A stretch of 64,000 nucleotides of DNA, from NCBI GenBank assembly GCA_000830295.1, contig CP010425.1, forward strand, positions 288,001 to 352,000, written 5' to 3'. This document shows, one piece after another, positions 1-64,000 of this stretch; the first letter of the stretch is position 1; each line of letters begins with the position of its first letter. A program made the position numbers and the translations under genes. The notes below the pieces were generated by a model. That model made no database searches, was not told where the DNA came from, and saw only the letters and a program-made list of their open reading frames with translations. This stretch comes from an archaeon GW2011_AR15. Lineage in GTDB: Archaea > Nanobdellota > Nanobdellia > Woesearchaeales > GW2011-AR15.

Positions 1-318
1 AAGGGTTTCCAGCAATAATTTGCCCTTGTTTTTCTCTACCCTTGGGTTCGGACCTCTCAGCGTTACGAAGACATCCTTGCCTATTTCATGCCTCCTGAAA
101 TAATCATCGTATTTTGTAAGCAGCTTCTCTATGACAAAATTATCCACTTCCTTTCCCTCGCAGTCCCAGAGCTGCTCCTTTATTTTGAGGTTGGAAAAGG
201 TATAGAATGCCTCTTTTATCTCATCATCCCCGCCTATGACAGAATTCTCTACAAAGAACGGCTGCCTGACATTGTCAGGGTGCTGGGTTGACATTACTCT
301 GGGTATTCTGGGCTTAAT
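1..318 (-). CDS. ppcA: Archaeal-type phosphoenolpyruvate carboxylase, N-terminal part (runs off window)
   Basis: Not in ORF track. Manual translation gives IKPRIPRVMSTQHPDNVRQPFF...EQLWDCEGKEVDNFVIEKLL...TLRGPNP, matching the PpcA N-terminal motifs STQHPDN and WDxEGK. First ATG is at 294; probable ATT start at 318. Confidence 0.9.
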   Translation of the reverse strand, partial: MKPRIPRVMSTQHPDNVRQPFFVENSVIGGDDEIKEAFYTFSNLKIKEQLWDCEGKEVDNFVIEKLLTKYDDYFRRHEIGKDVFVTLRGPNPRVEKNKGKLLLETL

Positions 319-435
319 TTCCTATCACCTTAGCTGATAAAGAAAACGCTGCACTATTTAACGATTATCATTATCTGCAGTCATAGAATAGGGTTATGGG
401 GGATTAATATTTAAAATTAACTAAAGAGAACACAA

Positions 436-972
436 CTACCCATTTTTATTTAATCGAAAAAATTGTTCTAAGTTAAAATCCTTCAAAAACGTTGTGACAG
501 AAAATAGTTGAGTTTTATAAACTAGGAAATATGTCAATATAATTGAAGTTAGTACTATCCCAACACCAAATAACCAATAACTTTTTGATGTGTGCTGGAG
601 TAAAAGACTAAAATCAGATATTTTTAATGAAGAAAAATAATTGTATACAATATCAAATAATGGAAGAAGGCTAAAATATTTTAGATATTTGTTTTTCTTA
701 TAAAGACAATAGATAAAAACTATAACAAAAAGATAAAAAATATATGGTCCCATATAAAATAGAAAATAGGAGATATTGTTCTCCTGACCGGAAATAAAAC
801 AATCTGTTTTACCCCATGTTATATTTGGTTCACCTCCAATCATTTTGCAAGGCAAAGCATGAGAAAACTCATGAATGGGGGTTGCATAATACGTTACTAT
901 ATAAGTTATGCAAAGCAAAAGAACGATATAAAGTATGTTCAGTATAACAAATAATCGTTTTTTTTCTTTCAC
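436..972 (-). CDS. Membrane protein with HExxH motif (M50-like zinc metalloprotease candidate)
   Basis: Several TM segments, IHEFSH and downstream MGP motif, low GC. Confidence 0.55.
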   Translation of the reverse strand: MKEKKRLFVILNILYIVLLLCITYIVTYYATPIHEFSHALPCKMIGGEPNITWGKTDCFISGQENNISYFLFYMGPYIFYLFVIVFIYCLYKKNKYLKYFSLLPLFDIVYNYFSSLKISDFSLLLQHTSKSYWLFGVGIVLTSIILTYFLVYKTQLFSVTTFLKDFNLEQFFRLNKNG

Positions 973-1041
973 CTAATCATCAAAATTTAGGATTTATTTA
1001 ATATTTTCCAAATAAAACAAAAAAGAACTAAAAAATAAAAA

Positions 1042-1470
1042 CTATTCAACCCCAACAATCTCAACTTCAAATGTGAGGTCCTGCCCAGCTAGCGGATGGT
1101 TCAGGTCAAGCACGACTGTTGCATCCTTTACCTCCAGTATCTTCGCAGGGAAAGGCTGCCCGTCAGGCCCTCTAAGGTATATCATGGCGCCTGCTTTCAG
1201 TTCCATTCCTTCCGGCACAGGCCCTTTCGGAAGCTCCCTTACCAGTTCTTCCCTTGATTCTCCATAGGCTTCTTTTGCTATGACTTTTATCACTTTCTTC
1301 TCTCCCTTCTTCATCCCGAGCATTTCCCTTTCCAGCCCGGGGATTATCATACCTGAACCGGCTACAAATTCTAAGGGCGCTCTTTCTAGCGAGCTGTCAA
1401 AAACTTCGCCGTCATTTAACTTTCCTGTGTAGTGGAACTTAACTTTTGATTTTTCTTTTACTCCTGCCAT
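1042..1470 (-). CDS. slyD: FKBP-type peptidyl-prolyl isomerase (SlyD-like)
   Basis: HYTGKL..GEVFDSS, IIPGLE, DLNHPLAG motifs. Confidence 0.93.
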   Translation of the reverse strand: MAGVKEKSKVKFHYTGKLNDGEVFDSSLERAPLEFVAGSGMIIPGLEREMLGMKKGEKKVIKVIAKEAYGESREELVRELPKGPVPEGMELKAGAMIYLRGPDGQPFPAKILEVKDATVVLDLNHPLAGQDLTFEVEIVGVE

Positions 1471-1551
1471 GAAAACACCTCATAACATACAAGAATTAAG
1501 GCTTGTATATGCAATTGTTTTTTCTGAATATTTATAAGGTTATTGGTGAAA

Positions 1552-2193
1552 TTAAAGAGAATTAACCAGTTTTTTTAAACCATGTTGAATATAAGGAAGT
1601 AGTATTATTGTAGTTGGAATCATCATTAAAAAGGGTATTGCTATAGTGGTATTGTGGAATATTTGAGAGTGACCACATAATATTAAAGGAAGTGAAGTTG
1701 GGTTATCTGTTCCACAAATATAATTGCCTGCTATATCATGCAACAGGAATAATACGGGAAAAGAGAATATCCATTTTTTATTCTCATTTTTTGAATATTT
1801 ATAAAAGATATATGATAAAAATATGCTTACGAATAAAGTAAAAATAATCCCACCTAGGGCAAAATTTAGAGAAAATCTCCCATTTAGAATCATCGTCTGC
1901 TGTGGCAGTTTGATGAATGAGAATATAGGTGCATCAACCCAATTGCTGATTATAATTTCAGGAAATCTTCTATAAATCAGTAAATTATCAAGTATTGCAT
2001 AAATCATATGGCCCCCTTCATGAACATAGAATGAAAGAAAGAAGATTAATGGCGCAATGAATATACTTAATCCTAGAGTTATAACGTAGGACTCTAATTT
2101 AAAACACCATTCATCAAATCTTCTTAAAGAAGTTTTATTTGAGACTTTCTTCGATGATTTTTTGTTCTTCTTTTGTGATTCCATATATCTCAT
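1552..2193 (-). CDS. Membrane protein with HExxH motif (M50-like candidate)
   Basis: TM segments, VHEGGH motif, low GC; overlaps 3' end of RM gene. Confidence 0.5.
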   Translation of the reverse strand: MRYMESQKKNKKSSKKVSNKTSLRRFDEWCFKLESYVITLGLSIFIAPLIFFLSFYVHEGGHMIYAILDNLLIYRRFPEIIISNWVDAPIFSFIKLPQQTMILNGRFSLNFALGGIIFTLFVSIFLSYIFYKYSKNENKKWIFSFPVLFLLHDIAGNYICGTDNPTSLPLILCGHSQIFHNTTIAIPFLMMIPTTIILLPYIQHGLKKLVNSL

Positions 2194-4870
2194 AAACTAG
2201 TTTGTCAATTTTTTCATCTGTTTCTTTAATTTCTCGTTCTAACTTGGTGGTTTCAGATGTTTTTTTATCTTTTAGAGAAGAAAACCGCATAGTCATATTT
2301 AATATTTTATCAACTAAATTTATAAGTGGTCTTTGTTCAACAAGAGTTTTATTTTTAATCGGTAATGCTCTTATATTATCTGGGTACACATGCAATCCAG
2401 AACCGATAAATTGTTTAAAATAGAAGGTTATGAGTTTTGAGTTTAGTATAGCTAATAAATATTTCAAATCAAATTTTTTTGAAATCTCTAACTGTTTTTC
2501 TGAAATGTTTAGTCCTCTTCTTTGTATTCCTTGTAATTGGTAAAATGGCATACAAATAGAAAGGGTATGTTCGGCATAATAATTTTGTTCATCATACGTG
2601 GCTTTTAATCCTTCCTTTGCATTTATATCTCTTATCATTAGTTTTGGGTTTTCAAAAAGCTCTTTGAACATGGGATTATAGAGTCTTTTAATATCATAAA
2701 TAAGGTATTTATTGTCAAAATTGATAGAATACCTATTGATATCTCGCCCATCAAGCATTGGTTTACAGAGTGAATTTGCCTTTTCTTTTATAACAAATTC
2801 TTTAATATTCCCACTTCTGGCCCCCCAATTTACATAACAAATATCATTTATAAAAATAGAATTATTCTCAATTTTTTCTTTAAGTTTGATTGTATCTGTA
2901 TTCACATCTAGCCTGAACAAATACTCTTCGGTTGTTAGGAAAATATTTTGTGAAATCTCTTTTACTTCTTCCAGAATCTTTTTATTGACTGAAGGATCGA
3001 CTTTTGGCTTTATTATTTTAACCTTATTATTATTTCTTTTCTTTAGGCTAGTTTCTTTTTTTAGGACTATAATTACATTATCAACCGTTGCTTGCTCAAA
3101 TATTTTATATTGTGTTAGATCAACAATTTTTACAATGACACAATTTTCTAGAATGAATTTTCTAATATTTTTTCCATAAGGTTGAGAAAGAAATTTATCA
3201 GGTATAATGAAACTGAAATATCCACCATTGTTTAGTGATTTTATTGCTTTTTCTATAAAAAGAACATACAAGTCAAATTTTTTGTAAGCACTAAAAAAAA
3301 TGTTTTGATAATATTTTACCTCATTCTCATTTTTAGAAAGAAGGTAAATATTGACATAGGGGGGATTTCCTATAACAATATTAAACGAGCCTTCATTAAA
3401 CTCATTTGTCCACTTAAAGGCATCTAATCCTACAATTGATTCATCATCAATAAGAGAGTTTCCATGTCTTATGTGTAAATCAATCTCCTCGGGCAACTTC
3501 CTATCTTTTTCAGCAGCTTTCAGTAACAGATTTAATTTTGTAATCTCAACTGCCTTGTTATCTAAATCAACGCCATAGATATTTTTCTTTAGTATTTCAG
3601 TTTTTATAGAATATGCACCCTGGCTGTCAAGCTTTTGTTGTCTTGCATAGTCGTTTGTATTCAAGTCCTTATATAGATAATCAAACGCTTTTATCAAAAA
3701 TGAACCAGAGCCACATGCAGGATCAAGAATTTTAATGGATTTTGGATCAATTTTTTTGTTTTTCAATGCTTCCCACACAGTATTTTTTACTATGTAATCC
3801 ACGATATAATTTGGGGTATAGTATATTCCTTGTTCTTTTCTATGTGCTTGCCCGTCAGATAGCTTTGCCCTTCCTGATTTTGTCTGTGCTAGAATCTTAC
3901 CCAAGTATTGCTCATAAACCTGCCCCAAAACATCAGCATCAATCCAATCGAAATTATAAATAAAGTCACCATTCCTTGATTCATATAATAAATAAATTAG
4001 TTTTTTGATAATGCCCCCATTGAGCCTTATAATATCACAATCATTATCAAAATTAGGTTTGAAAAGTCCACTATTATAAACATCATTATATCTCACAAAT
4101 ATCTCTTTTAATCTGGAATATGCCTTGTTATCAGGAAAATGTTTAATCTCTTCAAGAGTTATATCTTCGGGGTTTATTCCAACATCTTCACTTCTTCTGA
4201 TAAAAATTAATCTATCAATTATTCTTTGGGTTATTTCATCTTTTTCATTGATGTTATATTTACTAGGATATGTTTTCTCCAAGTCATCGGAAATAATTTT
4301 CCTGATGAGCATCAAATCTTCAAGTAAGGGCTTATCAATTGAAATTCTTTTTTTTAATCTTCCCTCTTCTGCTGCTCTTTTTAATAATAAGTCTTTTTCA
4401 AAGCTCTCTTTACTGAGAAAAATTAAATCGTGGAATTTACTTAAGTATTCATCTGGTGATGCAAAATAAGAAAATACTTGGTTTATAGCATTTTCCTGTT
4501 CAACACAAAAGATTTTTAATCTCTCAAAGTTAGTAGATACTGCAAAAGGGATTCTTTTTGATAAAGCATAAGAGATAACTTGTCTATCTGCTTCCTTATC
4601 CAAGGGAACACCAACTCGTTTAACTTCCAAAAAAAATACAATTCTATCACCAATCTTAAATGCATAATCCGCTTCACCCAGATTTTCCCCTCTTCTTGCT
4701 TTAGCCTGTTTAGTGAAATCTGATTTTGTCCATCCTAGAATTTTAATAAATAACTCCTCAATTAGTTTAGTTTCAACATCTGCTTCCAAGAATTTTTTAT
4801 ATTTCTGATAGTTCGCCTTAAAATCCTCTATAAGTGATATCAATTGGATTTTAATCTCTTTTTCATCCAT
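2135..4870 (-). CDS. Fused type IIG restriction endonuclease / N6-adenine methyltransferase
   Basis: N-terminal PD-(D/E)xK-like ADY...EVKR; LGQVYEQYL, GIYYTP, DPACGSG, GNPPY; TaqI-like C-terminal recognition domain. Confidence 0.92.
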   Translation of the reverse strand: MDEKEIKIQLISLIEDFKANYQKYKKFLEADVETKLIEELFIKILGWTKSDFTKQAKARRGENLGEADYAFKIGDRIVFFLEVKRVGVPLDKEADRQVISYALSKRIPFAVSTNFERLKIFCVEQENAINQVFSYFASPDEYLSKFHDLIFLSKESFEKDLLLKRAAEEGRLKKRISIDKPLLEDLMLIRKIISDDLEKTYPSKYNINEKDEITQRIIDRLIFIRRSEDVGINPEDITLEEIKHFPDNKAYSRLKEIFVRYNDVYNSGLFKPNFDNDCDIIRLNGGIIKKLIYLLYESRNGDFIYNFDWIDADVLGQVYEQYLGKILAQTKSGRAKLSDGQAHRKEQGIYYTPNYIVDYIVKNTVWEALKNKKIDPKSIKILDPACGSGSFLIKAFDYLYKDLNTNDYARQQKLDSQGAYSIKTEILKKNIYGVDLDNKAVEITKLNLLLKAAEKDRKLPEEIDLHIRHGNSLIDDESIVGLDAFKWTNEFNEGSFNIVIGNPPYVNIYLLSKNENEVKYYQNIFFSAYKKFDLYVLFIEKAIKSLNNGGYFSFIIPDKFLSQPYGKNIRKFILENCVIVKIVDLTQYKIFEQATVDNVIIVLKKETSLKKRNNNKVKIIKPKVDPSVNKKILEEVKEISQNIFLTTEEYLFRLDVNTDTIKLKEKIENNSIFINDICYVNWGARSGNIKEFVIKEKANSLCKPMLDGRDINRYSINFDNKYLIYDIKRLYNPMFKELFENPKLMIRDINAKEGLKATYDEQNYYAEHTLSICMPFYQLQGIQRRGLNISEKQLEISKKFDLKYLLAILNSKLITFYFKQFIGSGLHVYPDNIRALPIKNKTLVEQRPLINLVDKILNMTMRFSSLKDKKTSETTKLEREIKETDEKIDKLVYEIYGITKEEQKIIEESLK

Positions 4871-4997
4871 TATAGTTAAACTATTTAAATGGAATTAATA
4901 AAGTTTTGTGCAAATTTTAGATATATTACAGAAAGAAACCATGTTTGAAATTAGTTGAAGAGCAAAGAATATAAACAACTCTTTTATCCAAGGACAG

Positions 4998-6185
4998 ATG
5001 AAATTCGACAGGAGATATGCAACCATTTTTCTGATAATGGTCACCGAAGTCCTGGGATTCTCGCTTATACTTCCCTTCCTCCCATTCTATGTTGAAGAGC
5101 TTGGAGCAACGCCCCTGACATACGGGCTTATACTAGCATCATTCTCACTGCTGCAGTTCATCTCCGCGCCCATAATGGGCAGATTAAGTGACCACTACGG
5201 AAGAAGGCCGATGCTGATATTCTCCCAGATGTCAACATGCCTGAGCTTCATCATACTTGCTTTTGCAGATAACATCTGGCTGGTTTTCCTCTCAAGGATT
5301 GTGGACGGGATGCTGGGGAGCAACTTCACCATAGCGCAGGCATATATAAGCGACATCTCCTCAAAAAAAGACAGGAGCAAGGCATTTGGAATAGGCGGCA
5401 TTGCCTTCGGCGCCGGATTCCTCATAGGGCCTGCGATAGGCGGCACACTGGCGGGAATAAGCCACAGCATCCCCTCATTTTTGGCGGCGGGCGCTTCTTT
5501 CATGACAATCCTGATGACAATGTTCCTCCTTCCTGAAACAGTAAAGAAAAAGAAGAATATAAGCTTCAGGATAAGAGAGGCATTCCATTTCAGGGATTAC
5601 AAAAAATATTTCTCAATGCCGAAAATCTCAGGAAGGCTCTGGCAGTATTTCTCCTTTGCCCTGACGCATACAATGTATGTTACAAGCTTTGCATTTTTTG
5701 TAGAAAGAGTATTGAATTTCAACTCGTCAAATGTCGGCTTCCTGCTTACATATGTCGGCTTTGTAAGCATCATATTCAGGGGGACCCTGCTGTCAAGGCT
5801 TATTGACAGGTTCGGGGAGAAAAAGCTGAGGTATGCCGGCGGGATTTTCATACTGCTTGCGATGCTCAACATGATTTTCCTGAGGCAGTGGTGGCTTTTC
5901 CTTGTAACAATGACGCTGTTCTCTGTCGGCGCAGGCATGGCGATGCCGCTGCTTGCAGGCTCTGTATCAAGGGCAGTGAGCCCTAAGGAGCAGGGAGCAA
6001 TAATGGGGCTTGTGGGATCAATGATGAGCATATCCCAGATAATCGGGCCTCTAATAGGAAATGCTTTGATACATTATTTCTTCCCCGGCAGCCTTGGCAT
6101 TGCAGCTGCTGTAACCATTTCAGTGGCTTTTATGCTGATGTTAAGGGAAGACAGTAAAAAAAATGCAAAGAAAATGATTGCCTGA
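4998..6185 (+). CDS. MFS transporter, TetA/DHA1-like
   Basis: 12 TM segments, GRLSDHYGRRP motif A. Confidence 0.92.
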   Translation: MKFDRRYATIFLIMVTEVLGFSLILPFLPFYVEELGATPLTYGLILASFSLLQFISAPIMGRLSDHYGRRPMLIFSQMSTCLSFIILAFADNIWLVFLSRIVDGMLGSNFTIAQAYISDISSKKDRSKAFGIGGIAFGAGFLIGPAIGGTLAGISHSIPSFLAAGASFMTILMTMFLLPETVKKKKNISFRIREAFHFRDYKKYFSMPKISGRLWQYFSFALTHTMYVTSFAFFVERVLNFNSSNVGFLLTYVGFVSIIFRGTLLSRLIDRFGEKKLRYAGGIFILLAMLNMIFLRQWWLFLVTMTLFSVGAGMAMPLLAGSVSRAVSPKEQGAIMGLVGSMMSISQIIGPLIGNALIHYFFPGSLGIAAAVTISVAFMLMLREDSKKNAKKMIA

Positions 6186-6593
6186 TTACCTGTATGACTT
6201 CTGCTTCTTGGCCCTTGCATGACCGTGCGTGTTCGGCTTGTGTGTTTCCTTACGCCTTACGTCAGCAACAAGAAGGTGCCTGTCATATTCAAGGAAAACC
6301 TGCTTAAGCCTTGGTGAATGTTCTACAAGCGCCCTTGCTATTGCTGTCCTTGTGGCATCGCTCTGGCTCATCGGGCCGCCGCCTATAACTTTTACAGTGA
6401 TGTCAATGCTGTTCCTTATATCCCCTGACAATATAAGAGGCTCTTCTATCCTCATCCTGTATACCTTAGGCTCATACAATTCAAGAGGAACATTATTTAT
6501 CCTTACCTTGCCTGTGCCCTTGCTCAGGGCTGCTCTGGCAATTGCTGTTTTTCTCTTTCCTGATTCATTTATTGTCTTACTCAACTCTAGCAC
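6186..6593 (-). CDS. rps9: 30S ribosomal protein uS9
   Basis: SGKRKTAIARA, GGG..SQ, C-terminal QKSYR. Confidence 0.97.
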   Translation of the reverse strand: MLELSKTINESGKRKTAIARAALSKGTGKVRINNVPLELYEPKVYRMRIEEPLILSGDIRNSIDITVKVIGGGPMSQSDATRTAIARALVEHSPRLKQVFLEYDRHLLVADVRRKETHKPNTHGHARAKKQKSYR

Positions 6594-6999
6594 CTATTTT
6601 CTTTGATATTTCCTTCAATGTAGTGTATCTTAAATTTGGAAGCTCTGCCTTTGTCTTGCTTTCAAGCTTCACAGGCTTCTCATTCTTGAATTCTTCTGGC
6701 ACACCGACATAGCATAATACCCTCTTGTATGCCTCCCTTCCCCTTGTTGTGGCAAAAGGAAGCATACCCCTGACAACTCTTCTTAAAATCCTTTCAGGCC
6801 TTCTCTGGATGAACGGTCCTTTTGCATGGGTTCCCTTGTGCATCCTCTCAAGGTAGTCCTTGTATGTGTTCTCTTTTTTCCCTGCCATGATTGCCTTCTC
6901 GCTGTTTATGACCCTGACTTCATTTCCCAAAAGCGCCTGCTTTGCAATGTATGTTGCAAGCCTCCCTACAATCATGTCTGCTGCGTCTACTACTATCAT
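6577..6999 (-). CDS. rpl13: 50S ribosomal protein uL13
   Basis: DA..IVGRLA, RRVVRGMLP. Confidence 0.97.
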   Translation of the reverse strand: MIVVDAADMIVGRLATYIAKQALLGNEVRVINSEKAIMAGKKENTYKDYLERMHKGTHAKGPFIQRRPERILRRVVRGMLPFATTRGREAYKRVLCYVGVPEEFKNEKPVKLESKTKAELPNLRYTTLKEISKKIGARVE

Positions 7000-7000
7000 T

Positions 7001-7348
7001 TTATCCTATTATCCTCACTTTTGAGCCCTTAGGGTTTTCCTTTACAAGCTCCTGTATTGAAATTGCCTTTCCGCCTGAGCTCTTTATCTTCTCAAGCGCG
7101 CTTCCTGAAAAGGCATGCGCTGCTATTGTCAGCTTCTTGTCTATCTCGCCCATTGACAAAACCTTGCCCGGAACCACAACTATCTCGTTTGCCTTGGCAT
7201 ACCTGTTTATCCTTGACAGGTTGACAGCCCTCCTTCTGGCTGTAGGTCCCTCTAAATCTGATGCAATCCTTTTCCAGATGTTTACATTATGCTGGATTGA
7301 CTGCTTTTTCAGCTCCGTTATCAGTGATGCCAGTTGCGTGTTTTTCAT
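7001..7348 (-). CDS. rpl18e: 50S ribosomal protein eL18
   Basis: VNLSRINRY, VVVPGKVL, operon context. Confidence 0.96.
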   Translation of the reverse strand: MKNTQLASLITELKKQSIQHNVNIWKRIASDLEGPTARRRAVNLSRINRYAKANEIVVVPGKVLSMGEIDKKLTIAAHAFSGSALEKIKSSGGKAISIQELVKENPKGSKVRIIG

Positions 7349-7349
7349 T

Positions 7350-8117
7350 TTATTTCATTAATTTGTCAAGCTCGCCAAGTTTGTCATTGAATATATTGAA
7401 CGCCTCTACAATTATTTCCTTTGGCTCAAGCTGGCCCCATGATTCCAGGTGGAATATGTGTTCTGTATCCTTGTATTCAACCTTTACCACCTTCTCATTG
7501 ACATGGCCGACAGCATCAACAAGGTTGTTCTTGATGATGAGCTCCTTGTCCAGCTTTCCCTTCTTGTCAAATGCCTGCGGCGGGTAAAGGTCCCTGTATT
7601 TCTCAATATCATTGTTGTTGATTTTAATGTCAAAATTGTAAGTATACCATACATGGCCAGGGCACCATTTTGAATGCTCTTCGCCTTTTCCGAGTACTGC
7701 AACTGCAACAAGCTCAATTTCCTGGTCCTTAAGCAGCTTTACAATAGGCGTCTTCGGGTGGACTGGCTTTACTTTCGGGTCCTTTGATTTCAAATCTGAT
7801 GCATATACTGTTTTCGGCCCTTTTGCCTTGAGCGTAAGCTCAAGAGTGCACTTTGCCTTTCTTCCGTCTACGTCTTCCTGTGATTTCGGAAGCTCATATG
7901 ACTTAAGGTCTGTTGTTAAAACAATAAGGCCGAGCCTGTGCGACAGGACCTCATCATACATTGCTGAGCTGTTCTGCTTTATCTCGACATTCTCGATAGC
8001 CATTACAGGCACTTCTGTAAGCATTATCCTTCTCAGCGCGTTGCTGTAGGCTGGTGTTGTAGCCTTAAGCAAAAATGACATCTTTTCCCCTTTTTTTGAC
8101 AAGACTTCGAATTTCAT
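7350..8117 (-). CDS. rpoD: DNA-directed RNA polymerase subunit D (Rpo3)
   Basis: NALRRIML.EVP, DEVLSHRLGLI, GEEHSKW. Confidence 0.96.
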   Translation of the reverse strand: MKFEVLSKKGEKMSFLLKATTPAYSNALRRIMLTEVPVMAIENVEIKQNSSAMYDEVLSHRLGLIVLTTDLKSYELPKSQEDVDGRKAKCTLELTLKAKGPKTVYASDLKSKDPKVKPVHPKTPIVKLLKDQEIELVAVAVLGKGEEHSKWCPGHVWYTYNFDIKINNNDIEKYRDLYPPQAFDKKGKLDKELIIKNNLVDAVGHVNEKVVKVEYKDTEHIFHLESWGQLEPKEIIVEAFNIFNDKLGELDKLMK

Positions 8118-8118
8118 T

Positions 8119-8610
8119 TTAGACCCTTCTTCCCCTTCTTCCGCCTTTTTTCCTGCAACCGTCGTGCGGTATTGGCGTTACATCCTCAATTATCCCGATC
8201 CTGATGCCCATCCTGGACAATGTCCTTACTGCTGCCTGTGCTCCCGGCCCCGGGTTGCTCGGCCCGTTGTGACCTCCAGGAGCTTTTATCTTTACATGAA
8301 GGCCTGTCACGCCCTTTTCAAGGGCAATCTCCCCGACTTTCTTGGCTGCTGCCATCGCTGCTGTCGGCGAGCTTTCAAGCCTGTGCGACTTTACTATCTG
8401 GCCTCCTGAAGAAATTGCGATTGTCTCGCTTCCTGTTATGTCTGTTACATGTATTATTGTGTCATTATATGAAGAATAGATGTGGCATATCCCCCATCTT
8501 ACATTATCCTTGCTGAAATCCCTGACTCTCGGAGGGCCTCTTCTGGCTCCCCTGTCTCCTCCCCTTTCTTCACTGCTGCCCCTTTCCCTTCTTTTCCTGT
8601 CTTCACTCAT
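8119..8610 (-). CDS. rps11: 30S ribosomal protein uS11
   Basis: [38 protein letters not shown]. Confidence 0.98.
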
Positions 8611-9241
8611 TTTCTGCTACCTCTCCAGCTTTTTCCTGCGTCTCCTTAGCAACTTCCGGGACTTTTTCAGCTGCTTTTCCTTTTTTTGGGGCAGGCTCTT
8701 CTGCTTTCTTAGCTGCCATAACCGGCTTCTTTTCTCCCCTTTCAGGGTGATCTTCTGAAACTAATGGCGAACTGCCGCTGAATACTGTCTTCACCTCATC
8801 ATCAGCACTCACAAGGTATGATGGGGAAGTTATCTTCCTCTCGCCTATTGTAATATGCTCATGCACAATGAACTGCCTCGCCTGGCCTATTGAATGGGCA
8901 AGCCCTTTTCTGAAAACAATTGTCTGCAGCCTCCTTTCGCACATATCCTTCAGCGTGATTTCAAGAAGATTTTCTGCAATAGCATTCTCACCTGCAAGCT
9001 TCATGCCGCGGAGCTTCCTTATCAGGTCCTGTTTCTGCCTTTCTGAAGCCTCATCGTGCTTTGGGATCAGTTTCTTAATCTGTGATTTGAAATTTCTCAG
9101 CTTTGAGCTGAGCCTCCATAGCTCTTCCTTGTTCTTGAAGCCGTATTCCTTCATAAGCTCCCTTTCCTCATCTATCCTGAGCTTCTGCCAGGGATGTGTC
9201 GGGGTTGAATACTTCTTCCTTAACTTTCTTGGATCTCCCAT
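8603..9241 (-). CDS. rps4: 30S ribosomal protein uS4
   Basis: [21 protein letters not shown]. Confidence 0.97.
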
Positions 9242-9243
9242 GC

Positions 9244-9717
9244 TTATACCTTCCCTGCCTTGGCGTCCTTGCTTCTCTTTACGCCGACTGCCTTACCCTT
9301 GTTCCTTCTGAAATTTGATTTTGTCCTCTGTCCCCTTACCGGCTGGCCTGATGCATGCCTGATTCCTCTGTATGTCCTTATCTTCTGCAGCCTTCTTACG
9401 TCCTGCTGGTTTGTGAATGCAAGGTCTCCGAGAAGAAGATGCTTGTCCTCTCCTGTATCATAATCCTTTCTCCTGTTAAGCATCCATGCCGGAAGCTTCT
9501 CAGGGTTTTTCAGGACAGCCTCTATTCTGCCCACTTCTGTTTCTGAAAGAAGGCCTGCTTTCTTGCTGATATCAACATGGGCGAGCCTGCATACTGCATT
9601 GGCGAACATATCCCCTACGCCCTTTATTTTTGTCATAGAAACTACGATTGCCTTGTTTCCCGGAAGGTCTGTGCTTGCGACCCTTACAAGATGCCTGATT
9701 TTCTGCTCTTCTGCCAT
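9244..9717 (-). CDS. rps13: 30S ribosomal protein uS13
   Basis: IKGVG, YRGIRH..GQPVRGQRTK. Confidence 0.98.
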   Translation of the reverse strand: MAEEQKIRHLVRVASTDLPGNKAIVVSMTKIKGVGDMFANAVCRLAHVDISKKAGLLSETEVGRIEAVLKNPEKLPAWMLNRRKDYDTGEDKHLLLGDLAFTNQQDVRRLQKIRTYRGIRHASGQPVRGQRTKSNFRRNKGKAVGVKRSKDAKAGKV

Positions 9718-9730
9718 TTTTGATAGTTTA

Positions 9731-9772
9731 CCGAGAATAACACGTATTAACCCTCAGATCGCGTTAACTCGG
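9731..9772 (-). promoter_or_regulatory. Hairpin in 5' leader of rps13 operon (candidate r-leader)
   Basis: Minus strand CCGAG-T-TAACGCG...CGTGTTA-TT-CTCGG, between a TATA-like TTTATAAA (~9800-9807) and the start codon. Confidence 0.5.
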
Positions 9773-9822
9773 GCTTTATTCACAGGAAATACGGGTCATT
9801 TATAAAGGTTTTTATTCTAGAA

Positions 9823-10329
9823 TTATTCACGCAAGTGTGCTTTGACTGGAATGCCCATGTAGAAAGTAAGGTTCATTTCTGTTATTGGGCCTCCGTCGAC
9901 CTTTTGCCTTGATTCTGATTGGTATGTTACCCTAATAAGCCCATCTGCACCCATATCTTTTGCCTGTTTCCTTATGTCAAGCTCAGAGAAATTTTTCGGC
10001 ATTAGTTTATATACCTCCAAAAGAGTAGCATATGCCATATCCATTATTCCAGATACTGCTTGTCGTTTATCTTCTTCACTAAATTCTCCTAGTTGTGCTT
10101 TGGCATCGAGAATTGTCGTTAGGCTTGCGCTGCCCATGAGTTTCATGACTTTCATAGCTTCTTCTTCTGTGGGTATGATTACACCTTCAACATATCTTTT
10201 GCTGTCAGTCATTGGTATAATACTATAAAGCGTGCCGCTTCTTCCTGCATTATATGTCATATTCAGCTCTTCTAGGCTGCCAGGAAAAAGTATAATATTC
10301 TCAATGCTTTTATGGAAATCATCTGCCAT
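9823..10329 (-). CDS. Hypothetical protein
   Basis: 168-aa ORF with GGAG SD; C-terminal AKDMGADGLI weakly resembles YbjQ-like folds. Confidence 0.65.
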   Translation of the reverse strand: MADDFHKSIENIILFPGSLEELNMTYNAGRSGTLYSIIPMTDSKRYVEGVIIPTEEEAMKVMKLMGSASLTTILDAKAQLGEFSEEDKRQAVSGIMDMAYATLLEVYKLMPKNFSELDIRKQAKDMGADGLIRVTYQSESRQKVDGGPITEMNLTFYMGIPVKAHLRE

Positions 10330-10430
10330 TTTAAGCTCCTATCAGTTTAATCTTATATAAAAAGATTATGTTACATTACCCTTAAAGTGATTACAAACTT
10401 TTAAATAGATAATTCCCCACATACAATCCC

Positions 10431-10787
10431 ATGTCTCTGGCTGCAATAGTAAATACTGAAGCAAAGATGTTGACAACGCAGGGAGACCTATACAAAGTCG
10501 GAGTAGAGGTGCCTTTTGAATTTGCTGAAGGGGCCACATTCCAGGAATTATGGGATAAGGCCCTGCAGGTTGCGGATGAAGAAGGCATAACTTATCCTAT
10601 GTCCCTATTTACCGATTGGGCATATCTGGATGATGCAATCCACTGCGGCGGGGAGTGCGGGCAGCCAATACCATGCACTCTGAAAGAGGATAACTGGCAG
10701 ACCAAGTTCGAAAGATACAGAAATGCAGAGAGTCCGCCACGAGTATTCCTTGTAGAAAGGGATAAGTATAGGTCCATGTGTGAGTAG
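10431..10787 (+). CDS. Hypothetical protein
   Basis: 118-aa ORF after TATA-like TTTTAAATA. Confidence 0.6.
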   Translation: MSLAAIVNTEAKMLTTQGDLYKVGVEVPFEFAEGATFQELWDKALQVADEEGITYPMSLFTDWAYLDDAIHCGGECGQPIPCTLKEDNWQTKFERYRNAESPPRVFLVERDKYRSMCE

Positions 10788-10880
10788 ATGTCTTAAAGTG
10801 CTGAGCACTTAATTCTGAGTATATATAATGATGTTCTTATTACCAATATCTTTAAAAAGATTTGAAATTAACTACTATCT

Positions 10881-11462
10881 ATGCCATTAAACATCGCAGT
10901 CATATACGGCTCTGTAAGGGAAGGGAGATTAGGGACAAGAGTTGCCAAATTCATAGTCAACAAATTAAAAGAAAGGAAGCACGATGCAGTCCTTATCGAC
11001 CCTGTGGAGCACAGGCTCCCCCTGCTTGAGAAGCCGCATAAGTATTATGAGCCGGGCACTGCCCCAGAAGTTATGGAAACTCTCGCCAAAATTCTCACAA
11101 AGGCAGACGGCTTCATCATTGTGAGCGGGGAATACAACCACGGCATCCCGCCTGCGCTGAAAAACCTTCTTGACCATTTCTACACAAAGGAATTCGGGTT
11201 CAAGCCGAGTGCAATAGCCTGCTATTCAATAGGGCCTTTCGGAGGAGTGAGGGCTGCAATGCAGCTGAGGGCTGTGCTGCCTGAACTGAAAATGCCGAGC
11301 ATACCCACATTGTTCCCTGTGCAGAAAGTTCATGAATCATTTGACGAGAACGGGAATCCTCTGGATGATTCATACAATGAAAAGGCAGATAAATTCCTTG
11401 ATGAGTTTGAGTGGTATGCAAATGCCATGAAAGAGGCAAGGAAGAAAGGGACGCCTTACTGA
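10881..11462 (+). CDS. NADPH-dependent FMN reductase
   Basis: GSVREGR, EYNHGIPPALKNLLD, GGVRA. Confidence 0.93.
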   Translation: MPLNIAVIYGSVREGRLGTRVAKFIVNKLKERKHDAVLIDPVEHRLPLLEKPHKYYEPGTAPEVMETLAKILTKADGFIIVSGEYNHGIPPALKNLLDHFYTKEFGFKPSAIACYSIGPFGGVRAAMQLRAVLPELKMPSIPTLFPVQKVHESFDENGNPLDDSYNEKADKFLDEFEWYANAMKEARKKGTPY

Positions 11463-12940
11463 TTGAGCAATTCTCCCAGTTTATCTTTTAATTTTGATAT
11501 CTTAATCCTTTCCTGCTTCGTATTATCTCTGTCCCTTATGGTAACTGCCTTGTCTTCAAGCGTCTCAAAGTCAATGGTTATGCAGAATGGGATCCCCTGC
11601 TCGTCTGCCCTTGCATACCTTCTTCCGATGCTTCCGCCCCTGTCATATGTGCAGGCAAACTCGTCCTTCAGCATGTCATAGACTTTTCTTGCGTCCTTGT
11701 CAAGCTTGTTGATCAGCGGGAAAACCCCCACCTTTATCGGAGCAAGCTTCGGATGCAGCTTCAGCACAATGTTGCCTCTTTCCGTGTCATCATTGTAGGC
11801 ATCATACAGGAAAGACATGAATGCCCTGTCAACCCCGAAAGAGGGCTCTATCACCCTGGGCACAATCCTCCCTTTCTCATCCTCGTCAAATATCTCAAGT
11901 GATTTTCCTGAATGCTTCATGTGCTGTGCCAGATCAAACTGCCCCCTGTTTGCATTCCCGTATATCTCTTTCCAGCCGAACGGAAAGTTGTAGTCTATGT
12001 CAAATGTTGCGCTTGAGTAATGGCTCAACTCTGTTTTTGTGTGCTCCCTTACTCTCAGGTTTTCTTCTTTCATGCCAAGGCCTGTAAACCATAAGTAGGA
12101 TTCTGCAAGCCAGTAGGCGTGCCACTCGTCCAGCTTCTTTTTCTTCAGCATGTCTGAAATTTTTGTCTGGCTGTGCTCTTTCTTCTTCTCCTGGTCTTCT
12201 GCTGAATAGAAAAAGAAAGCGAGGTCAAGGTGCTTTTTCTCCAAAAGAAGACATTTCCTGTCATCAGGCTTTATGAAAAATTCCAGCTCCATCTGCTCAA
12301 ACTCCCTTGTCCTGAAAAGGAAATTCCTTGGGGAAATCTCATTCCTGAACGCCTTTCCCACCTGCGCTATACCGAATGGAAGCTTTACCCTGCTTGAATC
12401 AACTATGTTCCTGAATGCCGCAAAAATAAGCTGGGCTGTCTCTCCTCTCAGGTATGCGGTTGAGTCTTTTGTCTTCTCTGCCCCAATCTGCACAGGGAAC
12501 ATCAGGTTGAATGATTCAACAGGCTTCAGGTCTGATTTGCACTCAGGGCATTTTATATTATTGTCTGCTATTAATTTGTTCAGGGCATCTGCCTTTATCC
12601 CGTCTACATTTATCTTCAGAGTATCTTCAACAAGGCTGTCCGCCCTGTGGCTTTTCCCGCATTTCACGCACTGCACAAGCATGTCAGAGAAGCTTGCCAG
12701 GTGTCCTGATGCTTCCCATATCTTTGCGCTTGAAATCAGGGAGCCGTCCAGTCCGAAAACATCCTCCCTTGACTGCACGAATGTCTTCCACCAGCTGGCC
12801 TTGATGTTGTTCTTCAGCTCAACCCCCAGCGGCCCGTATTCAAAAAAGCCCGCCATTCCGCCGTAGATTTCTGTGCTTGGGAAAACAAATCCCTTTTTCT
12901 TGGCAAAAACAGCCAGCTCATCTATAGATAGTTTAGACAT
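11456..12940 (-). CDS. glyS: Glycine--tRNA ligase (alpha2 type)
   Basis: LRGETAQ, FRNEISPR, REFEQMELE, IEPSFGVDR, anticodon-binding GSIGRRYAR. Confidence 0.97.
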   Translation of the reverse strand: MSKLSIDELAVFAKKKGFVFPSTEIYGGMAGFFEYGPLGVELKNNIKASWWKTFVQSREDVFGLDGSLISSAKIWEASGHLASFSDMLVQCVKCGKSHRADSLVEDTLKINVDGIKADALNKLIADNNIKCPECKSDLKPVESFNLMFPVQIGAEKTKDSTAYLRGETAQLIFAAFRNIVDSSRVKLPFGIAQVGKAFRNEISPRNFLFRTREFEQMELEFFIKPDDRKCLLLEKKHLDLAFFFYSAEDQEKKKEHSQTKISDMLKKKKLDEWHAYWLAESYLWFTGLGMKEENLRVREHTKTELSHYSSATFDIDYNFPFGWKEIYGNANRGQFDLAQHMKHSGKSLEIFDEDEKGRIVPRVIEPSFGVDRAFMSFLYDAYNDDTERGNIVLKLHPKLAPIKVGVFPLINKLDKDARKVYDMLKDEFACTYDRGGSIGRRYARADEQGIPFCITIDFETLEDKAVTIRDRDNTKQERIKISKLKDKLGELLNQ

Positions 12941-12982
12941 CTTCCCTCAGTAAGCATGTTTTATCCTTTTTTTATATATTTA

Positions 12983-13126
12983 TTGAAAATTTCAGCTTGA
13001 AGAAGAAATTTTCAAGGTTTAATTAACCCTCGGGCTGAAATTTTCAAGACTAAAAATCCGCCAATCAATGTAAAAATCCTCCTGTTCCTGCTTTTAGTCC
13101 GGATAACTCCTGATAGCGGATTTTTA
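12983..13126. repeat. Two adjacent inverted-repeat pairs
   Basis: TTGAAAATTTCAGC 12983-12996 / GCTGAAATTTTCAA 13034-13047; TAAAAATCCGC 13051-13061 / GCGGATTTTTA 13116-13126. Confidence 0.8.
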
Positions 13127-13130
13127 TTAT

Positions 13131-13532
13131 CTACTTCAGCAATATATTGACTGTGAAGTCTTTAAGCTCCATGTACGATGTTTCTGCTATCAGTCCAAGC
13201 TCCTTTCCTGAGTATTCCGGTCTTAGTGATAATCCCTGGGCAGTCCATGACGGGCTGCCGAGAATATCATACATGAAGACCTGTTCAAATGCATACTGTA
13301 ATTCTTCATCTTTTACCTGTTCCAGTTTCCTGTCTTTCCCAATGAGGAAAAGTTTGTTCTCTATAATTATGTAGTTCTCTTCTGCTGAATCATTGATGTA
13401 ATCCACGCTAAAAACATACTCGCTTATCTCAGGAGTCGCAGCACTTATAATGTATGCTGCGGGAGCTGCTATTGATAATGCCAAAGCTCCAATTGCAAGA
13501 GTATCACGTATTGCTGCTCTAATGTTTGTCAT
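13131..13532 (-). CDS. Hypothetical secreted/membrane-anchored protein
   Basis: Start reassigned to MTNIRAA (GGTGA SD upstream); N-terminal hydrophobic segment. Confidence 0.6.
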   Translation of the reverse strand: MTNIRAAIRDTLAIGALALSIAAPAAYIISAATPEISEYVFSVDYINDSAEENYIIIENKLFLIGKDRKLEQVKDEELQYAFEQVFMYDILGSPSWTAQGLSLRPEYSGKELGLIAETSYMELKDFTVNILLK

Positions 13533-13678
13533 GCTAATCACCAAAAAGTTGGTAGTTGGATGTTTTTTAAATTTAGCTGAGAATTTTTTGTCATTATATA
13601 GATAAAAACGTATTTTATTAGATAGAATATTATAAAAATGATAAAATTTAAATAAAAATATCCATTTATACATAATTT

Positions 13679-14134
13679 ATGGACGAAATTGATAAGAAAA
13701 TACTAAATGAGCTCCAGACTAATTCCGGCAGAAAGATTTCAGAGCTTGCTTCTTTACTGAATCTTCCGAGGACAACTGTCCACAACAGGATCAGAAAATT
13801 GCAGGATGATAAAACTATCATTAGGCAGAAAGCAGTGCTGGATATGAAGAAGATAGGCAAGCCAATATGCGCTCTTGTGCACATTGTAATAACTTCAAAG
13901 GAAAGCGTGCATGAAGTGGCCGGGAGGCTGAAAAAAGACGGGAAAGTGGAAGAAGTCTATATCATGGCAGGCCAGTTTGATATAATCGCAAAGGCCAGGC
14001 TTAAAGATAATGAAGAGCTTTCTGAATTCATATTCGGCAAAGAAAAAGGGCTGAGGTCATGGCCTTCGGTTGAAAGGACAGAAAGCATGATTGTGCTGGA
14101 TACTATGAAAGAAAATGGCGTAATCCGGCTTTAG
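13679..14134 (+). CDS. Lrp/AsnC family transcriptional regulator
   Basis: MDEIDKKILNELQ HTH, AGQFDII RAM domain. Confidence 0.95.
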   Translation: MDEIDKKILNELQTNSGRKISELASLLNLPRTTVHNRIRKLQDDKTIIRQKAVLDMKKIGKPICALVHIVITSKESVHEVAGRLKKDGKVEEVYIMAGQFDIIAKARLKDNEELSEFIFGKEKGLRSWPSVERTESMIVLDTMKENGVIRL

Positions 14135-14152
14135 TTCTCCTCTATAAACGCA

Positions 14153-15355
14153 TTATTTTTTTAGATAATCTATTTCCGCATCATCCAATTCAAAATACTC
14201 AGCCAGCTTCTCAGCCTCTGCCTTGTTTTTCTTAAATATGACTCTGACATAAGGCAGCGTGTCCTGGATTGCCCTCCTGGAAGAAGTGTGCGTCTTCTCA
14301 GCAATCTTGCCTGCTATTGACTTTCTCTTGGCATTTTTCTGGTTGAACATCCACATCTTCAGTATCCTTGTGGTCCTTGTATACTTGTTGAATCCGGGAT
14401 ATCTCTCTTTTTTTGACAGGGCAATCCCTGCTGTAAGAAGGTCATTGATATAGACCAGAAACCTCCAGTGCTGCCTTCTCAGTATCCTTCCCCTGAAAAC
14501 ATCAGCCCTGCTCAGGACATCATAGGCTTTTGCAAGGTCCTCATGGTCCTTGTATTCCTTAGGCAGGTTTTCATCTATCCATAAGAATATTTCATCAGTA
14601 TCCTCATCAACATCCTCAAGAGCAGGGAGGGCAACCTCAGGGCTTGTAGTCTTCAGTATTCTCATAAGGGCATTAATCATTGTGTCTGCCTGCCTTCTTC
14701 CTGAAAGCTCATCAACATCCCCTTTAGAAAGTTTTTTGGTGTTCTCTGCAAGTGTCTGGAGGTCGTTTATTGCCCCCCTCAAATCTCCGCCTGCCCTTCT
14801 CGCAAGAGTCTCAAGGGAAACCTCATCATATTCTATTGATTCTTTCTCAGCGATTTTTTTCAGCACTGCAAGGACAGACGGATATGCCAGTGTCCTGAAC
14901 TCTATCATTGCTGATTTTTTTCTCAGCGTGGAGAATTTCTTGTCAAAGGGGTCGTTGGCAGTCATTATCACGGGGAACTGTGTCTTGTCCAGCAGCTTGG
15001 CAAGCTCTGAAATCCCTCCCCTGTCTGCGCTTCCCGAGACGCCGTCAATCTCATCAACAAGAATAAGCTTCCCTCTTGAAAAAAGGGACATCTGCATCAT
15101 TGCAGGCCCGAGCTTCTCTTTTATTGATTCAGCATTCCTTACATCAGAGGCATTCACTTCAATAATCTCAAGCTCGTTCTCTCCGGCAACTGCATGCACC
15201 ATGGAAGTTTTCCCGCTTCCGGGAGGGCCATAGACCAGCGCTGCCCTTTTTTTTGGAAAACTGCCAAGAAAACTCTTCACTTCCTCAACTGCCTTGTTCT
15301 GCCCCTGGGTAAACTCAGTTGACTTAGGCTGGTATTTTACAGACCATGGTTGCAT
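14153..15355 (-). CDS. rfcL: Replication factor C large subunit
   Basis: PWSVKYQP, GPPGSGKT, EVNASD, DEIDG, GDLRGAINDLQ. Confidence 0.95.
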   Translation of the reverse strand: MQPWSVKYQPKSTEFTQGQNKAVEEVKSFLGSFPKKRAALVYGPPGSGKTSMVHAVAGENELEIIEVNASDVRNAESIKEKLGPAMMQMSLFSRGKLILVDEIDGVSGSADRGGISELAKLLDKTQFPVIMTANDPFDKKFSTLRKKSAMIEFRTLAYPSVLAVLKKIAEKESIEYDEVSLETLARRAGGDLRGAINDLQTLAENTKKLSKGDVDELSGRRQADTMINALMRILKTTSPEVALPALEDVDEDTDEIFLWIDENLPKEYKDHEDLAKAYDVLSRADVFRGRILRRQHWRFLVYINDLLTAGIALSKKERYPGFNKYTRTTRILKMWMFNQKNAKRKSIAGKIAEKTHTSSRRAIQDTLPYVRVIFKKNKAEAEKLAEYFELDDAEIDYLKK

Positions 15356-15397
15356 TAGAAAAGAGAAAGCATGAAGGTTTAAAAGGTTTATTGATAA

Positions 15398-16057
15398 TTA
15401 TTTTTTCTTCACGACAAATATGCAGTGGTCCTTCTCAAAAGGATCAAGGAGTTTGAAATCAACAACAGTAAGCTCTTTTTCCAATTGTATTCTGACTTCC
15501 TGGTAGATCTGCTTTGGCTTCCTGGTTATGTCTACTGAACGGGACTTAACAGCAAGCATTCCGAACCCGTCTTTCTTTAAAAACAAACGGCAGTTTTTCA
15601 GGAATATCTCTGCCTGGTTTTTCTGCGCAACATCCATGAAGATAAAATCAGCGCTGTGTATCCTGTGGCTGTATAAGTGCGGCTGGTTTGCGTCCGCCAT
15701 TATGGGCGTCATGTTCTTTCTTTTCTCGCACAGGAAAACTAAATCGCGCACAACCCTCGGCGCAAAGTCAAGCGCAAAAATAAACCCGTCCTTGCCGACA
15801 ATGTCAGAGACATATGAGACTGTATAGCCGTGGCTGGCTCCAAGATAGAGGACTGTGTCGCCAGGCTTCACCCCTACCTGCGAAAGGCCTTTGACTATGC
15901 CTGCTCCGAGCTTGCTTCTCCTTGCGTCCAGCTGCCTATATTCTTTCCCCTCTGATTTCTCTGTTTCCTCCTCAAAAAAAGTCTGGCCTGGAGTGAGATT
16001 AAGGGTAAATAGCCTCTGCCCTCTTTCATAGATATTCTGGAATTTTGTCTGCTTCAT
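15398..16057 (-). CDS. flpA: Fibrillarin-like rRNA/tRNA 2'-O-methyltransferase
   Basis: RSKLGA, VLYLGASHGYTVS, DVAQ, LDPFEKDH. Confidence 0.95.
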   Translation of the reverse strand: MKQTKFQNIYERGQRLFTLNLTPGQTFFEEETEKSEGKEYRQLDARRSKLGAGIVKGLSQVGVKPGDTVLYLGASHGYTVSYVSDIVGKDGFIFALDFAPRVVRDLVFLCEKRKNMTPIMADANQPHLYSHRIHSADFIFMDVAQKNQAEIFLKNCRLFLKKDGFGMLAVKSRSVDITRKPKQIYQEVRIQLEKELTVVDFKLLDPFEKDHCIFVVKKK

Positions 16058-16593
16058 CTCTGCTCCCTCAGTTCATTTAACAACTCAACCAGTTTCGGGT
16101 GCTTTACCATGGCTTTTGTTGACTCCCAGAATGAATCAAATGACTCATCTGGTTTTTTCTCGTACTCAAATGCCTGGAAAACCATCTCAAGCTTGTCAAG
16201 CTCTTTTGCAAATCTTGCCTCTCCTGTTTTCTGCTCTTCAAATTCATCCCAGACTGAAATCAGCTCATGTGCTGTTTCCTTATCAAGGTCTTTCACAATA
16301 TCCCTCATTGCTCTTTTCTCTTTCTCATGCTTTGCTTTTTTGAATTCCGGTGTGTCATTATGGTTTGTGATTATATCCCCTACAACAGTCTCTGCAAGGT
16401 CATGTATTATTGCCATTTTCAGCACTTTCCCTTTGTCCAGCTCCGGAGGGCATAATACTATTGCCATCATTGCTGTCCTGTATGTGTGGTCTGCCACGCT
16501 TTCCGGGTTTTCTATATTCAGCTTCACCCAGCCCGCCCTTTTCAGGATCTTCAGCTTGTTGGCCTGCTGGAGGAATTTTACCATGCCTTTCAT
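16054..16593 (-). CDS. HD-domain phosphohydrolase (YfbR/HDDC2-like)
   Basis: KRAGW, ESVADH, HDLAE, DKLE. Confidence 0.9.
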   Translation of the reverse strand: MKGMVKFLQQANKLKILKRAGWVKLNIENPESVADHTYRTAMMAIVLCPPELDKGKVLKMAIIHDLAETVVGDIITNHNDTPEFKKAKHEKEKRAMRDIVKDLDKETAHELISVWDEFEEQKTGEARFAKELDKLEMVFQAFEYEKKPDESFDSFWESTKAMVKHPKLVELLNELREQR

Positions 16594-17540
16594 TTAAACT
16601 TCTCCTCCAGCTCTTTCTTCAGCTTGTCTCCTATAAACTTGCCCTTGAAATAATCAACCTTTACTGCCATTGATATCTTGTCAGCAAGCGCCCTGGCTGC
16701 CTTTCCCTTGTCTCCTTTCTCCGCTTTCTGCAGCAGAGGGTGGTCTATTATGATCCCGTGCTTCGGCGCTTTTGCATTCCTTGTCATATGCCTGAAAAGA
16801 GCCTTCTCTGCTCCCAATAACTGTATTGTTGAGGCCGGCATCATTACCATATTCCTTAAAGAGCCTGCAATCACAATCAGCTTTGCGCCTATTGAATATC
16901 CTGCAACAGCGACAAGATTGGGGCATGTCCTGTCCATGTGCGCTTCCATGTTTTTTTCCTGCCTTTCCTTATGCCTGTATAAATCAAGAATAGTGGCTGC
17001 AAGGTCTTTCGCCCCTGTATTATCCTCTCCAGTCCCCATTGTCCTCTTTATGTCAAATTCTTTCTTCAGCTCCTCTGCTGATTTTTTCGCTACAAGCTCT
17101 GCAAAATGCTGATGATCAGTTATTATCCCGTCAAGCTCAGGCAGGACATGGCCGTACATCTCCCTTAATCTTTTGGAAAGCATGTTGATTGCCTTGCTGA
17201 TTTCAACAACAGAGCTTGAAAGCTGCAATATCAATAAATCGTCTGTAACTGATTCCCTTACCTGCTCTCCTGTAAGGTAGAGATTGTTTTTGTAGAATTC
17301 CTCCCGGTATTGCTCGAGTTCCGGAGATATTTTTTCAAAATCAGCAGGATCGTCAGAATAAGTCAGTGATTTTATTGACTTGAATTTCCTGAGGAACTCT
17401 TTTTCTGTGTCAAGCTCTTCCCTGTTCTCCAGCTGTTTTGCTATCTTAGGGATGTCTTTTTCCTTAAAGAGCACTTTCTCCCTTATCTGGAAGTTCTGGT
17501 TGAATACAAAAGTCCCGACGATGTTTGAATACAGGTACAT
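16590..17540 (-). CDS. nop5: Box C/D RNP core protein Nop5/Nop56
   Basis: PNLVAVAG, PASTIQLLGAEKALF, PKHGII, GKAARALA; adjacent to fibrillarin. Confidence 0.95.
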   Translation of the reverse strand: MYLYSNIVGTFVFNQNFQIREKVLFKEKDIPKIAKQLENREELDTEKEFLRKFKSIKSLTYSDDPADFEKISPELEQYREEFYKNNLYLTGEQVRESVTDDLLILQLSSSVVEISKAINMLSKRLREMYGHVLPELDGIITDHQHFAELVAKKSAEELKKEFDIKRTMGTGEDNTGAKDLAATILDLYRHKERQEKNMEAHMDRTCPNLVAVAGYSIGAKLIVIAGSLRNMVMMPASTIQLLGAEKALFRHMTRNAKAPKHGIIIDHPLLQKAEKGDKGKAARALADKISMAVKVDYFKGKFIGDKLKKELEEKFK

Positions 17541-17656
17541 GAAATTTGTGAAAGAAGAGGTATTTTAATAATTGATGGTTTTGCTTGTCCGCAGATCTGA
17601 TTTTATCACCATAGAACAAAAAGCAAGAATTTAAATAGTTATAATGCTTAATATTA

Positions 17657-17750
17657 AATCCCTGAGTAGGAGGTACCAATAAGCAAGTTCCACTAACGGG
17701 TTAAGCTGAGTATGGTCTTGATGAGGGTTTGATTCCTACAAGGGGACTTT
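17657..17750 (+). ncRNA. Candidate small structured RNA
   Basis: TATA TTTAAATA 17630-17637; terminal stem TCCCT..GTAGGA / TCCTAC.AGGGG; internal CTGA (17706) and TGATGA (17719); T-run at 17760-17765; no ORF. Confidence 0.5.
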
Positions 17751-17764
17751 CTAAATAACTTTTT

Positions 17765-18439
17765 TCAGGTCTTGATTAATGTGTACCTGATGAATGTCGG
17801 CAGAAGCGTCGGTTCAGCACAGTAATTAAATCCTGATAATTCTATTAAATTTTCGAAAAACTTTTTACTATGTGAAAATACGGTCACTCCCAGCCATTCT
17901 CTGGCTATCCATACCCTAAAAGAACCAATCAATTCGTCAAACTTATTTTTACTAAAAGAGTCACGAAAAGTGATAACTCCCCCTTCAGCCAGGACATTCT
18001 TCCATTGCGCAAAAAGCAGTCGAAGATGTCTTTGATCAAAATATTCCAAAAATCCGTCTGTTTCTATCCAGTCAATGCTATGCTTTTTTATGAATGAATC
18101 AAGTTCCAGTGCATTTATTTTTTTTACAATTATATCCAGAGGGGAATATTTTGCACCAACTAATTTTCTGACTGCACGTATCTGTTCATCTCCTATATCA
18201 ATAATAATGATTTTTGCATTTTTGTTTTTGCCGGTCACAAATTTTATGAATTCATCCGCTGTAGCCTCATTTCCAACGCCGCAGAGCAAAGCTGAAAAAG
18301 ATTTTTTTGAAAAATTTAAGCTGAAATTAAGTCTTTTCAGATTTTTCAGGCATTTTTTATATGATGAGCGGAGATAAATGCGCCATAATGGGGTGCCGAT
18401 AATAATCTTGAATCTCCGATAATAGCTTTTATGTTTCAT
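17765..18439 (-). CDS. Class I SAM-dependent methyltransferase-like protein
   Basis: LLCGVG, IIDI, LAEGG motifs; low GC. Confidence 0.6.
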   Translation of the reverse strand: MKHKSYYRRFKIIIGTPLWRIYLRSSYKKCLKNLKRLNFSLNFSKKSFSALLCGVGNEATADEFIKFVTGKNKNAKIIIIDIGDEQIRAVRKLVGAKYSPLDIIVKKINALELDSFIKKHSIDWIETDGFLEYFDQRHLRLLFAQWKNVLAEGGVITFRDSFSKNKFDELIGSFRVWIAREWLGVTVFSHSKKFFENLIELSGFNYCAEPTLLPTFIRYTLIKT

Positions 18440-18440
18440 T

Positions 18441-19334
18441 TTAAAGTAATTTTACGGCGTGTTCTGAGAAGTTCATAAGTGCCTCTTTATTTTTTATAGA
18501 AACTCCCGATAATATCCGCTTTAAATCATCCTGAAACTGCATTATCAGCTTCCTGCAGTGCGCTTCAGAAGTTATTGTTGCCAATGTATTCTTGCCTGCT
18601 TTCCTGTCCTGCTCAATATCCCCAAGGTCATCCTGGAGCTGGAACATTACCCCAAGTTTTTTTCCGAATTCATTCAGCTCGTGCTGCGTATGCCCGTCTT
18701 TTCCTGCAAGCATAGCCCCAAGCTGGAATGATGCCCCAAATAATGCTCCTGTCTTGAGCCCTGCCATTTTCAGATACTCCTGCTCTGTCGGCTTCCTGCT
18801 CTCAAACATCATGTCATACATCTGCCCGTGATGCAGAAGCTGGTCTGTTTTCTCCAATAGCTCGACTGCCTTGTATTTTTTCTCATCCGGAAAATCAGAA
18901 CTGAATATTGCTTTTTTTGAAAGTATATTTGTAATATTCCCAAGCATCATTGCAAAGCTCACAGCCTGCCTTGAAGGGCTGTCTGAAAATAATTTGCTTT
19001 CTGACTTGCCTGTTTTCTGCAGTTTCCTTACCATTTCGTGGACTGTTGGCTTCCCTCTTCTCAGCTCATCCTCATCCATTATGTCATCCAGGATCAGGGA
19101 GTAATTATGGTGGAGCTCAACTGCAACAGCAGGCAGCATTATTTTTTTAGGGTTTCCCCCTGAAGAAACATAAGAGAGGATTGCGGCCATCGGCCTCAGT
19201 CTCTTGCCGCCACTCATCACGTATCCTTTTAGTATATTATAGTATGGCCTGAGGTTTTCAGGGGTATCCCTTATTTCATTGCCAAGAAAAGCATCGAGAA
19301 TTTCTTCAAACTTTTTTTTATGCTCAGTTATCAT
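18441..19334 (-). CDS. idsA: Short-chain polyprenyl diphosphate synthase (GGPP synthase-like)
   Basis: GGKRLRP, first Asp-rich motif DDIMD..RRG with Tyr at -5, KTG, QDD. Confidence 0.9.
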   Translation of the reverse strand: MITEHKKKFEEILDAFLGNEIRDTPENLRPYYNILKGYVMSGGKRLRPMAAILSYVSSGGNPKKIMLPAVAVELHHNYSLILDDIMDEDELRRGKPTVHEMVRKLQKTGKSESKLFSDSPSRQAVSFAMMLGNITNILSKKAIFSSDFPDEKKYKAVELLEKTDQLLHHGQMYDMMFESRKPTEQEYLKMAGLKTGALFGASFQLGAMLAGKDGHTQHELNEFGKKLGVMFQLQDDLGDIEQDRKAGKNTLATITSEAHCRKLIMQFQDDLKRILSGVSIKNKEALMNFSEHAVKLL

Positions 19335-19338
19335 TTTA

Positions 19339-20229
19339 TTACGGTTTAACTTCAGTGTATATAATATTTTTTGAAAGCTTTTTCATGGAGTTCATCACAC
19401 CGTCTTTTTTGTCCTGCTCAACCAGCGCAACCATGTTCCCTCCTTTTCCTGCTCCTGCCAGCTTTGCCCCAAGCGCGCCTGCTGATTTTGCTGCACTGAC
19501 AAGCTCGTCAAGTTCTTTGCAGGAGACGCCAATCTGCTGGAGCAGTGCATGGTTCTTGTCCATCAGCCCCCCAAGCTGTGCTGTTTCCCCGCTTTCAAGG
19601 GCTGTTTTTGCATTTCCTGCTATCTGCCCGATTTTTTCAAACAGCGCTGAATATTCTTCCCTGTCTCTCTCATATCTCTGCCTGACTTCCAGCACAGCCT
19701 CTTTTGTCGGGGACTTTATGCCTGTGTTTGCTATTACAAGATGCAGGGGCTTTTTCAGTTTCAGAAAATACATTTCCCCGTCGTAAAAATAAACAGGCTT
19801 TCCATAAGTCACAACTGTATTGTCTATCCCGCTCGGCGTGCCGTGGAACATCTTCTCGCATTCAAATGCTATCTCATTCACCTTTTTGTCATCAATTGCC
19901 TTCCCAAGATGCTCTGCTATTGCCCTTATAAGTGCAACTGAAAGCGCTGCAGAGCTTCCCATGCCTGATGCAACCGGAATCGTCGACCTTATCTTTATCT
20001 CCATGTCTTTTTTTTCAGCATGGAGCTGGAAGAACAATAATTCAAGCAGGTCATTCAGCCTCTCTTTTTCCTCCTTGTACAGCTCCCTGTCAGTCTCATA
20101 AGAAAAATAGTCAGAAGGACTTATGGAAACTTCGACTGCCGCGTCTTTCACAGGGACTGCAATGCCGGGGTAGCCGTAGACAACTGCGTGCTCACCGAAC
20201 AAAATTATTTTTCCTGATGCCTTGGCCAT
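19339..20229 (-). CDS. mvk: Mevalonate kinase
   Basis: GKIILFGEHAVVYG, PVASGMGSSAA, HGTPSGID. Confidence 0.93.
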   Translation of the reverse strand: MAKASGKIILFGEHAVVYGYPGIAVPVKDAAVEVSISPSDYFSYETDRELYKEEKERLNDLLELLFFQLHAEKKDMEIKIRSTIPVASGMGSSAALSVALIRAIAEHLGKAIDDKKVNEIAFECEKMFHGTPSGIDNTVVTYGKPVYFYDGEMYFLKLKKPLHLVIANTGIKSPTKEAVLEVRQRYERDREEYSALFEKIGQIAGNAKTALESGETAQLGGLMDKNHALLQQIGVSCKELDELVSAAKSAGALGAKLAGAGKGGNMVALVEQDKKDGVMNSMKKLSKNIIYTEVKP

Positions 20230-20376
20230 GATTTAAGATATTGCCAGACTATATATAAGAATAACGGAAAATCCTGAAAAACGCATTTAAAAGTCCATAA
20301 TAAATATGGTTTATGCCGAGGGTAATTGACAAAACTGAGAAACATTTGCCAGAATTTAAAGAATTAATGGAAAAAA

Positions 20377-20511
20377 TTATCTGACTCTTTTTACCCGCCC
20401 TGCTTTGACATCATCTAATCCTTTCTTGAATTTCCCGACTAATTCCCAGTCTACCTGTTCCAGTTTCTTGAGCCTATCGTATTCTTCTCTTGGTATCGTT
20501 ACAGTATCCAT
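20377..20511 (-). CDS. Small antitoxin-like protein (44 aa)
   Basis: Manual translation MDTVTIPREEYDRLKKLEQVDWELVGKFKKGLDDVKAGRVKRVR resembles archaeal RelB-like antitoxins; TTTATAAA upstream. Confidence 0.65.
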   Translation of the reverse strand: MDTVTIPREEYDRLKKLEQVDWELVGKFKKGLDDVKAGRVKRVR

Positions 20512-20553
20512 ATTAGCAAATAACAGGATATTCTTTATAAAGTTTGTTGCTGT

Positions 20554-21720
20554 CTACCTGTTTAATTTCTGATGCGAGCTGCTGAGCTCTTTAGAGCACA
20601 GTGCACCCAATAAAGATATCTCTCCTGCAAGGACGGCAGCCGCGGTTATCTCTGCAAGTTTTTTTGAGTTTGCCCCAGGCGGATTCCCCGGGCCGGCAAC
20701 ACCCATTATGGAAAGCGCTTCCTTCTGCGTCTTCAGCCCTGTTCCGCCTCCTACTGTGCCGACCTGCAGGCTTGAAAGAGTAACAGAGAAATTAACTCCT
20801 CCCTCATTTTTTTCAACTGTTGTGAATCCGAGAGAACCGTCAACAACATGCGCGGCATCCTGACCTGTTGCAATGAACATTGCAGCTATTATATTTGCGA
20901 AATGCGCGTTGTATCCGAGGCTTCCTGAGGCAGCGCTTCCGAGAAGGTTCTTCCTGTAATTCATGTCAGCCAGGTTATCAGATGTTGTTTTCAGGACTGA
21001 CTCAATGACTTCTTCGGGTATGCTGACAGATGCAATAACTCTTTTCCCTCTTGACTCTATTAAATTCATTGCGCCCGGTTTCTTGTCAACGCACATGTTC
21101 CCTGATTCAGAGACAAATTCAATCTCATAATTTTTTGAGACATAATCAGCGATTTTTTTGCCTGCAATAGTGACCATGTTCATTCCCATTGCATCGCTTG
21201 TGTCTGCCTTTATCCTCAGCCATACATTCAGGCCTACAACATATGAATCAATACCAATAATTCTCAGGAACCTCTCTCCCTCTTCCCCTGCTTTCTTTAA
21301 TTTTTCAAAATTTTCCTCTGCCCATTCTGTGAATTTTTTTGCTTCTTTGACTGATTTTGCTTTGAACAGTATTGAGCGCGTCTGCTCATTTTTTATTATG
21401 ACTGCCTCTGCCCCGCCTGATTTGCTTATTACTGAGCATCCCCTGCTGACAGATGCGACAAGTGCGCCTTCTGTTGTTGCCAGAGGGATGTAGAATTCGC
21501 CTTTTGCATGCTCCCCGCTGACTTTGACAGGCCCGGCAATTCCCATGGGAAGCTGGGCTGAGCCGATTAAATTTTCTATGTTTGCGTCTGCTTGTTTTTC
21601 ATTAAGTATGGATTTTTTTATGTTTTCAAGATTAACTCCCAGTTTTTTTTCCAGAAAAGCTCTTCTTTCTTCTTCTGCCATCTCATGCAGTTTTTTAGCA
21701 GAGCCTGAATTTGTACCCAT
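20554..21720 (-). CDS. hmgA: HMG-CoA reductase (class I)
   Basis: ENLIG, PLATTEGALVAS, DAMGMN, GTVGGGT. Confidence 0.96.
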   Translation of the reverse strand: MGTNSGSAKKLHEMAEEERRAFLEKKLGVNLENIKKSILNEKQADANIENLIGSAQLPMGIAGPVKVSGEHAKGEFYIPLATTEGALVASVSRGCSVISKSGGAEAVIIKNEQTRSILFKAKSVKEAKKFTEWAEENFEKLKKAGEEGERFLRIIGIDSYVVGLNVWLRIKADTSDAMGMNMVTIAGKKIADYVSKNYEIEFVSESGNMCVDKKPGAMNLIESRGKRVIASVSIPEEVIESVLKTTSDNLADMNYRKNLLGSAASGSLGYNAHFANIIAAMFIATGQDAAHVVDGSLGFTTVEKNEGGVNFSVTLSSLQVGTVGGGTGLKTQKEALSIMGVAGPGNPPGANSKKLAEITAAAVLAGEISLLGALCSKELSSSHQKLNR

Positions 21721-22108
21721 ACTGGATTACCCCCTTTGCGCCGTGCTCCATTATCTTCCTGAAAACAACTTCAACATTTTTTCCAATCTCAATATCCTCA
21801 AAATTGCAGTCGACTATCTCTGCTGTCAGCATCGGGCCTTCCTCAAGCTTTATCACAGCGACAGCATAGGGAACGTCCCTTGCAGGAATCTCTGTGTTCT
21901 CCCCCTCAGGGTCGCTTATCGGAGTCCTTGTAATAGTGAACGTGACTATCTGGCCTTTTCCCTCAAATTTATAATCTGTCATCTCAAGGCAGCCGCATTT
22001 TTTGCACACGTCCCTGACAGGAAAATACAGCTCCTTGCATTCAGGGCACTGCCTGCCTATGAGGTTGTAGTATTCGGGTATTTTCCGCCAAATCTTGGGA
22101 ACTGCCAT
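21695..22108 (-). CDS. DUF35 Zn-ribbon/OB-fold scaffold of the thiolase-HMGS complex
   Basis: CPEC...CKKC, YGYKF; follows thiolase. Confidence 0.92.
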   Translation of the reverse strand: MAVPKIWRKIPEYYNLIGRQCPECKELYFPVRDVCKKCGCLEMTDYKFEGKGQIVTFTITRTPISDPEGENTEIPARDVPYAVAVIKLEEGPMLTAEIVDCNFEDIEIGKNVEVVFRKIMEHGAKGVIQYGYKFRLC

Positions 22109-22109
22109 T

Positions 22110-23261
22110 TTATCTTCTGAAAATATGGACGACTGCTGTGCCGCCGCTTCCTCCTACATTGTGTGTTAATGCTATTTCTGCGCCTGTGCTGTTGCCTGCC
22201 TCTCCCCTCAGCTGTTTTACTGCCTCTATTGCCTGGGCAATCCCTGTTGCGCCCACAGGATGGCCTTTTGCCTTTAATCCTCCAGAGGTGTTTACCGGGA
22301 TTTTTCCTCCGACCATTGTCTGGCCTTCTTCTGTGAATCTGCCAGAGCTACCTTTTTCCACAAATCCCAGATCCTCCAGCGCAAGCAGTTCTGCTATTGT
22401 AAAGCAGTCGTGGACTTCCGCAACCTGTATATCTTCAGGAGTTAATTTTGCCTGCTCATATGCTTTTTTAGCTGCCTCAACTGTTGCCTTTAATGTAAGG
22501 ATGTCTTCCCTGTCATGCAGGCTTATTGAGTCTGTTGCATGCCCGCTTCCTGCTATCCATACCGGAGTATCACTAAGCTCCCTTGCTTTTTCTTCAGAAG
22601 CCAGAACAACTGCTGCCCCGCCGTCTGTTATCGGGCTGGCATCCAGCAGCTTTATCGGGTCTGAAATCAGTGTGGATTCCATAACGTCCCGGACCGTGAT
22701 TTCTTTCCTGAACTGCGCATACTTGTTTGTCATTGCATTCTTATGGTTCTTTACAGCCACTGCCGCCATCTGCTCCTCTGTTGTGCCGTACTTGTGCATG
22801 TGCAGCTTTGCCATCATTGCATACAGCCCCGGGAAAGTTGCCCCAAAGATCCCTTCGCTGTCTGTGTCAGCTGCGGTTGCAAGGACTTTTGTGACAGAGT
22901 AATTCCCTAAGTCAGTCATCTTCTCGACGCCGCCTGCAACCGCTATGTCATGCTCGCCTGATGCAATGTCCAGATATGCCTGCCTCAGTGCCAGGCCTCC
23001 TGATGCGCAGGCTGCCTCAACCCTTACAGATGGAATATTTTTGAAGCCTGAGTAATCCGGAATCTTGCTGGCCAGATGCTCCTGGTTTGCGAAAAGCCCG
23101 CCCGACATTGTGCCGCCGTAAAGCACTTCAACATCTTTCTGCGATATGCCTGCATCCCTGACTGCCTTTACACCTGCCTCTACACTTAAACTTGTTAATC
23201 CTCTTTCCCAAAGCTGGCCGAATCTTGTCTGCCCCAGTCCGATTACCGCTACTTTTCTCAT
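22110..23261 (-). CDS. Acetoacetyl-CoA thiolase (archaeal type)
   Basis: [26 protein letters not shown]. Confidence 0.95.
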
Positions 23262-24286
23262 GCTAGTTTGCCCGTGTTTTTCAGATATTTTGGATAGCTG
23301 ATATACACCTTGTCATTGATTTGCGATTCAACAGATTTCGTCTGCCTGTCTGCTATCCTTCCTGTTACAATCAGGTCAAAACTGTCGCTTCCTGCTCCTG
23401 AGCCGTATGATGTCAGGAGAATTCTCTGGCCTGGCTTTGCTATGTCAAGTACTGCTGCTAACCCGAGCAGTGATGAGCCTGAATAAGTGTTCCCTATCTT
23501 CCTTACAACCATTCCCGGAGCTATCTGCTCTTCTGTGAATCCCAATAGTTTTGCAACCCTTGCCGGGAATTTTCCGTTCGGCTGGTGGAAAACCGCATAG
23601 TCATAATCCTCCGGCTTTGTGCCGACATCTTTCATGAGCATTTTTGTTGCCTCTGTTATGTGCCTGTAATAAGCAGGCTCGCCTGTGAATGCCCCGCCAT
23701 GCCCGGGGTATTTCTGCTCTTTCCTTCTCCAGAAATCAGGGGTGTCTGATGTGAAAGAAAGTGTCTGGTTTATCTCCGCAACAACATTCTCCTCGCCTAT
23801 TATGAAAACTGCCCCGCCTGCTGCTGCTGTATATTCCAATGGGTCTCCGGGAGCTGCCTGGGCTGTGTCTGCGCCTCCTGCAATGACGTAATCAGCCATT
23901 CCCGAGCGCGCCCATGCAGCAGCAACCTGCATTGCCGCAGTCCCTGCCTTGCATGCAAATTCAAAATCTGCTGTTGTGTAGTCATTCGATAATCCTATGG
24001 CTGTCCCCACTATTGTTCCTGTTGGCTTGACAGCATAAGGGTGGCTTTCAGAGCCTATGTAGACAGCGCCTATTTCCTTCGGGCTTAATTTTGATGATTT
24101 CAGAGCCCTCCTTGCAGCCTCGACTGCAATCGTCGCAGTGTCCTCGTCAATCCCAGGCACTGATTTCTCTGTTATGCCTAATCCTAACTTGATTTGTTCT
24201 GCATCCCCGCCGTGGGCGGCTGCAATATCCTCTACCTTAATCCTGTATCTTGGTATATAAGAGCCCCACGCAACAATTCCTGCCAT
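23258..24286 (-). CDS. HMG-CoA synthase (archaeal type)
   Basis: [31 protein letters not shown]. Confidence 0.95.
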
Positions 24287-24330
24287 TTTCCCCCGTGTAT
24301 AGTAATTTGATGATGGTTTTTAAAGGTTGT

Positions 24331-24518
24331 GAAAAAGACATACCATTCACTACCTATCGTATCTACAATAGTAGAAATTATTAGAAGCTTCTAGACATAG
24401 ATATTCTGCCACAGGCCTAAGGACCCCTGTAGGAGAGCCGTTCAGGATATATGTAAGGGCATACGGCGACAATGTTGTTTCTGATGAGATTACAAGCGAG
24501 TGGGTCTACTGGGAGTAA
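24331..24518 (+). pseudogene. Possible gene remnant resembling the C-terminal strands of an FN3-like domain
   Basis: 24381-24518 reads LEASRHRYSATGLRTPVGEPFRIYVRAYGDNVVSDEITSEWVYWE* with no start; TYRIY lies upstream in another frame. Confidence 0.3.
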
Positions 24519-25441
24519 TCATATCCCCTGCTGACAATTTTCACATCCAGCACAATTAATTTTCTCTCTTTGCAGTATCCCAGAAGTTTTTCTTTATTTT
24601 TCAGGCAAACCGCAAGCATGACATCCCCTCCGCCTGCACCGGCAAGCCCTGCAGTATAGGCCCAGTTTTTTTTAAGGGCATCAATAAGCCCTGTCATTTC
24701 CTCTGGTTCAATATCAACCCCTGCAAGCTCCCCTAATTTTTTTCTTGCCTGCCATGACTTCTCCAGATAAAATTTTATCTGTTCTGTATTCTCCTGCTCA
24801 AATGCTTTTTTGCAGAGGAGGTTTATGTTATTGTACTCTCCCATGAAGTCCTTATATTCTCCCGGCTTTTTTTTCTTGTATGCCAGAACTTTTGAAACCA
24901 TCTCAGCTGTTGATGCCGGCCTGCCTGTATATATCAGAACAGGAACCAGTTCAGAAGGCCATTCAAATTCCTCTCTTGAGCTGCCGGAGAAAAACTGCGA
25001 GCCGTAGCACGCAGCAGAAATATCATATCCGCTCCCCTTGTTTCCCTGTGCCCTGTAATGCGCTTTTTTTGCTGTCTCATACACTTTGTCCCTGCCATCA
25101 ATCCCGTGTATTTTCAAAACAGCAGCAGCAACTGCAACAGCAGCAGCAGCAGAGCTTCCAAGCCCTGTTTTCCCGTCTAAAAACATCTCCTTATCACTGG
25201 ATGTCTTTATTGATAAGTTTTTCACAGCAATCTTTTTTTTCTTCAGGAAAGCATGCGCTTCTTCAAGGGCAGCTTTCACAAACCTGTCATCCCTGCCTTT
25301 CGTGTCTATCTTATTTTCTCCTGATTCCTCAACTTCAGCAGTAACTCCTTTATCGACATTGACAACCAGCCCTATATTATCAGCCTCGAGAATAGCATAG
25401 CCTCCGAAAACAAGTATCTTGCCGTATGCTTTTGCTTCCAT
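24506..25441 (-). CDS. Phosphomevalonate kinase (GHMP, ERG8/MvaK2-like)
   Basis: GKILVFGGYAIL, KTGLGSSAA, HYRAQG.KGSGYDI, GAGGGD. Confidence 0.88.
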   Translation of the reverse strand: MEAKAYGKILVFGGYAILEADNIGLVVNVDKGVTAEVEESGENKIDTKGRDDRFVKAALEEAHAFLKKKKIAVKNLSIKTSSDKEMFLDGKTGLGSSAAAAVAVAAAVLKIHGIDGRDKVYETAKKAHYRAQGNKGSGYDISAACYGSQFFSGSSREEFEWPSELVPVLIYTGRPASTAEMVSKVLAYKKKKPGEYKDFMGEYNNINLLCKKAFEQENTEQIKFYLEKSWQARKKLGELAGVDIEPEEMTGLIDALKKNWAYTAGLAGAGGGDVMLAVCLKNKEKLLGYCKERKLIVLDVKIVSRGYDYSQ

Positions 25442-26382
25442 CAGAACAGGTGCTCCTCTGTATACCTGACTCCTTTCCCAGGCCTTGAGATTATTATTTT
25501 CCCGAAGCCGAAAAGCGCGTCTTTTGCTTTTGTGAGATTTTTCTTTGTTGTTATTATGTGGGCATTGGGGCCTGCGTCAAAAGTGTAGGCTGCTATTATC
25601 CCGCTGCTGTTCAGCTCCCTTACTATGTCTTTTATTGCATAAGACTTTTCATTCAGATATTCTATCCCTGCTTCTTCTATGCATGCGTGCATATTATCAG
25701 AATCTTTCATTATTGCCTCTGCCAGTGCAGGAAAATCTTTTTCCGCAATTGCCTTCCTTACTGCATCAAGCGTCCTGCTGATACTTTTTATTCTCTCCTT
25801 ATACAATCTGCTTTTCTCCTGCGTCAGCTTCATTGCCTCCCTTGAGCTTATTTTTTTCTCGTCGCTGCTCGTTATAACAACAATGTCCCTAAGCTCTTCC
25901 CAGTAAAGCCCGTCATGCAGCTGCACAGCATGCTCTCCTGACCATTCAACAAATCCGCTGTATACTGACCGGGAAGCACTGCCTGAGCCTTTTCTTGCCA
26001 GGGCAGACAGCTGCTCGTCTGTGAGCCCTAAATCAAGTGCCTTATTGCATGCTGCTGCAAGCGCTGCAAACCCTGATGCTGACGATGCAATCCCTGATGC
26101 TGTGGGAAACGTATTCACAGAAACAACCTTAGCCTTTGAGCCGCACCTGAACAGGCTGATGAATTCAGAGACCTTTTTCAGCTTCTCCCCTGTCTCTTTT
26201 CTGTCGTTCAGGATAAATTCATCCTCGCCATATTTATCAGAGAACTCGACTGTCGTCCTTGTTGACAGTGTGCTGTCAAGCGTCATTGAGATGCTCGGAT
26301 TCATGGGGATATTATCCTCTGATTTCTTCCCCCAGTATTTTACGAATGCTATGTTAGAATTTGCTATTGCTGTTGCTTTCAT
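25441..26382 (-). CDS. mvaD: Diphosphomevalonate decarboxylase
   Basis: NIAFVKYWGK, SGIASSASG, GSGSASRS, TFDAGPN. Confidence 0.92.
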   Translation of the reverse strand: MKATAIANSNIAFVKYWGKKSEDNIPMNPSISMTLDSTLSTRTTVEFSDKYGEDEFILNDRKETGEKLKKVSEFISLFRCGSKAKVVSVNTFPTASGIASSASGFAALAAACNKALDLGLTDEQLSALARKGSGSASRSVYSGFVEWSGEHAVQLHDGLYWEELRDIVVITSSDEKKISSREAMKLTQEKSRLYKERIKSISRTLDAVRKAIAEKDFPALAEAIMKDSDNMHACIEEAGIEYLNEKSYAIKDIVRELNSSGIIAAYTFDAGPNAHIITTKKNLTKAKDALFGFGKIIISRPGKGVRYTEEHLF

Positions 26383-26421
26383 AAGCCAGGAGAATGCAAG
26401 AAGGTATAAAAGAATTTTGAA

Positions 26422-26697
26422 TTATGACCTTATTTTCTTGACTTCTTTCAGAAGCTCTGTGTTATCCTTCCTGAGCCTTGAAATAGCATCCCTAAGTGCC
26501 TTTTTCGGGTCCTTGTCATCTGTCTCGATTATGAATTTTGGCACGCCTATGATTGGGTGGCTTATATTGTAGGCTGATACTGTCACTTCCTTGTCATTCC
26601 ACAGCTCCTGCCTCAGGGCGTTGCACAGCGTGTGGCCTTCTCCCTTAAGCTCAAAAACCAGCCTTTTCTTCTTGTCTTCTAGAATGTTTATTTCCAT
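26422..26697 (-). CDS. rpoL: DNA-directed RNA polymerase subunit L (Rpo11)
   Basis: GEGHTLCNALR, YNISHP. Confidence 0.95.
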   Translation of the reverse strand: MEINILEDKKKRLVFELKGEGHTLCNALRQELWNDKEVTVSAYNISHPIIGVPKFIIETDDKDPKKALRDAISRLRKDNTELLKEVKKIRS

Positions 26698-26804
26698 ATC
26701 CCCTGAGAAATCGCGTTTGGTTTAAAAAGGTTTTGTGTGCCCGCGCAAATATTCCGGAATATGCCGGCTTAGTTTCATTAATCTGCTATAGGGATAAAAC
26801 AGCA

Positions 26805-26975
26805 ATGAAAAAACATCCTGTCAAAAAATGGGAGGTAAGCATCAGCGAGCTTCAGGAGGGAATAGACAAAAGGTTTAAGGTCACGAGAAGGCTCCCGGAC
26901 ATGTCTGTAGCTGAAACCAGGATATTCAGGGATAAAAAGAAAGCCAGGGCACTATTTGACGAGTGGCTGAAATAA
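26805..26975 (+). CDS. Small hypothetical protein
   Basis: MKKHPVKKWEV... 56 aa, start reassigned to ATG 26805. Confidence 0.5.
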   Translation: MKKHPVKKWEVSISELQEGIDKRFKVTRRLPDMSVAETRIFRDKKKARALFDEWLK

Positions 26976-27272
26976 CTCCTCAATTCTTGAGTTCAAGATT
27001 TCAATAAGCTCGGGCTGGTTATGGGTATAGATATCCGGGATATCTAGATTAAGAATGCGTTTAAGCAGATACTGTTTAGGGAACCTCTTGGCTATCTCGC
27101 CCCGCTGGTGCCCTTCCATTACTATGATAACATCAGCCCAGGAAATCTGCTTCTCAGTAACAGGCTTCTCGTTATAAAGCCCTGCTGATCTAGTGTTGAA
27201 CCTGTCTTTAAAGAGTTCCTCTGCTGTTTTGCTCCTGTTCTGGTTCTGATTGCATATGAACAAAATATTCAT
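26952..27272 (-). CDS. Low-molecular-weight protein-tyrosine-phosphatase-like protein
   Basis: ILFICNQNQNRS (CX5R), SAGL, WADVIIVME, LDIPD. Confidence 0.9.
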   Translation of the reverse strand: MNILFICNQNQNRSKTAEELFKDRFNTRSAGLYNEKPVTEKQISWADVIIVMEGHQRGEIAKRFPKQYLLKRILNLDIPDIYTHNQPELIEILNSRIEELFQPLVK

Positions 27273-27367
27273 AACAGATAATATTGGATGCCTGAATATA
27301 AAGTTTGAGGTTTAACGTCTTGTAGAATCAAAATATTCCCTAATCTGAAAAAAGAAAATAAAAAGAA

Positions 27368-28243
27368 TTATTTCTTGCTTTTCTCCCTGAGAGTATTATA
27401 CAGCCCTATTACCTTTTTCCCAAGATCGCTCCCTGCAGCCTGGTTTAGTGCTTTTTTAACCCCTTCAGAAATCTCTTCACCTTTCTCTCTTAGTTTATTG
27501 GCCATCTCTTCCCTGTATGTCTCTGCCAAAGCTTCCACATAGTTCTTCTGGGATGCTGCTGCTTTTTCCGGGTCCTTTAGATGCTCGCTGGCAATAAAAT
27601 CAGCCAGGCTGTAGTCCCCGCCGCCCATTGCGCGCTCATATGCTGCATTCCATGCGTTTCTGGCCAATTCCGGCTGCTGCCTGAAATAGTGCTCTGCAAA
27701 AAGACCTGCTCCGACCACTGTTTCCGGCATCATAAGCTCATTATACGTTTTCATTAAGGATGCTTCATATGCCATCTCTTCCAGTGTGTCATCATTAAGC
27801 TTCATCCCTGCGATAACCTGGGCTGTGTCATACAGCCCTTTGTCCATTGCTTCATTAAATTCTGACAGGTGCAGCTGCTTTTTCGCGTCTGCCATCATGC
27901 TGCTGTCATTCATTTTTGCAGCAAATTCTATGGCCCCGGCATAATCCCCGTTATTCATTGATGCCTCATATGCAAGCCCCCACGCAGTCATGTTTCCTTC
28001 ATGTATTACATCTTCTGCCTTGGCTACTAACTCCCCTTTTCCAAGCCTTCTTGCAAATTCAAGCGCAGTGGAATAATCTTTGCTTCCAAATGCTGCTTCA
28101 AATCCTGCTGCTCTTGCCTGCTCAAGAAGCTCCGGCTTTTTAGGAAGATATCTCTCTGCTACCATTTCTGCCAGAAGAAAATCCCCGCCTTTCATTGCCA
28201 GATTATACTCTCTCTGGTGAACCAATCCGTCTGTTATTGCCAT
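27368..28243 (-). CDS. Hypothetical alpha-helical repeat protein
   Basis: Recurring Y/F..AM..GDY..A..A units. Confidence 0.7.
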   Translation of the reverse strand: MAITDGLVHQREYNLAMKGGDFLLAEMVAERYLPKKPELLEQARAAGFEAAFGSKDYSTALEFARRLGKGELVAKAEDVIHEGNMTAWGLAYEASMNNGDYAGAIEFAAKMNDSSMMADAKKQLHLSEFNEAMDKGLYDTAQVIAGMKLNDDTLEEMAYEASLMKTYNELMMPETVVGAGLFAEHYFRQQPELARNAWNAAYERAMGGGDYSLADFIASEHLKDPEKAAASQKNYVEALAETYREEMANKLREKGEEISEGVKKALNQAAGSDLGKKVIGLYNTLREKSKK

Positions 28244-28369
28244 TTTTATACCCCCCAAATATGCTAATTTTGTATAAAAGAACAGAAAGTTATATTTAAA
28301 GCCGATTATCAGTTTCTCAGATTATTTTCTAAAACCTTAAATATCATATTTGTTTCCAAGGGTGCACAG

Positions 28370-31195
28370 ATGAAAGAGTTGAGAAAAACACAGGAAAAGT
28401 GGGTAAAGAAGTGGGCAACTGCAAAGATATTTGAGACTAAGCCGGACAAGAGGAAAAAGTTCTTCGGCACATTCCCATATCCCTATGTCAACGCCTACCT
28501 TCATCTCGGCCATTTCTATTCTTCAATGAGGCTGGAGGCGCTGTCAAGATTCAAGAGGATGCGCGGATTCAACGTTCTGTATGCCCAGGGATGGCACTGC
28601 ACAGGCTCTCCTATTGTAAACGCCGCAAAAAGGATTGAGGAGAATGAGCCGAAACAGTGGGACATCATGAGGATGCAGGGCTTCTCTGACAAGGAAATAG
28701 AAAATTTCTCAGATCCTGTAGCCTGGGTTGAGTATTTCCCTGATGAGGCAAGAAAGGATTTCACAGCAATGGGATATTCCATTGACTGGAGACGCGAGTT
28801 CATAACAACAGAGCTGAACAAGTCATATGACGCTTTTATAAAATGGCAGTTCAGGAAGCTGAAGGAGAAAGGCTATGTAACAATCGGGAAATTCCCTGTT
28901 GTCTGGGATCCTGTTGACAACAACCCTGTCGGAGACCACGACAGGATAGAGGGGGAAGGGGAAACGCCGCAGGAATATGTGCTTGTCAAGCACAGGCTAG
29001 GGGAAAAATATGTTGTTACGGCAACCCTGAGGCCGGATACGATAATGGGAGTAACAAACCTTTATGTCAATCCCGCATCACAGCTGGTGGAGGCAAATGT
29101 TGATGATGAGCTGTGGATAATTTCAGAAAAAACTGCAAGAGAGCTGGGCTTTCAGGAAAAAAGTGTAAAGATATTCAAAAAAATAACAGGCCTTGATTTA
29201 ATAGGGAAAAAAGTTAAAGAATTTTCAGGAGCTGAAGTGCTTATACTGCCTGCAGCCTTCGTAAGCACAGAGATAGGGACCGGGATTGTCCACTCTGTCC
29301 CGAGCGATTCAGCAGACGACCTTATTGCGCTTTATGACCTGCAGAATGATGAGAAAGAATGCAAAAAATACGGCCTGAAGTTTGAAGATGTGAAGGCTGT
29401 AAAGCCTATTGCAGTGCTTGAGATTCCGGGATACGGAAAAATCCCTGCCGAGGATGTGATAAAAAGGCTTGGGATAAGGAACCAGACAGAAAAAGAAAAG
29501 CTGGGTAAAGCAAAAGAACTGCTCTACAAGGATGGCTTCTACAAGGGAAAGCTGAACAGTCTCTATGCAAAAAAATTTTCAAAGGACCTTTCAGGAAAGA
29601 AAGTTGATGAGGTAAAGGAATTAATCAGGGAAGAGCTTATTGCCTCTGAATTCGGGGACAGGTATTACCAGCTTACAGGGAAGGTTATAGCAAGGACGCT
29701 GGCAGAGTGCGTCGTGAAGATAGTGGACAACCAGTGGTTCATGGCTTACGGCGACGGGGATTGGAAAAAGAAAGCCCATGAGTGCCTTGACAATATGAAG
29801 CTCTACCCTGAAAAAACAAGGAGCCAGTTTGACTATGTTCTGGACTGGTTGAGGAACTGGGCCTGCACAAGAGAATTCGGGCTGGGCACAAAGCTGCCGT
29901 GGGACGGGAAATGGCTGATTGAATCGCTTTCAGATTCAACAATCTACATGGCATATTATACAATAGTTCATAAAATTAAAGAGGTTCCTGCGGAAAACCT
30001 TGATGATGCTTTCTTTGATTATGTCCTGCTTGGGAAAGGGGACAGGAAAAATCTGAAGGTTCCTGCAAAACTGGCAGATGAACTGAGGGAGGAATTTGAA
30101 TACTGGTATCCGATGGATTTCAGGAACACAGGAAAGGACCTTATCCAGAACCACATGTCCTTCTGCATATTCAACCATACTGCAATTTTCCCGAAAAAGC
30201 ACTGGCCCCGCTCTTTTGGGTTGAACGGCCATGTCATGGTTGACGGCGACAAAATGTCGAAGAGCAAGGGGAACTTCATCTCGATGAGGCAGGCAAATGA
30301 TGATTACGGGGCAGATGCTTCAAGGTTCACTGCGCTTTCAGGCGGGGAAGGGATTGATGATGCAAATTTCGACAGGGAGCTTGCAAAAACAATGTCCTCA
30401 AAGCTCCTCTCGCTCCTGGATTTTGCAAAGGAGAACTACAACAAGGGCCGCGACAAGAAGCTGGCGATTGATGAATGGATGGACAACAGGATAAGCTCAA
30501 TAATCGCAAAAACAACAGAAAACTACGAGGAAACATTATTCAGAAGTGCGCTGCAGAACTGCTATTTCGATATGCAGAATGCCCTGAAATGGTATATGAG
30601 AAGATGCAACAACAAGCCCAACAAAAAAACAATAAGCAGGTTCATTGAAGTCCAGGCATTGCTTATGTCCCCTATAACCCCTTTTGTTGCCGAAGAGATA
30701 TGGGGAAAAATAGGGAAAAAAGGATTTATTTCTGAGGCAGAATGGCCGAAAGCAGGAAAAATTTCAGAAGACAGGAGCGAGGACATGATAAAGGACACTC
30801 TTGAGGACATCCATTCTGTGCTTGACCTATTGAAGATAGGCAGGCCAAAGAAAATAAGGCTGTTTGTTGCAGAGAAATGGAAGTATGACCTTTACAGGCT
30901 GCTGAAAAAAGAGCTTGAAAACACAAGGGATTTCGGAAAGCTGATGGCAGCTGTGATGAAAGAGCAGAGATTCAAGGAGCACAGCAAGGACATAGCAAAA
31001 ATAATACAGAAGGCTGTGAAAACCGGCATAGAGGAGGCCATGCCGCAGGACAGGGAACTGAAAGTCCTGAAGGAAAGCGCTGATTTCTTCAAAGAAGAGT
31101 TCAGTGCTGAGATAGAAATCCTTGAAGCTGAAAAAAGCAGCGAGGGAAAGGCAAAGCAGGCCCTCCCCGGAAAGGTTGCAATAATAATTGAGTAG
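28370..31195 (+). CDS. leuS: Leucine--tRNA ligase (archaeal)
   Basis: FPYPY...HLGH, TLRPDT editing domain, GKDLIQNH, KMSKS. Confidence 0.97.
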   Translation: MKELRKTQEKWVKKWATAKIFETKPDKRKKFFGTFPYPYVNAYLHLGHFYSSMRLEALSRFKRMRGFNVLYAQGWHCTGSPIVNAAKRIEENEPKQWDIMRMQGFSDKEIENFSDPVAWVEYFPDEARKDFTAMGYSIDWRREFITTELNKSYDAFIKWQFRKLKEKGYVTIGKFPVVWDPVDNNPVGDHDRIEGEGETPQEYVLVKHRLGEKYVVTATLRPDTIMGVTNLYVNPASQLVEANVDDELWIISEKTARELGFQEKSVKIFKKITGLDLIGKKVKEFSGAEVLILPAAFVSTEIGTGIVHSVPSDSADDLIALYDLQNDEKECKKYGLKFEDVKAVKPIAVLEIPGYGKIPAEDVIKRLGIRNQTEKEKLGKAKELLYKDGFYKGKLNSLYAKKFSKDLSGKKVDEVKELIREELIASEFGDRYYQLTGKVIARTLAECVVKIVDNQWFMAYGDGDWKKKAHECLDNMKLYPEKTRSQFDYVLDWLRNWACTREFGLGTKLPWDGKWLIESLSDSTIYMAYYTIVHKIKEVPAENLDDAFFDYVLLGKGDRKNLKVPAKLADELREEFEYWYPMDFRNTGKDLIQNHMSFCIFNHTAIFPKKHWPRSFGLNGHVMVDGDKMSKSKGNFISMRQANDDYGADASRFTALSGGEGIDDANFDRELAKTMSSKLLSLLDFAKENYNKGRDKKLAIDEWMDNRISSIIAKTTENYEETLFRSALQNCYFDMQNALKWYMRRCNNKPNKKTISRFIEVQALLMSPITPFVAEEIWGKIGKKGFISEAEWPKAGKISEDRSEDMIKDTLEDIHSVLDLLKIGRPKKIRLFVAEKWKYDLYRLLKKELENTRDFGKLMAAVMKEQRFKEHSKDIAKIIQKAVKTGIEEAMPQDRELKVLKESADFFKEEFSAEIEILEAEKSSEGKAKQALPGKVAIIIE

Positions 31196-31561
31196 GTGAT
31201 AAGAATGAAAAATATTGCCCCTAATGTATTCAGACAAAGGCTACTAATTGAAGGGTTCTACACCATAAATGTTAATAAAGACACTATAAAAAAATACTTT
31301 CACGGTATAGTAAGAGAGTTAAAAACAAAGATGTATGGTGACCCTATAATTTTTTCTCCTGCTGGCGAAGGAAAAGAGGAGAATCAGGGGTATGACGCTT
31401 TTGCTCCTCTGATTGATTCAGGAATATCTTTGTATATATGGGCTAATTCCAAGTTTTTTTCAATAATTCTCTATACATGCAAAGAATTTGATGGGAAGAC
31501 AGCAGTAAACTTCACGAAAAAGTTCTTTAAGGCAAAAGAAGTTGTTTATGAGGGATTTTAA
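31196..31561 (+). CDS. S-adenosylmethionine decarboxylase-like proenzyme
   Basis: RQRLLIEG, G.DAFAPLIDSGISLY.W, YTCKEFD match the SpeD-like fold; cleavage motif is atypical. Confidence 0.65.
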   Translation: MIRMKNIAPNVFRQRLLIEGFYTINVNKDTIKKYFHGIVRELKTKMYGDPIIFSPAGEGKEENQGYDAFAPLIDSGISLYIWANSKFFSIILYTCKEFDGKTAVNFTKKFFKAKEVVYEGF

Positions 31562-31605
31562 GGAACTGAGTAAACTTTTTATATTCTTATAAATAAACAG
31601 GTTTA

Positions 31606-32328
31606 ATGGTAAAGAATTTACTCTATAATTCTCTTGCAAAATATTACGATAAAATATACCACTGGAAAGACTACAAAAAAGAGACAAAGAAAATAATTGA
31701 ACTGATAAACAAGCATAAAAAGTCAAAAGGAAAGGAGCTATTGGATGTTGCCTGCGGGACAGGGACGCATATTTCTCTCCTGAAGAAAAAATTCAATTGC
31801 ACAGGTGTTGACCTCAATGAGGATATGCTCAGAGTCGCAAGGAAAAAGGTAAGGGGAGTCGTTTTCAGAAAAGCTGATATGGCTTCTTTCAGCTTAAACA
31901 AAAAGTTTGATGTCATTACCTGTTTATTCAGTGCCATAGGTCATCTTAAGACAGACAGGCAGATTGAGAGGGCAATAGAAAGTTTTTCCAGGCACCTGAA
32001 ACAGGGCGGAGTGCTTGTCATAGAACCATGGATAACAAAAGAAACATACAGCGGAGACCTGCCTTTCATGAGGACATATGATTCTGACAATCTAAAGATA
32101 GCGAGGCTCAATGTCTCAAAGAAAAAAGGAGACATGTTCATACTTGAAGTGCACTACCTTGTCGCAGAGAGGGGCAAAGGCGTCAGCTATTTCAGGGAAA
32201 CCAGCAGACTGAAATTCTCCGAAACCGGGAAGATGCTGAAATACATGAAAAAATATGGTATTAAGGCAAAATTCCTGAAGAACGGGCTTATGAAAGGCAG
32301 GGGTTTGTTTGTCGGTGTGAAATTGTAA
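31606..32328 (+). CDS. Class I SAM-dependent methyltransferase
   Basis: LDVACGTG, FDVITCLF, LKQGG. Confidence 0.92.
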   Translation: MVKNLLYNSLAKYYDKIYHWKDYKKETKKIIELINKHKKSKGKELLDVACGTGTHISLLKKKFNCTGVDLNEDMLRVARKKVRGVVFRKADMASFSLNKKFDVITCLFSAIGHLKTDRQIERAIESFSRHLKQGGVLVIEPWITKETYSGDLPFMRTYDSDNLKIARLNVSKKKGDMFILEVHYLVAERGKGVSYFRETSRLKFSETGKMLKYMKKYGIKAKFLKNGLMKGRGLFVGVKL

Positions 32329-32372
32329 TCCATGCGATATCTTTATAAAGCAAACGTTTTTTCCAAGACACT

Positions 32373-32573
32373 ATGATTATACCCGTAAGATGCTTCAGCT
32401 GCGGCAAGCCAATTGGCCACCTGTGGGAAGATTTTGTTTCTAAGACCAACAACAGGACACAGAAAGTAAAGGAAACACTGGATGACCTTGGCGTGGAAAG
32501 ATATTGCTGCAGGGCAATGTTCATGGGCCAGGTAGACCTTATGGACACAGTTTCTGCTTTCAAGAAATTCTAG
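32373..32573 (+). CDS. rpoN: DNA-directed RNA polymerase subunit N (Rpo10)
   Basis: MIIPVRCFSCG, RYCCR. Confidence 0.97.
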   Translation: MIIPVRCFSCGKPIGHLWEDFVSKTNNRTQKVKETLDDLGVERYCCRAMFMGQVDLMDTVSAFKKF

Positions 32574-33169
32574 TTTTCTGCAATAACTGTAAAATACTTC
32601 AGGGTCCACATCGGATAGTGCTTCTTATACCCTATTATTCTGAATCTCTTCTGCTTCAGGAATCCTATAAATTCATCGCGGCCGAACATAGTATCATACG
32701 GCCTGTCAAACAGCATTTTCATAATCCTCCCTATTGGTGTCCTGAATGTTTCTCTTGATAATTCCTCAGCCACTAAATAGCCTCCGGGCTTCAGGACCCT
32801 CCCCAGCTCTTTTATGCATTTTTTCCATTCTGTGATATGGTTTATCACCCCAAAGCTGAATACGACATCAAAAGAATTAGCAGGATATTTCAGCCTTGTT
32901 GCATCCCCTTTTTCAAAGACTATTGCCGGGTTCTTTATTTTTTTCCTGGCAATGGCTATCATTTTCTCATCCAGGTCAACAGCATATAATTTTTTGAGGG
33001 AGAAATATTCCAGCAGCGCTTTTGACTCAGAGCCGTTGCTGCATCCTATGTCCAGCGCAACTGCATCCTTTGGCAGGCTGAGCCTGAACTGCCTGGCCTT
33101 TGTTTTTCCCTGCAGAAAATCTGCAAAGGGATTGCTTACAACCGCAAACTCAAGCTTATTTAGCTTCAT
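32570..33169 (-). CDS. Class I SAM-dependent methyltransferase
   Basis: LDIGCSNG, GDATRL, RVLKPGG. Confidence 0.9.
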   Translation of the reverse strand: MKLNKLEFAVVSNPFADFLQGKTKARQFRLSLPKDAVALDIGCSNGSESKALLEYFSLKKLYAVDLDEKMIAIARKKIKNPAIVFEKGDATRLKYPANSFDVVFSFGVINHITEWKKCIKELGRVLKPGGYLVAEELSRETFRTPIGRIMKMLFDRPYDTMFGRDEFIGFLKQKRFRIIGYKKHYPMWTLKYFTVIAEN

Positions 33170-33170
33170 T

Positions 33171-34163
33171 TTACCTGAAAATAGCATACCTGCTGTTTTT
33201 CATAATAATCTTTTTTCCCAGTCTTGCTTCTGCGACAGAGATTGTAGGCTGCATGTCTTCTGTATACACATAATCCTGGTGCCATACATTCTCCCTGTGC
33301 TTAAAGCTCTTTACCCCGTAGCTCCCACCGAAATGGTCATTCCTCCCGAGCGCTATGTGCATGCCAAGCTTCTCATCAAGCAGCACTTTCCCTGAGCTCT
33401 TTAGGCCATACTGCCCAAGGACACCGAAAGCCAGCTCTGCTATATTGCCCACTGCAGGGTCTTCCCTTATTTTCTTCATTAGTTTGGTTTCCCTGTCTGC
33501 ATCAGTTATTTTGTTTCCACTGACTTTGTAGACCGTAACCTTGCCTTTTTTTTCCTGTATTGGAAGAAACCCTTCTGTCCTGCTTCCCCCTGTATCGACA
33601 GGAGTGATGAATGCCTCTCCGCTCGGCAGGTTTATTATCTTGCCTCTTGCCTTGCAGAGCCCGTCATCCTTTAGCGGCTTTCTTTCCTTCAAATCAACAA
33701 ATAACCGGTGTTTTTTTCTTCCTACCCTGAAAATAATTTCCGCAGAATTCTCTTTAAGCATGATGTCATAAATCTTAGAGACCTTTTTTGCAACATCCTT
33801 ATAGTCCACTTCCATTGCAGGCAACATTTTTTCATTGAAGCCGGGCATGCTTGCTCCCCTGAACCCGTATTTCCTGGCGGCCCTTGACAATGGGGCAGTT
33901 GCTGAGTATCTTGTCAGGGCAATAACTATGTCTGCTTTTGAGACTTCAGAGATTGCCTGCACAGGGATGTCTGCATTGTTGGAGCCTGTGGCAGGATAGC
34001 TTATCAGTTTTGCCCTGTATCTTTTTAGCTCGGCATGCCATTTTTTTGCCAGCTTTTTCCTGAATTTCCAGTCTGCATCCTCTTCTTTGGAAGTATCAAA
34101 AAGAATGGCTATTTTTTCGCCTTTCTTGTAGCCGAAAACATCCCTCATCAGGCCGGTTATCAT
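33171..34163 (-). CDS. M29-like aminopeptidase
   Basis: NLPSGEAF, AELAFG, LDEK..HIALG, HQD. Confidence 0.8.
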   Translation of the reverse strand: MITGLMRDVFGYKKGEKIAILFDTSKEEDADWKFRKKLAKKWHAELKRYRAKLISYPATGSNNADIPVQAISEVSKADIVIALTRYSATAPLSRAARKYGFRGASMPGFNEKMLPAMEVDYKDVAKKVSKIYDIMLKENSAEIIFRVGRKKHRLFVDLKERKPLKDDGLCKARGKIINLPSGEAFITPVDTGGSRTEGFLPIQEKKGKVTVYKVSGNKITDADRETKLMKKIREDPAVGNIAELAFGVLGQYGLKSSGKVLLDEKLGMHIALGRNDHFGGSYGVKSFKHRENVWHQDYVYTEDMQPTISVAEARLGKKIIMKNSRYAIFR

Positions 34164-34241
34164 AGGCCTGCTAATCCTGGCCTGCTTAAATAGTTAACTG
34201 GGCCATATACCTTTTTATATACAATTTTTCTACTGCCTTAA

Positions 34242-34727
34242 ATGACATCAATAGGTCTTGATTCGCGGCTTGAGAACTATCTGGAAAGATATGACTTAAT
34301 CAATGATCCGCTCTATGCACTAAGAATCAGTTTGCTATATGACAAGGGAGTAGAAATGAATTCTGAGGTAAATCACAAAATGGCTGTAGCCACAAGTAGC
34401 CTGGTCAAAACAATAATCCACTCCTCTGGATTAGTAATGGCAGGAGTGCCTAGGGAGGATGTCATGAATATACTTGGTGATATTATAGACAATAATCGCC
34501 TTCCCCCTGTTTTTTTTCATATAGCAAACTCAGTTACCAGAACTTATGAGGATTGCATTAAAACTGAGCCTGACCTGCAGAAAAGGCAGCATAAAATGGC
34601 CATGCTCCATGCAGCATATCTGATTGGAAGCAACCTTGACCCTGAGGCATATTTAAGAAAAATGGAAGAGACGTTCAGGTATGTAGATTATGTCAGCAGG
34701 ATAATAGATTCCGCTAAACTGAATTAA
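34242..34727 (+). CDS. Hypothetical protein
   Basis: 161-aa ORF after TATA-like TTTATATA. Confidence 0.6.
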   Translation: MTSIGLDSRLENYLERYDLINDPLYALRISLLYDKGVEMNSEVNHKMAVATSSLVKTIIHSSGLVMAGVPREDVMNILGDIIDNNRLPPVFFHIANSVTRTYEDCIKTEPDLQKRQHKMAMLHAAYLIGSNLDPEAYLRKMEETFRYVDYVSRIIDSAKLN

Positions 34728-34774
34728 CTGGCCAATCCACAATCTTTTTATATAGATAGACCATTCTTTAAACC

Positions 34775-35587
34775 ATGTGCGCACGCATACTTTTTCTGGG
34801 AACAGCAGGGGATGCTATGGTTGCGGGAAAGCAGCACAGGGCATCCGGCGGAGTAATCCTGGATTTTGACGGAACGCAGTTCCATGTTGACCCCGGCCCT
34901 GCTTCATTGCTCATGGCCAAGGCAGCCAGCGTCAATCTCAGGGAAAATACAGCAGTGTTTATTACAGGTAATGACATGCTGAGGGCCAATGACGTGAATG
35001 CCGTCATAAGTGCAATGACCCATGAGGGCCTGGACAAAATCGGCGTTCTTGTCTGCCCATCTTCTGTTGCAGAAGAAAAAGAGAACAGCCAGCCTTTCCT
35101 TAACAGGGAGCATAAGAATTTCCTTGAAAGGATGATTATTATCGACAATACAGAGAAAATCGGAATCAATGATATTGACATAGAGATCATAAAGCTGAAA
35201 GAGCCTGTCGGAAAGACCTGCGGATACAGGTTCATAACCCAGAAATTCAGCATAGCCTACCTTCCCCAGACACCTTATTCCAGCCTGATAGTCGATGCCC
35301 TGAAAGATACAGACATAATCATAATAGGACTGAAAACGCCTGGGGAATCAAAAGAGAATGAGCCGATGTCCACAAAAGATGCTGAGAAGCTGATCAATAT
35401 TGTGAAGCCCCAGCTCGCTGTGGTCACATCATTCGGCGTCAAGATGCTCCAGGCAGACCCGCTGTATGAGGCAAGGGAAATACAAAGAAATACAGGCATC
35501 CAGGTTATTGCAGCAAAAGACGGCATGACCATAAACCCAATGTCATTCACAACAACAGTCAGGCAGAAGAGCCTGAAGGGATTCTAG
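34775..35587 (+). CDS. Metallo-beta-lactamase-fold protein with degenerate metal site
   Basis: ILFLGTAG, VDPGP, KPQLAVVTSFG; HxHxDH replaced by GNDMLR. Confidence 0.75.
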   Translation: MCARILFLGTAGDAMVAGKQHRASGGVILDFDGTQFHVDPGPASLLMAKAASVNLRENTAVFITGNDMLRANDVNAVISAMTHEGLDKIGVLVCPSSVAEEKENSQPFLNREHKNFLERMIIIDNTEKIGINDIDIEIIKLKEPVGKTCGYRFITQKFSIAYLPQTPYSSLIVDALKDTDIIIIGLKTPGESKENEPMSTKDAEKLINIVKPQLAVVTSFGVKMLQADPLYEAREIQRNTGIQVIAAKDGMTINPMSFTTTVRQKSLKGF

Positions 35588-35626
35588 CAATTGCTTTAAG
35601 AATAAGCTAATTTTCTCTGCCTCTTT

Positions 35627-36250
35627 ATGGGTGGGGAAGATATTGCAGGCGTGCTGAAGTTTTATTATCATTCCCCGCGCTCAGAACTGCCTATTCCTGA
35701 TTTTGCGGGAGATAGGAACGACAAAGGGTCAAAAAAAACAGAGCCGCATTTTCTTCCTGATAATATGGTAGCTGAGAATTTTCTCAAGACATGCTACCCC
35801 AGGAACATAAAAGCAGTAATTGACATGGATCTGCCATATCTCTTCTGGGTGACAAGGAAACAGGAGGAAAACTCAAAAATCAAGAATTCACAGGTTGTGA
35901 TAGGCTATCTGGAAGTCGCCTCCCACGAGATGAGAGAGGATACTGTCTCCGGAACTGAACTTACCGGAAAACCGCATCACACCATATACGGAAAAGGACA
36001 CCTCTATGCTTTTGACAACGCAATAGAAACAAGGGAAATATTCGGGAAGGTGTTGACAAGGGTTGATTTCACTCACAGGTTCCATGTGAGCCATGCGCAG
36101 GCAGAGAGGATGCTGGACCATTTCTCAGAGCTTGATGATATTGTGCATCAATGCGCAGATGAAATAGCTAGATTAGATGTGAAAGGCTACACATGTTTCC
36201 CTGAGATATGCCCTGTAAAGCAGGGCTGCGCACTCTATCATAATCTTTAA
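35627..36250 (+). CDS. Hypothetical protein with C-terminal Cys cluster
   Basis: 207-aa ORF ending C.PEICPVKQGC. Confidence 0.65.
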   Translation: MGGEDIAGVLKFYYHSPRSELPIPDFAGDRNDKGSKKTEPHFLPDNMVAENFLKTCYPRNIKAVIDMDLPYLFWVTRKQEENSKIKNSQVVIGYLEVASHEMREDTVSGTELTGKPHHTIYGKGHLYAFDNAIETREIFGKVLTRVDFTHRFHVSHAQAERMLDHFSELDDIVHQCADEIARLDVKGYTCFPEICPVKQGCALYHNL

Positions 36251-36304
36251 TCTAGTATTTTCACAACAGTAATTTTTTTAAATCAGTGTGAATTACAAAA
36301 AAGA

Positions 36305-36640
36305 ATGCTTTTTGCAACCCTGGGGAAACTTGACCTTATAACCGTACTCATACTCTTAGGGGCTGCTATACTCCCGTCAAAGCTGCTGATGTATGCTGCT
36401 CTCTATCTTATTGTGAAGGGCGGGCTGTTCGTACTGATGAACAGGGACCTTGCAAGCTATGGCGACCTTTTCTCGGGAATCTACATTCTTGTCCTTTCAT
36501 TCGGCATAAAAATACCCTATCTTCACCAGATCGTCTTCTTCTGGCTGCTCCAGAAAACCATTCTGACATTCATAGGAATCGGCCTGAAGCTGTTCCTGTT
36601 CTATCAGGAAAGCAAAGACGGGCTTCCTTTTTCAAGATAG
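36305..36640 (+). CDS. Small membrane protein
   Basis: 3-4 hydrophobic segments. Confidence 0.7.
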   Translation: MLFATLGKLDLITVLILLGAAILPSKLLMYAALYLIVKGGLFVLMNRDLASYGDLFSGIYILVLSFGIKIPYLHQIVFFWLLQKTILTFIGIGLKLFLFYQESKDGLPFSR

Positions 36641-36676
36641 ATAAATTATTTATAGGACCGGTCCTTTAAAATTTTA

Positions 36677-37627
36677 ATGGAAGTTCTTGCTCTTGATATA
36701 GGAGGCACAAATGCCAGGATAGGGCTGCTGGAAGCCAAAGGCAAAAAAATATCATTAAAGGAGAAAAGGATATTCTCCACAAAGAATGTCTATAATATCC
36801 CTAAACTGATAAACGGATTCGGGAAGAATGCAGAAAGAGCATGCTTTGCAGTTGCCGGCCCTATAGCAGGAAAAAAGGCAAAGCTGACAAATGCAGACCT
36901 GACTATTGACATATCAAAAGTAAAAAAAGAAACAAGGCTGAAGCATGTCGCTCTTGTAAATGATTTCCATGCAAATGCTGCTGCACTGCCCTTCCTGAGA
37001 AAATCAGACATTTTTGCACTGAACAAGGGCTCTGCAAAAGACGGGATAAAGATGGTAATTGGGGCAGGGACCGGGCTGGGCAAGTCATATGTTATTGACG
37101 GGAAAATATTCCCAAGCGAAGGAGGCCACACCATTGTCGGAGTAGAGGATATTGATGAATACGCCCTTGTTGACTATATCAAGAAGAAGATAAAAGGCAC
37201 TGTCTGCTATGAAGATGTTCTATCTGGCCGGGGCATATCAGCGATATATGAGTATCTTGAGATAAAATCCAACCTTACAATGAACGGCAGGATGCACAGG
37301 CTGATACAGGAAGCAAAGTACAAGCCGGAGATAATAACAGAGAACTACAAAAAGGACAAACTGTCGGGCCTGGCAGTCCGGCTGTTTGTGAAATTCTATG
37401 CCAGGTTTGCCAGGGACTCCGCCCTTAATACGCTTTGCTCTGAGATATACCTTGCCGGCGGAATAGCAAAAGCCATAAAGGACCCTATGAAGGAGGGATT
37501 CATGAAAGAGTTCCTGAATCACAGGCATTACAGCAGCCTATTGAAGAAAATGAAAGTGGCCCTAGTCATGAACCCTGATATCGGGCTCATCGGCGCAGGA
37601 GCAATAGCTGCCGGCTTACAGAAGTAA
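36677..37627 (+). CDS. glk: ATP-dependent glucokinase (bacterial Glk type)
   Basis: DIGGTNAR, AVAGP, NDF, GAGTGLG, SEGGH, LSGRG. Confidence 0.9.
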   Translation: MEVLALDIGGTNARIGLLEAKGKKISLKEKRIFSTKNVYNIPKLINGFGKNAERACFAVAGPIAGKKAKLTNADLTIDISKVKKETRLKHVALVNDFHANAAALPFLRKSDIFALNKGSAKDGIKMVIGAGTGLGKSYVIDGKIFPSEGGHTIVGVEDIDEYALVDYIKKKIKGTVCYEDVLSGRGISAIYEYLEIKSNLTMNGRMHRLIQEAKYKPEIITENYKKDKLSGLAVRLFVKFYARFARDSALNTLCSEIYLAGGIAKAIKDPMKEGFMKEFLNHRHYSSLLKKMKVALVMNPDIGLIGAGAIAAGLQK

Positions 37628-38530
37628 TACTATGCCGTAGCCTATAAAACAGCCTATGCTTATGAAGGGCATTGCAGGATAGAATTTCCCCTTCTCGCTT
37701 TTTATGAACAGCAAAAACAGCGCTGCGCCTGCAAACAGTGATATGGGCAGGGTCCTGAAGAATGCCATCTCTTTTGAGATTCCTGCCTCAATAAGGAAAG
37801 TCATGACGCTTCCTGCAAATATCATGGGGAATGCGACGTCTCCCCCGCCAAGTATAGCTGAAGTTGTCTTTCCTCCCTTGATGTTTTTTGAAATTTTTAT
37901 CTTAACTTCTGCTTTCTTTGTCTTTGTTTCGCTCTTATACGGGATCATAAGCCCTGCAAACATCTCATTATCCGACTGGGCCTCTGCCAAAGTTATCATA
38001 TGCTTGCTTTTCCATACTGCTATCATATCATAGATGGATATCGCAATCAGGAGCATTGCCGCCCAGAACAGGTTGAACATAGGGGAGATTATTATCGCTA
38101 TTCCCGGATATATAAGAACCTCTGTCATGTTGTGTATGACTGCGTTCGGTTTGTAAATCTTGATATATGCAAGGACAAATGAAATTATTGCAGACAGCAT
38201 GTCATCAAGGAATACTGAAAATGAGATTGACAGGGCCCCCCATATTGCAAGGAAAAACCACAGCTTCCACAGCCTGAAAAGCCTGAGCTTTATTATAACA
38301 AGAAGTATCGCAGTTCCTACAAGCACCATGGCCAGGATATAACTAAAAGATGACTGGCCTTCCAGTTCCGGCCTGCCTGTAATGGGTTGGCTGTACACCA
38401 CCTCTATGTCCCCTTCCGGAGTCTGCTCAACTGTCTCTATGCTCTGGTTCAGAAGATAGAGTCCGACTATCTGTGTCGTGAAAAAAAGAACCATGAGATA
38501 TGCGATTATCCTAAGATTGTGCTTCATCAT
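37616..38530 (-). CDS. Presenilin/SPP-family (A22) intramembrane aspartyl protease
   Basis: YDMIAVW, LGGGD, PAMPF; multiple TM segments. Confidence 0.9.
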   Translation of the reverse strand: MMKHNLRIIAYLMVLFFTTQIVGLYLLNQSIETVEQTPEGDIEVVYSQPITGRPELEGQSSFSYILAMVLVGTAILLVIIKLRLFRLWKLWFFLAIWGALSISFSVFLDDMLSAIISFVLAYIKIYKPNAVIHNMTEVLIYPGIAIIISPMFNLFWAAMLLIAISIYDMIAVWKSKHMITLAEAQSDNEMFAGLMIPYKSETKTKKAEVKIKISKNIKGGKTTSAILGGGDVAFPMIFAGSVMTFLIEAGISKEMAFFRTLPISLFAGAALFLLFIKSEKGKFYPAMPFISIGCFIGYGIVLLL

Positions 38531-38606
38531 CCCTTAACTGTGGCCCATTATTAAAAACTCTTTGTTTTCATAATATTTTAATAGTCCAGACAAAATAACA
38601 GGGTAT

Positions 38607-39863
38607 ATGAGGGTACTTCATGTGGTTGACGGCACCTTCCTTCCAAAGATGGATGGCGTTGTCGTATCTCTGCTCAACAATGCAAATTATATGGCGGGCA
38701 AAGGCCATGCCGTTGCCATCGCCGCCCCCGAATACAAAGGGTATAGGGATAAGAAGCAGAAAAACATAACAGTGCATAGGTTCAGTGCCTTCTCTTTCCC
38801 TTCATACCCTGAAATGAGAGTTCCCCATCTTAACCTGGCAGCCTTCAGGAAGCTGGTCCTTGACTTTAAGCCGGATATAATGCATACGCATGCCCCCGGA
38901 ACACTTGGAATACTCGCCCTTCTGCTTGGAAAACGCTACAATATCCCTGTCGTGACAACATACCACACTTCCTTCCCTGACGTGCTGATGTATCTCAGCC
39001 CGTCAAAACTGCTGAAACTTGATGAGTTTGCCGAAAGGCTGTCAGAAAAAGGCCAGACAGAGAGCCTCGAGAGCATCCAGCAGGCACTTCATGATATCCT
39101 GGCCAGACTGAAAAACAGTGATGCAGAAGAGAGACGGAGGGAATTTTCAAGAAGCGCTGTGCTTTCGCTGACAAATGTATTCTACAATAAGCACGAGGTG
39201 GTGATTTCCCCTTCAGAAGGCATCAGGAAAGATCTCAAGAGGCACCATCTTAAATCTAAAGTTGTTGTCATATCAAATGGCATAGAGATAGACAAGTTCA
39301 GGAAAAAGGGGAAATACAGAAAATTTCCTAAGTTCCTGCATGTCGGAAGGATTGCCTTTGAAAAAAAGATAGATATTATACTGGAGGCGCTGGCAATTGT
39401 CTGCAGAAGATATCCTAAGGCTCAGCTGACCATTGTAGGAAAGGGGCCTGCGCTAGGGCGTCTTAAAAGGCTCTCAAGGAAGCTCAGGCTCACCAGGAAT
39501 GTAAAGTTTGCCGGCTTTGTAAAGAGAGACATGCTTCCGCGAATATACAGGAGCCATGATGTCTTTGTGACTGCCTCTGAGATGGAAACTCAGGGTATTG
39601 TGCTGCTTGAGGCAATTGCTTCAGGCTTACCTGTTATAGGGGTAAATGTGCTGGCAATCCCCGATGTTGTCCACAATAAAAAAACCGGCTTTCTTGTGAA
39701 AAGGAGAGATTATAAAGGGATGGCAAAAGGCATGTTAAGGCTTATTGAGAATCCTGAACTGATTTCTAAATACGGAAAAAATGCCAGGGCTGAGGCAGAA
39801 AAGCATAATCTTGCCGAATCCTGCAGGAAGATGGAAAGGCTATACGAAGAAATTATACACTAG
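38607..39863 (+). CDS. GT4 glycosyltransferase
   Basis: DGVVVS, HTHAP, VGRIAFEK, ETQGIVLLEA. Confidence 0.92.
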   Translation: MRVLHVVDGTFLPKMDGVVVSLLNNANYMAGKGHAVAIAAPEYKGYRDKKQKNITVHRFSAFSFPSYPEMRVPHLNLAAFRKLVLDFKPDIMHTHAPGTLGILALLLGKRYNIPVVTTYHTSFPDVLMYLSPSKLLKLDEFAERLSEKGQTESLESIQQALHDILARLKNSDAEERRREFSRSAVLSLTNVFYNKHEVVISPSEGIRKDLKRHHLKSKVVVISNGIEIDKFRKKGKYRKFPKFLHVGRIAFEKKIDIILEALAIVCRRYPKAQLTIVGKGPALGRLKRLSRKLRLTRNVKFAGFVKRDMLPRIYRSHDVFVTASEMETQGIVLLEAIASGLPVIGVNVLAIPDVVHNKKTGFLVKRRDYKGMAKGMLRLIENPELISKYGKNARAEAEKHNLAESCRKMERLYEEIIH

Positions 39864-40695
39864 TTTTTTTTCTTTTGAAGAAACTCATCATGGCAAACAG
39901 TGCCCTCATTCCGTAGAATACCCCTTTTTTCAGCTTGTTGCGGTCTTCCCCGAACCCGAAATTCTCCACCGGCCTTGAATAGTCATATCTTCCGGCATTA
40001 TGCACGATAGGGATTTTTTCACCATCCTTGAAATAAAATACGCCCTTTTCAATGCGGAATTCCCTTGACGAAGTTGTTATGACAAAATTGTATTTTCTGT
40101 CAAGCTTTACAAAGCCGTCCCTGTAGAGTATGTAGTTTATGGCAAGCTGGTCCGGTCCGAACTTGTCCATGCCCTTTATCATTTTTATTGTCTCTTCTGA
40201 AAGGCTGGCAAATTTTTTTGCAGGACCCAGCACGACCCCCACGTTTACCATCTGCGTCCCTTCAAGCATCTTCTTTATTTTCTTCTCATCTTCCTCGAAG
40301 AAAGCGTCTTTCATGAAAAGGTCTTCAAAAACATGCTGGATATCCTCGCATGCCGCCCTCATCTGGTCCTTGTTCTCCTCAAAAAGAGGGCTTATGTCTG
40401 TCTGGAATATCAGGTCACCACCATCTGTTATCATCACCTGGTCATATTCCTTTTCTTTCAGGAAGCTTGCTGCATCCCTGAACCTTATATTGTTGACGAG
40501 GTTGTCTTTCACGCATTTGTAGACTATGACTCCTTTCTTTTTGAGTTCTTCAACCTGCTCTTCACTAAGCCCGTAGTCGAATATGGCGACATCTATATTG
40601 CTCAGATTGACATTTGCCTGGAGCGATTTCAGCCAGTGGTTGTAGACAAAATCCTCGAATCTCGCATCAGAAGTGGTTATTATAACATGCTTCAT
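39853..40695 (-). CDS. Putative GT-A glycosyltransferase
   Basis: TDGGD, VNVGV, DQLAINY, IVHNAG. Confidence 0.65.
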   Translation of the reverse strand: MKHVIITTSDARFEDFVYNHWLKSLQANVNLSNIDVAIFDYGLSEEQVEELKKKGVIVYKCVKDNLVNNIRFRDAASFLKEKEYDQVMITDGGDLIFQTDISPLFEENKDQMRAACEDIQHVFEDLFMKDAFFEEDEKKIKKMLEGTQMVNVGVVLGPAKKFASLSEETIKMIKGMDKFGPDQLAINYILYRDGFVKLDRKYNFVITTSSREFRIEKGVFYFKDGEKIPIVHNAGRYDYSRPVENFGFGEDRNKLKKGVFYGMRALFAMMSFFKRKKTSV

Positions 40696-40773
40696 TGGCC
40701 TATTGGTTCATATATTAGTATAAAAAACTTATGCTAAAAAAATTTATATAGACAGCCTGCAGATTATATTGGC

Positions 40774-41700
40774 ATGGATGAATTAAGGAAGGATTATTTT
40801 CTTGACAGGTATGTCCTTATCTCTCCCGTGAGGTCAAAAAGGCCCCATCTTGTAAGGCATGAGAAAAAGAAAAAAGATTCAAGGTGCAGCTTCTGCATAG
40901 GGAACGAGGGAAAAACGCCGCAGGAGCTCTACAGGTATCCTCACACCAAGGAATGGCAGCTGAGGGTTTTCTATAACAAGTATCCTGTTGTCACGCCAGG
41001 CAAGAATCCTGAAATGAAAAGAAAAGGCTCACTGGTATCTTCAGGCTCTTTCGGATATCATGAAGTTATAGTTGATACTCCCGGGCATGACGAAGAATTG
41101 TGGGATCTGCCTATAGAAAGGATTGCCGATGTCTTAAGGGTGTATAATGAAAGGATAGAAGCCAACATGAAAAAAAGAGGGATAAAATATGTATCGCTGT
41201 TCAAGAACCACGGCGGGCTTGCCGGAGCATCGCTGCACCACAGCCATTCCCAGCTTGTTGCCTACAGCCAGATCCCGGAGATTATAAAAGAAAAAGAGAA
41301 GGCTATTGCAAGTCGTGATAATCCGTATGGGCATCTCATTAAGGGTGAGATGGATTCCAGCAGGAGATGCTTTGAGAACATCCATTTTGCCGCTTTCTGC
41401 CCTTTTGCCTCAAGATTCCCCTATGAGATAGTCGTATTCCCGAAAAGGCATATCCTGAATGCAACTGAACTTACAGAGGATGAGATAATCTCGCTCGCAG
41501 AAATCATGAGAATCATTTTGCTGAAACTGAGGGTGGTTGGGGAAAACTACAATTTCTATTTCCAGAACGGCATAAAAAACATGAGGTTCCATATAGAAAT
41601 GATGCAGAGGAAAGGGACTCTTGCAGGATTTGAGCTGGCGACAGACTGCCTCATAAACACGGTCAGGCCGGAAGATGCTGCCAAGTTTTACAGGGAATAA
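40774..41700 (+). CDS. galT: Galactose-1-phosphate uridylyltransferase family protein
   Basis: ELRKD, RSKRP, CSFC.GNE, NKYP, GASLHHSHSQ. Confidence 0.9.
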   Translation: MDELRKDYFLDRYVLISPVRSKRPHLVRHEKKKKDSRCSFCIGNEGKTPQELYRYPHTKEWQLRVFYNKYPVVTPGKNPEMKRKGSLVSSGSFGYHEVIVDTPGHDEELWDLPIERIADVLRVYNERIEANMKKRGIKYVSLFKNHGGLAGASLHHSHSQLVAYSQIPEIIKEKEKAIASRDNPYGHLIKGEMDSSRRCFENIHFAAFCPFASRFPYEIVVFPKRHILNATELTEDEIISLAEIMRIILLKLRVVGENYNFYFQNGIKNMRFHIEMMQRKGTLAGFELATDCLINTVRPEDAAKFYRE

Positions 41701-41730
41701 TTATTTTATTACCCTTTAATTCCACAGAAA

Positions 41731-42189
41731 ATGAAATACGCTCACAACATCGAGATGCGGGTTTTTTCTAAAGAGGGTGAGGATGACGAGGAAAAGATAA
41801 TTGGAAAAGTGCATGAACTCTTCCCTTTTGATTTTGAAAAAGAGAAGGTTGAATTTAAGTCAAAAATATCTTATGGTTTTGAGGACAACAAGATAAAAGT
41901 TATCACTGTTTTCGTGAAAAAAGAAAGGCACACAAAGAAAGTGCTGAAGAACCTCATGTCCCGGCTTAGTGAAGATCAGAAAGAGATGCTATTGCGGCAG
42001 ATGGATAGCAGGCTGGACAATGGACTGCATTTCTACATGAGGCTGGATAAAGAGAAACTGCTGAACGGAGAATACCGGATAACAGACTCGGGGAACTGCT
42101 TCTGGCTCAAGATATGCATTGCTGCTTACCCGCATAAAAGGGAAACTGCAGAGAAAATTGTGAGAGCGATGCTGAAGCACCAAAGTTAA
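41731..42189 (+). CDS. Archaeal RNA-binding protein (COG1325-like)
   Basis: FYMRLDK, KICIAAYP. Confidence 0.8.
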   Translation: MKYAHNIEMRVFSKEGEDDEEKIIGKVHELFPFDFEKEKVEFKSKISYGFEDNKIKVITVFVKKERHTKKVLKNLMSRLSEDQKEMLLRQMDSRLDNGLHFYMRLDKEKLLNGEYRITDSGNCFWLKICIAAYPHKRETAEKIVRAMLKHQS

Positions 42190-42279
42190 TGGTATGCCCT
42201 CCGGATATAAAAACATTTTGCAGACAGGATTTCCTTTCATGAATATATTTTTATATAACTTTATATTAACTAATTAGGG

Positions 42280-42885
42280 GTGGTCAAAATGGGAAGCTTT
42301 GACCAGCTTGCAGATACATTAGAACATAGGAAAGCATATTATGGGGAGGACCAGCTTGCGCTGGTAGACCGCATCATAGCGACAACCCAGAATCATTTCA
42401 GCAGGATAAAAGACAGTGAAGAGCCGTCTTATATGGCTGCAAACCTGTATGCAGTAATGGCCCACGTCTACCTTGTTCTTGAAGGGCTGTCAGGGATAAA
42501 AACAGAATTCTCGCAATCCGTCCATCCGAGGCTGGAAAAGCTGGAAGGCCTGCTTGGGCAGTATGTGCAGGATGAAAAAAGATATAGAGAGATTTCCGGA
42601 GAAGGGCTGGACTTTACTCCTGTAGAAGACCTTGGGTCTGTGCATGTCCCGCACTGGAAAGGCTACAAGGGGCTGGAGGATGAAAAAAAGGCTTTTGCGG
42701 AATATTTCTCTGATGTTTCATCCAGGGTATCATCTCTTATGAAAGAACATACATGCATAGGGGAATACCTTAGCCAGAGGAAAGAGAAGCTCTGGAATAT
42801 CGGCTATGTTATGAACAGGCTAAAAGGATTTAAAACCGATGGCCAGAAGGCCGTGCGGAGACTCGAAACAGCGCTGCAGCGCTGA
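42280..42885 (+). CDS. Hypothetical protein
   Basis: ~200-aa ORF after TATA-like TTTATATA. Confidence 0.65.
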   Translation: MVKMGSFDQLADTLEHRKAYYGEDQLALVDRIIATTQNHFSRIKDSEEPSYMAANLYAVMAHVYLVLEGLSGIKTEFSQSVHPRLEKLEGLLGQYVQDEKRYREISGEGLDFTPVEDLGSVHVPHWKGYKGLEDEKKAFAEYFSDVSSRVSSLMKEHTCIGEYLSQRKEKLWNIGYVMNRLKGFKTDGQKAVRRLETALQR

Positions 42886-42940
42886 TTTTCTTTTTATTTT
42901 TTCAGATATATTTATTAATAATAAGTTTATACCTTGCATT

Positions 42941-42973
42941 ATGAGCGCTGGTGATTCACGCTGGACTTTGTAA
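42941..42973 (+). CDS. Putative leader peptide 1, MSAGDSRWTL
   Basis: ATG ~25 nt after TATA-like TTTATTAA (leaderless geometry); shares G-x-S-R-W with peptide 2. Confidence 0.45.
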   Translation: MSAGDSRWTL

Positions 42974-43062
42974 TTTCTTGCTTAGGTTAACCTGTAATAA
43001 AGATCTGCTGTTCGGATGCTGGCGATATTGTAAAATGTATTCTGAAAAATTTAGTTGTTTTA

Positions 43063-43081
43063 TTAAGGGGCTTCCCCTTAA
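43063..43081. repeat. Perfect hairpin TTAAGGGG-CTT-CCCCTTAA
   Basis: 8-bp inverted repeat, followed by a second CCCCTT at 43085-43090. Confidence 0.75.
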
Positions 43082-43170
43082 AATCCCCTTTCAATTTAGC
43101 TTCAGCTAGGATATATTCTGTAACATATATTTCGGAAACTATATAAATAAGTTATACTTTCCCTTTCCGC

Positions 43171-43215
43171 ATGAGAAACACAAAAGGCGGTTCACGTTGG
43201 CGTTCTTTCAATTAA
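43171..43215 (+). CDS. Putative leader peptide 2, MRNTKGGSRWRSFN
   Basis: ATG ~24 nt after TATATAAA (43140-43147); single Trp codon; upstream of tRNA-Trp. Confidence 0.55.
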   Translation: MRNTKGGSRWRSFN

Positions 43216-43290
43216 GTTAGATAATATTACATTAAATTTTTCTGCGGGCTCTTGGTGGCAGCCCTGAGTTCATTGTTTTAAACCAGATAC

Positions 43291-43361
43291 GGGGCTGTAG
43301 TTTAACGGGAAAATTCTTGGCTCCAGACCAAAAGATTCAGGTTCGACTCCTGATAGCCCCA
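43291..43361 (+). tRNA. tRNA-Trp(CCA), intronless, CCA end not encoded
   Basis: Acceptor GGGGCTG/TAGCCCC, D arm GTTT/AAAT, anticodon arm CTTGG-CTCCAGA-CCAAA, T arm TCAGG-TTCGACT-CCTGA, discriminator A. Confidence 0.92.
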
Positions 43362-43383
43362 TCAAAAACCTTAGGAGGCAAAA

Positions 43384-44064
43384 ATGAAAAAACAAAATGA
43401 ACCTGAAAACGAAGATGAGATATTAAGAAGGCTTGGCCTGGATCCTGTAAAAGATTACCAGCTGATACATGACACTCTGAGCCTGTATTATGCAAAGCCA
43501 AGGCCTGAAAAAATTAGGATTATAGAGTTCCGGCCAAGTGACTTAACAGACAGGATGAAACAGGGCATCATCGATATAGGACTGGTGGCGTTCGGCCCCG
43601 GCATGACTCCTGAAGAAATTATAGAACATGTTATGCCAACTGACAGAGTCTATATGGGATTCAAAGGAACAAGGGCAATTGGATTTGCAACTGCCAATAT
43701 TCAGGAAAACGCCGTTGATTTTGTCGGCGCTGCTGTTGAACCCCAATACCAGGGGGATGGCCTTTACAATGAGTTTGTGATGAGGCGCGTCAGCCTCGCA
43801 TTCGAGCATGGCAAAAACACAGTAAAGCTGAGGACTCAGAACCCTGTTGTCTATCTCGGTGTGACAAGGTCTCTTGACAATCTTGCGGAAATAGGCGCAA
43901 TAAATAGCTACACAGAGAAAAGGGAGCATGTGAAAGGGATGTATGGCAGGATGCTGACTGAAAAAAGGCCTCTTTCAAACATCGGGGAGATTAACCGTAT
44001 CTTTGATGTTCTGGATTATGAGAAAGGAGATACGTTCTCTTTGGAATTCAGGATGGTGAGATGA
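43384..44064 (+). CDS. GNAT-fold acyltransferase-like protein
   Basis: AIGFAT, AVEPQYQGDGLY (motif A Q/RxxGxG-like), RTQNP; GGAGG SD at 43374-43378. Confidence 0.75.
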   Translation: MKKQNEPENEDEILRRLGLDPVKDYQLIHDTLSLYYAKPRPEKIRIIEFRPSDLTDRMKQGIIDIGLVAFGPGMTPEEIIEHVMPTDRVYMGFKGTRAIGFATANIQENAVDFVGAAVEPQYQGDGLYNEFVMRRVSLAFEHGKNTVKLRTQNPVVYLGVTRSLDNLAEIGAINSYTEKREHVKGMYGRMLTEKRPLSNIGEINRIFDVLDYEKGDTFSLEFRMVR

Positions 44065-44065
44065 A

Positions 44066-44773
44066 ATGAGGATCTCAAAAACCGGTTCAGGAAATCCGAA
44101 AGTTGCCTTTGTTGCCTGTGTCCATGGAGATGAAAAAATAGGTGAGAAAGCAATAGAAAAGCTGAAGAACATCCGTCTGGCAGGGGGGACTCTTTTTTTT
44201 GTCCTGGCGAATGAGAAAGCAGCGCAGGAAAACAAGAGATTCACTGAATCAGACCTTAACAGGGTGTTTCCGGGCAATCCGGAGGGAGATCATGAGGAAA
44301 AGCTTGCGCATCAACTACTGCATGAGCTAAGGCAAGCGGATGTTGTGATAGATATACATTCAACAGAAGCTGACACAGAGGATTTCATAATTCTCACAAA
44401 AAAAGAGCAATTCAGAATTGCTGAAAAAGTTCCAATTGAGAAATGTGTATTCATGGAAAAGTCTATTGCCAAAGGAAAGGCATTGATTGATCATGTAAAT
44501 CTCGGGATTTCCATTGAGTTCAATAAAGATAGGGGAGATGTAAGCGGAATCCTGAGACAGATTCTCATCAATCTCGGCATGGTTAAGGGAAGAAAAAGGA
44601 TTGCCAGTCAGGTGGGCTACAGTGTCTACGGCATCATTGAAAAAAAAGATTATAGCGGCCTGCTTGTCAATTTCAGGGAAACAGAAATCAACGGGGAATT
44701 GTTTTTTCCCCTTTTTTATGGCTCAAAAAATTATGAAAATGTTGCCTGCCTGAAAGCAAGGAGGGTGAGATGA
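44066..44773 (+). CDS. Succinylglutamate desuccinylase/aspartoacylase family (M14-like) deacylase
   Basis: HGDE, ANEKA, RF..DLNRVFPG, IDIHS. Confidence 0.9.
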   Translation: MRISKTGSGNPKVAFVACVHGDEKIGEKAIEKLKNIRLAGGTLFFVLANEKAAQENKRFTESDLNRVFPGNPEGDHEEKLAHQLLHELRQADVVIDIHSTEADTEDFIILTKKEQFRIAEKVPIEKCVFMEKSIAKGKALIDHVNLGISIEFNKDRGDVSGILRQILINLGMVKGRKRIASQVGYSVYGIIEKKDYSGLLVNFRETEINGELFFPLFYGSKNYENVACLKARRVR

Positions 44774-45318
44774 TTAATGCTTCACTGCCTGCTGTAAAAA
44801 ACCTGGATATGCTCCGGAATATTGTAGCTTCAGGCCTTGGGCTCTTGCTCTCATTTTTCATATTCAGGGAGCATTTTGTAATCGTGCTTTCCATACTTGT
44901 CTCTATCCTTGTGATGCTTCACAAGAGATACATCGGCATTGTGCTGGGGATAGATGTCTGCATGGTGTTTGTTATGCTTTCAGCTTCAAGATACGGCGCA
45001 TTTGCAGGCGCAGCTATAGGCGGAATATCATTTCTTGGAGGGATGCTTGCCTCCCTGGAATTCAGCAAAAGCCCGATGGTGACTTTCTACGGCACGTTTT
45101 TTTATATCATCCTTGGGCTGGCTTATTCCCTGATGCCAACCGGCATAATATATGCCCTGCCTCTGCTTCATATCCTGATAGCAGGCCTTCTGTTTTCGAT
45201 TGGCGCTTTTTTTGTCGGTGCCCCTCTCCAGTTCCTGATGAAATATGCAGCAACAAATATAATCACAAATTTATTATTCATAAGAATATTCGAAAGCTTG
45301 CTGAGGCTGATGTTCTGA
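44770..45318 (+). CDS. Membrane protein, possibly ECF S-component-like
   Basis: ~6 TM segments, D..VFVMLSASRYGAFAGAAIG pattern; ATGA overlap with previous gene. Confidence 0.55.
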   Translation: MINASLPAVKNLDMLRNIVASGLGLLLSFFIFREHFVIVLSILVSILVMLHKRYIGIVLGIDVCMVFVMLSASRYGAFAGAAIGGISFLGGMLASLEFSKSPMVTFYGTFFYIILGLAYSLMPTGIIYALPLLHILIAGLLFSIGAFFVGAPLQFLMKYAATNIITNLLFIRIFESLLRLMF

Positions 45319-45962
45319 TGATAAGGCAGAAAATAAGGGAAATACTGGAAGAGATAGGGAATGCAGAGCTTGTCACAGTCACAAAATCAAGGAGCATCGA
45401 GGAAATTATAGAAGCAATCGAGGCAGGAGCAAGAATAATCGGGGAAAACAGGGTTGATGAAGCGAGAAAAAAATACGGCATGCTGAAGGATTGCCTGAAA
45501 AAATACAATGTGGGATACCATTTCATAGGCCATCTCCAGTCGAACAAGGTGAACAAGGCAGTGGGGTTTTTTGACCTGATACAGTCAGTCGATTCTGTAA
45601 AGCTGGCTGAAAAAATAAACAAACGGGCAGAAGAGCTGGAGATAGTCCAGGACATTCTCGTGCAGGTGAACATAGGGGAAGAAGAGCAGAAATACGGGGT
45701 ACCTCCTGGCGAGGTAAGCAGCTTCATAGGGAGCCTGTCCGGCCTGGGAAACATAAGGATAAAAGGGCTGATGTGCATTGCCCCTTACTCAGAAAACCCG
45801 GAAGACGCAAGGCCGTATTTCAGCAGGATGAAAAAGATATACCGCACTTTTGATTTTGAATATCTGTCAATGGGCATGACAAATGATTACCGGATAGCAC
45901 TGGAAGAAGGCTCAAATATGGTGAGAATAGGGACAGCCATCTTCGGCGAGAGAAAATATTAA
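45318..45962 (+). CDS. yggS: YggS/PLPBP pyridoxal phosphate homeostasis protein
   Basis: VTKS, GENRV, HFIGHLQSNK, LSMGMTNDY, VRIGT. Confidence 0.95.
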   Translation: MIRQKIREILEEIGNAELVTVTKSRSIEEIIEAIEAGARIIGENRVDEARKKYGMLKDCLKKYNVGYHFIGHLQSNKVNKAVGFFDLIQSVDSVKLAEKINKRAEELEIVQDILVQVNIGEEEQKYGVPPGEVSSFIGSLSGLGNIRIKGLMCIAPYSENPEDARPYFSRMKKIYRTFDFEYLSMGMTNDYRIALEEGSNMVRIGTAIFGERKY

Positions 45963-45989
45963 ATAGTATGCATGATAAAGTGAGAAACA

Positions 45990-47120
45990 ATGACAAAAAA
46001 TGATTTCATAGTCACACCATGGAGCGTTAAGGGAGATATAGACTATGACAAATTAGTAAAGCAGTTCGGGACAAAAAAGCTGGATGAAAAACTGCTGAAA
46101 GAGCTTAAAAGCATTACAGGAGGAACCCACCATTACCTCAGAAGAAAGATATTCTACTCCCACATGTATTTAGATGAGGTATTAAAAGATTACAGGAAAG
46201 ACAATAAATTCTATCTTTACACAGGAAGGGCTCCAAGCGGGCCCGTGCATCTGGGGCACATGATCCCATGGATATTCACGAAATGGCTTCAGGACAACTT
46301 TGATGCCCATCTGCTGTTCCAGATTCCTGATGAGGAAAAATTCCTTTTCAAGAAAGACCTGACTCTGGAAGAGACAAGGAAGTGGGCTTACGACAACATA
46401 CTGGACATAATCGCTGTAGGGTTTGACCCAAAGAAAACCCACATATTTTTGGATACTGAGTACGCCGGCCATATGTATAAGCATGCTGTCCAGGTAGCCA
46501 AGAAGATAAATTTCTCAACAATAAAGTCAACATTCGGGTTTGACAACGACAAGAACATCGGGGAGATTTTCTATACTGCAATGCAGTCTGTTCCTGCAAT
46601 ACTGCCAAGCGTCCTTGAAGGAAAGAAAACCCGCGTTTTAATTCCATGCGCAATTGACCAGGATGTGCATTTCAGGCTGACAAGGGATGTCGCTGAATCA
46701 CTTGGGTATTACAAGCCCGCAACAATATTGTGCCGGTTCCTGCCCGGGCTGCAGGGTATGAGTGGAGAGGGCAAGATGTCCTCCTCCGTCGAGAGCACTG
46801 CAATATACACAACTGATGATGCCAAGACAGTAAAAAATAAAATTCTCAAGTATGCATTCTCAGGAGGCCGTGATACTTTAGAAGAGCACAGAAAGCACGG
46901 CGGCAACCCTGAAGTAGATGTTTCATACCAGTGGCTAACATTCTTTGAGGAGGACGATGCAAAGCTTGAGAAAATCTATAAAGATTACAAGTCAGGAAAG
47001 CTGCTTTCAGGAGAGCTGAAGATGATTCTTGTAGACAAGCTGAACAGTTTCCTTGCTGAGCACCAGAAGAGAAGGAAGGAAGCAGAGAAAATAATTGAGA
47101 AATTTATGCTGCGGGACTAG
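45990..47120 (+). CDS. trpS: Tryptophan--tRNA ligase (archaeal/eukaryal type)
   Basis: VTPW, YTGRAPS..HLGH, PCAIDQD, KMSSS, AFSGG. Confidence 0.97.
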   Translation: MTKNDFIVTPWSVKGDIDYDKLVKQFGTKKLDEKLLKELKSITGGTHHYLRRKIFYSHMYLDEVLKDYRKDNKFYLYTGRAPSGPVHLGHMIPWIFTKWLQDNFDAHLLFQIPDEEKFLFKKDLTLEETRKWAYDNILDIIAVGFDPKKTHIFLDTEYAGHMYKHAVQVAKKINFSTIKSTFGFDNDKNIGEIFYTAMQSVPAILPSVLEGKKTRVLIPCAIDQDVHFRLTRDVAESLGYYKPATILCRFLPGLQGMSGEGKMSSSVESTAIYTTDDAKTVKNKILKYAFSGGRDTLEEHRKHGGNPEVDVSYQWLTFFEEDDAKLEKIYKDYKSGKLLSGELKMILVDKLNSFLAEHQKRRKEAEKIIEKFMLRD

Positions 47121-48052
47121 GCTGCTTTCAGTTTCCTGACCATTTCTATTGACCACAGCCTGAAGAATGCTGCTACAGGGACAAATATTACGGATATTGC
47201 ATATATAATCAGCAGGATGACAACCGCTGCGTATGTAGCAGTCACAATTATGGCTGCTGTCTGGGATGCCATCAAAAGCAGGAAATAAATCCCCAGGCCT
47301 ATAAGGGCAAATGGTATCAAGAGGATTATTGCCACGAATATGGCCAGGATAATTGTTGCTATGTTAAGCGCAATGGAAAGCCCGACTTTTATAAGCCAGT
47401 AAAGGCCTATCTCCCCTTTCCTGTCCCTGATTTTCTTAATAACGTGGTGCCATGCCCTTGCAAACCTGTAATTTTTCAGGTACATTACCGGCATTACAAA
47501 GTCATAGACTATGAACCAGAATATGATAAGTGCCAGGAAGAATATGAAGAATCCGAGGAACATCGGCACAAACAGCCAGTAGTTGAAACTTGATAATGTG
47601 CCGTTGAGGAGGGCTATTATGACCGGTGACAATATAACGGCAATGCCTGCAATGGTTATCATGCCTGTAATCAGCTTGACGAAAAATATGTTCAGGCCCA
47701 ATGAATGGTTTGCCCTGAAGCTTTTCCTTATCTTTATGCTTTTATGGAGCACCCCTTCAATGAACATGAACGTGAAGACGCTGTTTAGATAGGTGAAAAA
47801 GAGCATGAGCACGAAAAAGGCAATAAAGGCTATCCCAAGCAGGAGGCCGTATCTGGTTATAAAACTGGCAAAATTCACATCAGGCGACTCTGAGGAGGTA
47901 CTATAGCTATTTCCTCCTGAGAACCCGTTCCCGGGCCTTCCGCCAAACAGGTTAATGAACCCCATGCGGAGCCAGTATGCCCTGTCTATCGGAAAAAATA
48001 GTTTCTTTGTTTTGCTGAAAGCAGAATTCAGAGTATCAATTGCCACAGTCAT
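47117..48052 (-). CDS. Multi-pass membrane protein
   Basis: 6-7 TM segments. Confidence 0.8.
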   Translation of the reverse strand: MTVAIDTLNSAFSKTKKLFFPIDRAYWLRMGFINLFGGRPGNGFSGGNSYSTSSESPDVNFASFITRYGLLLGIAFIAFFVLMLFFTYLNSVFTFMFIEGVLHKSIKIRKSFRANHSLGLNIFFVKLITGMITIAGIAVILSPVIIALLNGTLSSFNYWLFVPMFLGFFIFFLALIIFWFIVYDFVMPVMYLKNYRFARAWHHVIKKIRDRKGEIGLYWLIKVGLSIALNIATIILAIFVAIILLIPFALIGLGIYFLLLMASQTAAIIVTATYAAVVILLIIYAISVIFVPVAAFFRLWSIEMVRKLKAA

Positions 48053-48084
48053 GGGATATTTTTGGGCGTCCTAGTATAAAAATA

Positions 48085-48774
48085 TTATTGTTTCAGGCAG
48101 AAATTTACAGTGCTTTCGGCAAAAATCTTCATTGTATCATATATTTCAAGTTTATCATGCTCAGGCATCAGCAGCTGCAGGTCTGTGCACGCAAGAATCA
48201 CCGCATCTGCTTTTCCTTCAAATTTATTTATCATAGTTACAAGCTTTCTTTTATCTTTTTCAGCATGCCTGCTCAGGACAATGTTGTTTATAATCTCTCC
48301 GAGCATCGCCTGGTCTTTATCATGCGGAACAATCTGTGATATGCCTTCTTTTTTGAGGGCTGTCTCGTATAACCCGGATTTAAGGGCTGTCCTTGTTGCC
48401 AGCAGCCCAACATTACGGAACTTCTTCTCCCTGAGGAATTTTGCAGTCTCTTCCACTATGCTCAAGACCGGGATTTTGACTGCTTTCCTTATATCTTCTA
48501 TAAATATGTGAAGGGAATTGCATGGCATGACAATAAAATCCGCTCCCCCTCTCTCGAGCTTTTTCGCTCCGGCAACAAGATAGGGTATGTATCTTTCCTC
48601 TCCCTTTGAGCTCCTTATCAGGTCTTCTTCTATATCATATCTCAGGGGGACATTCCATATTAGTATCGGCGGCCGCTGCTGCTTATTCTTCTTATAGCTG
48701 CCAAACACAATCTCAAGGTAGAATTCCGCTGTTGTTTCAGGCCCTAATCCCCCTATAACACCTATTGTTTTCAT
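48085..48774 (-). CDS. Aspartate/glutamate racemase family protein
   Basis: IGVIGGLGP, PCNSLH and LACTDL (both catalytic Cys). Confidence 0.92.
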   Translation of the reverse strand: MKTIGVIGGLGPETTAEFYLEIVFGSYKKNKQQRPPILIWNVPLRYDIEEDLIRSSKGEERYIPYLVAGAKKLERGGADFIVMPCNSLHIFIEDIRKAVKIPVLSIVEETAKFLREKKFRNVGLLATRTALKSGLYETALKKEGISQIVPHDKDQAMLGEIINNIVLSRHAEKDKRKLVTMINKFEGKADAVILACTDLQLLMPEHDKLEIYDTMKIFAESTVNFCLKQ

Positions 48775-48872
48775 CTGGGCTAGGAGTATCCCGGTTATTA
48801 TAAAAACATTATCATATTTTTCCTATAAATTTAAATAGTTAAAGTGCAGAATTGGTATACAGAGGTGTTTTT

Positions 48873-49097
48873 ATGGCAAAGAGAGTATTCAAATTCGCTC
48901 CCTTGAATGGCGCATTTATGGCAACATCAATACTTGGAGTGCTGATTTCGCTTATGTATGTCTACCCAAGGTCAAGTGACTGGGGTGTCACATTTACACT
49001 GGTGTTCGGGGCTATGTTCCTTGCTGCCATGGCTTCCATGACCCACGCTGATCCTGACACCTTCGTGGAGATTGAGACCAAGAACAGAAGAAAGTAA
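48873..49097 (+). CDS. Small 2-TM membrane protein
   Basis: MAKRVFKFAPL..., GAGGTG SD. Confidence 0.7.
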   Translation: MAKRVFKFAPLNGAFMATSILGVLISLMYVYPRSSDWGVTFTLVFGAMFLAAMASMTHADPDTFVEIETKNRRK

Positions 49098-49400
49098 TTA
49101 TTTTTTGAATTCTTTATCAAACTTTTCCTTAGCCTTGTTTTCCTTGTAGAATATCTCGTGGCTTGCCCTCTTGTCAAATAAGGAAAGTGCCATGTTGACC
49201 ATGTCTGTCTGGTAGGGCTTCAGCCCTTTGGATTTCATTATCTCCCTTGCATCATCTATGCTTTCCTTCATCCTCTGGATATTTTCCTTCCTTGCAAGGA
49301 CTTCCTGCTCTTTCTCCTCTGCCTCGCTTAGCTCTATCTCTTCCCATCTGGGATAGACGGATTTGTCAGTTGTCCTCGGGAATGATTTATTGAATGCCAT
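49098..49400 (-). CDS. Hypothetical protein
   Basis: 100-aa ORF. Confidence 0.7.
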   Translation of the reverse strand: MAFNKSFPRTTDKSVYPRWEEIELSEAEEKEQEVLARKENIQRMKESIDDAREIMKSKGLKPYQTDMVNMALSLFDKRASHEIFYKENKAKEKFDKEFKK

Positions 49401-49454
49401 AAAGATAGCTAATGAAAGAAGCTTTAAAAAGATTATGCAGATTATTGCGGAAAA

Positions 49455-50774
49455 TCAGAAATTGAATATTTTCTTGTCTGCAGGCAGCGCGACAGGAGCC
49501 TCTCCGCCGTGCCATGTGAACCTCGGCCTTACACGCATAGGATACATCTTTTCGTTGTTGTCATCCAGTATTATCGCTGCCCCTGCCTCTCTCGGCAGGT
49601 CATCAAGATATTTGTCAAGCCCCTGCCTCATGTAGGACTGCATCAGCATTCCCAGGGCATCTGTGTCCAGCTTTGCTGTTATCCTGTGGGAGATTATTAC
49701 GTCAGACTGGGTCATGACATCTGTATGTATCTTTCCTGGCTGCTGGCTCGCCAGCACAAGTGATATTCCCGGTTGCCTTCCTTCCCTCAGTATAGTAACC
49801 AGGGCGTCTGTTGCGGCTGTCTTGCCTGATGCAGGAAGGAACTCGTGCGCCTCGTCAATTATTATCCATACCATCGGGTATTCCATCTTCTCCTTTTCCT
49901 CTTCTGAAAAGAAGTGCACTGATTCGTGCACTGACTCAAACTCCTCCTCCCTTCTTGAGACCATTCTCTGGACAAAAAGTTTTTTTGAGACAAGTCCCGT
50001 AACAAGGGATTTTACGTCCCAGCCTCCGGGAGCTGTCGCATAGATGCTGACATCAAGGATTGATATCCTGCCTGGCTTTATTATTTCTGTCAGAGGCGTC
50101 CCTTCTTCATCAAAAAGCCCCCATGATTCCGCGCTGGCAAATAAGTTGGTTGCCTTGTCCTTTGCTCTTTGGGAGACTTTCGCATCCTTCTCCACACATG
50201 CTTTTATGTCTTTAAGCGAAAAGTCTTTTCCTGTGTCTTTCAGCTGGGTTATAACCCTCTCGAGAAGCACACCTTCTTCAGAATTCTTGTCCATGCCCAA
50301 TGTCAGTATCCAGTCATCGATATCCAGCTCGCTGGGCTTTATTGAGAACGGATAATCAACAGGGATTCCCTTCTCTTTGAAACTTGCGAAATAGCCCTTC
50401 GGCGTGAATACTGTAACATCAAGAGGCTTTGGCTTTATGCCCCATTCATCCAGTAAATCGCGCTCCTTCTGGTTTGGGTATTTCATGGTCCAGTAGATTC
50501 CCATTGTGTCCATTATAAGGACTGATATATTTGACCTTATTTCAGGAGGCAGGTCTGAAATCCCTTCTGCAATGACCCCCATTGTGAAGGATTTTCCTGA
50601 GCCTCTCTTGCCGCAGACAAAAACAACGTGGCTCCTTATCACATCAAGAAGTATGCTGCTTGACAGGGAAGTTTCCTGCCCCATCTTGACATAGTGCTTT
50701 CCCAGGAAAATTGTTCCGCTCAGCCCGTATTTCTGCAGGTCAGATTTATTCCTGCCAATGACGATATCATACAT
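49455..50774 (-). CDS. HerA/DUF87-like P-loop ATPase
   Basis: GKRGSGKS, DEAHEF, REGRQPG, ASQQP. Confidence 0.88.
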   Translation of the reverse strand: MYDIVIGRNKSDLQKYGLSGTIFLGKHYVKMGQETSLSSSILLDVIRSHVVFVCGKRGSGKSFTMGVIAEGISDLPPEIRSNISVLIMDTMGIYWTMKYPNQKERDLLDEWGIKPKPLDVTVFTPKGYFASFKEKGIPVDYPFSIKPSELDIDDWILTLGMDKNSEEGVLLERVITQLKDTGKDFSLKDIKACVEKDAKVSQRAKDKATNLFASAESWGLFDEEGTPLTEIIKPGRISILDVSIYATAPGGWDVKSLVTGLVSKKLFVQRMVSRREEEFESVHESVHFFSEEEKEKMEYPMVWIIIDEAHEFLPASGKTAATDALVTILREGRQPGISLVLASQQPGKIHTDVMTQSDVIISHRITAKLDTDALGMLMQSYMRQGLDKYLDDLPREAGAAIILDDNNEKMYPMRVRPRFTWHGGEAPVALPADKKIFNF

Positions 50775-50826
50775 AAGGATTAATGCTGGCTTAGAAGTTT
50801 ATATAATTTGTTGTTTAAATAGGGAA

Positions 50827-51450
50827 TCAGCCCAGCAGAGCCATTGCCCTGTTCATATTGGTCTCAGCCGCAACTTCATATTTATTCCTGAAGAATTCTG
50901 TCTGGTATATTGAGGGCCTTTTTTGCTTGTTCATGAAGCCCTCAAATATTTTCCTTGTCCCTGCAGCGAAATTTTCGTAAGGGATACGGGAGTATTCCTC
51001 TCTTATGTTTTTTCTGTTCCTGTTAAATTTTTCCCATGGCTGGCCTAATGTAGCAAGGTCAATATCTGCCATGAGCTTTGCATCGCCCTCCTCAGGGATA
51101 GTTTCATGTTTTGTTGCCATTATCAGATACCTTACTTTTTCAGCAAATGCCTCTGAAACTCCTGCTTTTACAAGAGTGCTATAAGCAAGATCTGCACTCT
51201 CTTTTTCATTATCTGCGCTGCCATCTGTCTCATAAATTACATCATGGTACCATATTGCCATTTCAAGAGCAAGCGGATCGCTGGCGAGATGCTTTGCAGT
51301 ATCAAATTCCGCCAGGCAGTCTTCAATATGCCAGATATTGTGGTATGCCCTGTGAGACTCAGTGTATCTTGCGTATAATTCTTCAAACTCTCTTTCGCCG
51401 CTTCCCTCTGCGCCTATCCTGCTCCATAAATCAAGAAATCTCTCCTTCAT
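50827..51450 (-). CDS. HD-superfamily hydrolase (COG4339-like)
   Basis: RAYHN, WYHDVIY, NEKESA, DIDL. Confidence 0.88.
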   Translation of the reverse strand: MKERFLDLWSRIGAEGSGEREFEELYARYTESHRAYHNIWHIEDCLAEFDTAKHLASDPLALEMAIWYHDVIYETDGSADNEKESADLAYSTLVKAGVSEAFAEKVRYLIMATKHETIPEEGDAKLMADIDLATLGQPWEKFNRNRKNIREEYSRIPYENFAAGTRKIFEGFMNKQKRPSIYQTEFFRNKYEVAAETNMNRAMALLG

Positions 51451-51535
51451 AGAAAAAGGTAATTTCCGCTTATTTTAATACCTATTTAAATCAACAACAA
51501 CCTTTTTATATCCTGTTGAATTTTGTATACTTCTC

Positions 51536-52309
51536 ATGGCTAAGAAAATTCCGAGAAAGAAGAAAAGCAGTTCTAAAAAGGAAAAAGCCAAAGTCCCTGA
51601 TATGAAGAAAAGGCAATATGCCACCATAGCGCTTGGCGGCGGAGTGGCTCTGCTTGTATTATTTGTTCTCGGCATGCTCTACGCCAACTCAGTTGAAGTT
51701 TCAGAGAACTCCCCTGCTCCTGTAAAATTTTTCAAGGGCATAAATAATGCCATCTTCCAAAAAAATAATGAAGTGGCTGCAGTTGTAAATGACGAAACAA
51801 TAACAATGGAAGAGCTTGACACCCTCTACGACCGGCTGCCTGAAGATTCAAAACAGTTTACAACAAAAAGCGACGTGCTGGAAAGCCTAATTGACGAGCG
51901 TGTGCTGCTGCAGGAGGCAGAAAAAAGAGGCTATACTGTTAGTGAGGAAGAGGTTGATCAGACTTTAAACAGGATACTTGAACTGAACAGCCTGACAGTC
52001 GAGCAGTATTCAGGCATGCTGGAGAGCGTCGGCTCCTCGCTGGAGGAGGCAAGGAATTATTACAGGAAAAGCCTGATGCTTAACAAATTGCTGAATGAAA
52101 CAGTCTACAGCAGGGTGCAGGTGACTGCAATAGAGATAAGGGACTACTACCTTGAAACCGTGAAGCCTGTATCCAATGCCACTTACGAGGAAGCTTATGA
52201 CCTGATAAATGAGACACTGACAGCAGACCAGCAGTCTGAATTGTTCTTTGAGTACCTTGATGAGGTAAAGAACAATTCAAACATAATCATATTCTATAAG
52301 GAAGAATAA
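51536..52309 (+). CDS. Membrane-anchored SurA N-terminal-domain chaperone
   Basis: TM anchor, AVVNDETIT, LIDERVLLQEA. Confidence 0.8.
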   Translation: MAKKIPRKKKSSSKKEKAKVPDMKKRQYATIALGGGVALLVLFVLGMLYANSVEVSENSPAPVKFFKGINNAIFQKNNEVAAVVNDETITMEELDTLYDRLPEDSKQFTTKSDVLESLIDERVLLQEAEKRGYTVSEEEVDQTLNRILELNSLTVEQYSGMLESVGSSLEEARNYYRKSLMLNKLLNETVYSRVQVTAIEIRDYYLETVKPVSNATYEEAYDLINETLTADQQSELFFEYLDEVKNNSNIIIFYKEE

Positions 52310-52325
52310 ATTAAAAATAAAATTA

Positions 52326-53540
52326 TTAAAAGTCTTCAACAGTCATCAGATTGACCTTTGTGCTCCTGCCCTTTACTTTGTTGTCCATTCCTATAAGGAA
52401 GTCAACTCTTGCTTTTTCTGCTGCTTCAAGAAGGTCCTTTTCTATTGCTCCGTCAAATATCACTGCATGGACGCCTGTATTGAGGGATTTCAGCGTTGTG
52501 TTCAGCTCTGAAATCGGGACTTTTCCGAGGATATTGAGCTTGCTGTCCAGCACATATGCCCCTCTTGTCCCTACAAGGTCTTCAAGCATCTCACTGAAGG
52601 TATCTTTCTCTGCCGTTGTTATTTTTGAATGAGTCTCTTTCTCTTCCGGCTTTGGCATCTGCCTGCCCTGCACCGGCTTTGGCCTTTCAATGGCCCTCCT
52701 TGGAGCTGATGCTGATTCCATCTTCATCTGCTCTGCAGATACCTTGCTCCTAAGGGCCTTATGTATCTCCTTCTTTGTCAGTTCCTCAACTTCCTTTCCG
52801 TCAGGGGCTCTTGCCACAAAATCAACCTCTGTAACGCTCATAAGCTCCTGCACTATGAGGTTTCCTCCCCTGTCTCCGTCAACAAAAGCTGTAAGCACCT
52901 TTGATTTCCCAAGCTCTATAATCTCAGGAGGGACTGATGTGCCGTTAAGCGCTATGACATTCTTGAATCCGTGCTTAAGAAGTGTCAGGACATCCGCCCT
53001 TCCTTCCACAACAACGACTTCCTCTGACTCATCGACTGACGGGCCAGCTGGCAGCCTGCCGCGGCCATACTCCTGTATTTCCATAACTCTTACAGAATAG
53101 GCCACTTCATCGCTCAGCTCCTGGGAATCAGGCATGGTCTCTTCCATCATCTGCCTTAGCAGGGTCTTGGCCCTGTCAATGACATGGTTTCTCTTTGATA
53201 TCCTTATGTCTTCTATCTTGCTGACTTCAATCTTGGCAGTGCAGGGGCCTATCCTCTGGATGACTTCCAAAGCAGCGCCGACTATTGCTGTCTCTGCCTT
53301 GTCAAGGCTTGAAGGTATCAGTATTGAGCCTACTGTCTTCCCTGATTTTGTCTCTGTGTCTACCTCTATCCTTCCTATCCTGCCTGATCTCTGAAGCTCT
53401 CTCAGTTCAAGCTCACTTCCGAGAAGCCCTTCTGTCTGGCCGAAGACAGCGCCTATTACGTCCGGCCTGTCTACAACGCCGTCTATGTTTATGCCTGCGT
53501 GAATGATATATTTAGCTGATACTGGGCTTATTTTTCCCAT
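52326..53540 (-). CDS. dnaG: Archaeal DnaG (TOPRIM primase-like, exosome-associated)
   Basis: DVIGAVFGQTEGLLG, VEGRADV, DGDRGG, EVEEL. Confidence 0.96.
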   Translation of the reverse strand: MGKISPVSAKYIIHAGINIDGVVDRPDVIGAVFGQTEGLLGSELELRELQRSGRIGRIEVDTETKSGKTVGSILIPSSLDKAETAIVGAALEVIQRIGPCTAKIEVSKIEDIRISKRNHVIDRAKTLLRQMMEETMPDSQELSDEVAYSVRVMEIQEYGRGRLPAGPSVDESEEVVVVEGRADVLTLLKHGFKNVIALNGTSVPPEIIELGKSKVLTAFVDGDRGGNLIVQELMSVTEVDFVARAPDGKEVEELTKKEIHKALRSKVSAEQMKMESASAPRRAIERPKPVQGRQMPKPEEKETHSKITTAEKDTFSEMLEDLVGTRGAYVLDSKLNILGKVPISELNTTLKSLNTGVHAVIFDGAIEKDLLEAAEKARVDFLIGMDNKVKGRSTKVNLMTVEDF

Positions 53541-53554
53541 TGTTATCTCCTCCT

Positions 53555-53635
53555 CTAAAGCCCGGCATAAGAAATATCGGTTATATCAGGTTCTTCAAAA
53601 ATCTCCTGCAATCTGCTGAATGAAATGATGAACAT
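53555..53635 (-). CDS. Putative 26-aa uORF upstream of dnaG
   Basis: AAGGAG SD then MFIISFSRLQEIFEEPDITDISYAGL*; stop abuts the dnaG SD (AGGAGG). Confidence 0.45.
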   Translation of the reverse strand: MFIISFSRLQEIFEEPDITDISYAGL

Positions 53636-53677
53636 GATTGTTTCTCCTTATGCCTTGGCCATTGTAATGATTTGTTT

Positions 53678-53920
53678 AATAAGAACAAGCAATGTCTGCT
53701 TTACCCTAACTTACTTATGTGATGAATGTGATGAGTGTGAGCTTACTTGTCCTTATTCGTTGAGCGTAATAAAATATTGTCGCCCGAGACACTAACTCCC
53801 AGGTTCATAGCTTGTCTTTGACGTATGCTTCCCCGGGTACTCTCGTGACGGGCTGTATTACGCAAGAGTGTCTCAAACTCATTGAGTTCCCTACAAGGGA
53901 ATCTCATAAGAGGACCCATT
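53678..53920 (-). ncRNA. Candidate structured, pseudoknotted RNA upstream of dnaG
   Basis: Several long helices (see findings); G-U pairs favour the minus strand; TTTATAAA promoter at ~53952-53959. Confidence 0.65.
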
Positions 53921-54024
53921 TGTGTAATTAGGAAAAGGGATATAAAAAGGCTTTATAAAGGTTTGTGTCATAATATAAAAAATTGCAAAATTTTTAAATA
54001 TCCTATGATGTTCTTTCATCTGAA

Positions 54025-54732
54025 ATGAGTTTAATAGAGAATGTTCCAAGGCACCTTGGGATAATCATGGACGGGAACAGGAGATTTGCCAGAAGGCTGA
54101 CTGCAAAGCCCTGGAAAGGCCATGAATGGGGCGCAAAAAAACTTGCGTCTGTGCTTGAATGGTGCAGGGAATACGACATAAAAGAACTTACAGTCTATAC
54201 TTTTTCTATCCAGAACTTCAACAGGCCGAAAGAGGAGTTTGACTTCCTCATGGCTATTTTTGACAGGAATTTCGAGGAGCTGAAGAAAGACAAGAGGATA
54301 TACGAGAAGAGGATAAGGATAAATGTCATAGGAAGGCTCTGGATGTTCCCTGAAAGCATACAGAAACGAATGAAAGAGATAATGGAGCTAACAAAAGAGC
54401 ATGACCAGTATATTATAAATTTCGCAATGGCCTACGGCGGCAGGGAAGAGGTCATTGACGCTGCCATGAAGATAGCCAGGAAAGCTGTTTCAGGCGAGAT
54501 TAAGGTGGATGACATAAACGAGGAAGTTTTCAAAAACAGCCTTTACATCAAATCAGAGCCCGACCTGATAATAAGGACCGGCGGGGAAAAGAGAAGCTCT
54601 AATTTCCTTGCATTCCAGAGCGCTTATTCCGAGTATATTTTCATAGAAAAGATGTGGCCTGAGTTTGAGAAAGAGGATTTCGTGGCCTGTCTTGAGGAAT
54701 ATTCACAGAGAAAAAGGAGATTTGGGGTTTAG
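54025..54732 (+). CDS. uppS: cis-prenyltransferase (UppS family)
   Basis: IMDGNRR, FSIQNFNR, YGGREE, RTGGEKRSSNFL. Confidence 0.96.
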   Translation: MSLIENVPRHLGIIMDGNRRFARRLTAKPWKGHEWGAKKLASVLEWCREYDIKELTVYTFSIQNFNRPKEEFDFLMAIFDRNFEELKKDKRIYEKRIRINVIGRLWMFPESIQKRMKEIMELTKEHDQYIINFAMAYGGREEVIDAAMKIARKAVSGEIKVDDINEEVFKNSLYIKSEPDLIIRTGGEKRSSNFLAFQSAYSEYIFIEKMWPEFEKEDFVACLEEYSQRKRRFGV

Positions 54733-55196
54733 GAAACTGTCGCCCTTATCTTTCCTGTTGCTGTCCTTTCTATCTGGCTTCCTACTGTGTAGAAAGTTAG
54801 GGTTATGTCTCCCTGTATTTTCTTGCCGGAAGGGACCTGGATATCGCAGTCAAGGGTTACTACATCGCTCAATACTCCGTTTACAAGAATCCCTGTAACA
54901 TTTGCAGGAGAGCATCCCCACAATCCCTCATTATCCCCCTCGCCTTCTATAGTAACTGTGAAGCCATCTATATTTTTGCCGAGGGTGTTCCTCAGCTCAA
55001 GCTGGACGCTGTCCTGGAGGACCGCATAATTCTCGCATGTAAATGCATTTGAAATATCGCATCTGTCAGGAAGAAGCCTTCCGAGGTCAATCACTCCGAA
55101 GCCTATCAGTGCTCCTATTGCAAGCATGACTATAAGTATTGTAACTCCGTATATAAGCAGCGTTTCAACTGCTACCTGCGCCTTTCTTGTTCTCAT
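54729..55196 (-). CDS. Type IV pilin-like protein with class III signal peptide
   Basis: RKAQ/VAVE followed by a hydrophobic helix. Confidence 0.8.
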   Translation of the reverse strand: MRTRKAQVAVETLLIYGVTILIVMLAIGALIGFGVIDLGRLLPDRCDISNAFTCENYAVLQDSVQLELRNTLGKNIDGFTVTIEGEGDNEGLWGCSPANVTGILVNGVLSDVVTLDCDIQVPSGKKIQGDITLTFYTVGSQIERTATGKIRATVS

Positions 55197-55848
55197 TTTT
55201 ACCCTTTTTTAGCTTTTCTGCTATTGATGATAATTCATTGATATTTTCTGTAAATCTGGGAAGCACTTTTGAGAATACTTTTTCCATTGCCTGTATCTCT
55301 GAGCCGACTTCCTGTATGTGCTTGTCATAGTCATTTACCTTGCTGAGGATTGCCCTCTGCAAGTCTGAAAAATTCTCCCTGAGCCCTGCCAGAGTTACTT
55401 CCATCTCCGAAACTCTTGACTCAACCTTGTTTTTCCAGTCAACAATCTTGTTGACATCCTTGACAAGCTCTTCCCATTTCTCTTCAATGACAGCCTCGAC
55501 CAGTTCCTCAACCTTGACCTGGTTTTCATCAAAACTTGTATCCTGCTGTGGTGCCTGGTAATTACTGCTCTGCTGCTGTCTTTCCTCTTCCATCGGCGGC
55601 TGCGTGAATATCTCCTGGTCCAGTTCAGACTCCTGCTGTGGCATTGGATATGACTGCCTTGGCGGCTGGCCGCCGCTGATAGGCTGCATGTTCCCCTCAA
55701 CTGCTATTTTTGTATCCGCCTGGCTCATCGCATCAAATATCTGCGTATTGGAGTATCCCTGCCTCTGCAGGTTCTGGATTATCTCGTTGTTGGAGAGCCC
55801 TCTCTGTTTCATTTCCATTATATCATTCATAGGAGAACCGCTTGCCAT
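55165..55848 (-). CDS. Hypothetical coiled-coil protein
   Basis: Small N domain, Q/P-rich linker, long heptad region. Confidence 0.75.
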   Translation of the reverse strand: MASGSPMNDIMEMKQRGLSNNEIIQNLQRQGYSNTQIFDAMSQADTKIAVEGNMQPISGGQPPRQSYPMPQQESELDQEIFTQPPMEEERQQQSSNYQAPQQDTSFDENQVKVEELVEAVIEEKWEELVKDVNKIVDWKNKVESRVSEMEVTLAGLRENFSDLQRAILSKVNDYDKHIQEVGSEIQAMEKVFSKVLPRFTENINELSSIAEKLKKGKNENKKGAGSS

Positions 55849-55892
55849 TTTCCAGTATCAGCTAAGAATATTAGCATATATATAACTTTCGT

Positions 55893-56345
55893 TCATTTTT
55901 TCTCTCTAATGAGCTTCTCTGCCTCTGCCCTTGTAATGAAATCAAGGGGCTGCCAGTAATCAAGATATTTTGATATGACATTGAGGTCTGCCTTGCTGAC
56001 CGCCTGGCTCACTTCCTCACTAAGCTTTGACAACTTGTCAGCCATTTCCGCCATTGAATTCCTCAGCTCTGATATAGATTCATTGAGGGCATTTATTTCG
56101 CTGAAAATCTCTTTTGTGTCATCCAGCATATTTTCCTCAGTGAACTGGGCCTTCTTCCTTATCTGGGAATATCTCTCTTCAAGAAGCCTTATTCTCCTCA
56201 TTATTTCCTCCATCTGCCTTGAGACTTCCTCGGGGACTGCGGGGGCCTTTTTTGGCTGGGGCTGGGGAACCGGAGAAGGCGGCGGTGCGGAAGCTGGAAA
56301 TTGCTGCGGATTTCCCTGGCTATCGGCCTGTTTTTTATCTGCCAT
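55893..56345 (-). CDS. Hypothetical coiled-coil protein
   Basis: P-rich N-terminus plus heptad region. Confidence 0.75.
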   Translation of the reverse strand: MADKKQADSQGNPQQFPASAPPPSPVPQPQPKKAPAVPEEVSRQMEEIMRRIRLLEERYSQIRKKAQFTEENMLDDTKEIFSEINALNESISELRNSMAEMADKLSKLSEEVSQAVSKADLNVISKYLDYWQPLDFITRAEAEKLIREKK

Positions 56346-56418
56346 TCTAAAAGAGGAATTTTTTTAAAGTATAGAACAATTGTTTATGCCTATACTATAT
56401 AAAATTTGCTAGACTAAA

Positions 56419-58692
56419 ATGGATGACATCAATTTCTCTGTAGAAAGGCTGGGGGAGGATACAATACTGAAATGCGATTTTGCAGGCAGCCCGCTTGTGC
56501 CTTCGCTTGAAGACAATGATATCACCATGTCAAAGGTCATGGAGAAGCTTGCGGAGACCAGCGGCATAACAAAGGTTGTGTTTTCCCAGAAGCGTGAGTA
56601 TGAATATGACTTCCAGCAGACTTCCATGCTGAATGAAATAGCAATGATTTACAGGAAGCTGTCAAGGGAAAAGGACAGGTTCAGCATAACCTCTCTTACA
56701 TTAGACAGGTGCGCGAATTACGCCAATATCTGGTATACCCAGCTGAAGAATATAACTTCAAACCTCCTGCTCAGGGATCCGCTCGGCGCCTATGTCGAGC
56801 TGAAAAGAATAAGGAGAAGAGAAAGAATCCTTTTAGACAAAAGCGGGGAGGATGCTGCTGTCTGCATCAGGCACTACCTTTCAATCCTTGATTACCTTAT
56901 TGTCATGCTTGACGAGACAAAGCTGGTCATTATCGCTACCCCATATCTTGCAGGCTACAGCACAGATGACAGGTCTGTCTACAGGACTCTTTTCAGCCCT
57001 ACAATAAAGCCTGATTTCATGTATACAAAACTCATGTCTTCCTATCCGAAGAACAGCAAGGAAATAGACAGCTTTACAATCGGGGAAACTGAGATTACCA
57101 TCTTCAAGATTGCCGATTCAGTCCAGACCCTTTATCATATCCTTCCGCCTGAATTCAAGCTTTCAGAAGAGAAATACGAACTGCTTGACACGGCCAGGAA
57201 CATAATGGCAGAGCACAAGCCGAAAAGGGAAGATTTTGTTGACCCAAAGAGGATGAGGGAAGTTTTCTACAATGTAGGGAAAGACCTCATTGAAGAGCTG
57301 GCAAATTACAGGAGGATAAAATTAAGGGAGAAGGAAGTCGATGAGCTTACAAGGATACTTGTGAGGTATACTGTGGGCTTCGGGCTGATTGAGGTCCTGC
57401 TTCAGGACGAGGAGATACAGGACATTTCAATAAACAGCCCCATGGGAAGGATGCAGATATTCATTGTCCACGGGAAATATGACGACTGCATGACCAACAT
57501 TATACCGACTGTCCAGGAGGCAGAAAGCTGGGCCTCCAAACTAAGGATGATCTCAGGCAGGCCGCTGGACGAGGCCAACCCTATACTTGACACTGAACTT
57601 GAGCTCCCGGGGGTATCAACAAGGGTTGCTGTGATAAACAGGCCGCTTAACCCTACGGGTCTTGCATTTTCTTTCAGGAGGCACAGGGACAAGCCGTGGA
57701 CCCTTCCTCTATTTGTCCATTACAAGATGATAAACCCTCTTGCAGCAGGCCTCATAAGCTTTTTTATTGACGGGACCAGGACAATGATGGTATGCGGTAC
57801 CAGGAGCAGCGGTAAATCCTCCTTCCTTTCAGCAATCATGGTAGAGATTATGAGAAGGTACAGGATGATAACTATTGAAGATACTCTGGAATTGCCTATC
57901 CCCCAGCTGAGAGCACTGGGTTTTAATGTCCAGTCGATGAAAGTGGCATCTTCCCTTACGCAGACAGGCAGTGAGGTTGACGCAACAATTGGGATAAGGT
58001 CAACGCTTAGGCTCGGAGATTCCTCCCTTATTATTGGGGAAGTGAGAAGCAAGGAAGCAGTTGCATTGTATGAGGCAATGAGGGTTGGGGCAGCCGCAAA
58101 CGTGGTTGCAGGAACTATTCACGCTGACTCACCCTATGGCCTGTATGACAGGGTGGTGAATGACATCGGCGTGCCGAAAACAAGCTTCAAGGCAACTGAC
58201 ATTGTCATAGTTGCTGCACCCATAAAATCAGCTGACGGCCTGCATAAGAACAGGAGAGTCATACAGATAACAGAAGTCCAGAAGCACTGGGAGCAGGACC
58301 CTCTTCTTGAAAAAGGCTTTGTTGATTTGATGAAATATGATGCAAAAAAAGACGAGCTTGTGCCCACGGATGACCTTGTCAACGGTGAATCTGAGATATT
58401 GAAAATAATAGGAAGCAAGATAGCTGATTATGCGGGCAACTGGGATGCAATCTGGCAGGATATACTGACGAGGGCAAAGATGAAAGAGGCTCTTGTAAAA
58501 AAGGCCGTGGAGAACAAGGACATGGACATGCTTGAGGCTCCTTTTGTGATACTTTCAAATGACATGTACCATGTATTCAATGAGAAAGTCAGGAAAAAAT
58601 CCAAAAAGCTCGACCAGAAGCTCATCTACCAGGAATGGGAGGCGTGGCTCAACCAGGAAATAAGGAAAAGGAAATACAAGACAGAAAAATAG
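56419..58692 (+). CDS. Type II/IV secretion (pilus assembly) ATPase
   Basis: GTRSSGKS, IEDTLEL, LRLGDSSLIIGEVR, GTIHA. Confidence 0.92.
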   Translation: MDDINFSVERLGEDTILKCDFAGSPLVPSLEDNDITMSKVMEKLAETSGITKVVFSQKREYEYDFQQTSMLNEIAMIYRKLSREKDRFSITSLTLDRCANYANIWYTQLKNITSNLLLRDPLGAYVELKRIRRRERILLDKSGEDAAVCIRHYLSILDYLIVMLDETKLVIIATPYLAGYSTDDRSVYRTLFSPTIKPDFMYTKLMSSYPKNSKEIDSFTIGETEITIFKIADSVQTLYHILPPEFKLSEEKYELLDTARNIMAEHKPKREDFVDPKRMREVFYNVGKDLIEELANYRRIKLREKEVDELTRILVRYTVGFGLIEVLLQDEEIQDISINSPMGRMQIFIVHGKYDDCMTNIIPTVQEAESWASKLRMISGRPLDEANPILDTELELPGVSTRVAVINRPLNPTGLAFSFRRHRDKPWTLPLFVHYKMINPLAAGLISFFIDGTRTMMVCGTRSSGKSSFLSAIMVEIMRRYRMITIEDTLELPIPQLRALGFNVQSMKVASSLTQTGSEVDATIGIRSTLRLGDSSLIIGEVRSKEAVALYEAMRVGAAANVVAGTIHADSPYGLYDRVVNDIGVPKTSFKATDIVIVAAPIKSADGLHKNRRVIQITEVQKHWEQDPLLEKGFVDLMKYDAKKDELVPTDDLVNGESEILKIIGSKIADYAGNWDAIWQDILTRAKMKEALVKKAVENKDMDMLEAPFVILSNDMYHVFNEKVRKKSKKLDQKLIYQEWEAWLNQEIRKRKYKTEK

Positions 58693-59367
58693 TCACTTCT
58701 CCAGTATTATTATGTTGCCCCTTCCCTTTTTTATTTTCTTTACTTTTCCGAGGGATTCAAGCTCTGCAACCATAAGGCTGATCTTTGCTTCTGACAGCGG
58801 AAGTTCTTTCCTGAGCTCCCTCTGCGTCATCCTGCCGTCATTTTTCTCCAGAAGTGAGATTATTCTGGAAAGGTCAGGCTTTGCTTTCTGGATTTTCTCT
58901 TTACTGTATTCTGTTTTGCTTTCTCCTTTATTCTTCCTGGCCCGGAAAAAAAAGAAAGCAGCAGCCAGGATTAAAAGAAGTGCAGCTCCAATCAGCCATG
59001 AAAACTTTCTGTCAGGATATGGATTCTCTATATCTAAATTGAGGTCGTCAAACAGCTCATCATCAATATCCGGGTAGAGAAAAAGGTCAAGCACATAGTC
59101 GCCATTCTGCACTATGGTTATGTTTTCGGCGACTGCCATTGGCTGGCCATTCCTGTAATATGCCAGAATTGTGTATTTGCCAGGAGGCACTTCAATGCTG
59201 TATGTCCCGTTTACAGCCACGAATCTCTGCATTGGATTTGTATTGATCTCAACAACTGCTCCCTCAACCCTGTCAAGCGAAAGGTCATATATGTTGCCGT
59301 ATATTGTTGCTGCTGACGCTGTATAAATCAGTATAAGAAATACTGCAAACATCAACGGCCCCCTCAT
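58693..59367 (-). CDS. Membrane-anchored winged-helix regulator (extracellular beta domain + TM + wHTH)
   Basis: Signal peptide, beta-sandwich, TM, then GRMTQRELRKELPLSEAKISLMV...KKGRGN. Confidence 0.85.
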   Translation of the reverse strand: MRGPLMFAVFLILIYTASAATIYGNIYDLSLDRVEGAVVEINTNPMQRFVAVNGTYSIEVPPGKYTILAYYRNGQPMAVAENITIVQNGDYVLDLFLYPDIDDELFDDLNLDIENPYPDRKFSWLIGAALLLILAAAFFFFRARKNKGESKTEYSKEKIQKAKPDLSRIISLLEKNDGRMTQRELRKELPLSEAKISLMVAELESLGKVKKIKKGRGNIIILEK

Positions 59368-59429
59368 TGAAGGTGGGTTGCCTTTCCGACTATAAAAATA
59401 TTTCCCTGCGACGCCTGTGGAAAAACAGG

Positions 59430-59473
59430 ATATAAAGCTTCTAAAGCCTGTTTTCCGGGAATATAAAGCTTCT
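59430..59473. promoter_or_regulatory. 13-bp direct repeat ATATAAAGCTTCT, candidate operator
   Basis: Copies at 59430-59442 and 59461-59473 (31-bp period) in a divergent intergenic region. Confidence 0.55.
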
Positions 59474-59552
59474 GACGGTCAAATCTGAAAAGTTTCTTTA
59501 TAAGAAAACCGCAATATCTTAACTGTAAAATAAAATAGCGAGGTGGCTATTC

Positions 59553-60758
59553 ATGGAAATGAAAAAGATTATGGCTTTGTCCATGCTGCTCATATTTTTG
59601 ATGAGCGCATTTTCTGTGTTCGCACAGGAAGTCAGGACAGAGGCAAACACACAGGCAAGCGTAAGGGCAAATGCCGGCTCTGCCAATGCAGACGCTGAGC
59701 AGAATGCTTCAGTAAATGCAAGGATTAGCCTGAGAGACAGGCTGCTGGAAATCAATGAGCGGCACAGGGCTAAATTAGAATCACTTACCGATGCTCAGGT
59801 GGAAAAGCTGGAGAGTCTTAATAAGACACAGCTTGAGGTGCTTTCCATTCTTGGAAGAGCCAGAATGAATGCTATTGTCAATTCAGGCAATGCCCCAATG
59901 GCTCTTGCTAAACTGGAAGTCAGGACATTCGCTACAAAGGCTGACATGTTCAGGGAAAGAGTTGTGGAAAACTTCCAGGGCATCAGGGCAAGGATAGAGA
60001 GCCTCAGGGAAGAGCATGCCGAAATAAGGGCAGAGCTTTCAGAAGAGAGGGCTGAATTCAGGGCTGCTGTTGAAGCCGGGAATGAAGAAGATGCAATTGC
60101 TCATGCAAAGGCATATCTTATCAGGGTTGCAGATATTATAATAAACAATCTTGAGAAGATAAAGGCACATGTCGAGGAAAATGACGACCTTACAGAGGAA
60201 GAGGCTGCCAATATCACTGCAGACATTGATGCAAAGATAGAGCTTATGACAGAGGCAAAAGCTGATGTCGAGGCTGCTGAGACAAAAGAGGAGGTCAAGG
60301 CTGCAGGAGCCGCCATAACAGAAGCATGGCACAGCATGAGATTCGGCCTGAGGCTGCATGCTGACGCACTGCTGAGGTTAAAGGTAACCGACATCCTGAA
60401 GAGAGCTGAATACCTTGAAAACAAGTTCGAAAGCGCCCTCGCCAGGCTTGAAGAGGAAGGCCATGATGTAAGTGACGCCAATGCTCTTCTTGACAGCTAC
60501 AGCGAGGCAGTTGCTGAAGCCCGGGTAGAGCTCAGGGAGGCCCATTCACTGCTTGTCGAAGCATATGCTTCAGAAGACAGTGAGGAGATGGTAGAGCAGG
60601 CAAAGGAGCTTATCAGCCAGGCACATGAGCACCTGAGAGAAGCCCATGACTTTTCAAAGCAGATAATTGCTGAGATAAGGGAAATTTCAGGCTCAATAGA
60701 TATTGTGCTTGAGGAATCTTCAGATGCATACGTGCTTGTTGAGGAGGGGGAGGCATAA
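59553..60758 (+). CDS. Secreted Ala/Glu-rich helical protein
   Basis: Signal peptide, long amphipathic helices. Confidence 0.8.
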   Translation: MEMKKIMALSMLLIFLMSAFSVFAQEVRTEANTQASVRANAGSANADAEQNASVNARISLRDRLLEINERHRAKLESLTDAQVEKLESLNKTQLEVLSILGRARMNAIVNSGNAPMALAKLEVRTFATKADMFRERVVENFQGIRARIESLREEHAEIRAELSEERAEFRAAVEAGNEEDAIAHAKAYLIRVADIIINNLEKIKAHVEENDDLTEEEAANITADIDAKIELMTEAKADVEAAETKEEVKAAGAAITEAWHSMRFGLRLHADALLRLKVTDILKRAEYLENKFESALARLEEEGHDVSDANALLDSYSEAVAEARVELREAHSLLVEAYASEDSEEMVEQAKELISQAHEHLREAHDFSKQIIAEIREISGSIDIVLEESSDAYVLVEEGEA

Positions 60759-60973
60759 TGAAAGAGAAAAGGGCATTTGCCATTGTGGTCTCTCTGATGC
60801 TTCTTTCAGCATTCATACTTGGCTGCTCAAACCAAGAAGCAAGCACAGGGGACAATGCTGATGAAGACCTTGAAGAGGGCATCAGCGAAGTCGACAGTGC
60901 TAAAGAGGATTTCAATCAGGAAGAGGTAGACTCTGGAGTCAATGCTTTAGAGGGAGACTTCTCTGACTGGTAA
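60758..60973 (+). CDS. Small acidic lipoprotein
   Basis: ILGC lipobox; start overlaps previous stop. Confidence 0.7.
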   Translation: MKEKRAFAIVVSLMLLSAFILGCSNQEASTGDNADEDLEEGISEVDSAKEDFNQEEVDSGVNALEGDFSDW

Positions 60974-61719
60974 GATTTATTTTTTATTTTTTTTATTGCG
61001 TACTCTGCTATTTTCTTGAGATTGATTACGTCTTCCTCATTGTATTCAACCAGCAGGTCAAGATAATATTTGTCGCCTGTTGCCCTGAACATTCTCCATA
61101 GTTTAATAGGGTCACCGCCATACATCCTTTCAACAATAACATTGTTTCTTGTTATGCCAATCTGCTTCTCTATTTCCTTCAGCCCGCCTTTCAGCCCTGC
61201 TTTATTGCAGAGGTGCCTCACATCAATATGCGGGATATCCGGGATTAGGCCGGGAAATTTCTTGTTCAGATAAGGAAGGTCAAATGAGGAACCGTTGAAT
61301 GTCACAATCAGCTTGTATTTTTTCAGCTCGTTTTTCAGGGCAGCAGGATTCAGGTTTATGCCTTTCACCATTGTCTTTGTGTCAATGCCATCATACAAGC
61401 CGATAACTGTAAGATATGATTCCATGCTTGTTGAGGATGAAGTCTCTATATCCAGGAAAACTATTTCGTCTTTGAAGAATTCATATAATCGCCATGTCTC
61501 TGTTGTTGGCACTTTGTCTGTAAAATATGCAGAGTTCCCCTCATAAAGCTCTTTCTTTGCCTCAAGTATCTTCCGGTCATAGAATGCTTTTGTCTTTTTT
61601 GAAATGCCTTTAATATCTCTCTCCAGGAAATCATCCCAGTCATTTATTCCCTGCTCCCTTATTATAAATTCTTTTTTCAGCCCGACTTTGGGGAGGTGAA
61701 TATAGGTATTTCTGATCAT
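60916..61719 (-). CDS. YprB-like RNase H-fold exonuclease
   Basis: FLDIET, TFNGSSFDLP, GGLKEIE, YNEEDV. Confidence 0.88.
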   Translation of the reverse strand: MIRNTYIHLPKVGLKKEFIIREQGINDWDDFLERDIKGISKKTKAFYDRKILEAKKELYEGNSAYFTDKVPTTETWRLYEFFKDEIVFLDIETSSSTSMESYLTVIGLYDGIDTKTMVKGINLNPAALKNELKKYKLIVTFNGSSFDLPYLNKKFPGLIPDIPHIDVRHLCNKAGLKGGLKEIEKQIGITRNNVIVERMYGGDPIKLWRMFRATGDKYYLDLLVEYNEEDVINLKKIAEYAIKKIKNKSYQSEKSPSKALTPESTSS

Positions 61720-61836
61720 GGAAATTTTGTTTTTCAGAAGTTTAAAAGGGTTGCGTGGGGATGTCCAGTGAACAATAGCTTATGCACCAGCCATATCTAC
61801 CAAAACTTTAAATATTCCAGTTTATAAGTAAATAGG

Positions 61837-62055
61837 ATGGCAAAGAAAGAAGCAAAAAAGAAAGAAGAAGTCAGGAAATTATTCAGGTCAAAGAGCAACA
61901 GGGTAATCGCCGGTGTGTGCGGCGGTATAGGTGAATATTTTGCAGTTGATCCTGTTGTCGTAAGGCTCGCATGGGTGCTGTTCACCCTGCTTAGCTTCGG
62001 AACCGGAATCCTGATTTATATCATAGCCTGGCTTATAATACCTGAGAGAAAATGA
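61837..62055 (+). CDS. pspC: PspC domain protein
   Basis: LFRSKSNRVIAGVCGGIGEYF, YIIAWLIIP. Confidence 0.92.
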   Translation: MAKKEAKKKEEVRKLFRSKSNRVIAGVCGGIGEYFAVDPVVVRLAWVLFTLLSFGTGILIYIIAWLIIPERK

Positions 62056-62057
62056 TT

Positions 62058-62966
62058 TTATTCTGATTTTATCTCTACTACGTATTTCGCATCAGAGCTT
62101 GGCGTATAAAGGGGGCATGGCTCTTCATAGCAGGGAGGCACATTCTCAAATGTATCGACAATCTCCATGCCCTCATCAAGGAAGATTATATCTATAGGGA
62201 ATCTCATGTTCTTCATCCAGAAGCCATATCTCCCCGGCTCTTCAAAGACAAAAAGCATTGCCCCTTCAAAATCATTTCTGTACATCAGCCCCAGCTGCCT
62301 GCCCGGCGGCGTGTTCCTTATTTCTGCTGGATAGCATGTGTCATCGATGCATACCTCTGTATCATTGACAGGGAGAATGTAAAGCGCACCCACAATCAGC
62401 AGCACTATTGCCGCAAAATATATTTTTGTTTTCAGGGATTTTACCAGGAAAACTGACCTATGCGCTGACCTGCCAACCTTGAGAAAGAGCTTTTCAGTCA
62501 GGCTGTATGCTGTCAGGATCCCGTAGAGCCACAGCAGCAGTTTACTCTCAAATACAAGGGAAACAAGGACCAGCACAGGGAAAACAACTGCTGCTGCCAG
62601 CGCTGCATAGTTCCTCATGAAGACCGGCTCTTTTGTATGGTAATAGCTGAGTGCCTGCACAAGCAGGTAATATGACACCAGGAATATGGCCTGGTAGATG
62701 TATTTTTCAAGCACATAGATGCCGAAAAGATAGAGGCTCAGCACAACGCATACAACAATGAAATTGTCAGTTATAGCATCAAATTTCGCCCCGAATTCTG
62801 TCTCCTGCTTTAGTTTTCTCGCCAGGAAGCCGTCAAGGAGGTCAGTGGCAAGCGCAAGAAGGTAAAAAACCACAAAAGCAAAGGAATGCGCATACGCAGA
62901 CCATACCATGAGGCCACCGAAAATAACCCTGAGAAATGTAACAGAATTCGGGACATTCAGTTTCAT
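62058..62966 (-). CDS. CDP-alcohol phosphatidyltransferase fused to a DUF192 domain
   Basis: PNSVTFLR, DLLDGFLAR...GAKFDAITD; C-terminal GLMYR, MLFVF, FWMKNMRFPIDIIF. Confidence 0.85.
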   Translation of the reverse strand: MKLNVPNSVTFLRVIFGGLMVWSAYAHSFAFVVFYLLALATDLLDGFLARKLKQETEFGAKFDAITDNFIVVCVVLSLYLFGIYVLEKYIYQAIFLVSYYLLVQALSYYHTKEPVFMRNYAALAAAVVFPVLVLVSLVFESKLLLWLYGILTAYSLTEKLFLKVGRSAHRSVFLVKSLKTKIYFAAIVLLIVGALYILPVNDTEVCIDDTCYPAEIRNTPPGRQLGLMYRNDFEGAMLFVFEEPGRYGFWMKNMRFPIDIIFLDEGMEIVDTFENVPPCYEEPCPLYTPSSDAKYVVEIKSE

Positions 62967-63018
62967 CCATCATATGAATTCAGTAATGTTTTTAAATCAT
63001 CCTCCTTTTCCATCATTT

Positions 63019-63195
63019 ATGGCAAAGGACAACAGGATAAGCATGCCTGCTTCGGGAGCAGGGATAACAAGGTATTTTGATGACTATAAGTCAAAGATAG
63101 AATTTTCACCGGGCCATGTTGTTTTTCTTGCAATAGTCGTAATGCTTCTTGTCATAATTCTTAACATCTGGGGCGGCAGCATCCTTGGAATATAA
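63019..63195 (+). CDS. secG: Preprotein translocase subunit Sec61beta
   Basis: MPASGAGITRYFDD...SPGHVV + TM; start reassigned to 63019. Confidence 0.9.
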   Translation: MAKDNRISMPASGAGITRYFDDYKSKIEFSPGHVVFLAIVVMLLVIILNIWGGSILGI

Positions 63196-63279
63196 GAACT
63201 TCCGGCTTTATAGTCTTTAACAAAAGAAAAGATTTAAAAGAGTCATCATCTACTTCTTTCTCTAAAAAAGAGGGTTAAA

Positions 63280-64000
63280 TTGGAAACTAAGGCAATTGAT
63301 TCTTACAAGATATACTCAGAGAAGATACCTCTGCAGATACATATCTACAGCCAGAGGGGCCAGCCCGTGCCATTTTATCACCTTTCCCTGCTCAATATTA
63401 CCCCTGAGACAAAAAGGACAATCGAGAGAATAAGAAATGACATAATCACAGGGCTGAGCTTTGACATAAGCCAGAAGCAGGGTAAGCAGGGGGAGGAAGA
63501 GATAAAGGAGCAGTTCAGGGAAAAGCTTTCTGCCCTGATAGAGGGGCAATTCGCAGGCGCTGACCAGGATACTGTTGAGCTGATAACCGACTACATAATC
63601 ACAACAAGCCTTGGCCTTGCTGAGCTGGAGTTCCTGCTGAATGACCAGCAGCTTGAGGAGATTGTAATAAACGGCGCAGGAATCAATGTGTGGGTCTACC
63701 ACAAAAAATACGGCTGGCTTAAGACAAACATTGTTTTCAATGACGAGAATAAAATAAGGCATTTTGCAACAATAATAGGGAGGAACGTGGACAGGGGAAT
63801 AAGCCTCCTTGATCCGCTGCTGGATGCCCACCTGAAGACAGGTGACAGGGTGAACGCCACTCTTGCTCCTATAACAACTGCAGGAAACACCCTCACCATC
63901 AGGAAATTTTCAAAGGTGCCGTGGACAATAACAACTTTCCTGAAAAACAAGACAATCGATTACAATGCCGCTGCTTTAATATGGCAGGCAATGCAGTATG
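63280..64000 (+). CDS. Type II/IV secretion ATPase (CpaF/VirB11-like), N-terminal part
   Basis: Manual translation from TTG 63280 gives GLAELEFLLND.QLEEIVING, VYHKKYGWLKTN, PLLDAHL.TGDRVNATL, TIRKF. Confidence 0.88.
   Translation, partial: METKAIDSYKIYSEKIPLQIHIYSQRGQPVPFYHLSLLNITPETKRTIERIRNDIITGLSFDISQKQGKQGEEEIKEQFREKLSALIEGQFAGADQDTVELITDYIITTSLGLAELEFLLNDQQLEEIVINGAGINVWVYHKKYGWLKTNIVFNDENKIRHFATIIGRNVDRGISLLDPLLDAHLKTGDRVNATLAPITTAGNTLTIRKFSKVPWTITTFLKNKTIDYNAAALIWQAMQY

What the first reader, a model, noticed from the sequence alone, without database searches (positions are those of the whole stretch)
43140..43383. Trp leader peptide + switchable tRNA-Trp embedded in an mRNA leader: candidate tRNA-gated attenuator
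Seen in sequence: TATATAAA (43140), then a leaderless 14-codon ORF with one UGG codon (43171-43215), hairpin GGGCT/AGCCC (43246-43264), tRNA-Trp (43291-43361), GGAGG and an ATG only 22 nt after the tRNA. The 3' arm of the hairpin, GCAGCCCTG (43258-43266), can instead form 9 bp with CGGGGCTGT (43290-43298), the 5' acceptor strand of the tRNA. Leader hairpin plus cloverleaf and the anti-tRNA helix are therefore mutually exclusive. The hairpin loop shows UGGUGG, complementary to CCA. Established: Trp-codon leader peptides sense charged tRNA-Trp in bacterial attenuation, and folded tRNAs are cut by RNase P/Z. Inference: translation of the leader decides whether the tRNA folds and is excised, controlling tRNA-Trp supply and/or the downstream mRNA. 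I know of no described archaeal system like this.
Basis: partly seen in the sequence, partly recalled or inferred. Interest (0 to 1): 0.88.

Follow-up and report, generated by a model that had tools for sequence, protein, structure and literature searches.

The report
Tryptophan-sensing leader with embedded tRNA-Trp
In a group of tiny DPANN archaea, a second tryptophan tRNA gene that has no promoter of its own sits between mini-genes ending in tryptophan codons and the operon for the tryptophan-charging enzyme, which looks like a ribosome-read tryptophan gauge of a kind I found no report of in archaea.

Summary
Alone they prove little, but comparison with relatives does. The same layout occurs in 12 related genomes (9 genera, 6 families of one Woesearchaeota-like order): a TATA box 30-34 nt before a leaderless short ORF; Trp codon(s) 0-2 codons before a stop that lies 15-35 nt before an intronless tRNA-Trp(CCA); no TATA box for the tRNA; then a Shine-Dalgarno site and an operon.

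That operon holds TrpRS in 9 of 12 genomes (the only TrpRS in each of the 4 class-B genomes searched for one) and tryptophan-synthesis genes in 3. The Trp-stop feature is in 10 of 10 such loci found without regard to it, against 1 of 47 other tRNA-Trp loci. In 8 of 10 class-B genomes checked, the ordinary intron-bearing tRNA-Trp lies elsewhere in the genome.

My reading is a translation-based sensor of charged tRNA-Trp that controls the tRNA, TrpRS and trp genes.

This scan earlier noted Trp leader ORFs in Asgard archaea, on other DNA and without a tRNA. No RNA data exist, so the mechanism is inferred.

The parts
43140..43147 (+). TATA box of the leader promoter. It starts 31 nt before the ATG of the first short ORF, so the transcript should be leaderless.
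   Evidence: A TATA-like 8-mer (at least 7 of 8) starts 30-34 nt before the leader ATG in 10 of 10 loci.
43171..43215 (+). Short ORF 1 (14 codons) with Trp codon TGG at 43198-43200. It belongs to a conserved leader ORF type with the motif (G/S)(D/G)-C-(R/P)-W.
   Evidence: Homologous short ORFs in G015, G008, G094, G190, G041, G157, G409 and G003.
43175..43267 (+). Second reading frame (+1 relative to ORF 1), open for 30 codons and ending Trp-Trp-Gln-Pro-stop (TGG TGG 43253-43258, TGA 43265-43267), 23 nt before the tRNA. It has no ATG, GTG or TTG in the window.
   Evidence: The next Trp-stop is in the +1 frame and open back into ORF 1 in 8 of 8 loci; G409 makes 9 of 9, its offset worked out by hand.
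43246..43264 (+). Leader hairpin GGGCT/AGCCC with loop CTTGGTGGC.
   Evidence: z 0.51, not unusual. Not conserved in relatives.
43258..43266 (+). Anti-acceptor segment that can pair with 43290-43298, the 5' acceptor strand of the tRNA.
   Evidence: A like-placed, co-varying segment occurs in G009, G041 and G409 only.
43291..43361 (+). Intronless second tRNA-Trp(CCA) with G1-C72 and A73, no encoded CCA and no promoter of its own.
   Evidence: Alignment of 11 homologues: 96% of cells paired, 14 of 18 pairs with changes on both sides, 0 of 500 shuffles as high.
43374..43386 (+). Shine-Dalgarno GGAGG and the ATG of the first operon gene.
43384..44064 (+). GNAT-fold acetyltransferase-like protein (226 aa). 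Specific to this genome.
   Evidence: weak RimI match, E 4e-4. (Atlas features 0.94, structure TM 0.67 to GNAT clusters). (not found in 40 relatives).
44066..44773 (+). AstE/AspA-family deacylase-like protein.
   Evidence: PF24827, E 3.7e-18. 42% identical to a gene in the G409 operon.
44770..45318 (+). Membrane protein-like ORF with no family match.
45318..45962 (+). YggS-type PLP-binding protein. It precedes trpS in G003, G004 and G008 as well.
   Evidence: (PF01168).
45990..47120 (+). Tryptophan--tRNA ligase, the only one in the genome and the last gene of the tightly packed operon.
   Evidence: NF008927, 529 bits, over its cut-off. (one strong match in G000).

Best explanation
The window holds the head of a tryptophan operon whose leader reads the supply of charged tRNA-Trp by translation.

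Inferred from sequence: transcription starts at the TATA box at 43140 and gives a leaderless RNA. Ribosomes translate short ORF(s) whose Trp codons lie just before a stop, 23 nt (15-35 nt in relatives) upstream of a promoter-less second tRNA-Trp gene. The tRNA is followed by a Shine-Dalgarno site and the operon GNAT-AstE-membrane-YggS-TrpRS.

Inferred mechanism: when charged tRNA-Trp is scarce, a ribosome stalls at UGG next to the stop and covers the short U-rich spacer. In the window it also covers the anti-acceptor segment. Transcription or RNA survival then continues into the tRNA and the operon, the tRNA can fold, and RNase P and tRNase Z release the tRNA and an mRNA with a short SD-bearing 5' end. 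When Trp-tRNA is plentiful, the ribosome terminates and leaves, and output falls.

The cargo is charging capacity (tRNA-Trp plus TrpRS) and, in relatives, tryptophan synthesis.
For: (1) A Trp codon 0-2 codons before a stop that ends 10-45 nt before the tRNA is present in 9 of 9 class-B loci found by tRNA similarity (per-locus shuffle frequency 0.024-0.175, mean 0.088), and in G409, giving 10 of 10. It is present in 1 of 47 other tRNA-Trp loci.
(2) The last five residues of the 12 proximal ORFs hold 18 Trp in 60 (read), while the peptides are otherwise unlike.
(3) A TATA box starts 30-34 nt before the leader ATG in 10 of 10 loci. No TATA box lies before the tRNA in 0 of 12, against 43 of 47 controls.
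(4) SD plus start codon follows within 70 nt of the tRNA in 12 of 12, against 5 of 47 controls.
(5) TrpRS lies downstream on the same strand in 9 of 12. It was the only TrpRS in each of the 4 class-B genomes searched, G000, G003, G004 and G094, and in G039. G004 has trpE-to-trpA, G015 a trpB-like gene, G190 trpE and trpG.
(6) Codons of short ORF 1 vary at third positions (CGT/CGC/CGG, TGC/TGT) while TGG is invariant.
(7) The tRNA keeps its cloverleaf through compensatory changes.
(8) The signature of the intron-bearing tRNA-Trp is found elsewhere in 8 of 10 class-B genomes checked.
Against: There is no RNA evidence at all, because no RNA run holds the stretch. Transcript ends, translation of the short ORFs and any response to tryptophan are therefore unshown.

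No conserved terminator/antiterminator pair was found. T-runs between the leader and the tRNA are short and variable.

In the window, the frame that carries TGG TGG has no ATG, GTG or TTG, and ORF 1 ends 75 nt before the tRNA.

Among the 80 TrpRS loci closest to the query, 0 of 80 have an upstream tRNA-Trp and none carried the leader motifs. The device is therefore patchy.

The loci are related, so the counts overstate independence (9 genera, 6 families).

G041 and G157 show no TrpRS within about 8 kb downstream.
Confidence: 0.65

Rival explanations
1. tRNA-gated switch. The core is a mutually exclusive choice between an anti-acceptor helix (leader with the tRNA 5' strand) and the cloverleaf. 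Translation of the leader decides whether the tRNA folds and is cut out.
For: In the window the helix is in the MFE and centroid folds. It lowers the predicted acceptor-stem probability from 1.00 to 0.12. In G000, G009, G041 and G409 a segment at or just after the leader stop pairs with the acceptor strand better than shuffles (p 0.011-0.039). It changes together with the acceptor (GGGGC with GCCCC; GGAGGC with GUCUCC). All 7 of 7 control tRNA-Trp genes keep at least 0.93 acceptor-stem probability.
Against: 8 of 12 class-B loci show no such pairing (p 0.24-0.95), including the congeners G003 and G004. With the native leader the acceptor-stem probability stays 0.96-0.99 in G003, G004, G008, G094 and G190. 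Only 2 of 11 loci are at or below 0.05 against shuffled leaders. The leader hairpin is not conserved.
Confidence: 0.2
2. Recoding sensor. A hungry UGG in leaderless ORF 1 makes the ribosome shift +1 (UGG-N read as GGN) into the overlapping long frame. That frame carries it across the T-rich stretch to a second Trp checkpoint next to the tRNA.
For: The next Trp-stop lies in the +1 frame of ORF 1 and that frame is open for 26-40 codons back into ORF 1 in 8 of 8 loci. G409 fits too, worked out by hand. The frame is kept between the congeners G094 and G190 although the spacing differs by 12 nt. In the window and in G015 the long frame has no ATG, GTG or TTG at the homologous place (read by eye).
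Against: By eye, 7 of 9 loci have GTG or TTG at one homologous place in the long frame, so ordinary internal initiation may feed it. G003 (proximal ORF) and G004 manage with a single ORF. The codons before UGG (CGN, CCN, GCG) are not slippery. For each locus an open frame has a shuffle probability of only 0.035-0.21.
Confidence: 0.12
3. TrpRS autoregulation through its own substrate. The unprocessed tRNA-Trp in the leader is bound by TrpRS, which hides the Shine-Dalgarno site 11-28 nt downstream. This would resemble ThrRS acting on the thrS operator. The Trp-codon ORFs would be secondary.
For: The tRNA carries the archaeal TrpRS identity set (G1-C72, A73, CCA). It sits 11-28 nt before the SD in 10 of 12 loci. 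TrpRS is in the same operon in 9 of 12.
Against: This does not explain the Trp-stop feature, the leaderless ORFs or the frame conservation. The first gene after the tRNA is rarely trpS (only in G412). Not tested here.
Confidence: 0.08
4. Not translational. The conserved TTGG(C/T)G...TAR words are a protein operator or an RNA motif (for example one contacting the CCA anticodon or the 3' end of tRNA-Trp), and the ORFs are incidental.
For: Nucleotide blocks such as TGTTGGCG(N)TAG recur across families. In genus g1 the word UGGUG is complementary to the mature 3' end CACCA (by eye).
Against: The stop codon (TAA, TAG, TGA) and the codon between Trp and stop vary while TGG, the frame and the distance to the stop are kept. 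UGGC or UGGA in the other genera does not match discriminator A73. The TATA-to-ATG spacing fits leaderless translation in 10 of 10. There is no Rfam T-box or Trp_leader match at E up to 1.
Confidence: 0.05

Closest known systems
Bacterial trp leader-peptide attenuator (E. coli trpL; Rfam Trp_leader). Its mechanism is recalled, not taken from a call.
   Same: A short ORF with Trp codons at the head of a tryptophan operon. The ribosome serves as sensor of charged tRNA-Trp.
   Different: An archaeon. A leaderless ORF driven by a TATA box. No conserved terminator/antiterminator hairpins. No Rfam match. Trp codons sit 0-2 codons from the stop. A functional cognate tRNA gene lies between the leader and the operon.
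Leader-peptide attenuators before trpS in Streptomyces (PMC1262725; abstract and passages read)
   Same: A leader peptide placed before a tryptophanyl-tRNA synthetase gene.
   Different: Bacterial, with classical terminators predicted. No tRNA in the leader.
Mycobacterial leaderless poly-Cys short ORFs (bioRxiv 10.1101/834739; abstract read)
   Same: A leaderless sensory short ORF as first cistron. A ribosome stalled at codons of the sensed amino acid changes expression of the operon genes.
   Different: There the stalled ribosome opens a duplex that hides the next gene's ribosome-binding site. Here no such conserved duplex was found, and a tRNA intervenes.
tnaC-tnaA control in E. coli (recalled)
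   Same: A ribosome arrested at the very end of a leader ORF, next to the stop, masks the adjacent RNA from the termination machinery. This is my preferred analogy for the geometry.
   Different: TnaC senses free tryptophan and blocks Rho. Here the signal would be lack of Trp-tRNA, and the archaeal factor (for example aCPSF1/FttA, recalled) is conjecture.
tRNA-Trp(A73)-ORF1-TrpRS-A operons of CPR bacteria and DPANN clusters (PMC5370408; passages and section 3.3 read; figures not visible)
   Same: A tRNA-Trp gene placed in an operon with a TrpRS gene in groundwater DPANN/CPR organisms. The authors suggest control by tryptophan availability.
   Different: Those TrpRS-A genes come in addition to a canonical TrpRS. 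Here the linked TrpRS was the only one in each of the 5 genomes searched (4 class-B and G039). The parts I read mention no leader ORFs. I did not test whether their ORF1 occurs here.
T-box riboswitch (recalled)
   Same: Senses tRNA charging and controls aminoacyl-tRNA synthetase genes.
   Different: No specifier/T-box architecture and no Rfam match. The tRNA here is encoded in cis and the UGG triplets are in frame in ORFs.
Trp-codon leader ORFs before trpB2/trp operons in Asgard archaea
   Same: Archaeal short ORFs rich in Trp codons before tryptophan genes.
   Different: Other phylum and other DNA. As noted there, they are embedded in folded RNA, have no tRNA gene and no trpS target.

Membership tests
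Ribosome-mediated leader-peptide attenuator (trpL type) | Short ORF in the 5' leader of the regulated operon | tested here: met
   A TATA box lies 30-34 nt before the ATG in 10 of 10 loci.
Ribosome-mediated leader-peptide attenuator (trpL type) | Codons of the sensed amino acid enriched at a fixed place in the ORF | tested here: met
   Trp-stop feature in 10 of 10 class-B loci against 1 of 47 other tRNA-Trp loci.
Ribosome-mediated leader-peptide attenuator (trpL type) | Downstream genes belong to that amino acid's pathway | tested here: met
   TrpRS in 9 of 12 operons; trp-synthesis genes in 3 of 12.
Ribosome-mediated leader-peptide attenuator (trpL type) | Conserved alternative terminator/antiterminator hairpins overlapping the ORF | tested here: not met
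   No conserved pair was seen. The leader hairpin has z 0.51. An alternative helix occurs in only 4 of 12 loci. There is no Rfam Trp_leader hit.
Ribosome-mediated leader-peptide attenuator (trpL type) | Expression responds to starvation for the amino acid | not testable with these tools
   The organism is uncultured and no RNA run was listed.
Functional tRNA-Trp | Cloverleaf kept by compensatory change; anticodon CCA; G1-C72 and A73 | tested here: met
   96% of cells paired, 14 of 18 pairs changed on both sides, 0 of 500 shuffles as high.
Functional tRNA-Trp | Processed, given a CCA end and charged in the cell | not testable with these tools
   No RNA data.
Leaderless archaeal mRNA | Transcription start at or next to the start codon | tested here: inconclusive
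   Only the TATA-to-ATG spacing (30-34 nt) supports it. The start site is not mapped.
T-box riboswitch | Specifier loop and T-box sequence; Rfam model match | tested here: not met
   cmscan of 42500-44000 at E up to 1 returns only tRNA.
TrpRS-A / ORF1 / tRNA-Trp(A73) operon (PMC5370408) | An extra TrpRS-A beside a canonical TrpRS | tested here: not met
   G000, G003, G004, G039 and G094 each gave one strong TrpRS match.
TrpRS-A / ORF1 / tRNA-Trp(A73) operon (PMC5370408) | Conserved ORF1 between the tRNA and TrpRS | not tested
   No ORF1 sequence was at hand. The genes between tRNA and trpS vary here.

The most novel reading that the evidence does not exclude
A two-checkpoint recoding device. 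Lack of charged tRNA-Trp makes the ribosome shift +1 at the UGG of the leaderless first ORF into the overlapping long frame. The ribosome then travels to a second UGG next to the stop, where it uncovers the 5' acceptor strand of the cis-encoded tRNA-Trp. Translation of Trp codons would then decide maturation of the very tRNA that reads them, and expression of its synthetase.
Probability: 0.1. Interest if true: 0.95.

Novelty: new variant of a known kind. Interest (0 to 1): 0.8.

Why it matters
Amino-acid sensing by ribosomes on leader peptides is a classic of bacterial gene control. In five full-text searches I found no report of it in archaea.

This case gives a compact and testable archaeal example in genome-reduced DPANN cells. 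It bears on three questions:
- how transcription, translation and RNA processing are coupled in archaea;
- how auxotrophic symbionts manage scarce tryptophan (the window's genome has no trp-synthesis genes);
- why some genomes keep a second, intron-free copy of a tRNA.

A cognate tRNA gene placed inside the sensing leader is, as far as I could find, undescribed. The roughly 220-nt element is small enough for reporter work in a tractable archaeon.

Tried and rejected
RNA evidence: the look-up of sequencing runs listed 20 DNA rows (groundwater and soil metagenomes) and no RNA holder.

GNAT gene as the conserved partner: not found in 40 relatives with this protein query.

The leader as a general feature of trpS: none of the 80 TrpRS loci closest to the query has a tRNA-Trp in the up to 6 kb of upstream flank available (some flanks are shorter). 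Three of 80 have one about 40 nt downstream of trpS. A regex scan of those 80 loci for the two leader motifs gave 4 hits, none with a TATA box or a fitting context.

Genome-wide pattern TTGG-N3-TAR-N15-36-tRNA 5' end in 401 genomes: 17 genomes with a hit, against about 19 hits for the reversed-pattern control. The pattern as such is therefore not enriched, and only the hits at tRNA-Trp genes count. A hit before a tRNA-Pro (G093) looks like chance.

A matching His leader at the two tRNA-His genes of this genome: none.

A known RNA family in 42500-44000: only tRNA.

The sigma-70 promoter/terminator scan is not relevant to an archaeon.

Earlier notes of the scan on this place or this sequence: none.

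The genomes flagged as unpublished (G130, G139, G150) gave only loci that I discarded.

Full report
OBSERVATION.
- TATATAAA at 43140.
- A 14-codon ORF at 43171-43215 with one TGG (translated).
- The hairpin 43246-50 / 43260-64.
- A tRNA-Trp(CCA) at 43291-43361 (ARAGORN; Rfam tRNA 59.6 bits).
- GGAGG at 43374 and an ATG at 43384.

The proposed helix between 43258-43266 and the tRNA's 5' acceptor strand has 9 pairs (two G-U) and a duplex energy of -15.5 kcal/mol. Only 11 of 1000 shuffles of the 60 upstream bases reach that energy. The helix appears in both the MFE and the centroid fold of the 223-nt leader plus tRNA. Three things are not unusual taken alone: the whole fold (z +1.63), the leader hairpin (z 0.51), and a single TGG in 14 codons.

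THE GENOME AND THE TWO tRNA-Trp GENES. The window lies in a one-contig genome of 1,157,790 bp with 42.5% G+C. Records with the closest TrpRS are named Woesearchaeota, Nanoarchaeota and similar MAGs, so this is a DPANN archaeon.

Most of its 39 ARAGORN tRNA calls carry introns. A tRNA at genome position 580535-580665 has a 59-nt insertion in the anticodon loop (Rfam tRNA 44.8 bits). ARAGORN called it Arg(CCT), but with the intron at the canonical position it reads CU-CCA-G. Its word GCTCCAGTCATGGAGCGATGAG is the signature of the intron-bearing tRNA-Trp(CCA) genes that ARAGORN calls in relatives. The window's intronless tRNA-Trp is therefore a second copy.

The same signature occurs once elsewhere in 8 of 10 genomes that carry the leader-type tRNA. 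It was not found in G009 (88% complete) or in G039.

RELATIVES. DNA and covariance-model searches with model R1, built from five tRNA-Trp genes, found what I call class-B loci in these genomes:
- G003, G004 and G009.
- G094, G041 and G157 (151 genomes of the order, the 30 best loci fetched).
- G015 and G008. With G000, G003, G004 and G009 this makes 6 of 20 genomes of the family.
- G409 (151 genomes of the phylum).
- G190 and G412, which came from a pattern search and are left out of the enrichment counts.

That is 12 genomes in 9 genera and 6 families. The 8 loci fetched from other orders of the class are not class B.

Two genomes of family f21 (G039 and G235) have a variant. There a long ORF ends in Trp-stop 15 and 8 nt before the tRNA.

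ANATOMY SHARED BY CLASS B.
(a) A TATA-like 8-mer (at least 7 of 8) starts 30-34 nt before the leader ATG in 10 of 10 loci. That is the spacing expected for a leaderless transcript.

(b) A Trp codon lies 0-2 codons before a stop that ends 10-45 nt before the tRNA. This holds in 9 of 9 loci found by tRNA similarity (shuffle frequency per locus 0.024-0.175) and in G409. The two pattern-found loci have it by construction. Among all other tRNA-Trp loci I fetched, it occurs in 1 of 22, 0 of 19 and 0 of 6, which is 1 of 47. I dropped the rows for tRNA-Pro, tRNA-Arg and tRNA-Gly, and set the f21 loci apart.

(c) No TATA box lies 18-48 nt before the tRNA in 0 of 12 class-B loci. Among controls 43 of 47 have one. 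Two of the four exceptions directly follow another tRNA gene.

(d) A Shine-Dalgarno site plus a start codon follows within 70 nt of the tRNA in 12 of 12 class-B loci, against 5 of 47 controls. A run of five or more T within 30 nt after the tRNA occurs in 2 of 11 class-B loci, against 9 of 22 controls.

(e) The tRNA is under selection as a tRNA. In an alignment of 11 homologues, 96% of cells are paired, 14 of 18 pairs change on both sides, and 0 of 500 shuffles score as high.

Taken together, the tRNA is transcribed from the leader promoter, on one RNA with the short ORFs and the following operon. This is an inference from sequence. No RNA run holds the stretch.

CARGO. The window's operon is tightly packed: a GNAT-fold protein, an AstE/AspA-type deacylase, a membrane ORF, YggS and TrpRS.

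TrpRS lies downstream on the same strand in 9 of 12 class-B loci: G000, G003, G004, G008, G015, G094, G190, G412 and G409. In the others, G009's contig ends too soon, and G041 and G157 show none within about 8 kb. G039 also has TrpRS downstream. TrpRS was the only one in each of the 5 genomes searched for it (4 class-B genomes and G039).

Tryptophan-synthesis genes are present in three operons:
- G004: the tRNA is followed by trpE (Chorismate_bind plus Anth_synt_I_N), further trp genes that I read from ORF order, trpB (PALP), then YggS and TrpRS.
- G015: a trpB-like PALP gene comes first.
- G190: trpE and a GATase gene come first.

The window's own genome gave no tblastn hit to the seven G004 trp proteins. 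Here the device would govern charging capacity, not synthesis.

TWO FRAMES. Nine loci carry a first leaderless ORF with the conserved motif (G/S)(D/G)-C-(R/P)-W. Its codons vary at third positions while TGG is fixed. A T-rich block (TTTTTCTTAGAT) follows it.

The next Trp-stop lies in the +1 frame, and that frame stays open for 26-40 codons back into the first ORF, in 8 of 8 loci. G409 fits as well; I worked out its offset by hand.

In the window this frame runs 43175-43267 and ends Trp-Trp-Gln-Pro-stop, but it contains no ATG, GTG or TTG. By eye, seven of the nine loci have GTG or TTG at one homologous place. I cannot tell whether this frame is fed by internal initiation or by a +1 shift at the hungry UGG, so I list it as unexplained and as the basis of the most novel reading.

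A leader segment at or just after the stop pairs with the tRNA's 5' acceptor strand better than shuffles in G000, G009, G041 and G409 (p 0.011-0.039). It changes together with the acceptor sequence.

The other 8 of 12 loci show nothing of the kind, and they include both congeners of the window's genome. With the native leader, the predicted acceptor-stem probability is:
- 0.12 in G000, 0.00 in G409, 0.47 in G041, and 0.61 in G009 and G015;
- 0.96-0.99 in G003, G004, G008, G094 and G190;
- at least 0.93 in 7 of 7 controls.

I take the helix to be a real accessory in some lineages, the window's among them. It is not the conserved core.

MECHANISM. The conserved geometry is UGG, then a stop, then a short pyrimidine-rich spacer, then the tRNA. 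It fits a ribosome that stalls next to the stop when Trp-tRNA is scarce. The stalled ribosome would shield the spacer, so that transcription or the RNA continues into the tRNA and the operon. Which machinery it blocks is conjecture. Candidates are an intrinsic T-run signal, a cleavage/termination factor, an exonuclease, or misfolding of the tRNA.

COMPARISON WITH WHAT IS KNOWN. Five full-text searches found no archaeal leader-peptide sensor and no tRNA embedded in one. The closest papers are:
- predicted trpS attenuators in Streptomyces (PMC1262725, passages read);
- leaderless poly-Cys sensory ORFs in mycobacteria (10.1101/834739, abstract read);
- tRNA-Trp-ORF1-TrpRS-A operons in CPR bacteria and DPANN archaea (PMC5370408, passages and section 3.3 read). 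Those concern an extra TrpRS, and the parts I read mention no leader ORF. I could not see that paper's figures or supplements.

This scan has earlier noted Trp leader ORFs in Asgard archaea. Those notes are unchecked by me and concern other DNA, with no tRNA involved.

VERDICT. I class the element as a new variant of leader-peptide sensing, with interest 0.8.

Noticed in passing
G000:C1:580535-580665 (outside the window; locus L026 336-464): The housekeeping tRNA-Trp has a 59-nt intron with box C/D-like words (GATGAG ... GATGAC). Several other tRNA introns of this genome (Leu-CAA, Cys and a CAT-anticodon tRNA) show the same words in the ARAGORN output.
   Followed up: partly
G000:C1:680166-680340 (outside the window): The second tRNA-His(GTG) is A+T-rich. 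About 75 nt downstream there is a direct repeat of its 3' end, like the attachment site of an integrated element.
   Followed up: no
L057:2394-4184, L190:1451-3253, L189:2348-4117: In G003, G008 and G015, TrpRS carries an N-terminal extension of about 225 aa with a B3_4-like domain. G004 has a 603-aa open frame too. The window's TrpRS (376 aa) lacks the extension.
   Followed up: partly
L031, L036 and L206, just after the tRNA: In G041, G157 and G409 the first ORF after the tRNA is a third short ORF (22-36 codons, with an SD) that again has Trp near its end (-AWRFS, -PWRYR, -CRWRFS...). The tRNA there is flanked by Trp-codon ORFs on both sides.
   Followed up: partly
L029 (G039) and L216 (G235): In family f21 a long protein ORF ends in Trp-stop 15 and 8 nt before a tRNA-Trp, which is followed by an SD site, a radical-SAM-like gene and, in G039, TrpRS. 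G039 shows no intron-type tRNA-Trp.
   Followed up: partly
L057:722-1597, L059:624-1481, L192:5252-6130 (minus strand): A radical-SAM/SPASM-like protein of about 290 aa with no Pfam hit recurs between the tRNA and trpS in G003, G039 and G190. The copies are 42-46% identical to one another.
   Followed up: partly
L191:90-210 (G412): The leader-type tRNA-Trp of G412 has an insertion of about 47 nt in the T-loop region. ARAGORN missed it; model R1 scores it 60 bits.
   Followed up: no
L156, L164, L165: In 3 of 80 TrpRS loci of other DPANN MAGs a tRNA-Trp gene lies about 40 nt downstream of trpS. This is another kind of tRNA-synthetase linkage.
   Followed up: no
window 43384-45962 and 48085-48774 (minus strand): The window's operon carries a GNAT acetyltransferase, an AstE/AspA-type deacylase and YggS, with an Asp/Glu racemase nearby. 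G409 and G041 have a racemase, and G409 also a deacylase, in the same operon. They might be amino-acid salvage enzymes; that is only a guess.
   Followed up: no
L034 (G044), 42-51 nt before its tRNA-Trp: The one control locus with the Trp-stop feature carries the word TGTTGGCGATAG at the end of a long ORF, yet has a TATA box and no SD after the tRNA. It could be a relic or chance.
   Followed up: no

Follow-up and report, generated by a model that had tools for sequence, protein, structure and literature searches.

The closest described relative of the RNA reported here is found in Nanoarchaeum equitans, which possesses a single 159-nt H/ACA box sRNA. As presented in the published description (Randau, 2012; Genome Biol 13:R63), this sRNA is composed of two hairpins, each containing a kink-turn, with only an ACA between them. 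Additional file 2 of the same report places it at 339411–339574 with 10,900 reads, in the context NEQ389<-sRNA->NEQ392a, and RNAsnoop predictions given there for its stem 2 name U614 of the 23S rRNA and U796 of the 16S rRNA. More generally, the published rules for archaeal H/ACA RNAs describe a lower stem of 7–9 bp, 8–11 layers between pocket and G-A pairs, a guide strand of 5–8 nt on the 3′ side and an ACA box located 14–16 nt from the pocket-closing pair; degenerate boxes (NCA, CCA) are described for the H/ACA as well as H/ACA-like RNAs of Pyrobaculum.

A further archaeal example is sR-h45 of Haloferax volcanii, the 3′ stem-loop of which makes pseudouridines 1940 and 1942 of the 23S rRNA (Majumder et al., 2020). 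That paper reports guiding in vivo as well as in vitro, with a UNUN motif of the target left unpaired and with the ACA box required; such UNUN guiding tolerates, and indeed needs, a box at about the distance found in the present work. According to the same source, the two equivalent helix 69 pseudouridines are guided by snR191 in yeast and by U19 in humans. These eukaryotic RNAs use two separate hairpins, one per uridine, together with eukaryotic partners and without an L7Ae kink-turn, and are functional analogues only.

Here we describe an RNA of this type in the window (the whole 64-kb stretch analysed, positions 288001–352000 of a 1.16-Mb single-contig genome). With good confidence, we assign positions 53778–53921 on the minus strand to an archaeal H/ACA box guide sRNA, the 3′ hairpin pocket of which is most likely aimed at helix 69 of the 23S rRNA. 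This is a known kind of RNA and a new member of a family that has one published example and is absent from Rfam 15; within the literature searched, no mention of it turned up for Woesearchaeota, for DPANN or for the region in front of dnaG.

A conserved two-hairpin RNA between uppS and dnaG

The RNA is located in the intergenic gap between dnaG (52326–53540, minus strand; NCBIfam NF003108 'DNA primase DnaG', 481 bits, with Toprim domains) and the divergently oriented uppS, specifying undecaprenyl-diphosphate synthase (54025–54732, plus strand). This gap extends from 53541 to 54024, and its measured length of 484 nt is in agreement with the ∼480 nt given in an initial annotation of the stretch made from the letters alone. 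Archaeal DnaG is both a Toprim primase and an exosome-associated protein. Using positions 53600–53960 as a blastn query, we identified a sharply conserved core at approximately 53769–53881, present with 72–91 % identity in 19 of 19 same-family genomes and in most genomes of the order. Upon alignment of 20 loci, a TATA-like box was seen to be followed by ∼144 nt of conserved RNA and then by sequence of greater variability. The box, which lies at 53951–53960 on the minus strand and had already been pointed out in the initial annotation, is conserved with the same spacing in these family-level relatives; in a crude search of 99 relatives' loci, 59 additionally had a TATA-like word placed 25–48 nt upstream of where the model match starts. 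We predict that it serves as a promoter for the sRNA, and probably for a transcript comprising both the sRNA and dnaG.

With respect to known RNA families, the only Rfam 15 match in the window at gathering thresholds was a tRNA (43291–43361), and no family matched at the locus itself. When E-values of up to 10 were admitted for positions 53450–54100, only sub-threshold noise was returned, with no known ribozyme or riboswitch model among it. The best Rfam H/ACA score at the locus, obtained for HgcG, was 8.5 bits (E-value 6.8) against a threshold of 77 bits, and is therefore not evidence. The initial annotation had seen no signatures of RNase P or SRP RNA, and both of these RNAs indeed score above threshold elsewhere in the genome.

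The extent of the sRNA, 144 nt with predicted ends at 53778 and 53921, is that of the covariance-model match, and all of its elements are read from the minus strand. Its 5′ hairpin (53866–53917) begins with a basal stem (53910–53917 with 53866–53874) in which seven of seven pairs are doubly changed among relatives. This is followed by kink-turn 1, comprising G-A at 53904–53905 and, on the other side, a three-base bulge at 53881–53883 and then G-A at 53879–53880; the stem adjoining it switches between A-U and C-G from clade to clade. Above the kink-turn is a variable apical stem, which corresponds to a hairpin marked in the initial annotation. The 5′ hairpin is paired throughout and we could not recognize a pocket within it. 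A 12-nt hinge (53854–53865) connects the two hairpins and ends in an ACA at 53854–53856; its final three columns contain A in 46, C in 45 and A in 61 of 72 relatives.

The 3′ hairpin (53782–53853) has a lower stem of 6 + 3 bp (53848–53853 with 53782–53787, and 53845–53847 with 53790–53792) that is interrupted by a 2-nt bulge, and both of its parts covary. The pocket strands, 53838–53844 and 53793–53797, create an internal loop of 7 × 5 nt, beyond which is an upper stem of 5 bp (53833–53837 with 53798–53802). This stem had also been recognized in the initial annotation, and it covaries, with both sides changing in three of the five pairs. It leads to kink-turn 2 (53827–53832 and 53804–53811), for which the consensus of G-A/A-G pairs and a three-base bulge was found in 88 of 88 sequences, and to a tip hairpin at 53814–53822. 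One base past the lower stem lies the 3′ ACA box (53778–53780), which in relatives is mostly ACA or AUA, with some copies having CCA, UCA or GCA. Together with its tail, the 3′ hairpin represents a universal core of 77 nt; this core alone is universal, since the other orders within the class either lack the 5′ hairpin or have something else in its place.

Statistical support for the structure was obtained from two sets of relatives. Model R1, built on an alignment of 19 copies, gives the window RNA 159 bits as the sole match in its own genome. Across 72 relatives, 94.3 % of cells were paired in an alignment that was itself fitted to R1 (slid controls give 23–45 %), 22 of the 31 pairs were doubly changed, and none of 500 shuffles was as high. 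For the 3′ half, an independent MAFFT alignment of 88 distinct sequences yielded 94.8 % paired cells and 15 of 22 doubly changed pairs, again with 0/500 shuffles as high. Furthermore, G-U pairs are present in 84 of the 88 sequences; these would become A-C if read on the other strand, which places the RNA on the minus strand, the dnaG strand favoured from the outset.

The overall architecture first suggested for the region nevertheless requires revision. The initial annotation described a pseudoknotted RNA of ∼245 nt, and whilst a conserved structured RNA does exist, it is in fact the 144-nt sRNA plus a separate stem further downstream. The two crossing 8-bp helices from which the pseudoknot had been drawn can be formed in this sequence, but they are not conserved and the RNA is not pseudoknotted. 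One of these (53786–53793/53867–53874) is paired in 81.1 % of cases in 72 relatives versus 81.8 % in shuffles, 446 of 500 shuffles being as high, with a single double change, and it competes with two covarying helices. For the other (53764–53771/53856–53863), duplex energies average −2.1 kcal/mol over 69 relatives, versus −2.31 kcal/mol with shuffled partners. Three of the four helix sets originally proposed are correct, as are the strand and the promoter.

The identity of the RNA follows from its match to the published sRNA. The N. equitans genome (G070) was not used in building models R1 and R2, both of which match it at C1:339430–339566 (R1: 48.4 bits, E-value 1.8e-9, full length; R2: 61.8 bits, E-value 9e-12). 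A class-I Tyr/Trp tRNA synthetase gene flanks this match on one side and a 160-codon ORF on the other. Its sequence is that printed for the H/ACA sRNA in the N. equitans report, with the neighbouring genes agreeing as well. Accordingly, the window RNA falls into one family with an H/ACA sRNA already detected by RNA-seq; the new cis-regulatory element, ribozyme or DnaG-partner RNA offered in the initial annotation gives way to an H/ACA guide with a published, expressed relative. Both RNAs have the same two-hairpin build with a kink-turn in each hairpin, both carry ACA at their 3′ end as well as in the hinge, and the pocket strands of their 3′ hairpins are almost identical. The 5′ hairpin of N. 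equitans has a different sequence from the pocketless one described here. In addition, the N. equitans gene is a free-standing one with a T-run terminator, its neighbours being a tRNA synthetase gene and a hypothetical gene, whereas in the window and in most relatives no terminator separates the RNA from the dnaG leader that comes next.

With 9 bp in its lower stem, nine layers to the second G-A pair and 5 nt in its 3′ guide strand, the 3′ hairpin conforms to the published archaeal rules; it shares its stem–pocket–stem build, stem lengths and kink-turn with the Pyrobaculum H/ACA RNAs, as relatives do their degenerate boxes. The ACA lies 17 nt from the pocket-closing pair, compared with 14–16 nt in published RNAs; looping out the 2-nt bulge would bring this down to 15 nt, and in relatives lacking this lower-stem bulge the distance is 15 nt. 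Candidate partner proteins are specified in the genome, namely L7Ae (102.8 bits), Nop10 (61.1 bits) and a TruB/Cbf5-type synthase (TruB_N, 90.2 bits). A search of the genome for Gar1 with Pfam PF04410 returned no match; among four control archaea, one was likewise missed by this model.

Wherever the RNA was found, there was exactly one match per genome. In a sample of the phylum taken mostly from the window's own order, the covariance models detected it in 141 of 151 genomes (113 of 116 from the same order and 27 of 34 from other orders). A class-level sample gave 44/151 genomes with R1 and 43/151 with R2, comprising all 18 same-order genomes and, from other orders, 25 or 24 of 132; both figures describe samples, in which relatives are not independent of one another. 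Genomes with no model match mostly have other helix 69 stem sequences, so that part of this apparent absence may reflect blindness of the models to other guides.

Complementarity of the 3′ pocket to helix 69

In a search of the genome's own rRNAs in which the arms were confined to the pocket strands, only Watson–Crick pairs were counted and 2–4 target bases were left unpaired, three sites were returned. The best two of these three are at LSU 1947/1948, within helix 69 (1915/1917 in E. coli numbering). Here, the pocket forms 5 + 6 bp (11 in total), or 4 + 6 bp (10 in total) when U-A-U-A is left unpaired, and only 2 of 300 shuffled pockets produced sites as good. Helix 69 also ranked first of eight candidates in a looser search that allowed a few unpaired guide bases, with a score that was not above chance (43 of 100 shuffles as good). 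A canonical search of the rRNAs, with two unpaired bases and arms running from the upper stem, gave at best 7 bp, a result equalled by 82 of 100 shuffles; over the whole genome, the same search produced matches outside RNA genes only. With both the canonical and the looser searches at chance level, the helix 69 assignment draws on the atypical UNUN arrangement, on the test confined to the pocket and on the way guide and target covary. For the 5′ hairpin, the best rRNA match was reached by 36 of 100 shuffles.

This covariation was tallied by eye for the class genomes that have a 23S gene, 21 of which have both a guide and a helix 69 sequence. In 20 of these 21 genomes the guide matches its own helix 69 strand, across three sequence variants. 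Where the 3′ strand of helix 69 is as in the present genome, the matching 5′ pocket strand was found in 11 of 12 cases (the exception being genome G145). Where one base of the target is changed, the complementary change has taken place in the guide in seven of seven genomes, two of which extend the pairing to 7–8 bp, and where two bases are changed both complementary guide changes are present (2/2). Additionally, in a genome missed by the models (G069) we saw by eye a look-alike RNA with two kink-turns upstream of dnaG, and its pocket matches that genome's own two-base variant of helix 69. The invariant loop nucleotides are thereby accounted for by pairing with 23S helix 69, and not by a DnaG-partner or cis-acting role of the kind raised in the initial annotation.

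The targets predicted in the N. equitans work, U614 of 23S and U796 of 16S, are different from the helix 69 site proposed here. A nearer parallel is the 3′ stem-loop of sR-h45, which, as described (Majumder et al., 2020), likewise combines a kink-turn hairpin with an ACA box and leaves UNUN unpaired in the same conserved 23S loop. The H. volcanii RNA differs in having a long spacer between its hairpins and a 5′ hairpin that guides a third site, 2605; we did not find an equivalent of this site for the window RNA. As for the numbering, we take LSU 1947/1949 to be the counterparts of H. volcanii 1940/1942, an equation made from general features of helix 69 together with the matching unpaired motif and position, rather than from an alignment.

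From these observations a mode of action can be proposed. L7Ae would sit on the kink-turns, and Cbf5 together with Nop10 on the lower stem and the ACA box, whilst the pocket of the 3′ hairpin would pair with helix 69, in its loop and along its 3′ strand. Specifically, the 3′ pocket strand would pair with the four bases before U-A-U-A and the 5′ pocket strand with the six bases after it. The UNUN motif would then be left unpaired, enabling Cbf5 to turn one or both of its uridines into pseudouridine, as with sR-h45. Judged from complementarity and its covariation, guiding of pseudouridylation in the helix 69 loop is most likely the function of the 3′ hairpin.

The dnaG leader and probable co-transcription

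The association of the RNA with dnaG is close but not absolute. Among dnaG-relative loci searched with R1, it is upstream of dnaG and on the same strand in 72 of 80, at a distance of 124–541 nt (median 230); the corresponding figure for class-level loci is 28 of 29, the one exception being the N. equitans copy. A run of at least five T within 40 nt after the RNA was seen in only 6 of 101 copies, compared with 13.7 % of random windows. Moreover, the next conserved leader element begins 7–42 nt past the RNA, a spacing that, for at least 18 of 60 cases, is too tight to fit a second promoter. With its own TATA box and no terminator, the sRNA is probably co-transcribed with the dnaG leader and dnaG. 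The suggestion in the initial annotation that the RNA heads the dnaG transcript thus holds up as a probable one, supported by the promoter, the common strand, synteny and the scarcity of terminators. We propose that the sRNA promoter probably also drives the leader and dnaG, with the guide RNA then being trimmed out of the common transcript.

The element that follows is a leader stem on the minus strand (53678–53757), which is part of the dnaG 5′ leader and separate from the sRNA. It corresponds to the long stem pairing 53678–53692 with 53743–53757 in the initial annotation, and, as was claimed, it folds on the minus strand alone (MFE −18.2 kcal/mol), the plus strand being without this fold. 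Its arms are long, conserved in sequence and arranged around U-C-A-Y repeats; a word search located both arms in the leaders of 71 of 99 relatives. An inner extension of this stem is 53 % paired, versus 42 % in shuffles (0/500 as high). UCAY words show a strand-specific excess in 72 leaders, numbering 407 where 122 ± 10 would be expected, while their reverse complements occur only 79 times. Other orders have the 3′ arm of the leader stem directly ahead of the dnaG ribosome-binding site. Elsewhere in the genome, we inspected two exact matches to stem words and the densest UCAY cluster, and all three were within coding sequence.

A putative upstream ORF of 26 codons (53555–53635, minus strand) is a further possible element of the leader in Woesearchaeales. 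Its Shine–Dalgarno region (53641–53654) can pair with the ORF's own 3′ end (53564–53576). A pattern search picks up an ORF of at least 12 codons in 36 of 72 leaders, and many of these have a GGAG-like word 5–8 nt upstream and start with M-F-I. A GGGCU word near the dnaG start, considered as a partner for the lower stem, occurs in just 12 of the 72 leaders. RNase PH genes are present in 150 of 151 class genomes and hence do not track the presence of the RNA.

Comparable arrangements of kink-turns and mRNAs exist in archaea. In the available part of the work on archaeal 5′ UTR kink-turns (Daume, 2017), as here, a consensus kink-turn is positioned at the 5′ end of a transcript, which in our case probably contains an mRNA. 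In contrast to the window RNA, those elements are simple kink-turn hairpins without a guide pocket or ACA box, and that portion reports no link to dnaG. The stand-alone, terminated copy of N. equitans indicates that the core function of the RNA is independent of dnaG. It is conceivable, though rather doubtful, that the guide RNP acts in cis as well. Under such a scheme L7Ae, Cbf5 and Nop10, together with the UCAY stem and the Woesearchaeales upstream ORF, would set the level of DnaG, and conversely the exosome would trim the 3′ end of the guide RNA out of the mRNA of its own subunit. If true, a factor of RNA decay and replication would be tied to the status of ribosome biogenesis.

Alternative explanations and biological meaning

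A number of other interpretations were weighed against that of a helix 69-directed guide. The region might function mainly as a cis-acting, protein-binding 5′ leader of dnaG, with L7Ae on the kink-turns, or DnaG itself, controlling translation or stability. This would fit with the position upstream of dnaG on the same strand (72/80 and 28/29 loci), with the T run following the RNA in only 6/101 loci and with the next leader element being just 7–42 nt downstream; control of 5′ UTRs by L7Ae and kink-turns is moreover documented as feedback on the l7ae and nop5–fibrillarin mRNAs. We nevertheless regard it as unlikely. The N. equitans member is not beside dnaG, has a T run after it and accumulates as an abundant sRNA in its own right, and the invariant bases of the loop follow the helix 69 sequence of each genome, which a protein-binding leader would not need to do. 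Furthermore, the paper on L7Ae RIP-seq never uses the words dnaG, exosome or primase in its main text, and we saw no conserved pairing of the RNA with the dnaG ribosome-binding site. That the molecule is an H/ACA-type RNA but has a different target, or is an orphan that scaffolds an RNP, appears quite improbable. The canonical two-base search yielded no significant site, and the published predictions for stem 2 of N. equitans are 23S U614 and 16S U796. Against this, helix 69 is the best site under pocket-restricted pairing (2/300 shuffles as good), the guide changes in step with it in 20/21 genomes, and the geometry fits the tested archaeal case of sR-h45.

A metabolite-sensing riboswitch or self-cleaving ribozyme in the dnaG leader is very improbable. 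In its favour, the internal loop has many invariant bases, a kink-turn could aid a compact fold, and the lack of an Rfam match is compatible with a new class. Yet the invariant loop bases are explained by rRNA pairing, there is no conserved alternative pairing with the ribosome-binding site, the pseudoknot fails, and no known model scores even with E-values of up to 10. We give next to no credence to a protein-coding explanation in the form of a 58-codon ORF at 53743–53919 (minus strand). This frame is open in the present genome, but in 18 family-level relatives the same ATG opens anywhere from 6 to 51 codons, in two frames, and substitutions obey base pairing. Two rRNA-like candidates were also discarded. 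A permuted 5S rRNA had been considered on account of two 5S-like words, and a normal 5S gene scores above threshold elsewhere in the genome; a mimic of 16S helix 44 consisted of two colinear short matches that we judged to be chance. The base after the word shared with helix 44 varies and covaries within the RNA, and R1 has no match to rRNA loci (the best hit, 10 bits with an E-value of 0.6, lies elsewhere).

Taken as a helix 69-directed H/ACA guide, the RNA has several implications. Rfam 15 contains no DPANN H/ACA guide RNAs, so that routine annotation misses them, and the target proposed in 2012 for the N. equitans RNA is here revised to helix 69. The near-constant presence of a terminator-less guide gene upstream of dnaG, together with conserved leader elements, presents an unexplained but tractable question of archaeal co-transcription and processing. 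Both of the helix 69 uridines concerned are pseudouridylated in organisms from bacteria to humans. A single H/ACA RNA seems to be retained in these very small genomes, with a conserved hairpin aimed at the two uridines, and this apparent retention supports the importance of the modifications.

Features of the dnaG leader

Between the guide RNA, an H/ACA box small RNA, and dnaG (window 52326-53540, minus strand) we observed a long leader stem on the minus strand (window 53678-53757), the arms of which are conserved in sequence and which is found at the equivalent place in loci L024-L135 of relatives. U-C-A-Y words are clustered inside this stem in a strand-specific manner, with 407 observed across 72 leaders vs 122 expected. 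Such YCAY clusters bring to mind the binding sites of KH domains. In other orders, the 3' arm of the stem adjoins the dnaG ribosome-binding site.

Nearer to dnaG, on the same strand, we found a possible upstream ORF of 26 codons within window 53555-53654, beginning M-F-I and preceded by a GGAG-type ribosome-binding word; in the minimum free energy fold its 3' end can pair with the region of this word as an 11-bp stem. Comparable ORFs of 12-37 codons are present in 36 of the 72 relatives' leaders, and past the first residues these are little conserved. Additionally, in a lineage that does not carry the guide RNA (L167, G062:C20:10661-14803), a 116-codon open frame lies directly 5' of dnaG and, judged by eye, looks like a small Toprim-domain protein.

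Other RNA genes and the exosome

The sole Rfam match at the gathering threshold in the whole window was a tRNA gene (43291-43361, plus strand, 59.6 bits). Two short colinear identities were also seen between the guide RNA (window 53848-53855 and 53798-53809) and the base of helix 44 in the organism's own 16S rRNA (1341-1348 and 1392-1403). As no model match was obtained and a neighbouring base covaries inside the RNA, we judged this likeness to be due to chance.

Elsewhere in the GW2011_AR15 genome, two neighbouring genes encode RNase PH-domain proteins of the exosome ring (G000:C1:1119622-1120772). RNase PH-domain genes were present in 150 of the 151 sampled genomes of the class, and DnaG is therefore probably exosome-associated in this organism as well.

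Variation and breadth of the guide RNA family

In some family members (L109, L110, L120, L126, L152 and others) the apical hairpin above kink-turn 2, that of the 3' hairpin, carries insertions of 30-60 nt; matches in members with such tip insertions reach 100-123 nt, compared with the 77 positions of the model. Upstream of dnaG in genome G069 (L165, G069:C1:53922-58136) lies a divergent RNA, recognised by eye, that has two kink-turns and is laid out like the guide RNA. Neither covariance model, R1 or R2, matched this RNA, and its pocket matches the helix 69 variant of G069 itself; thus, the guide RNA family is wider than the counts from the models suggest.
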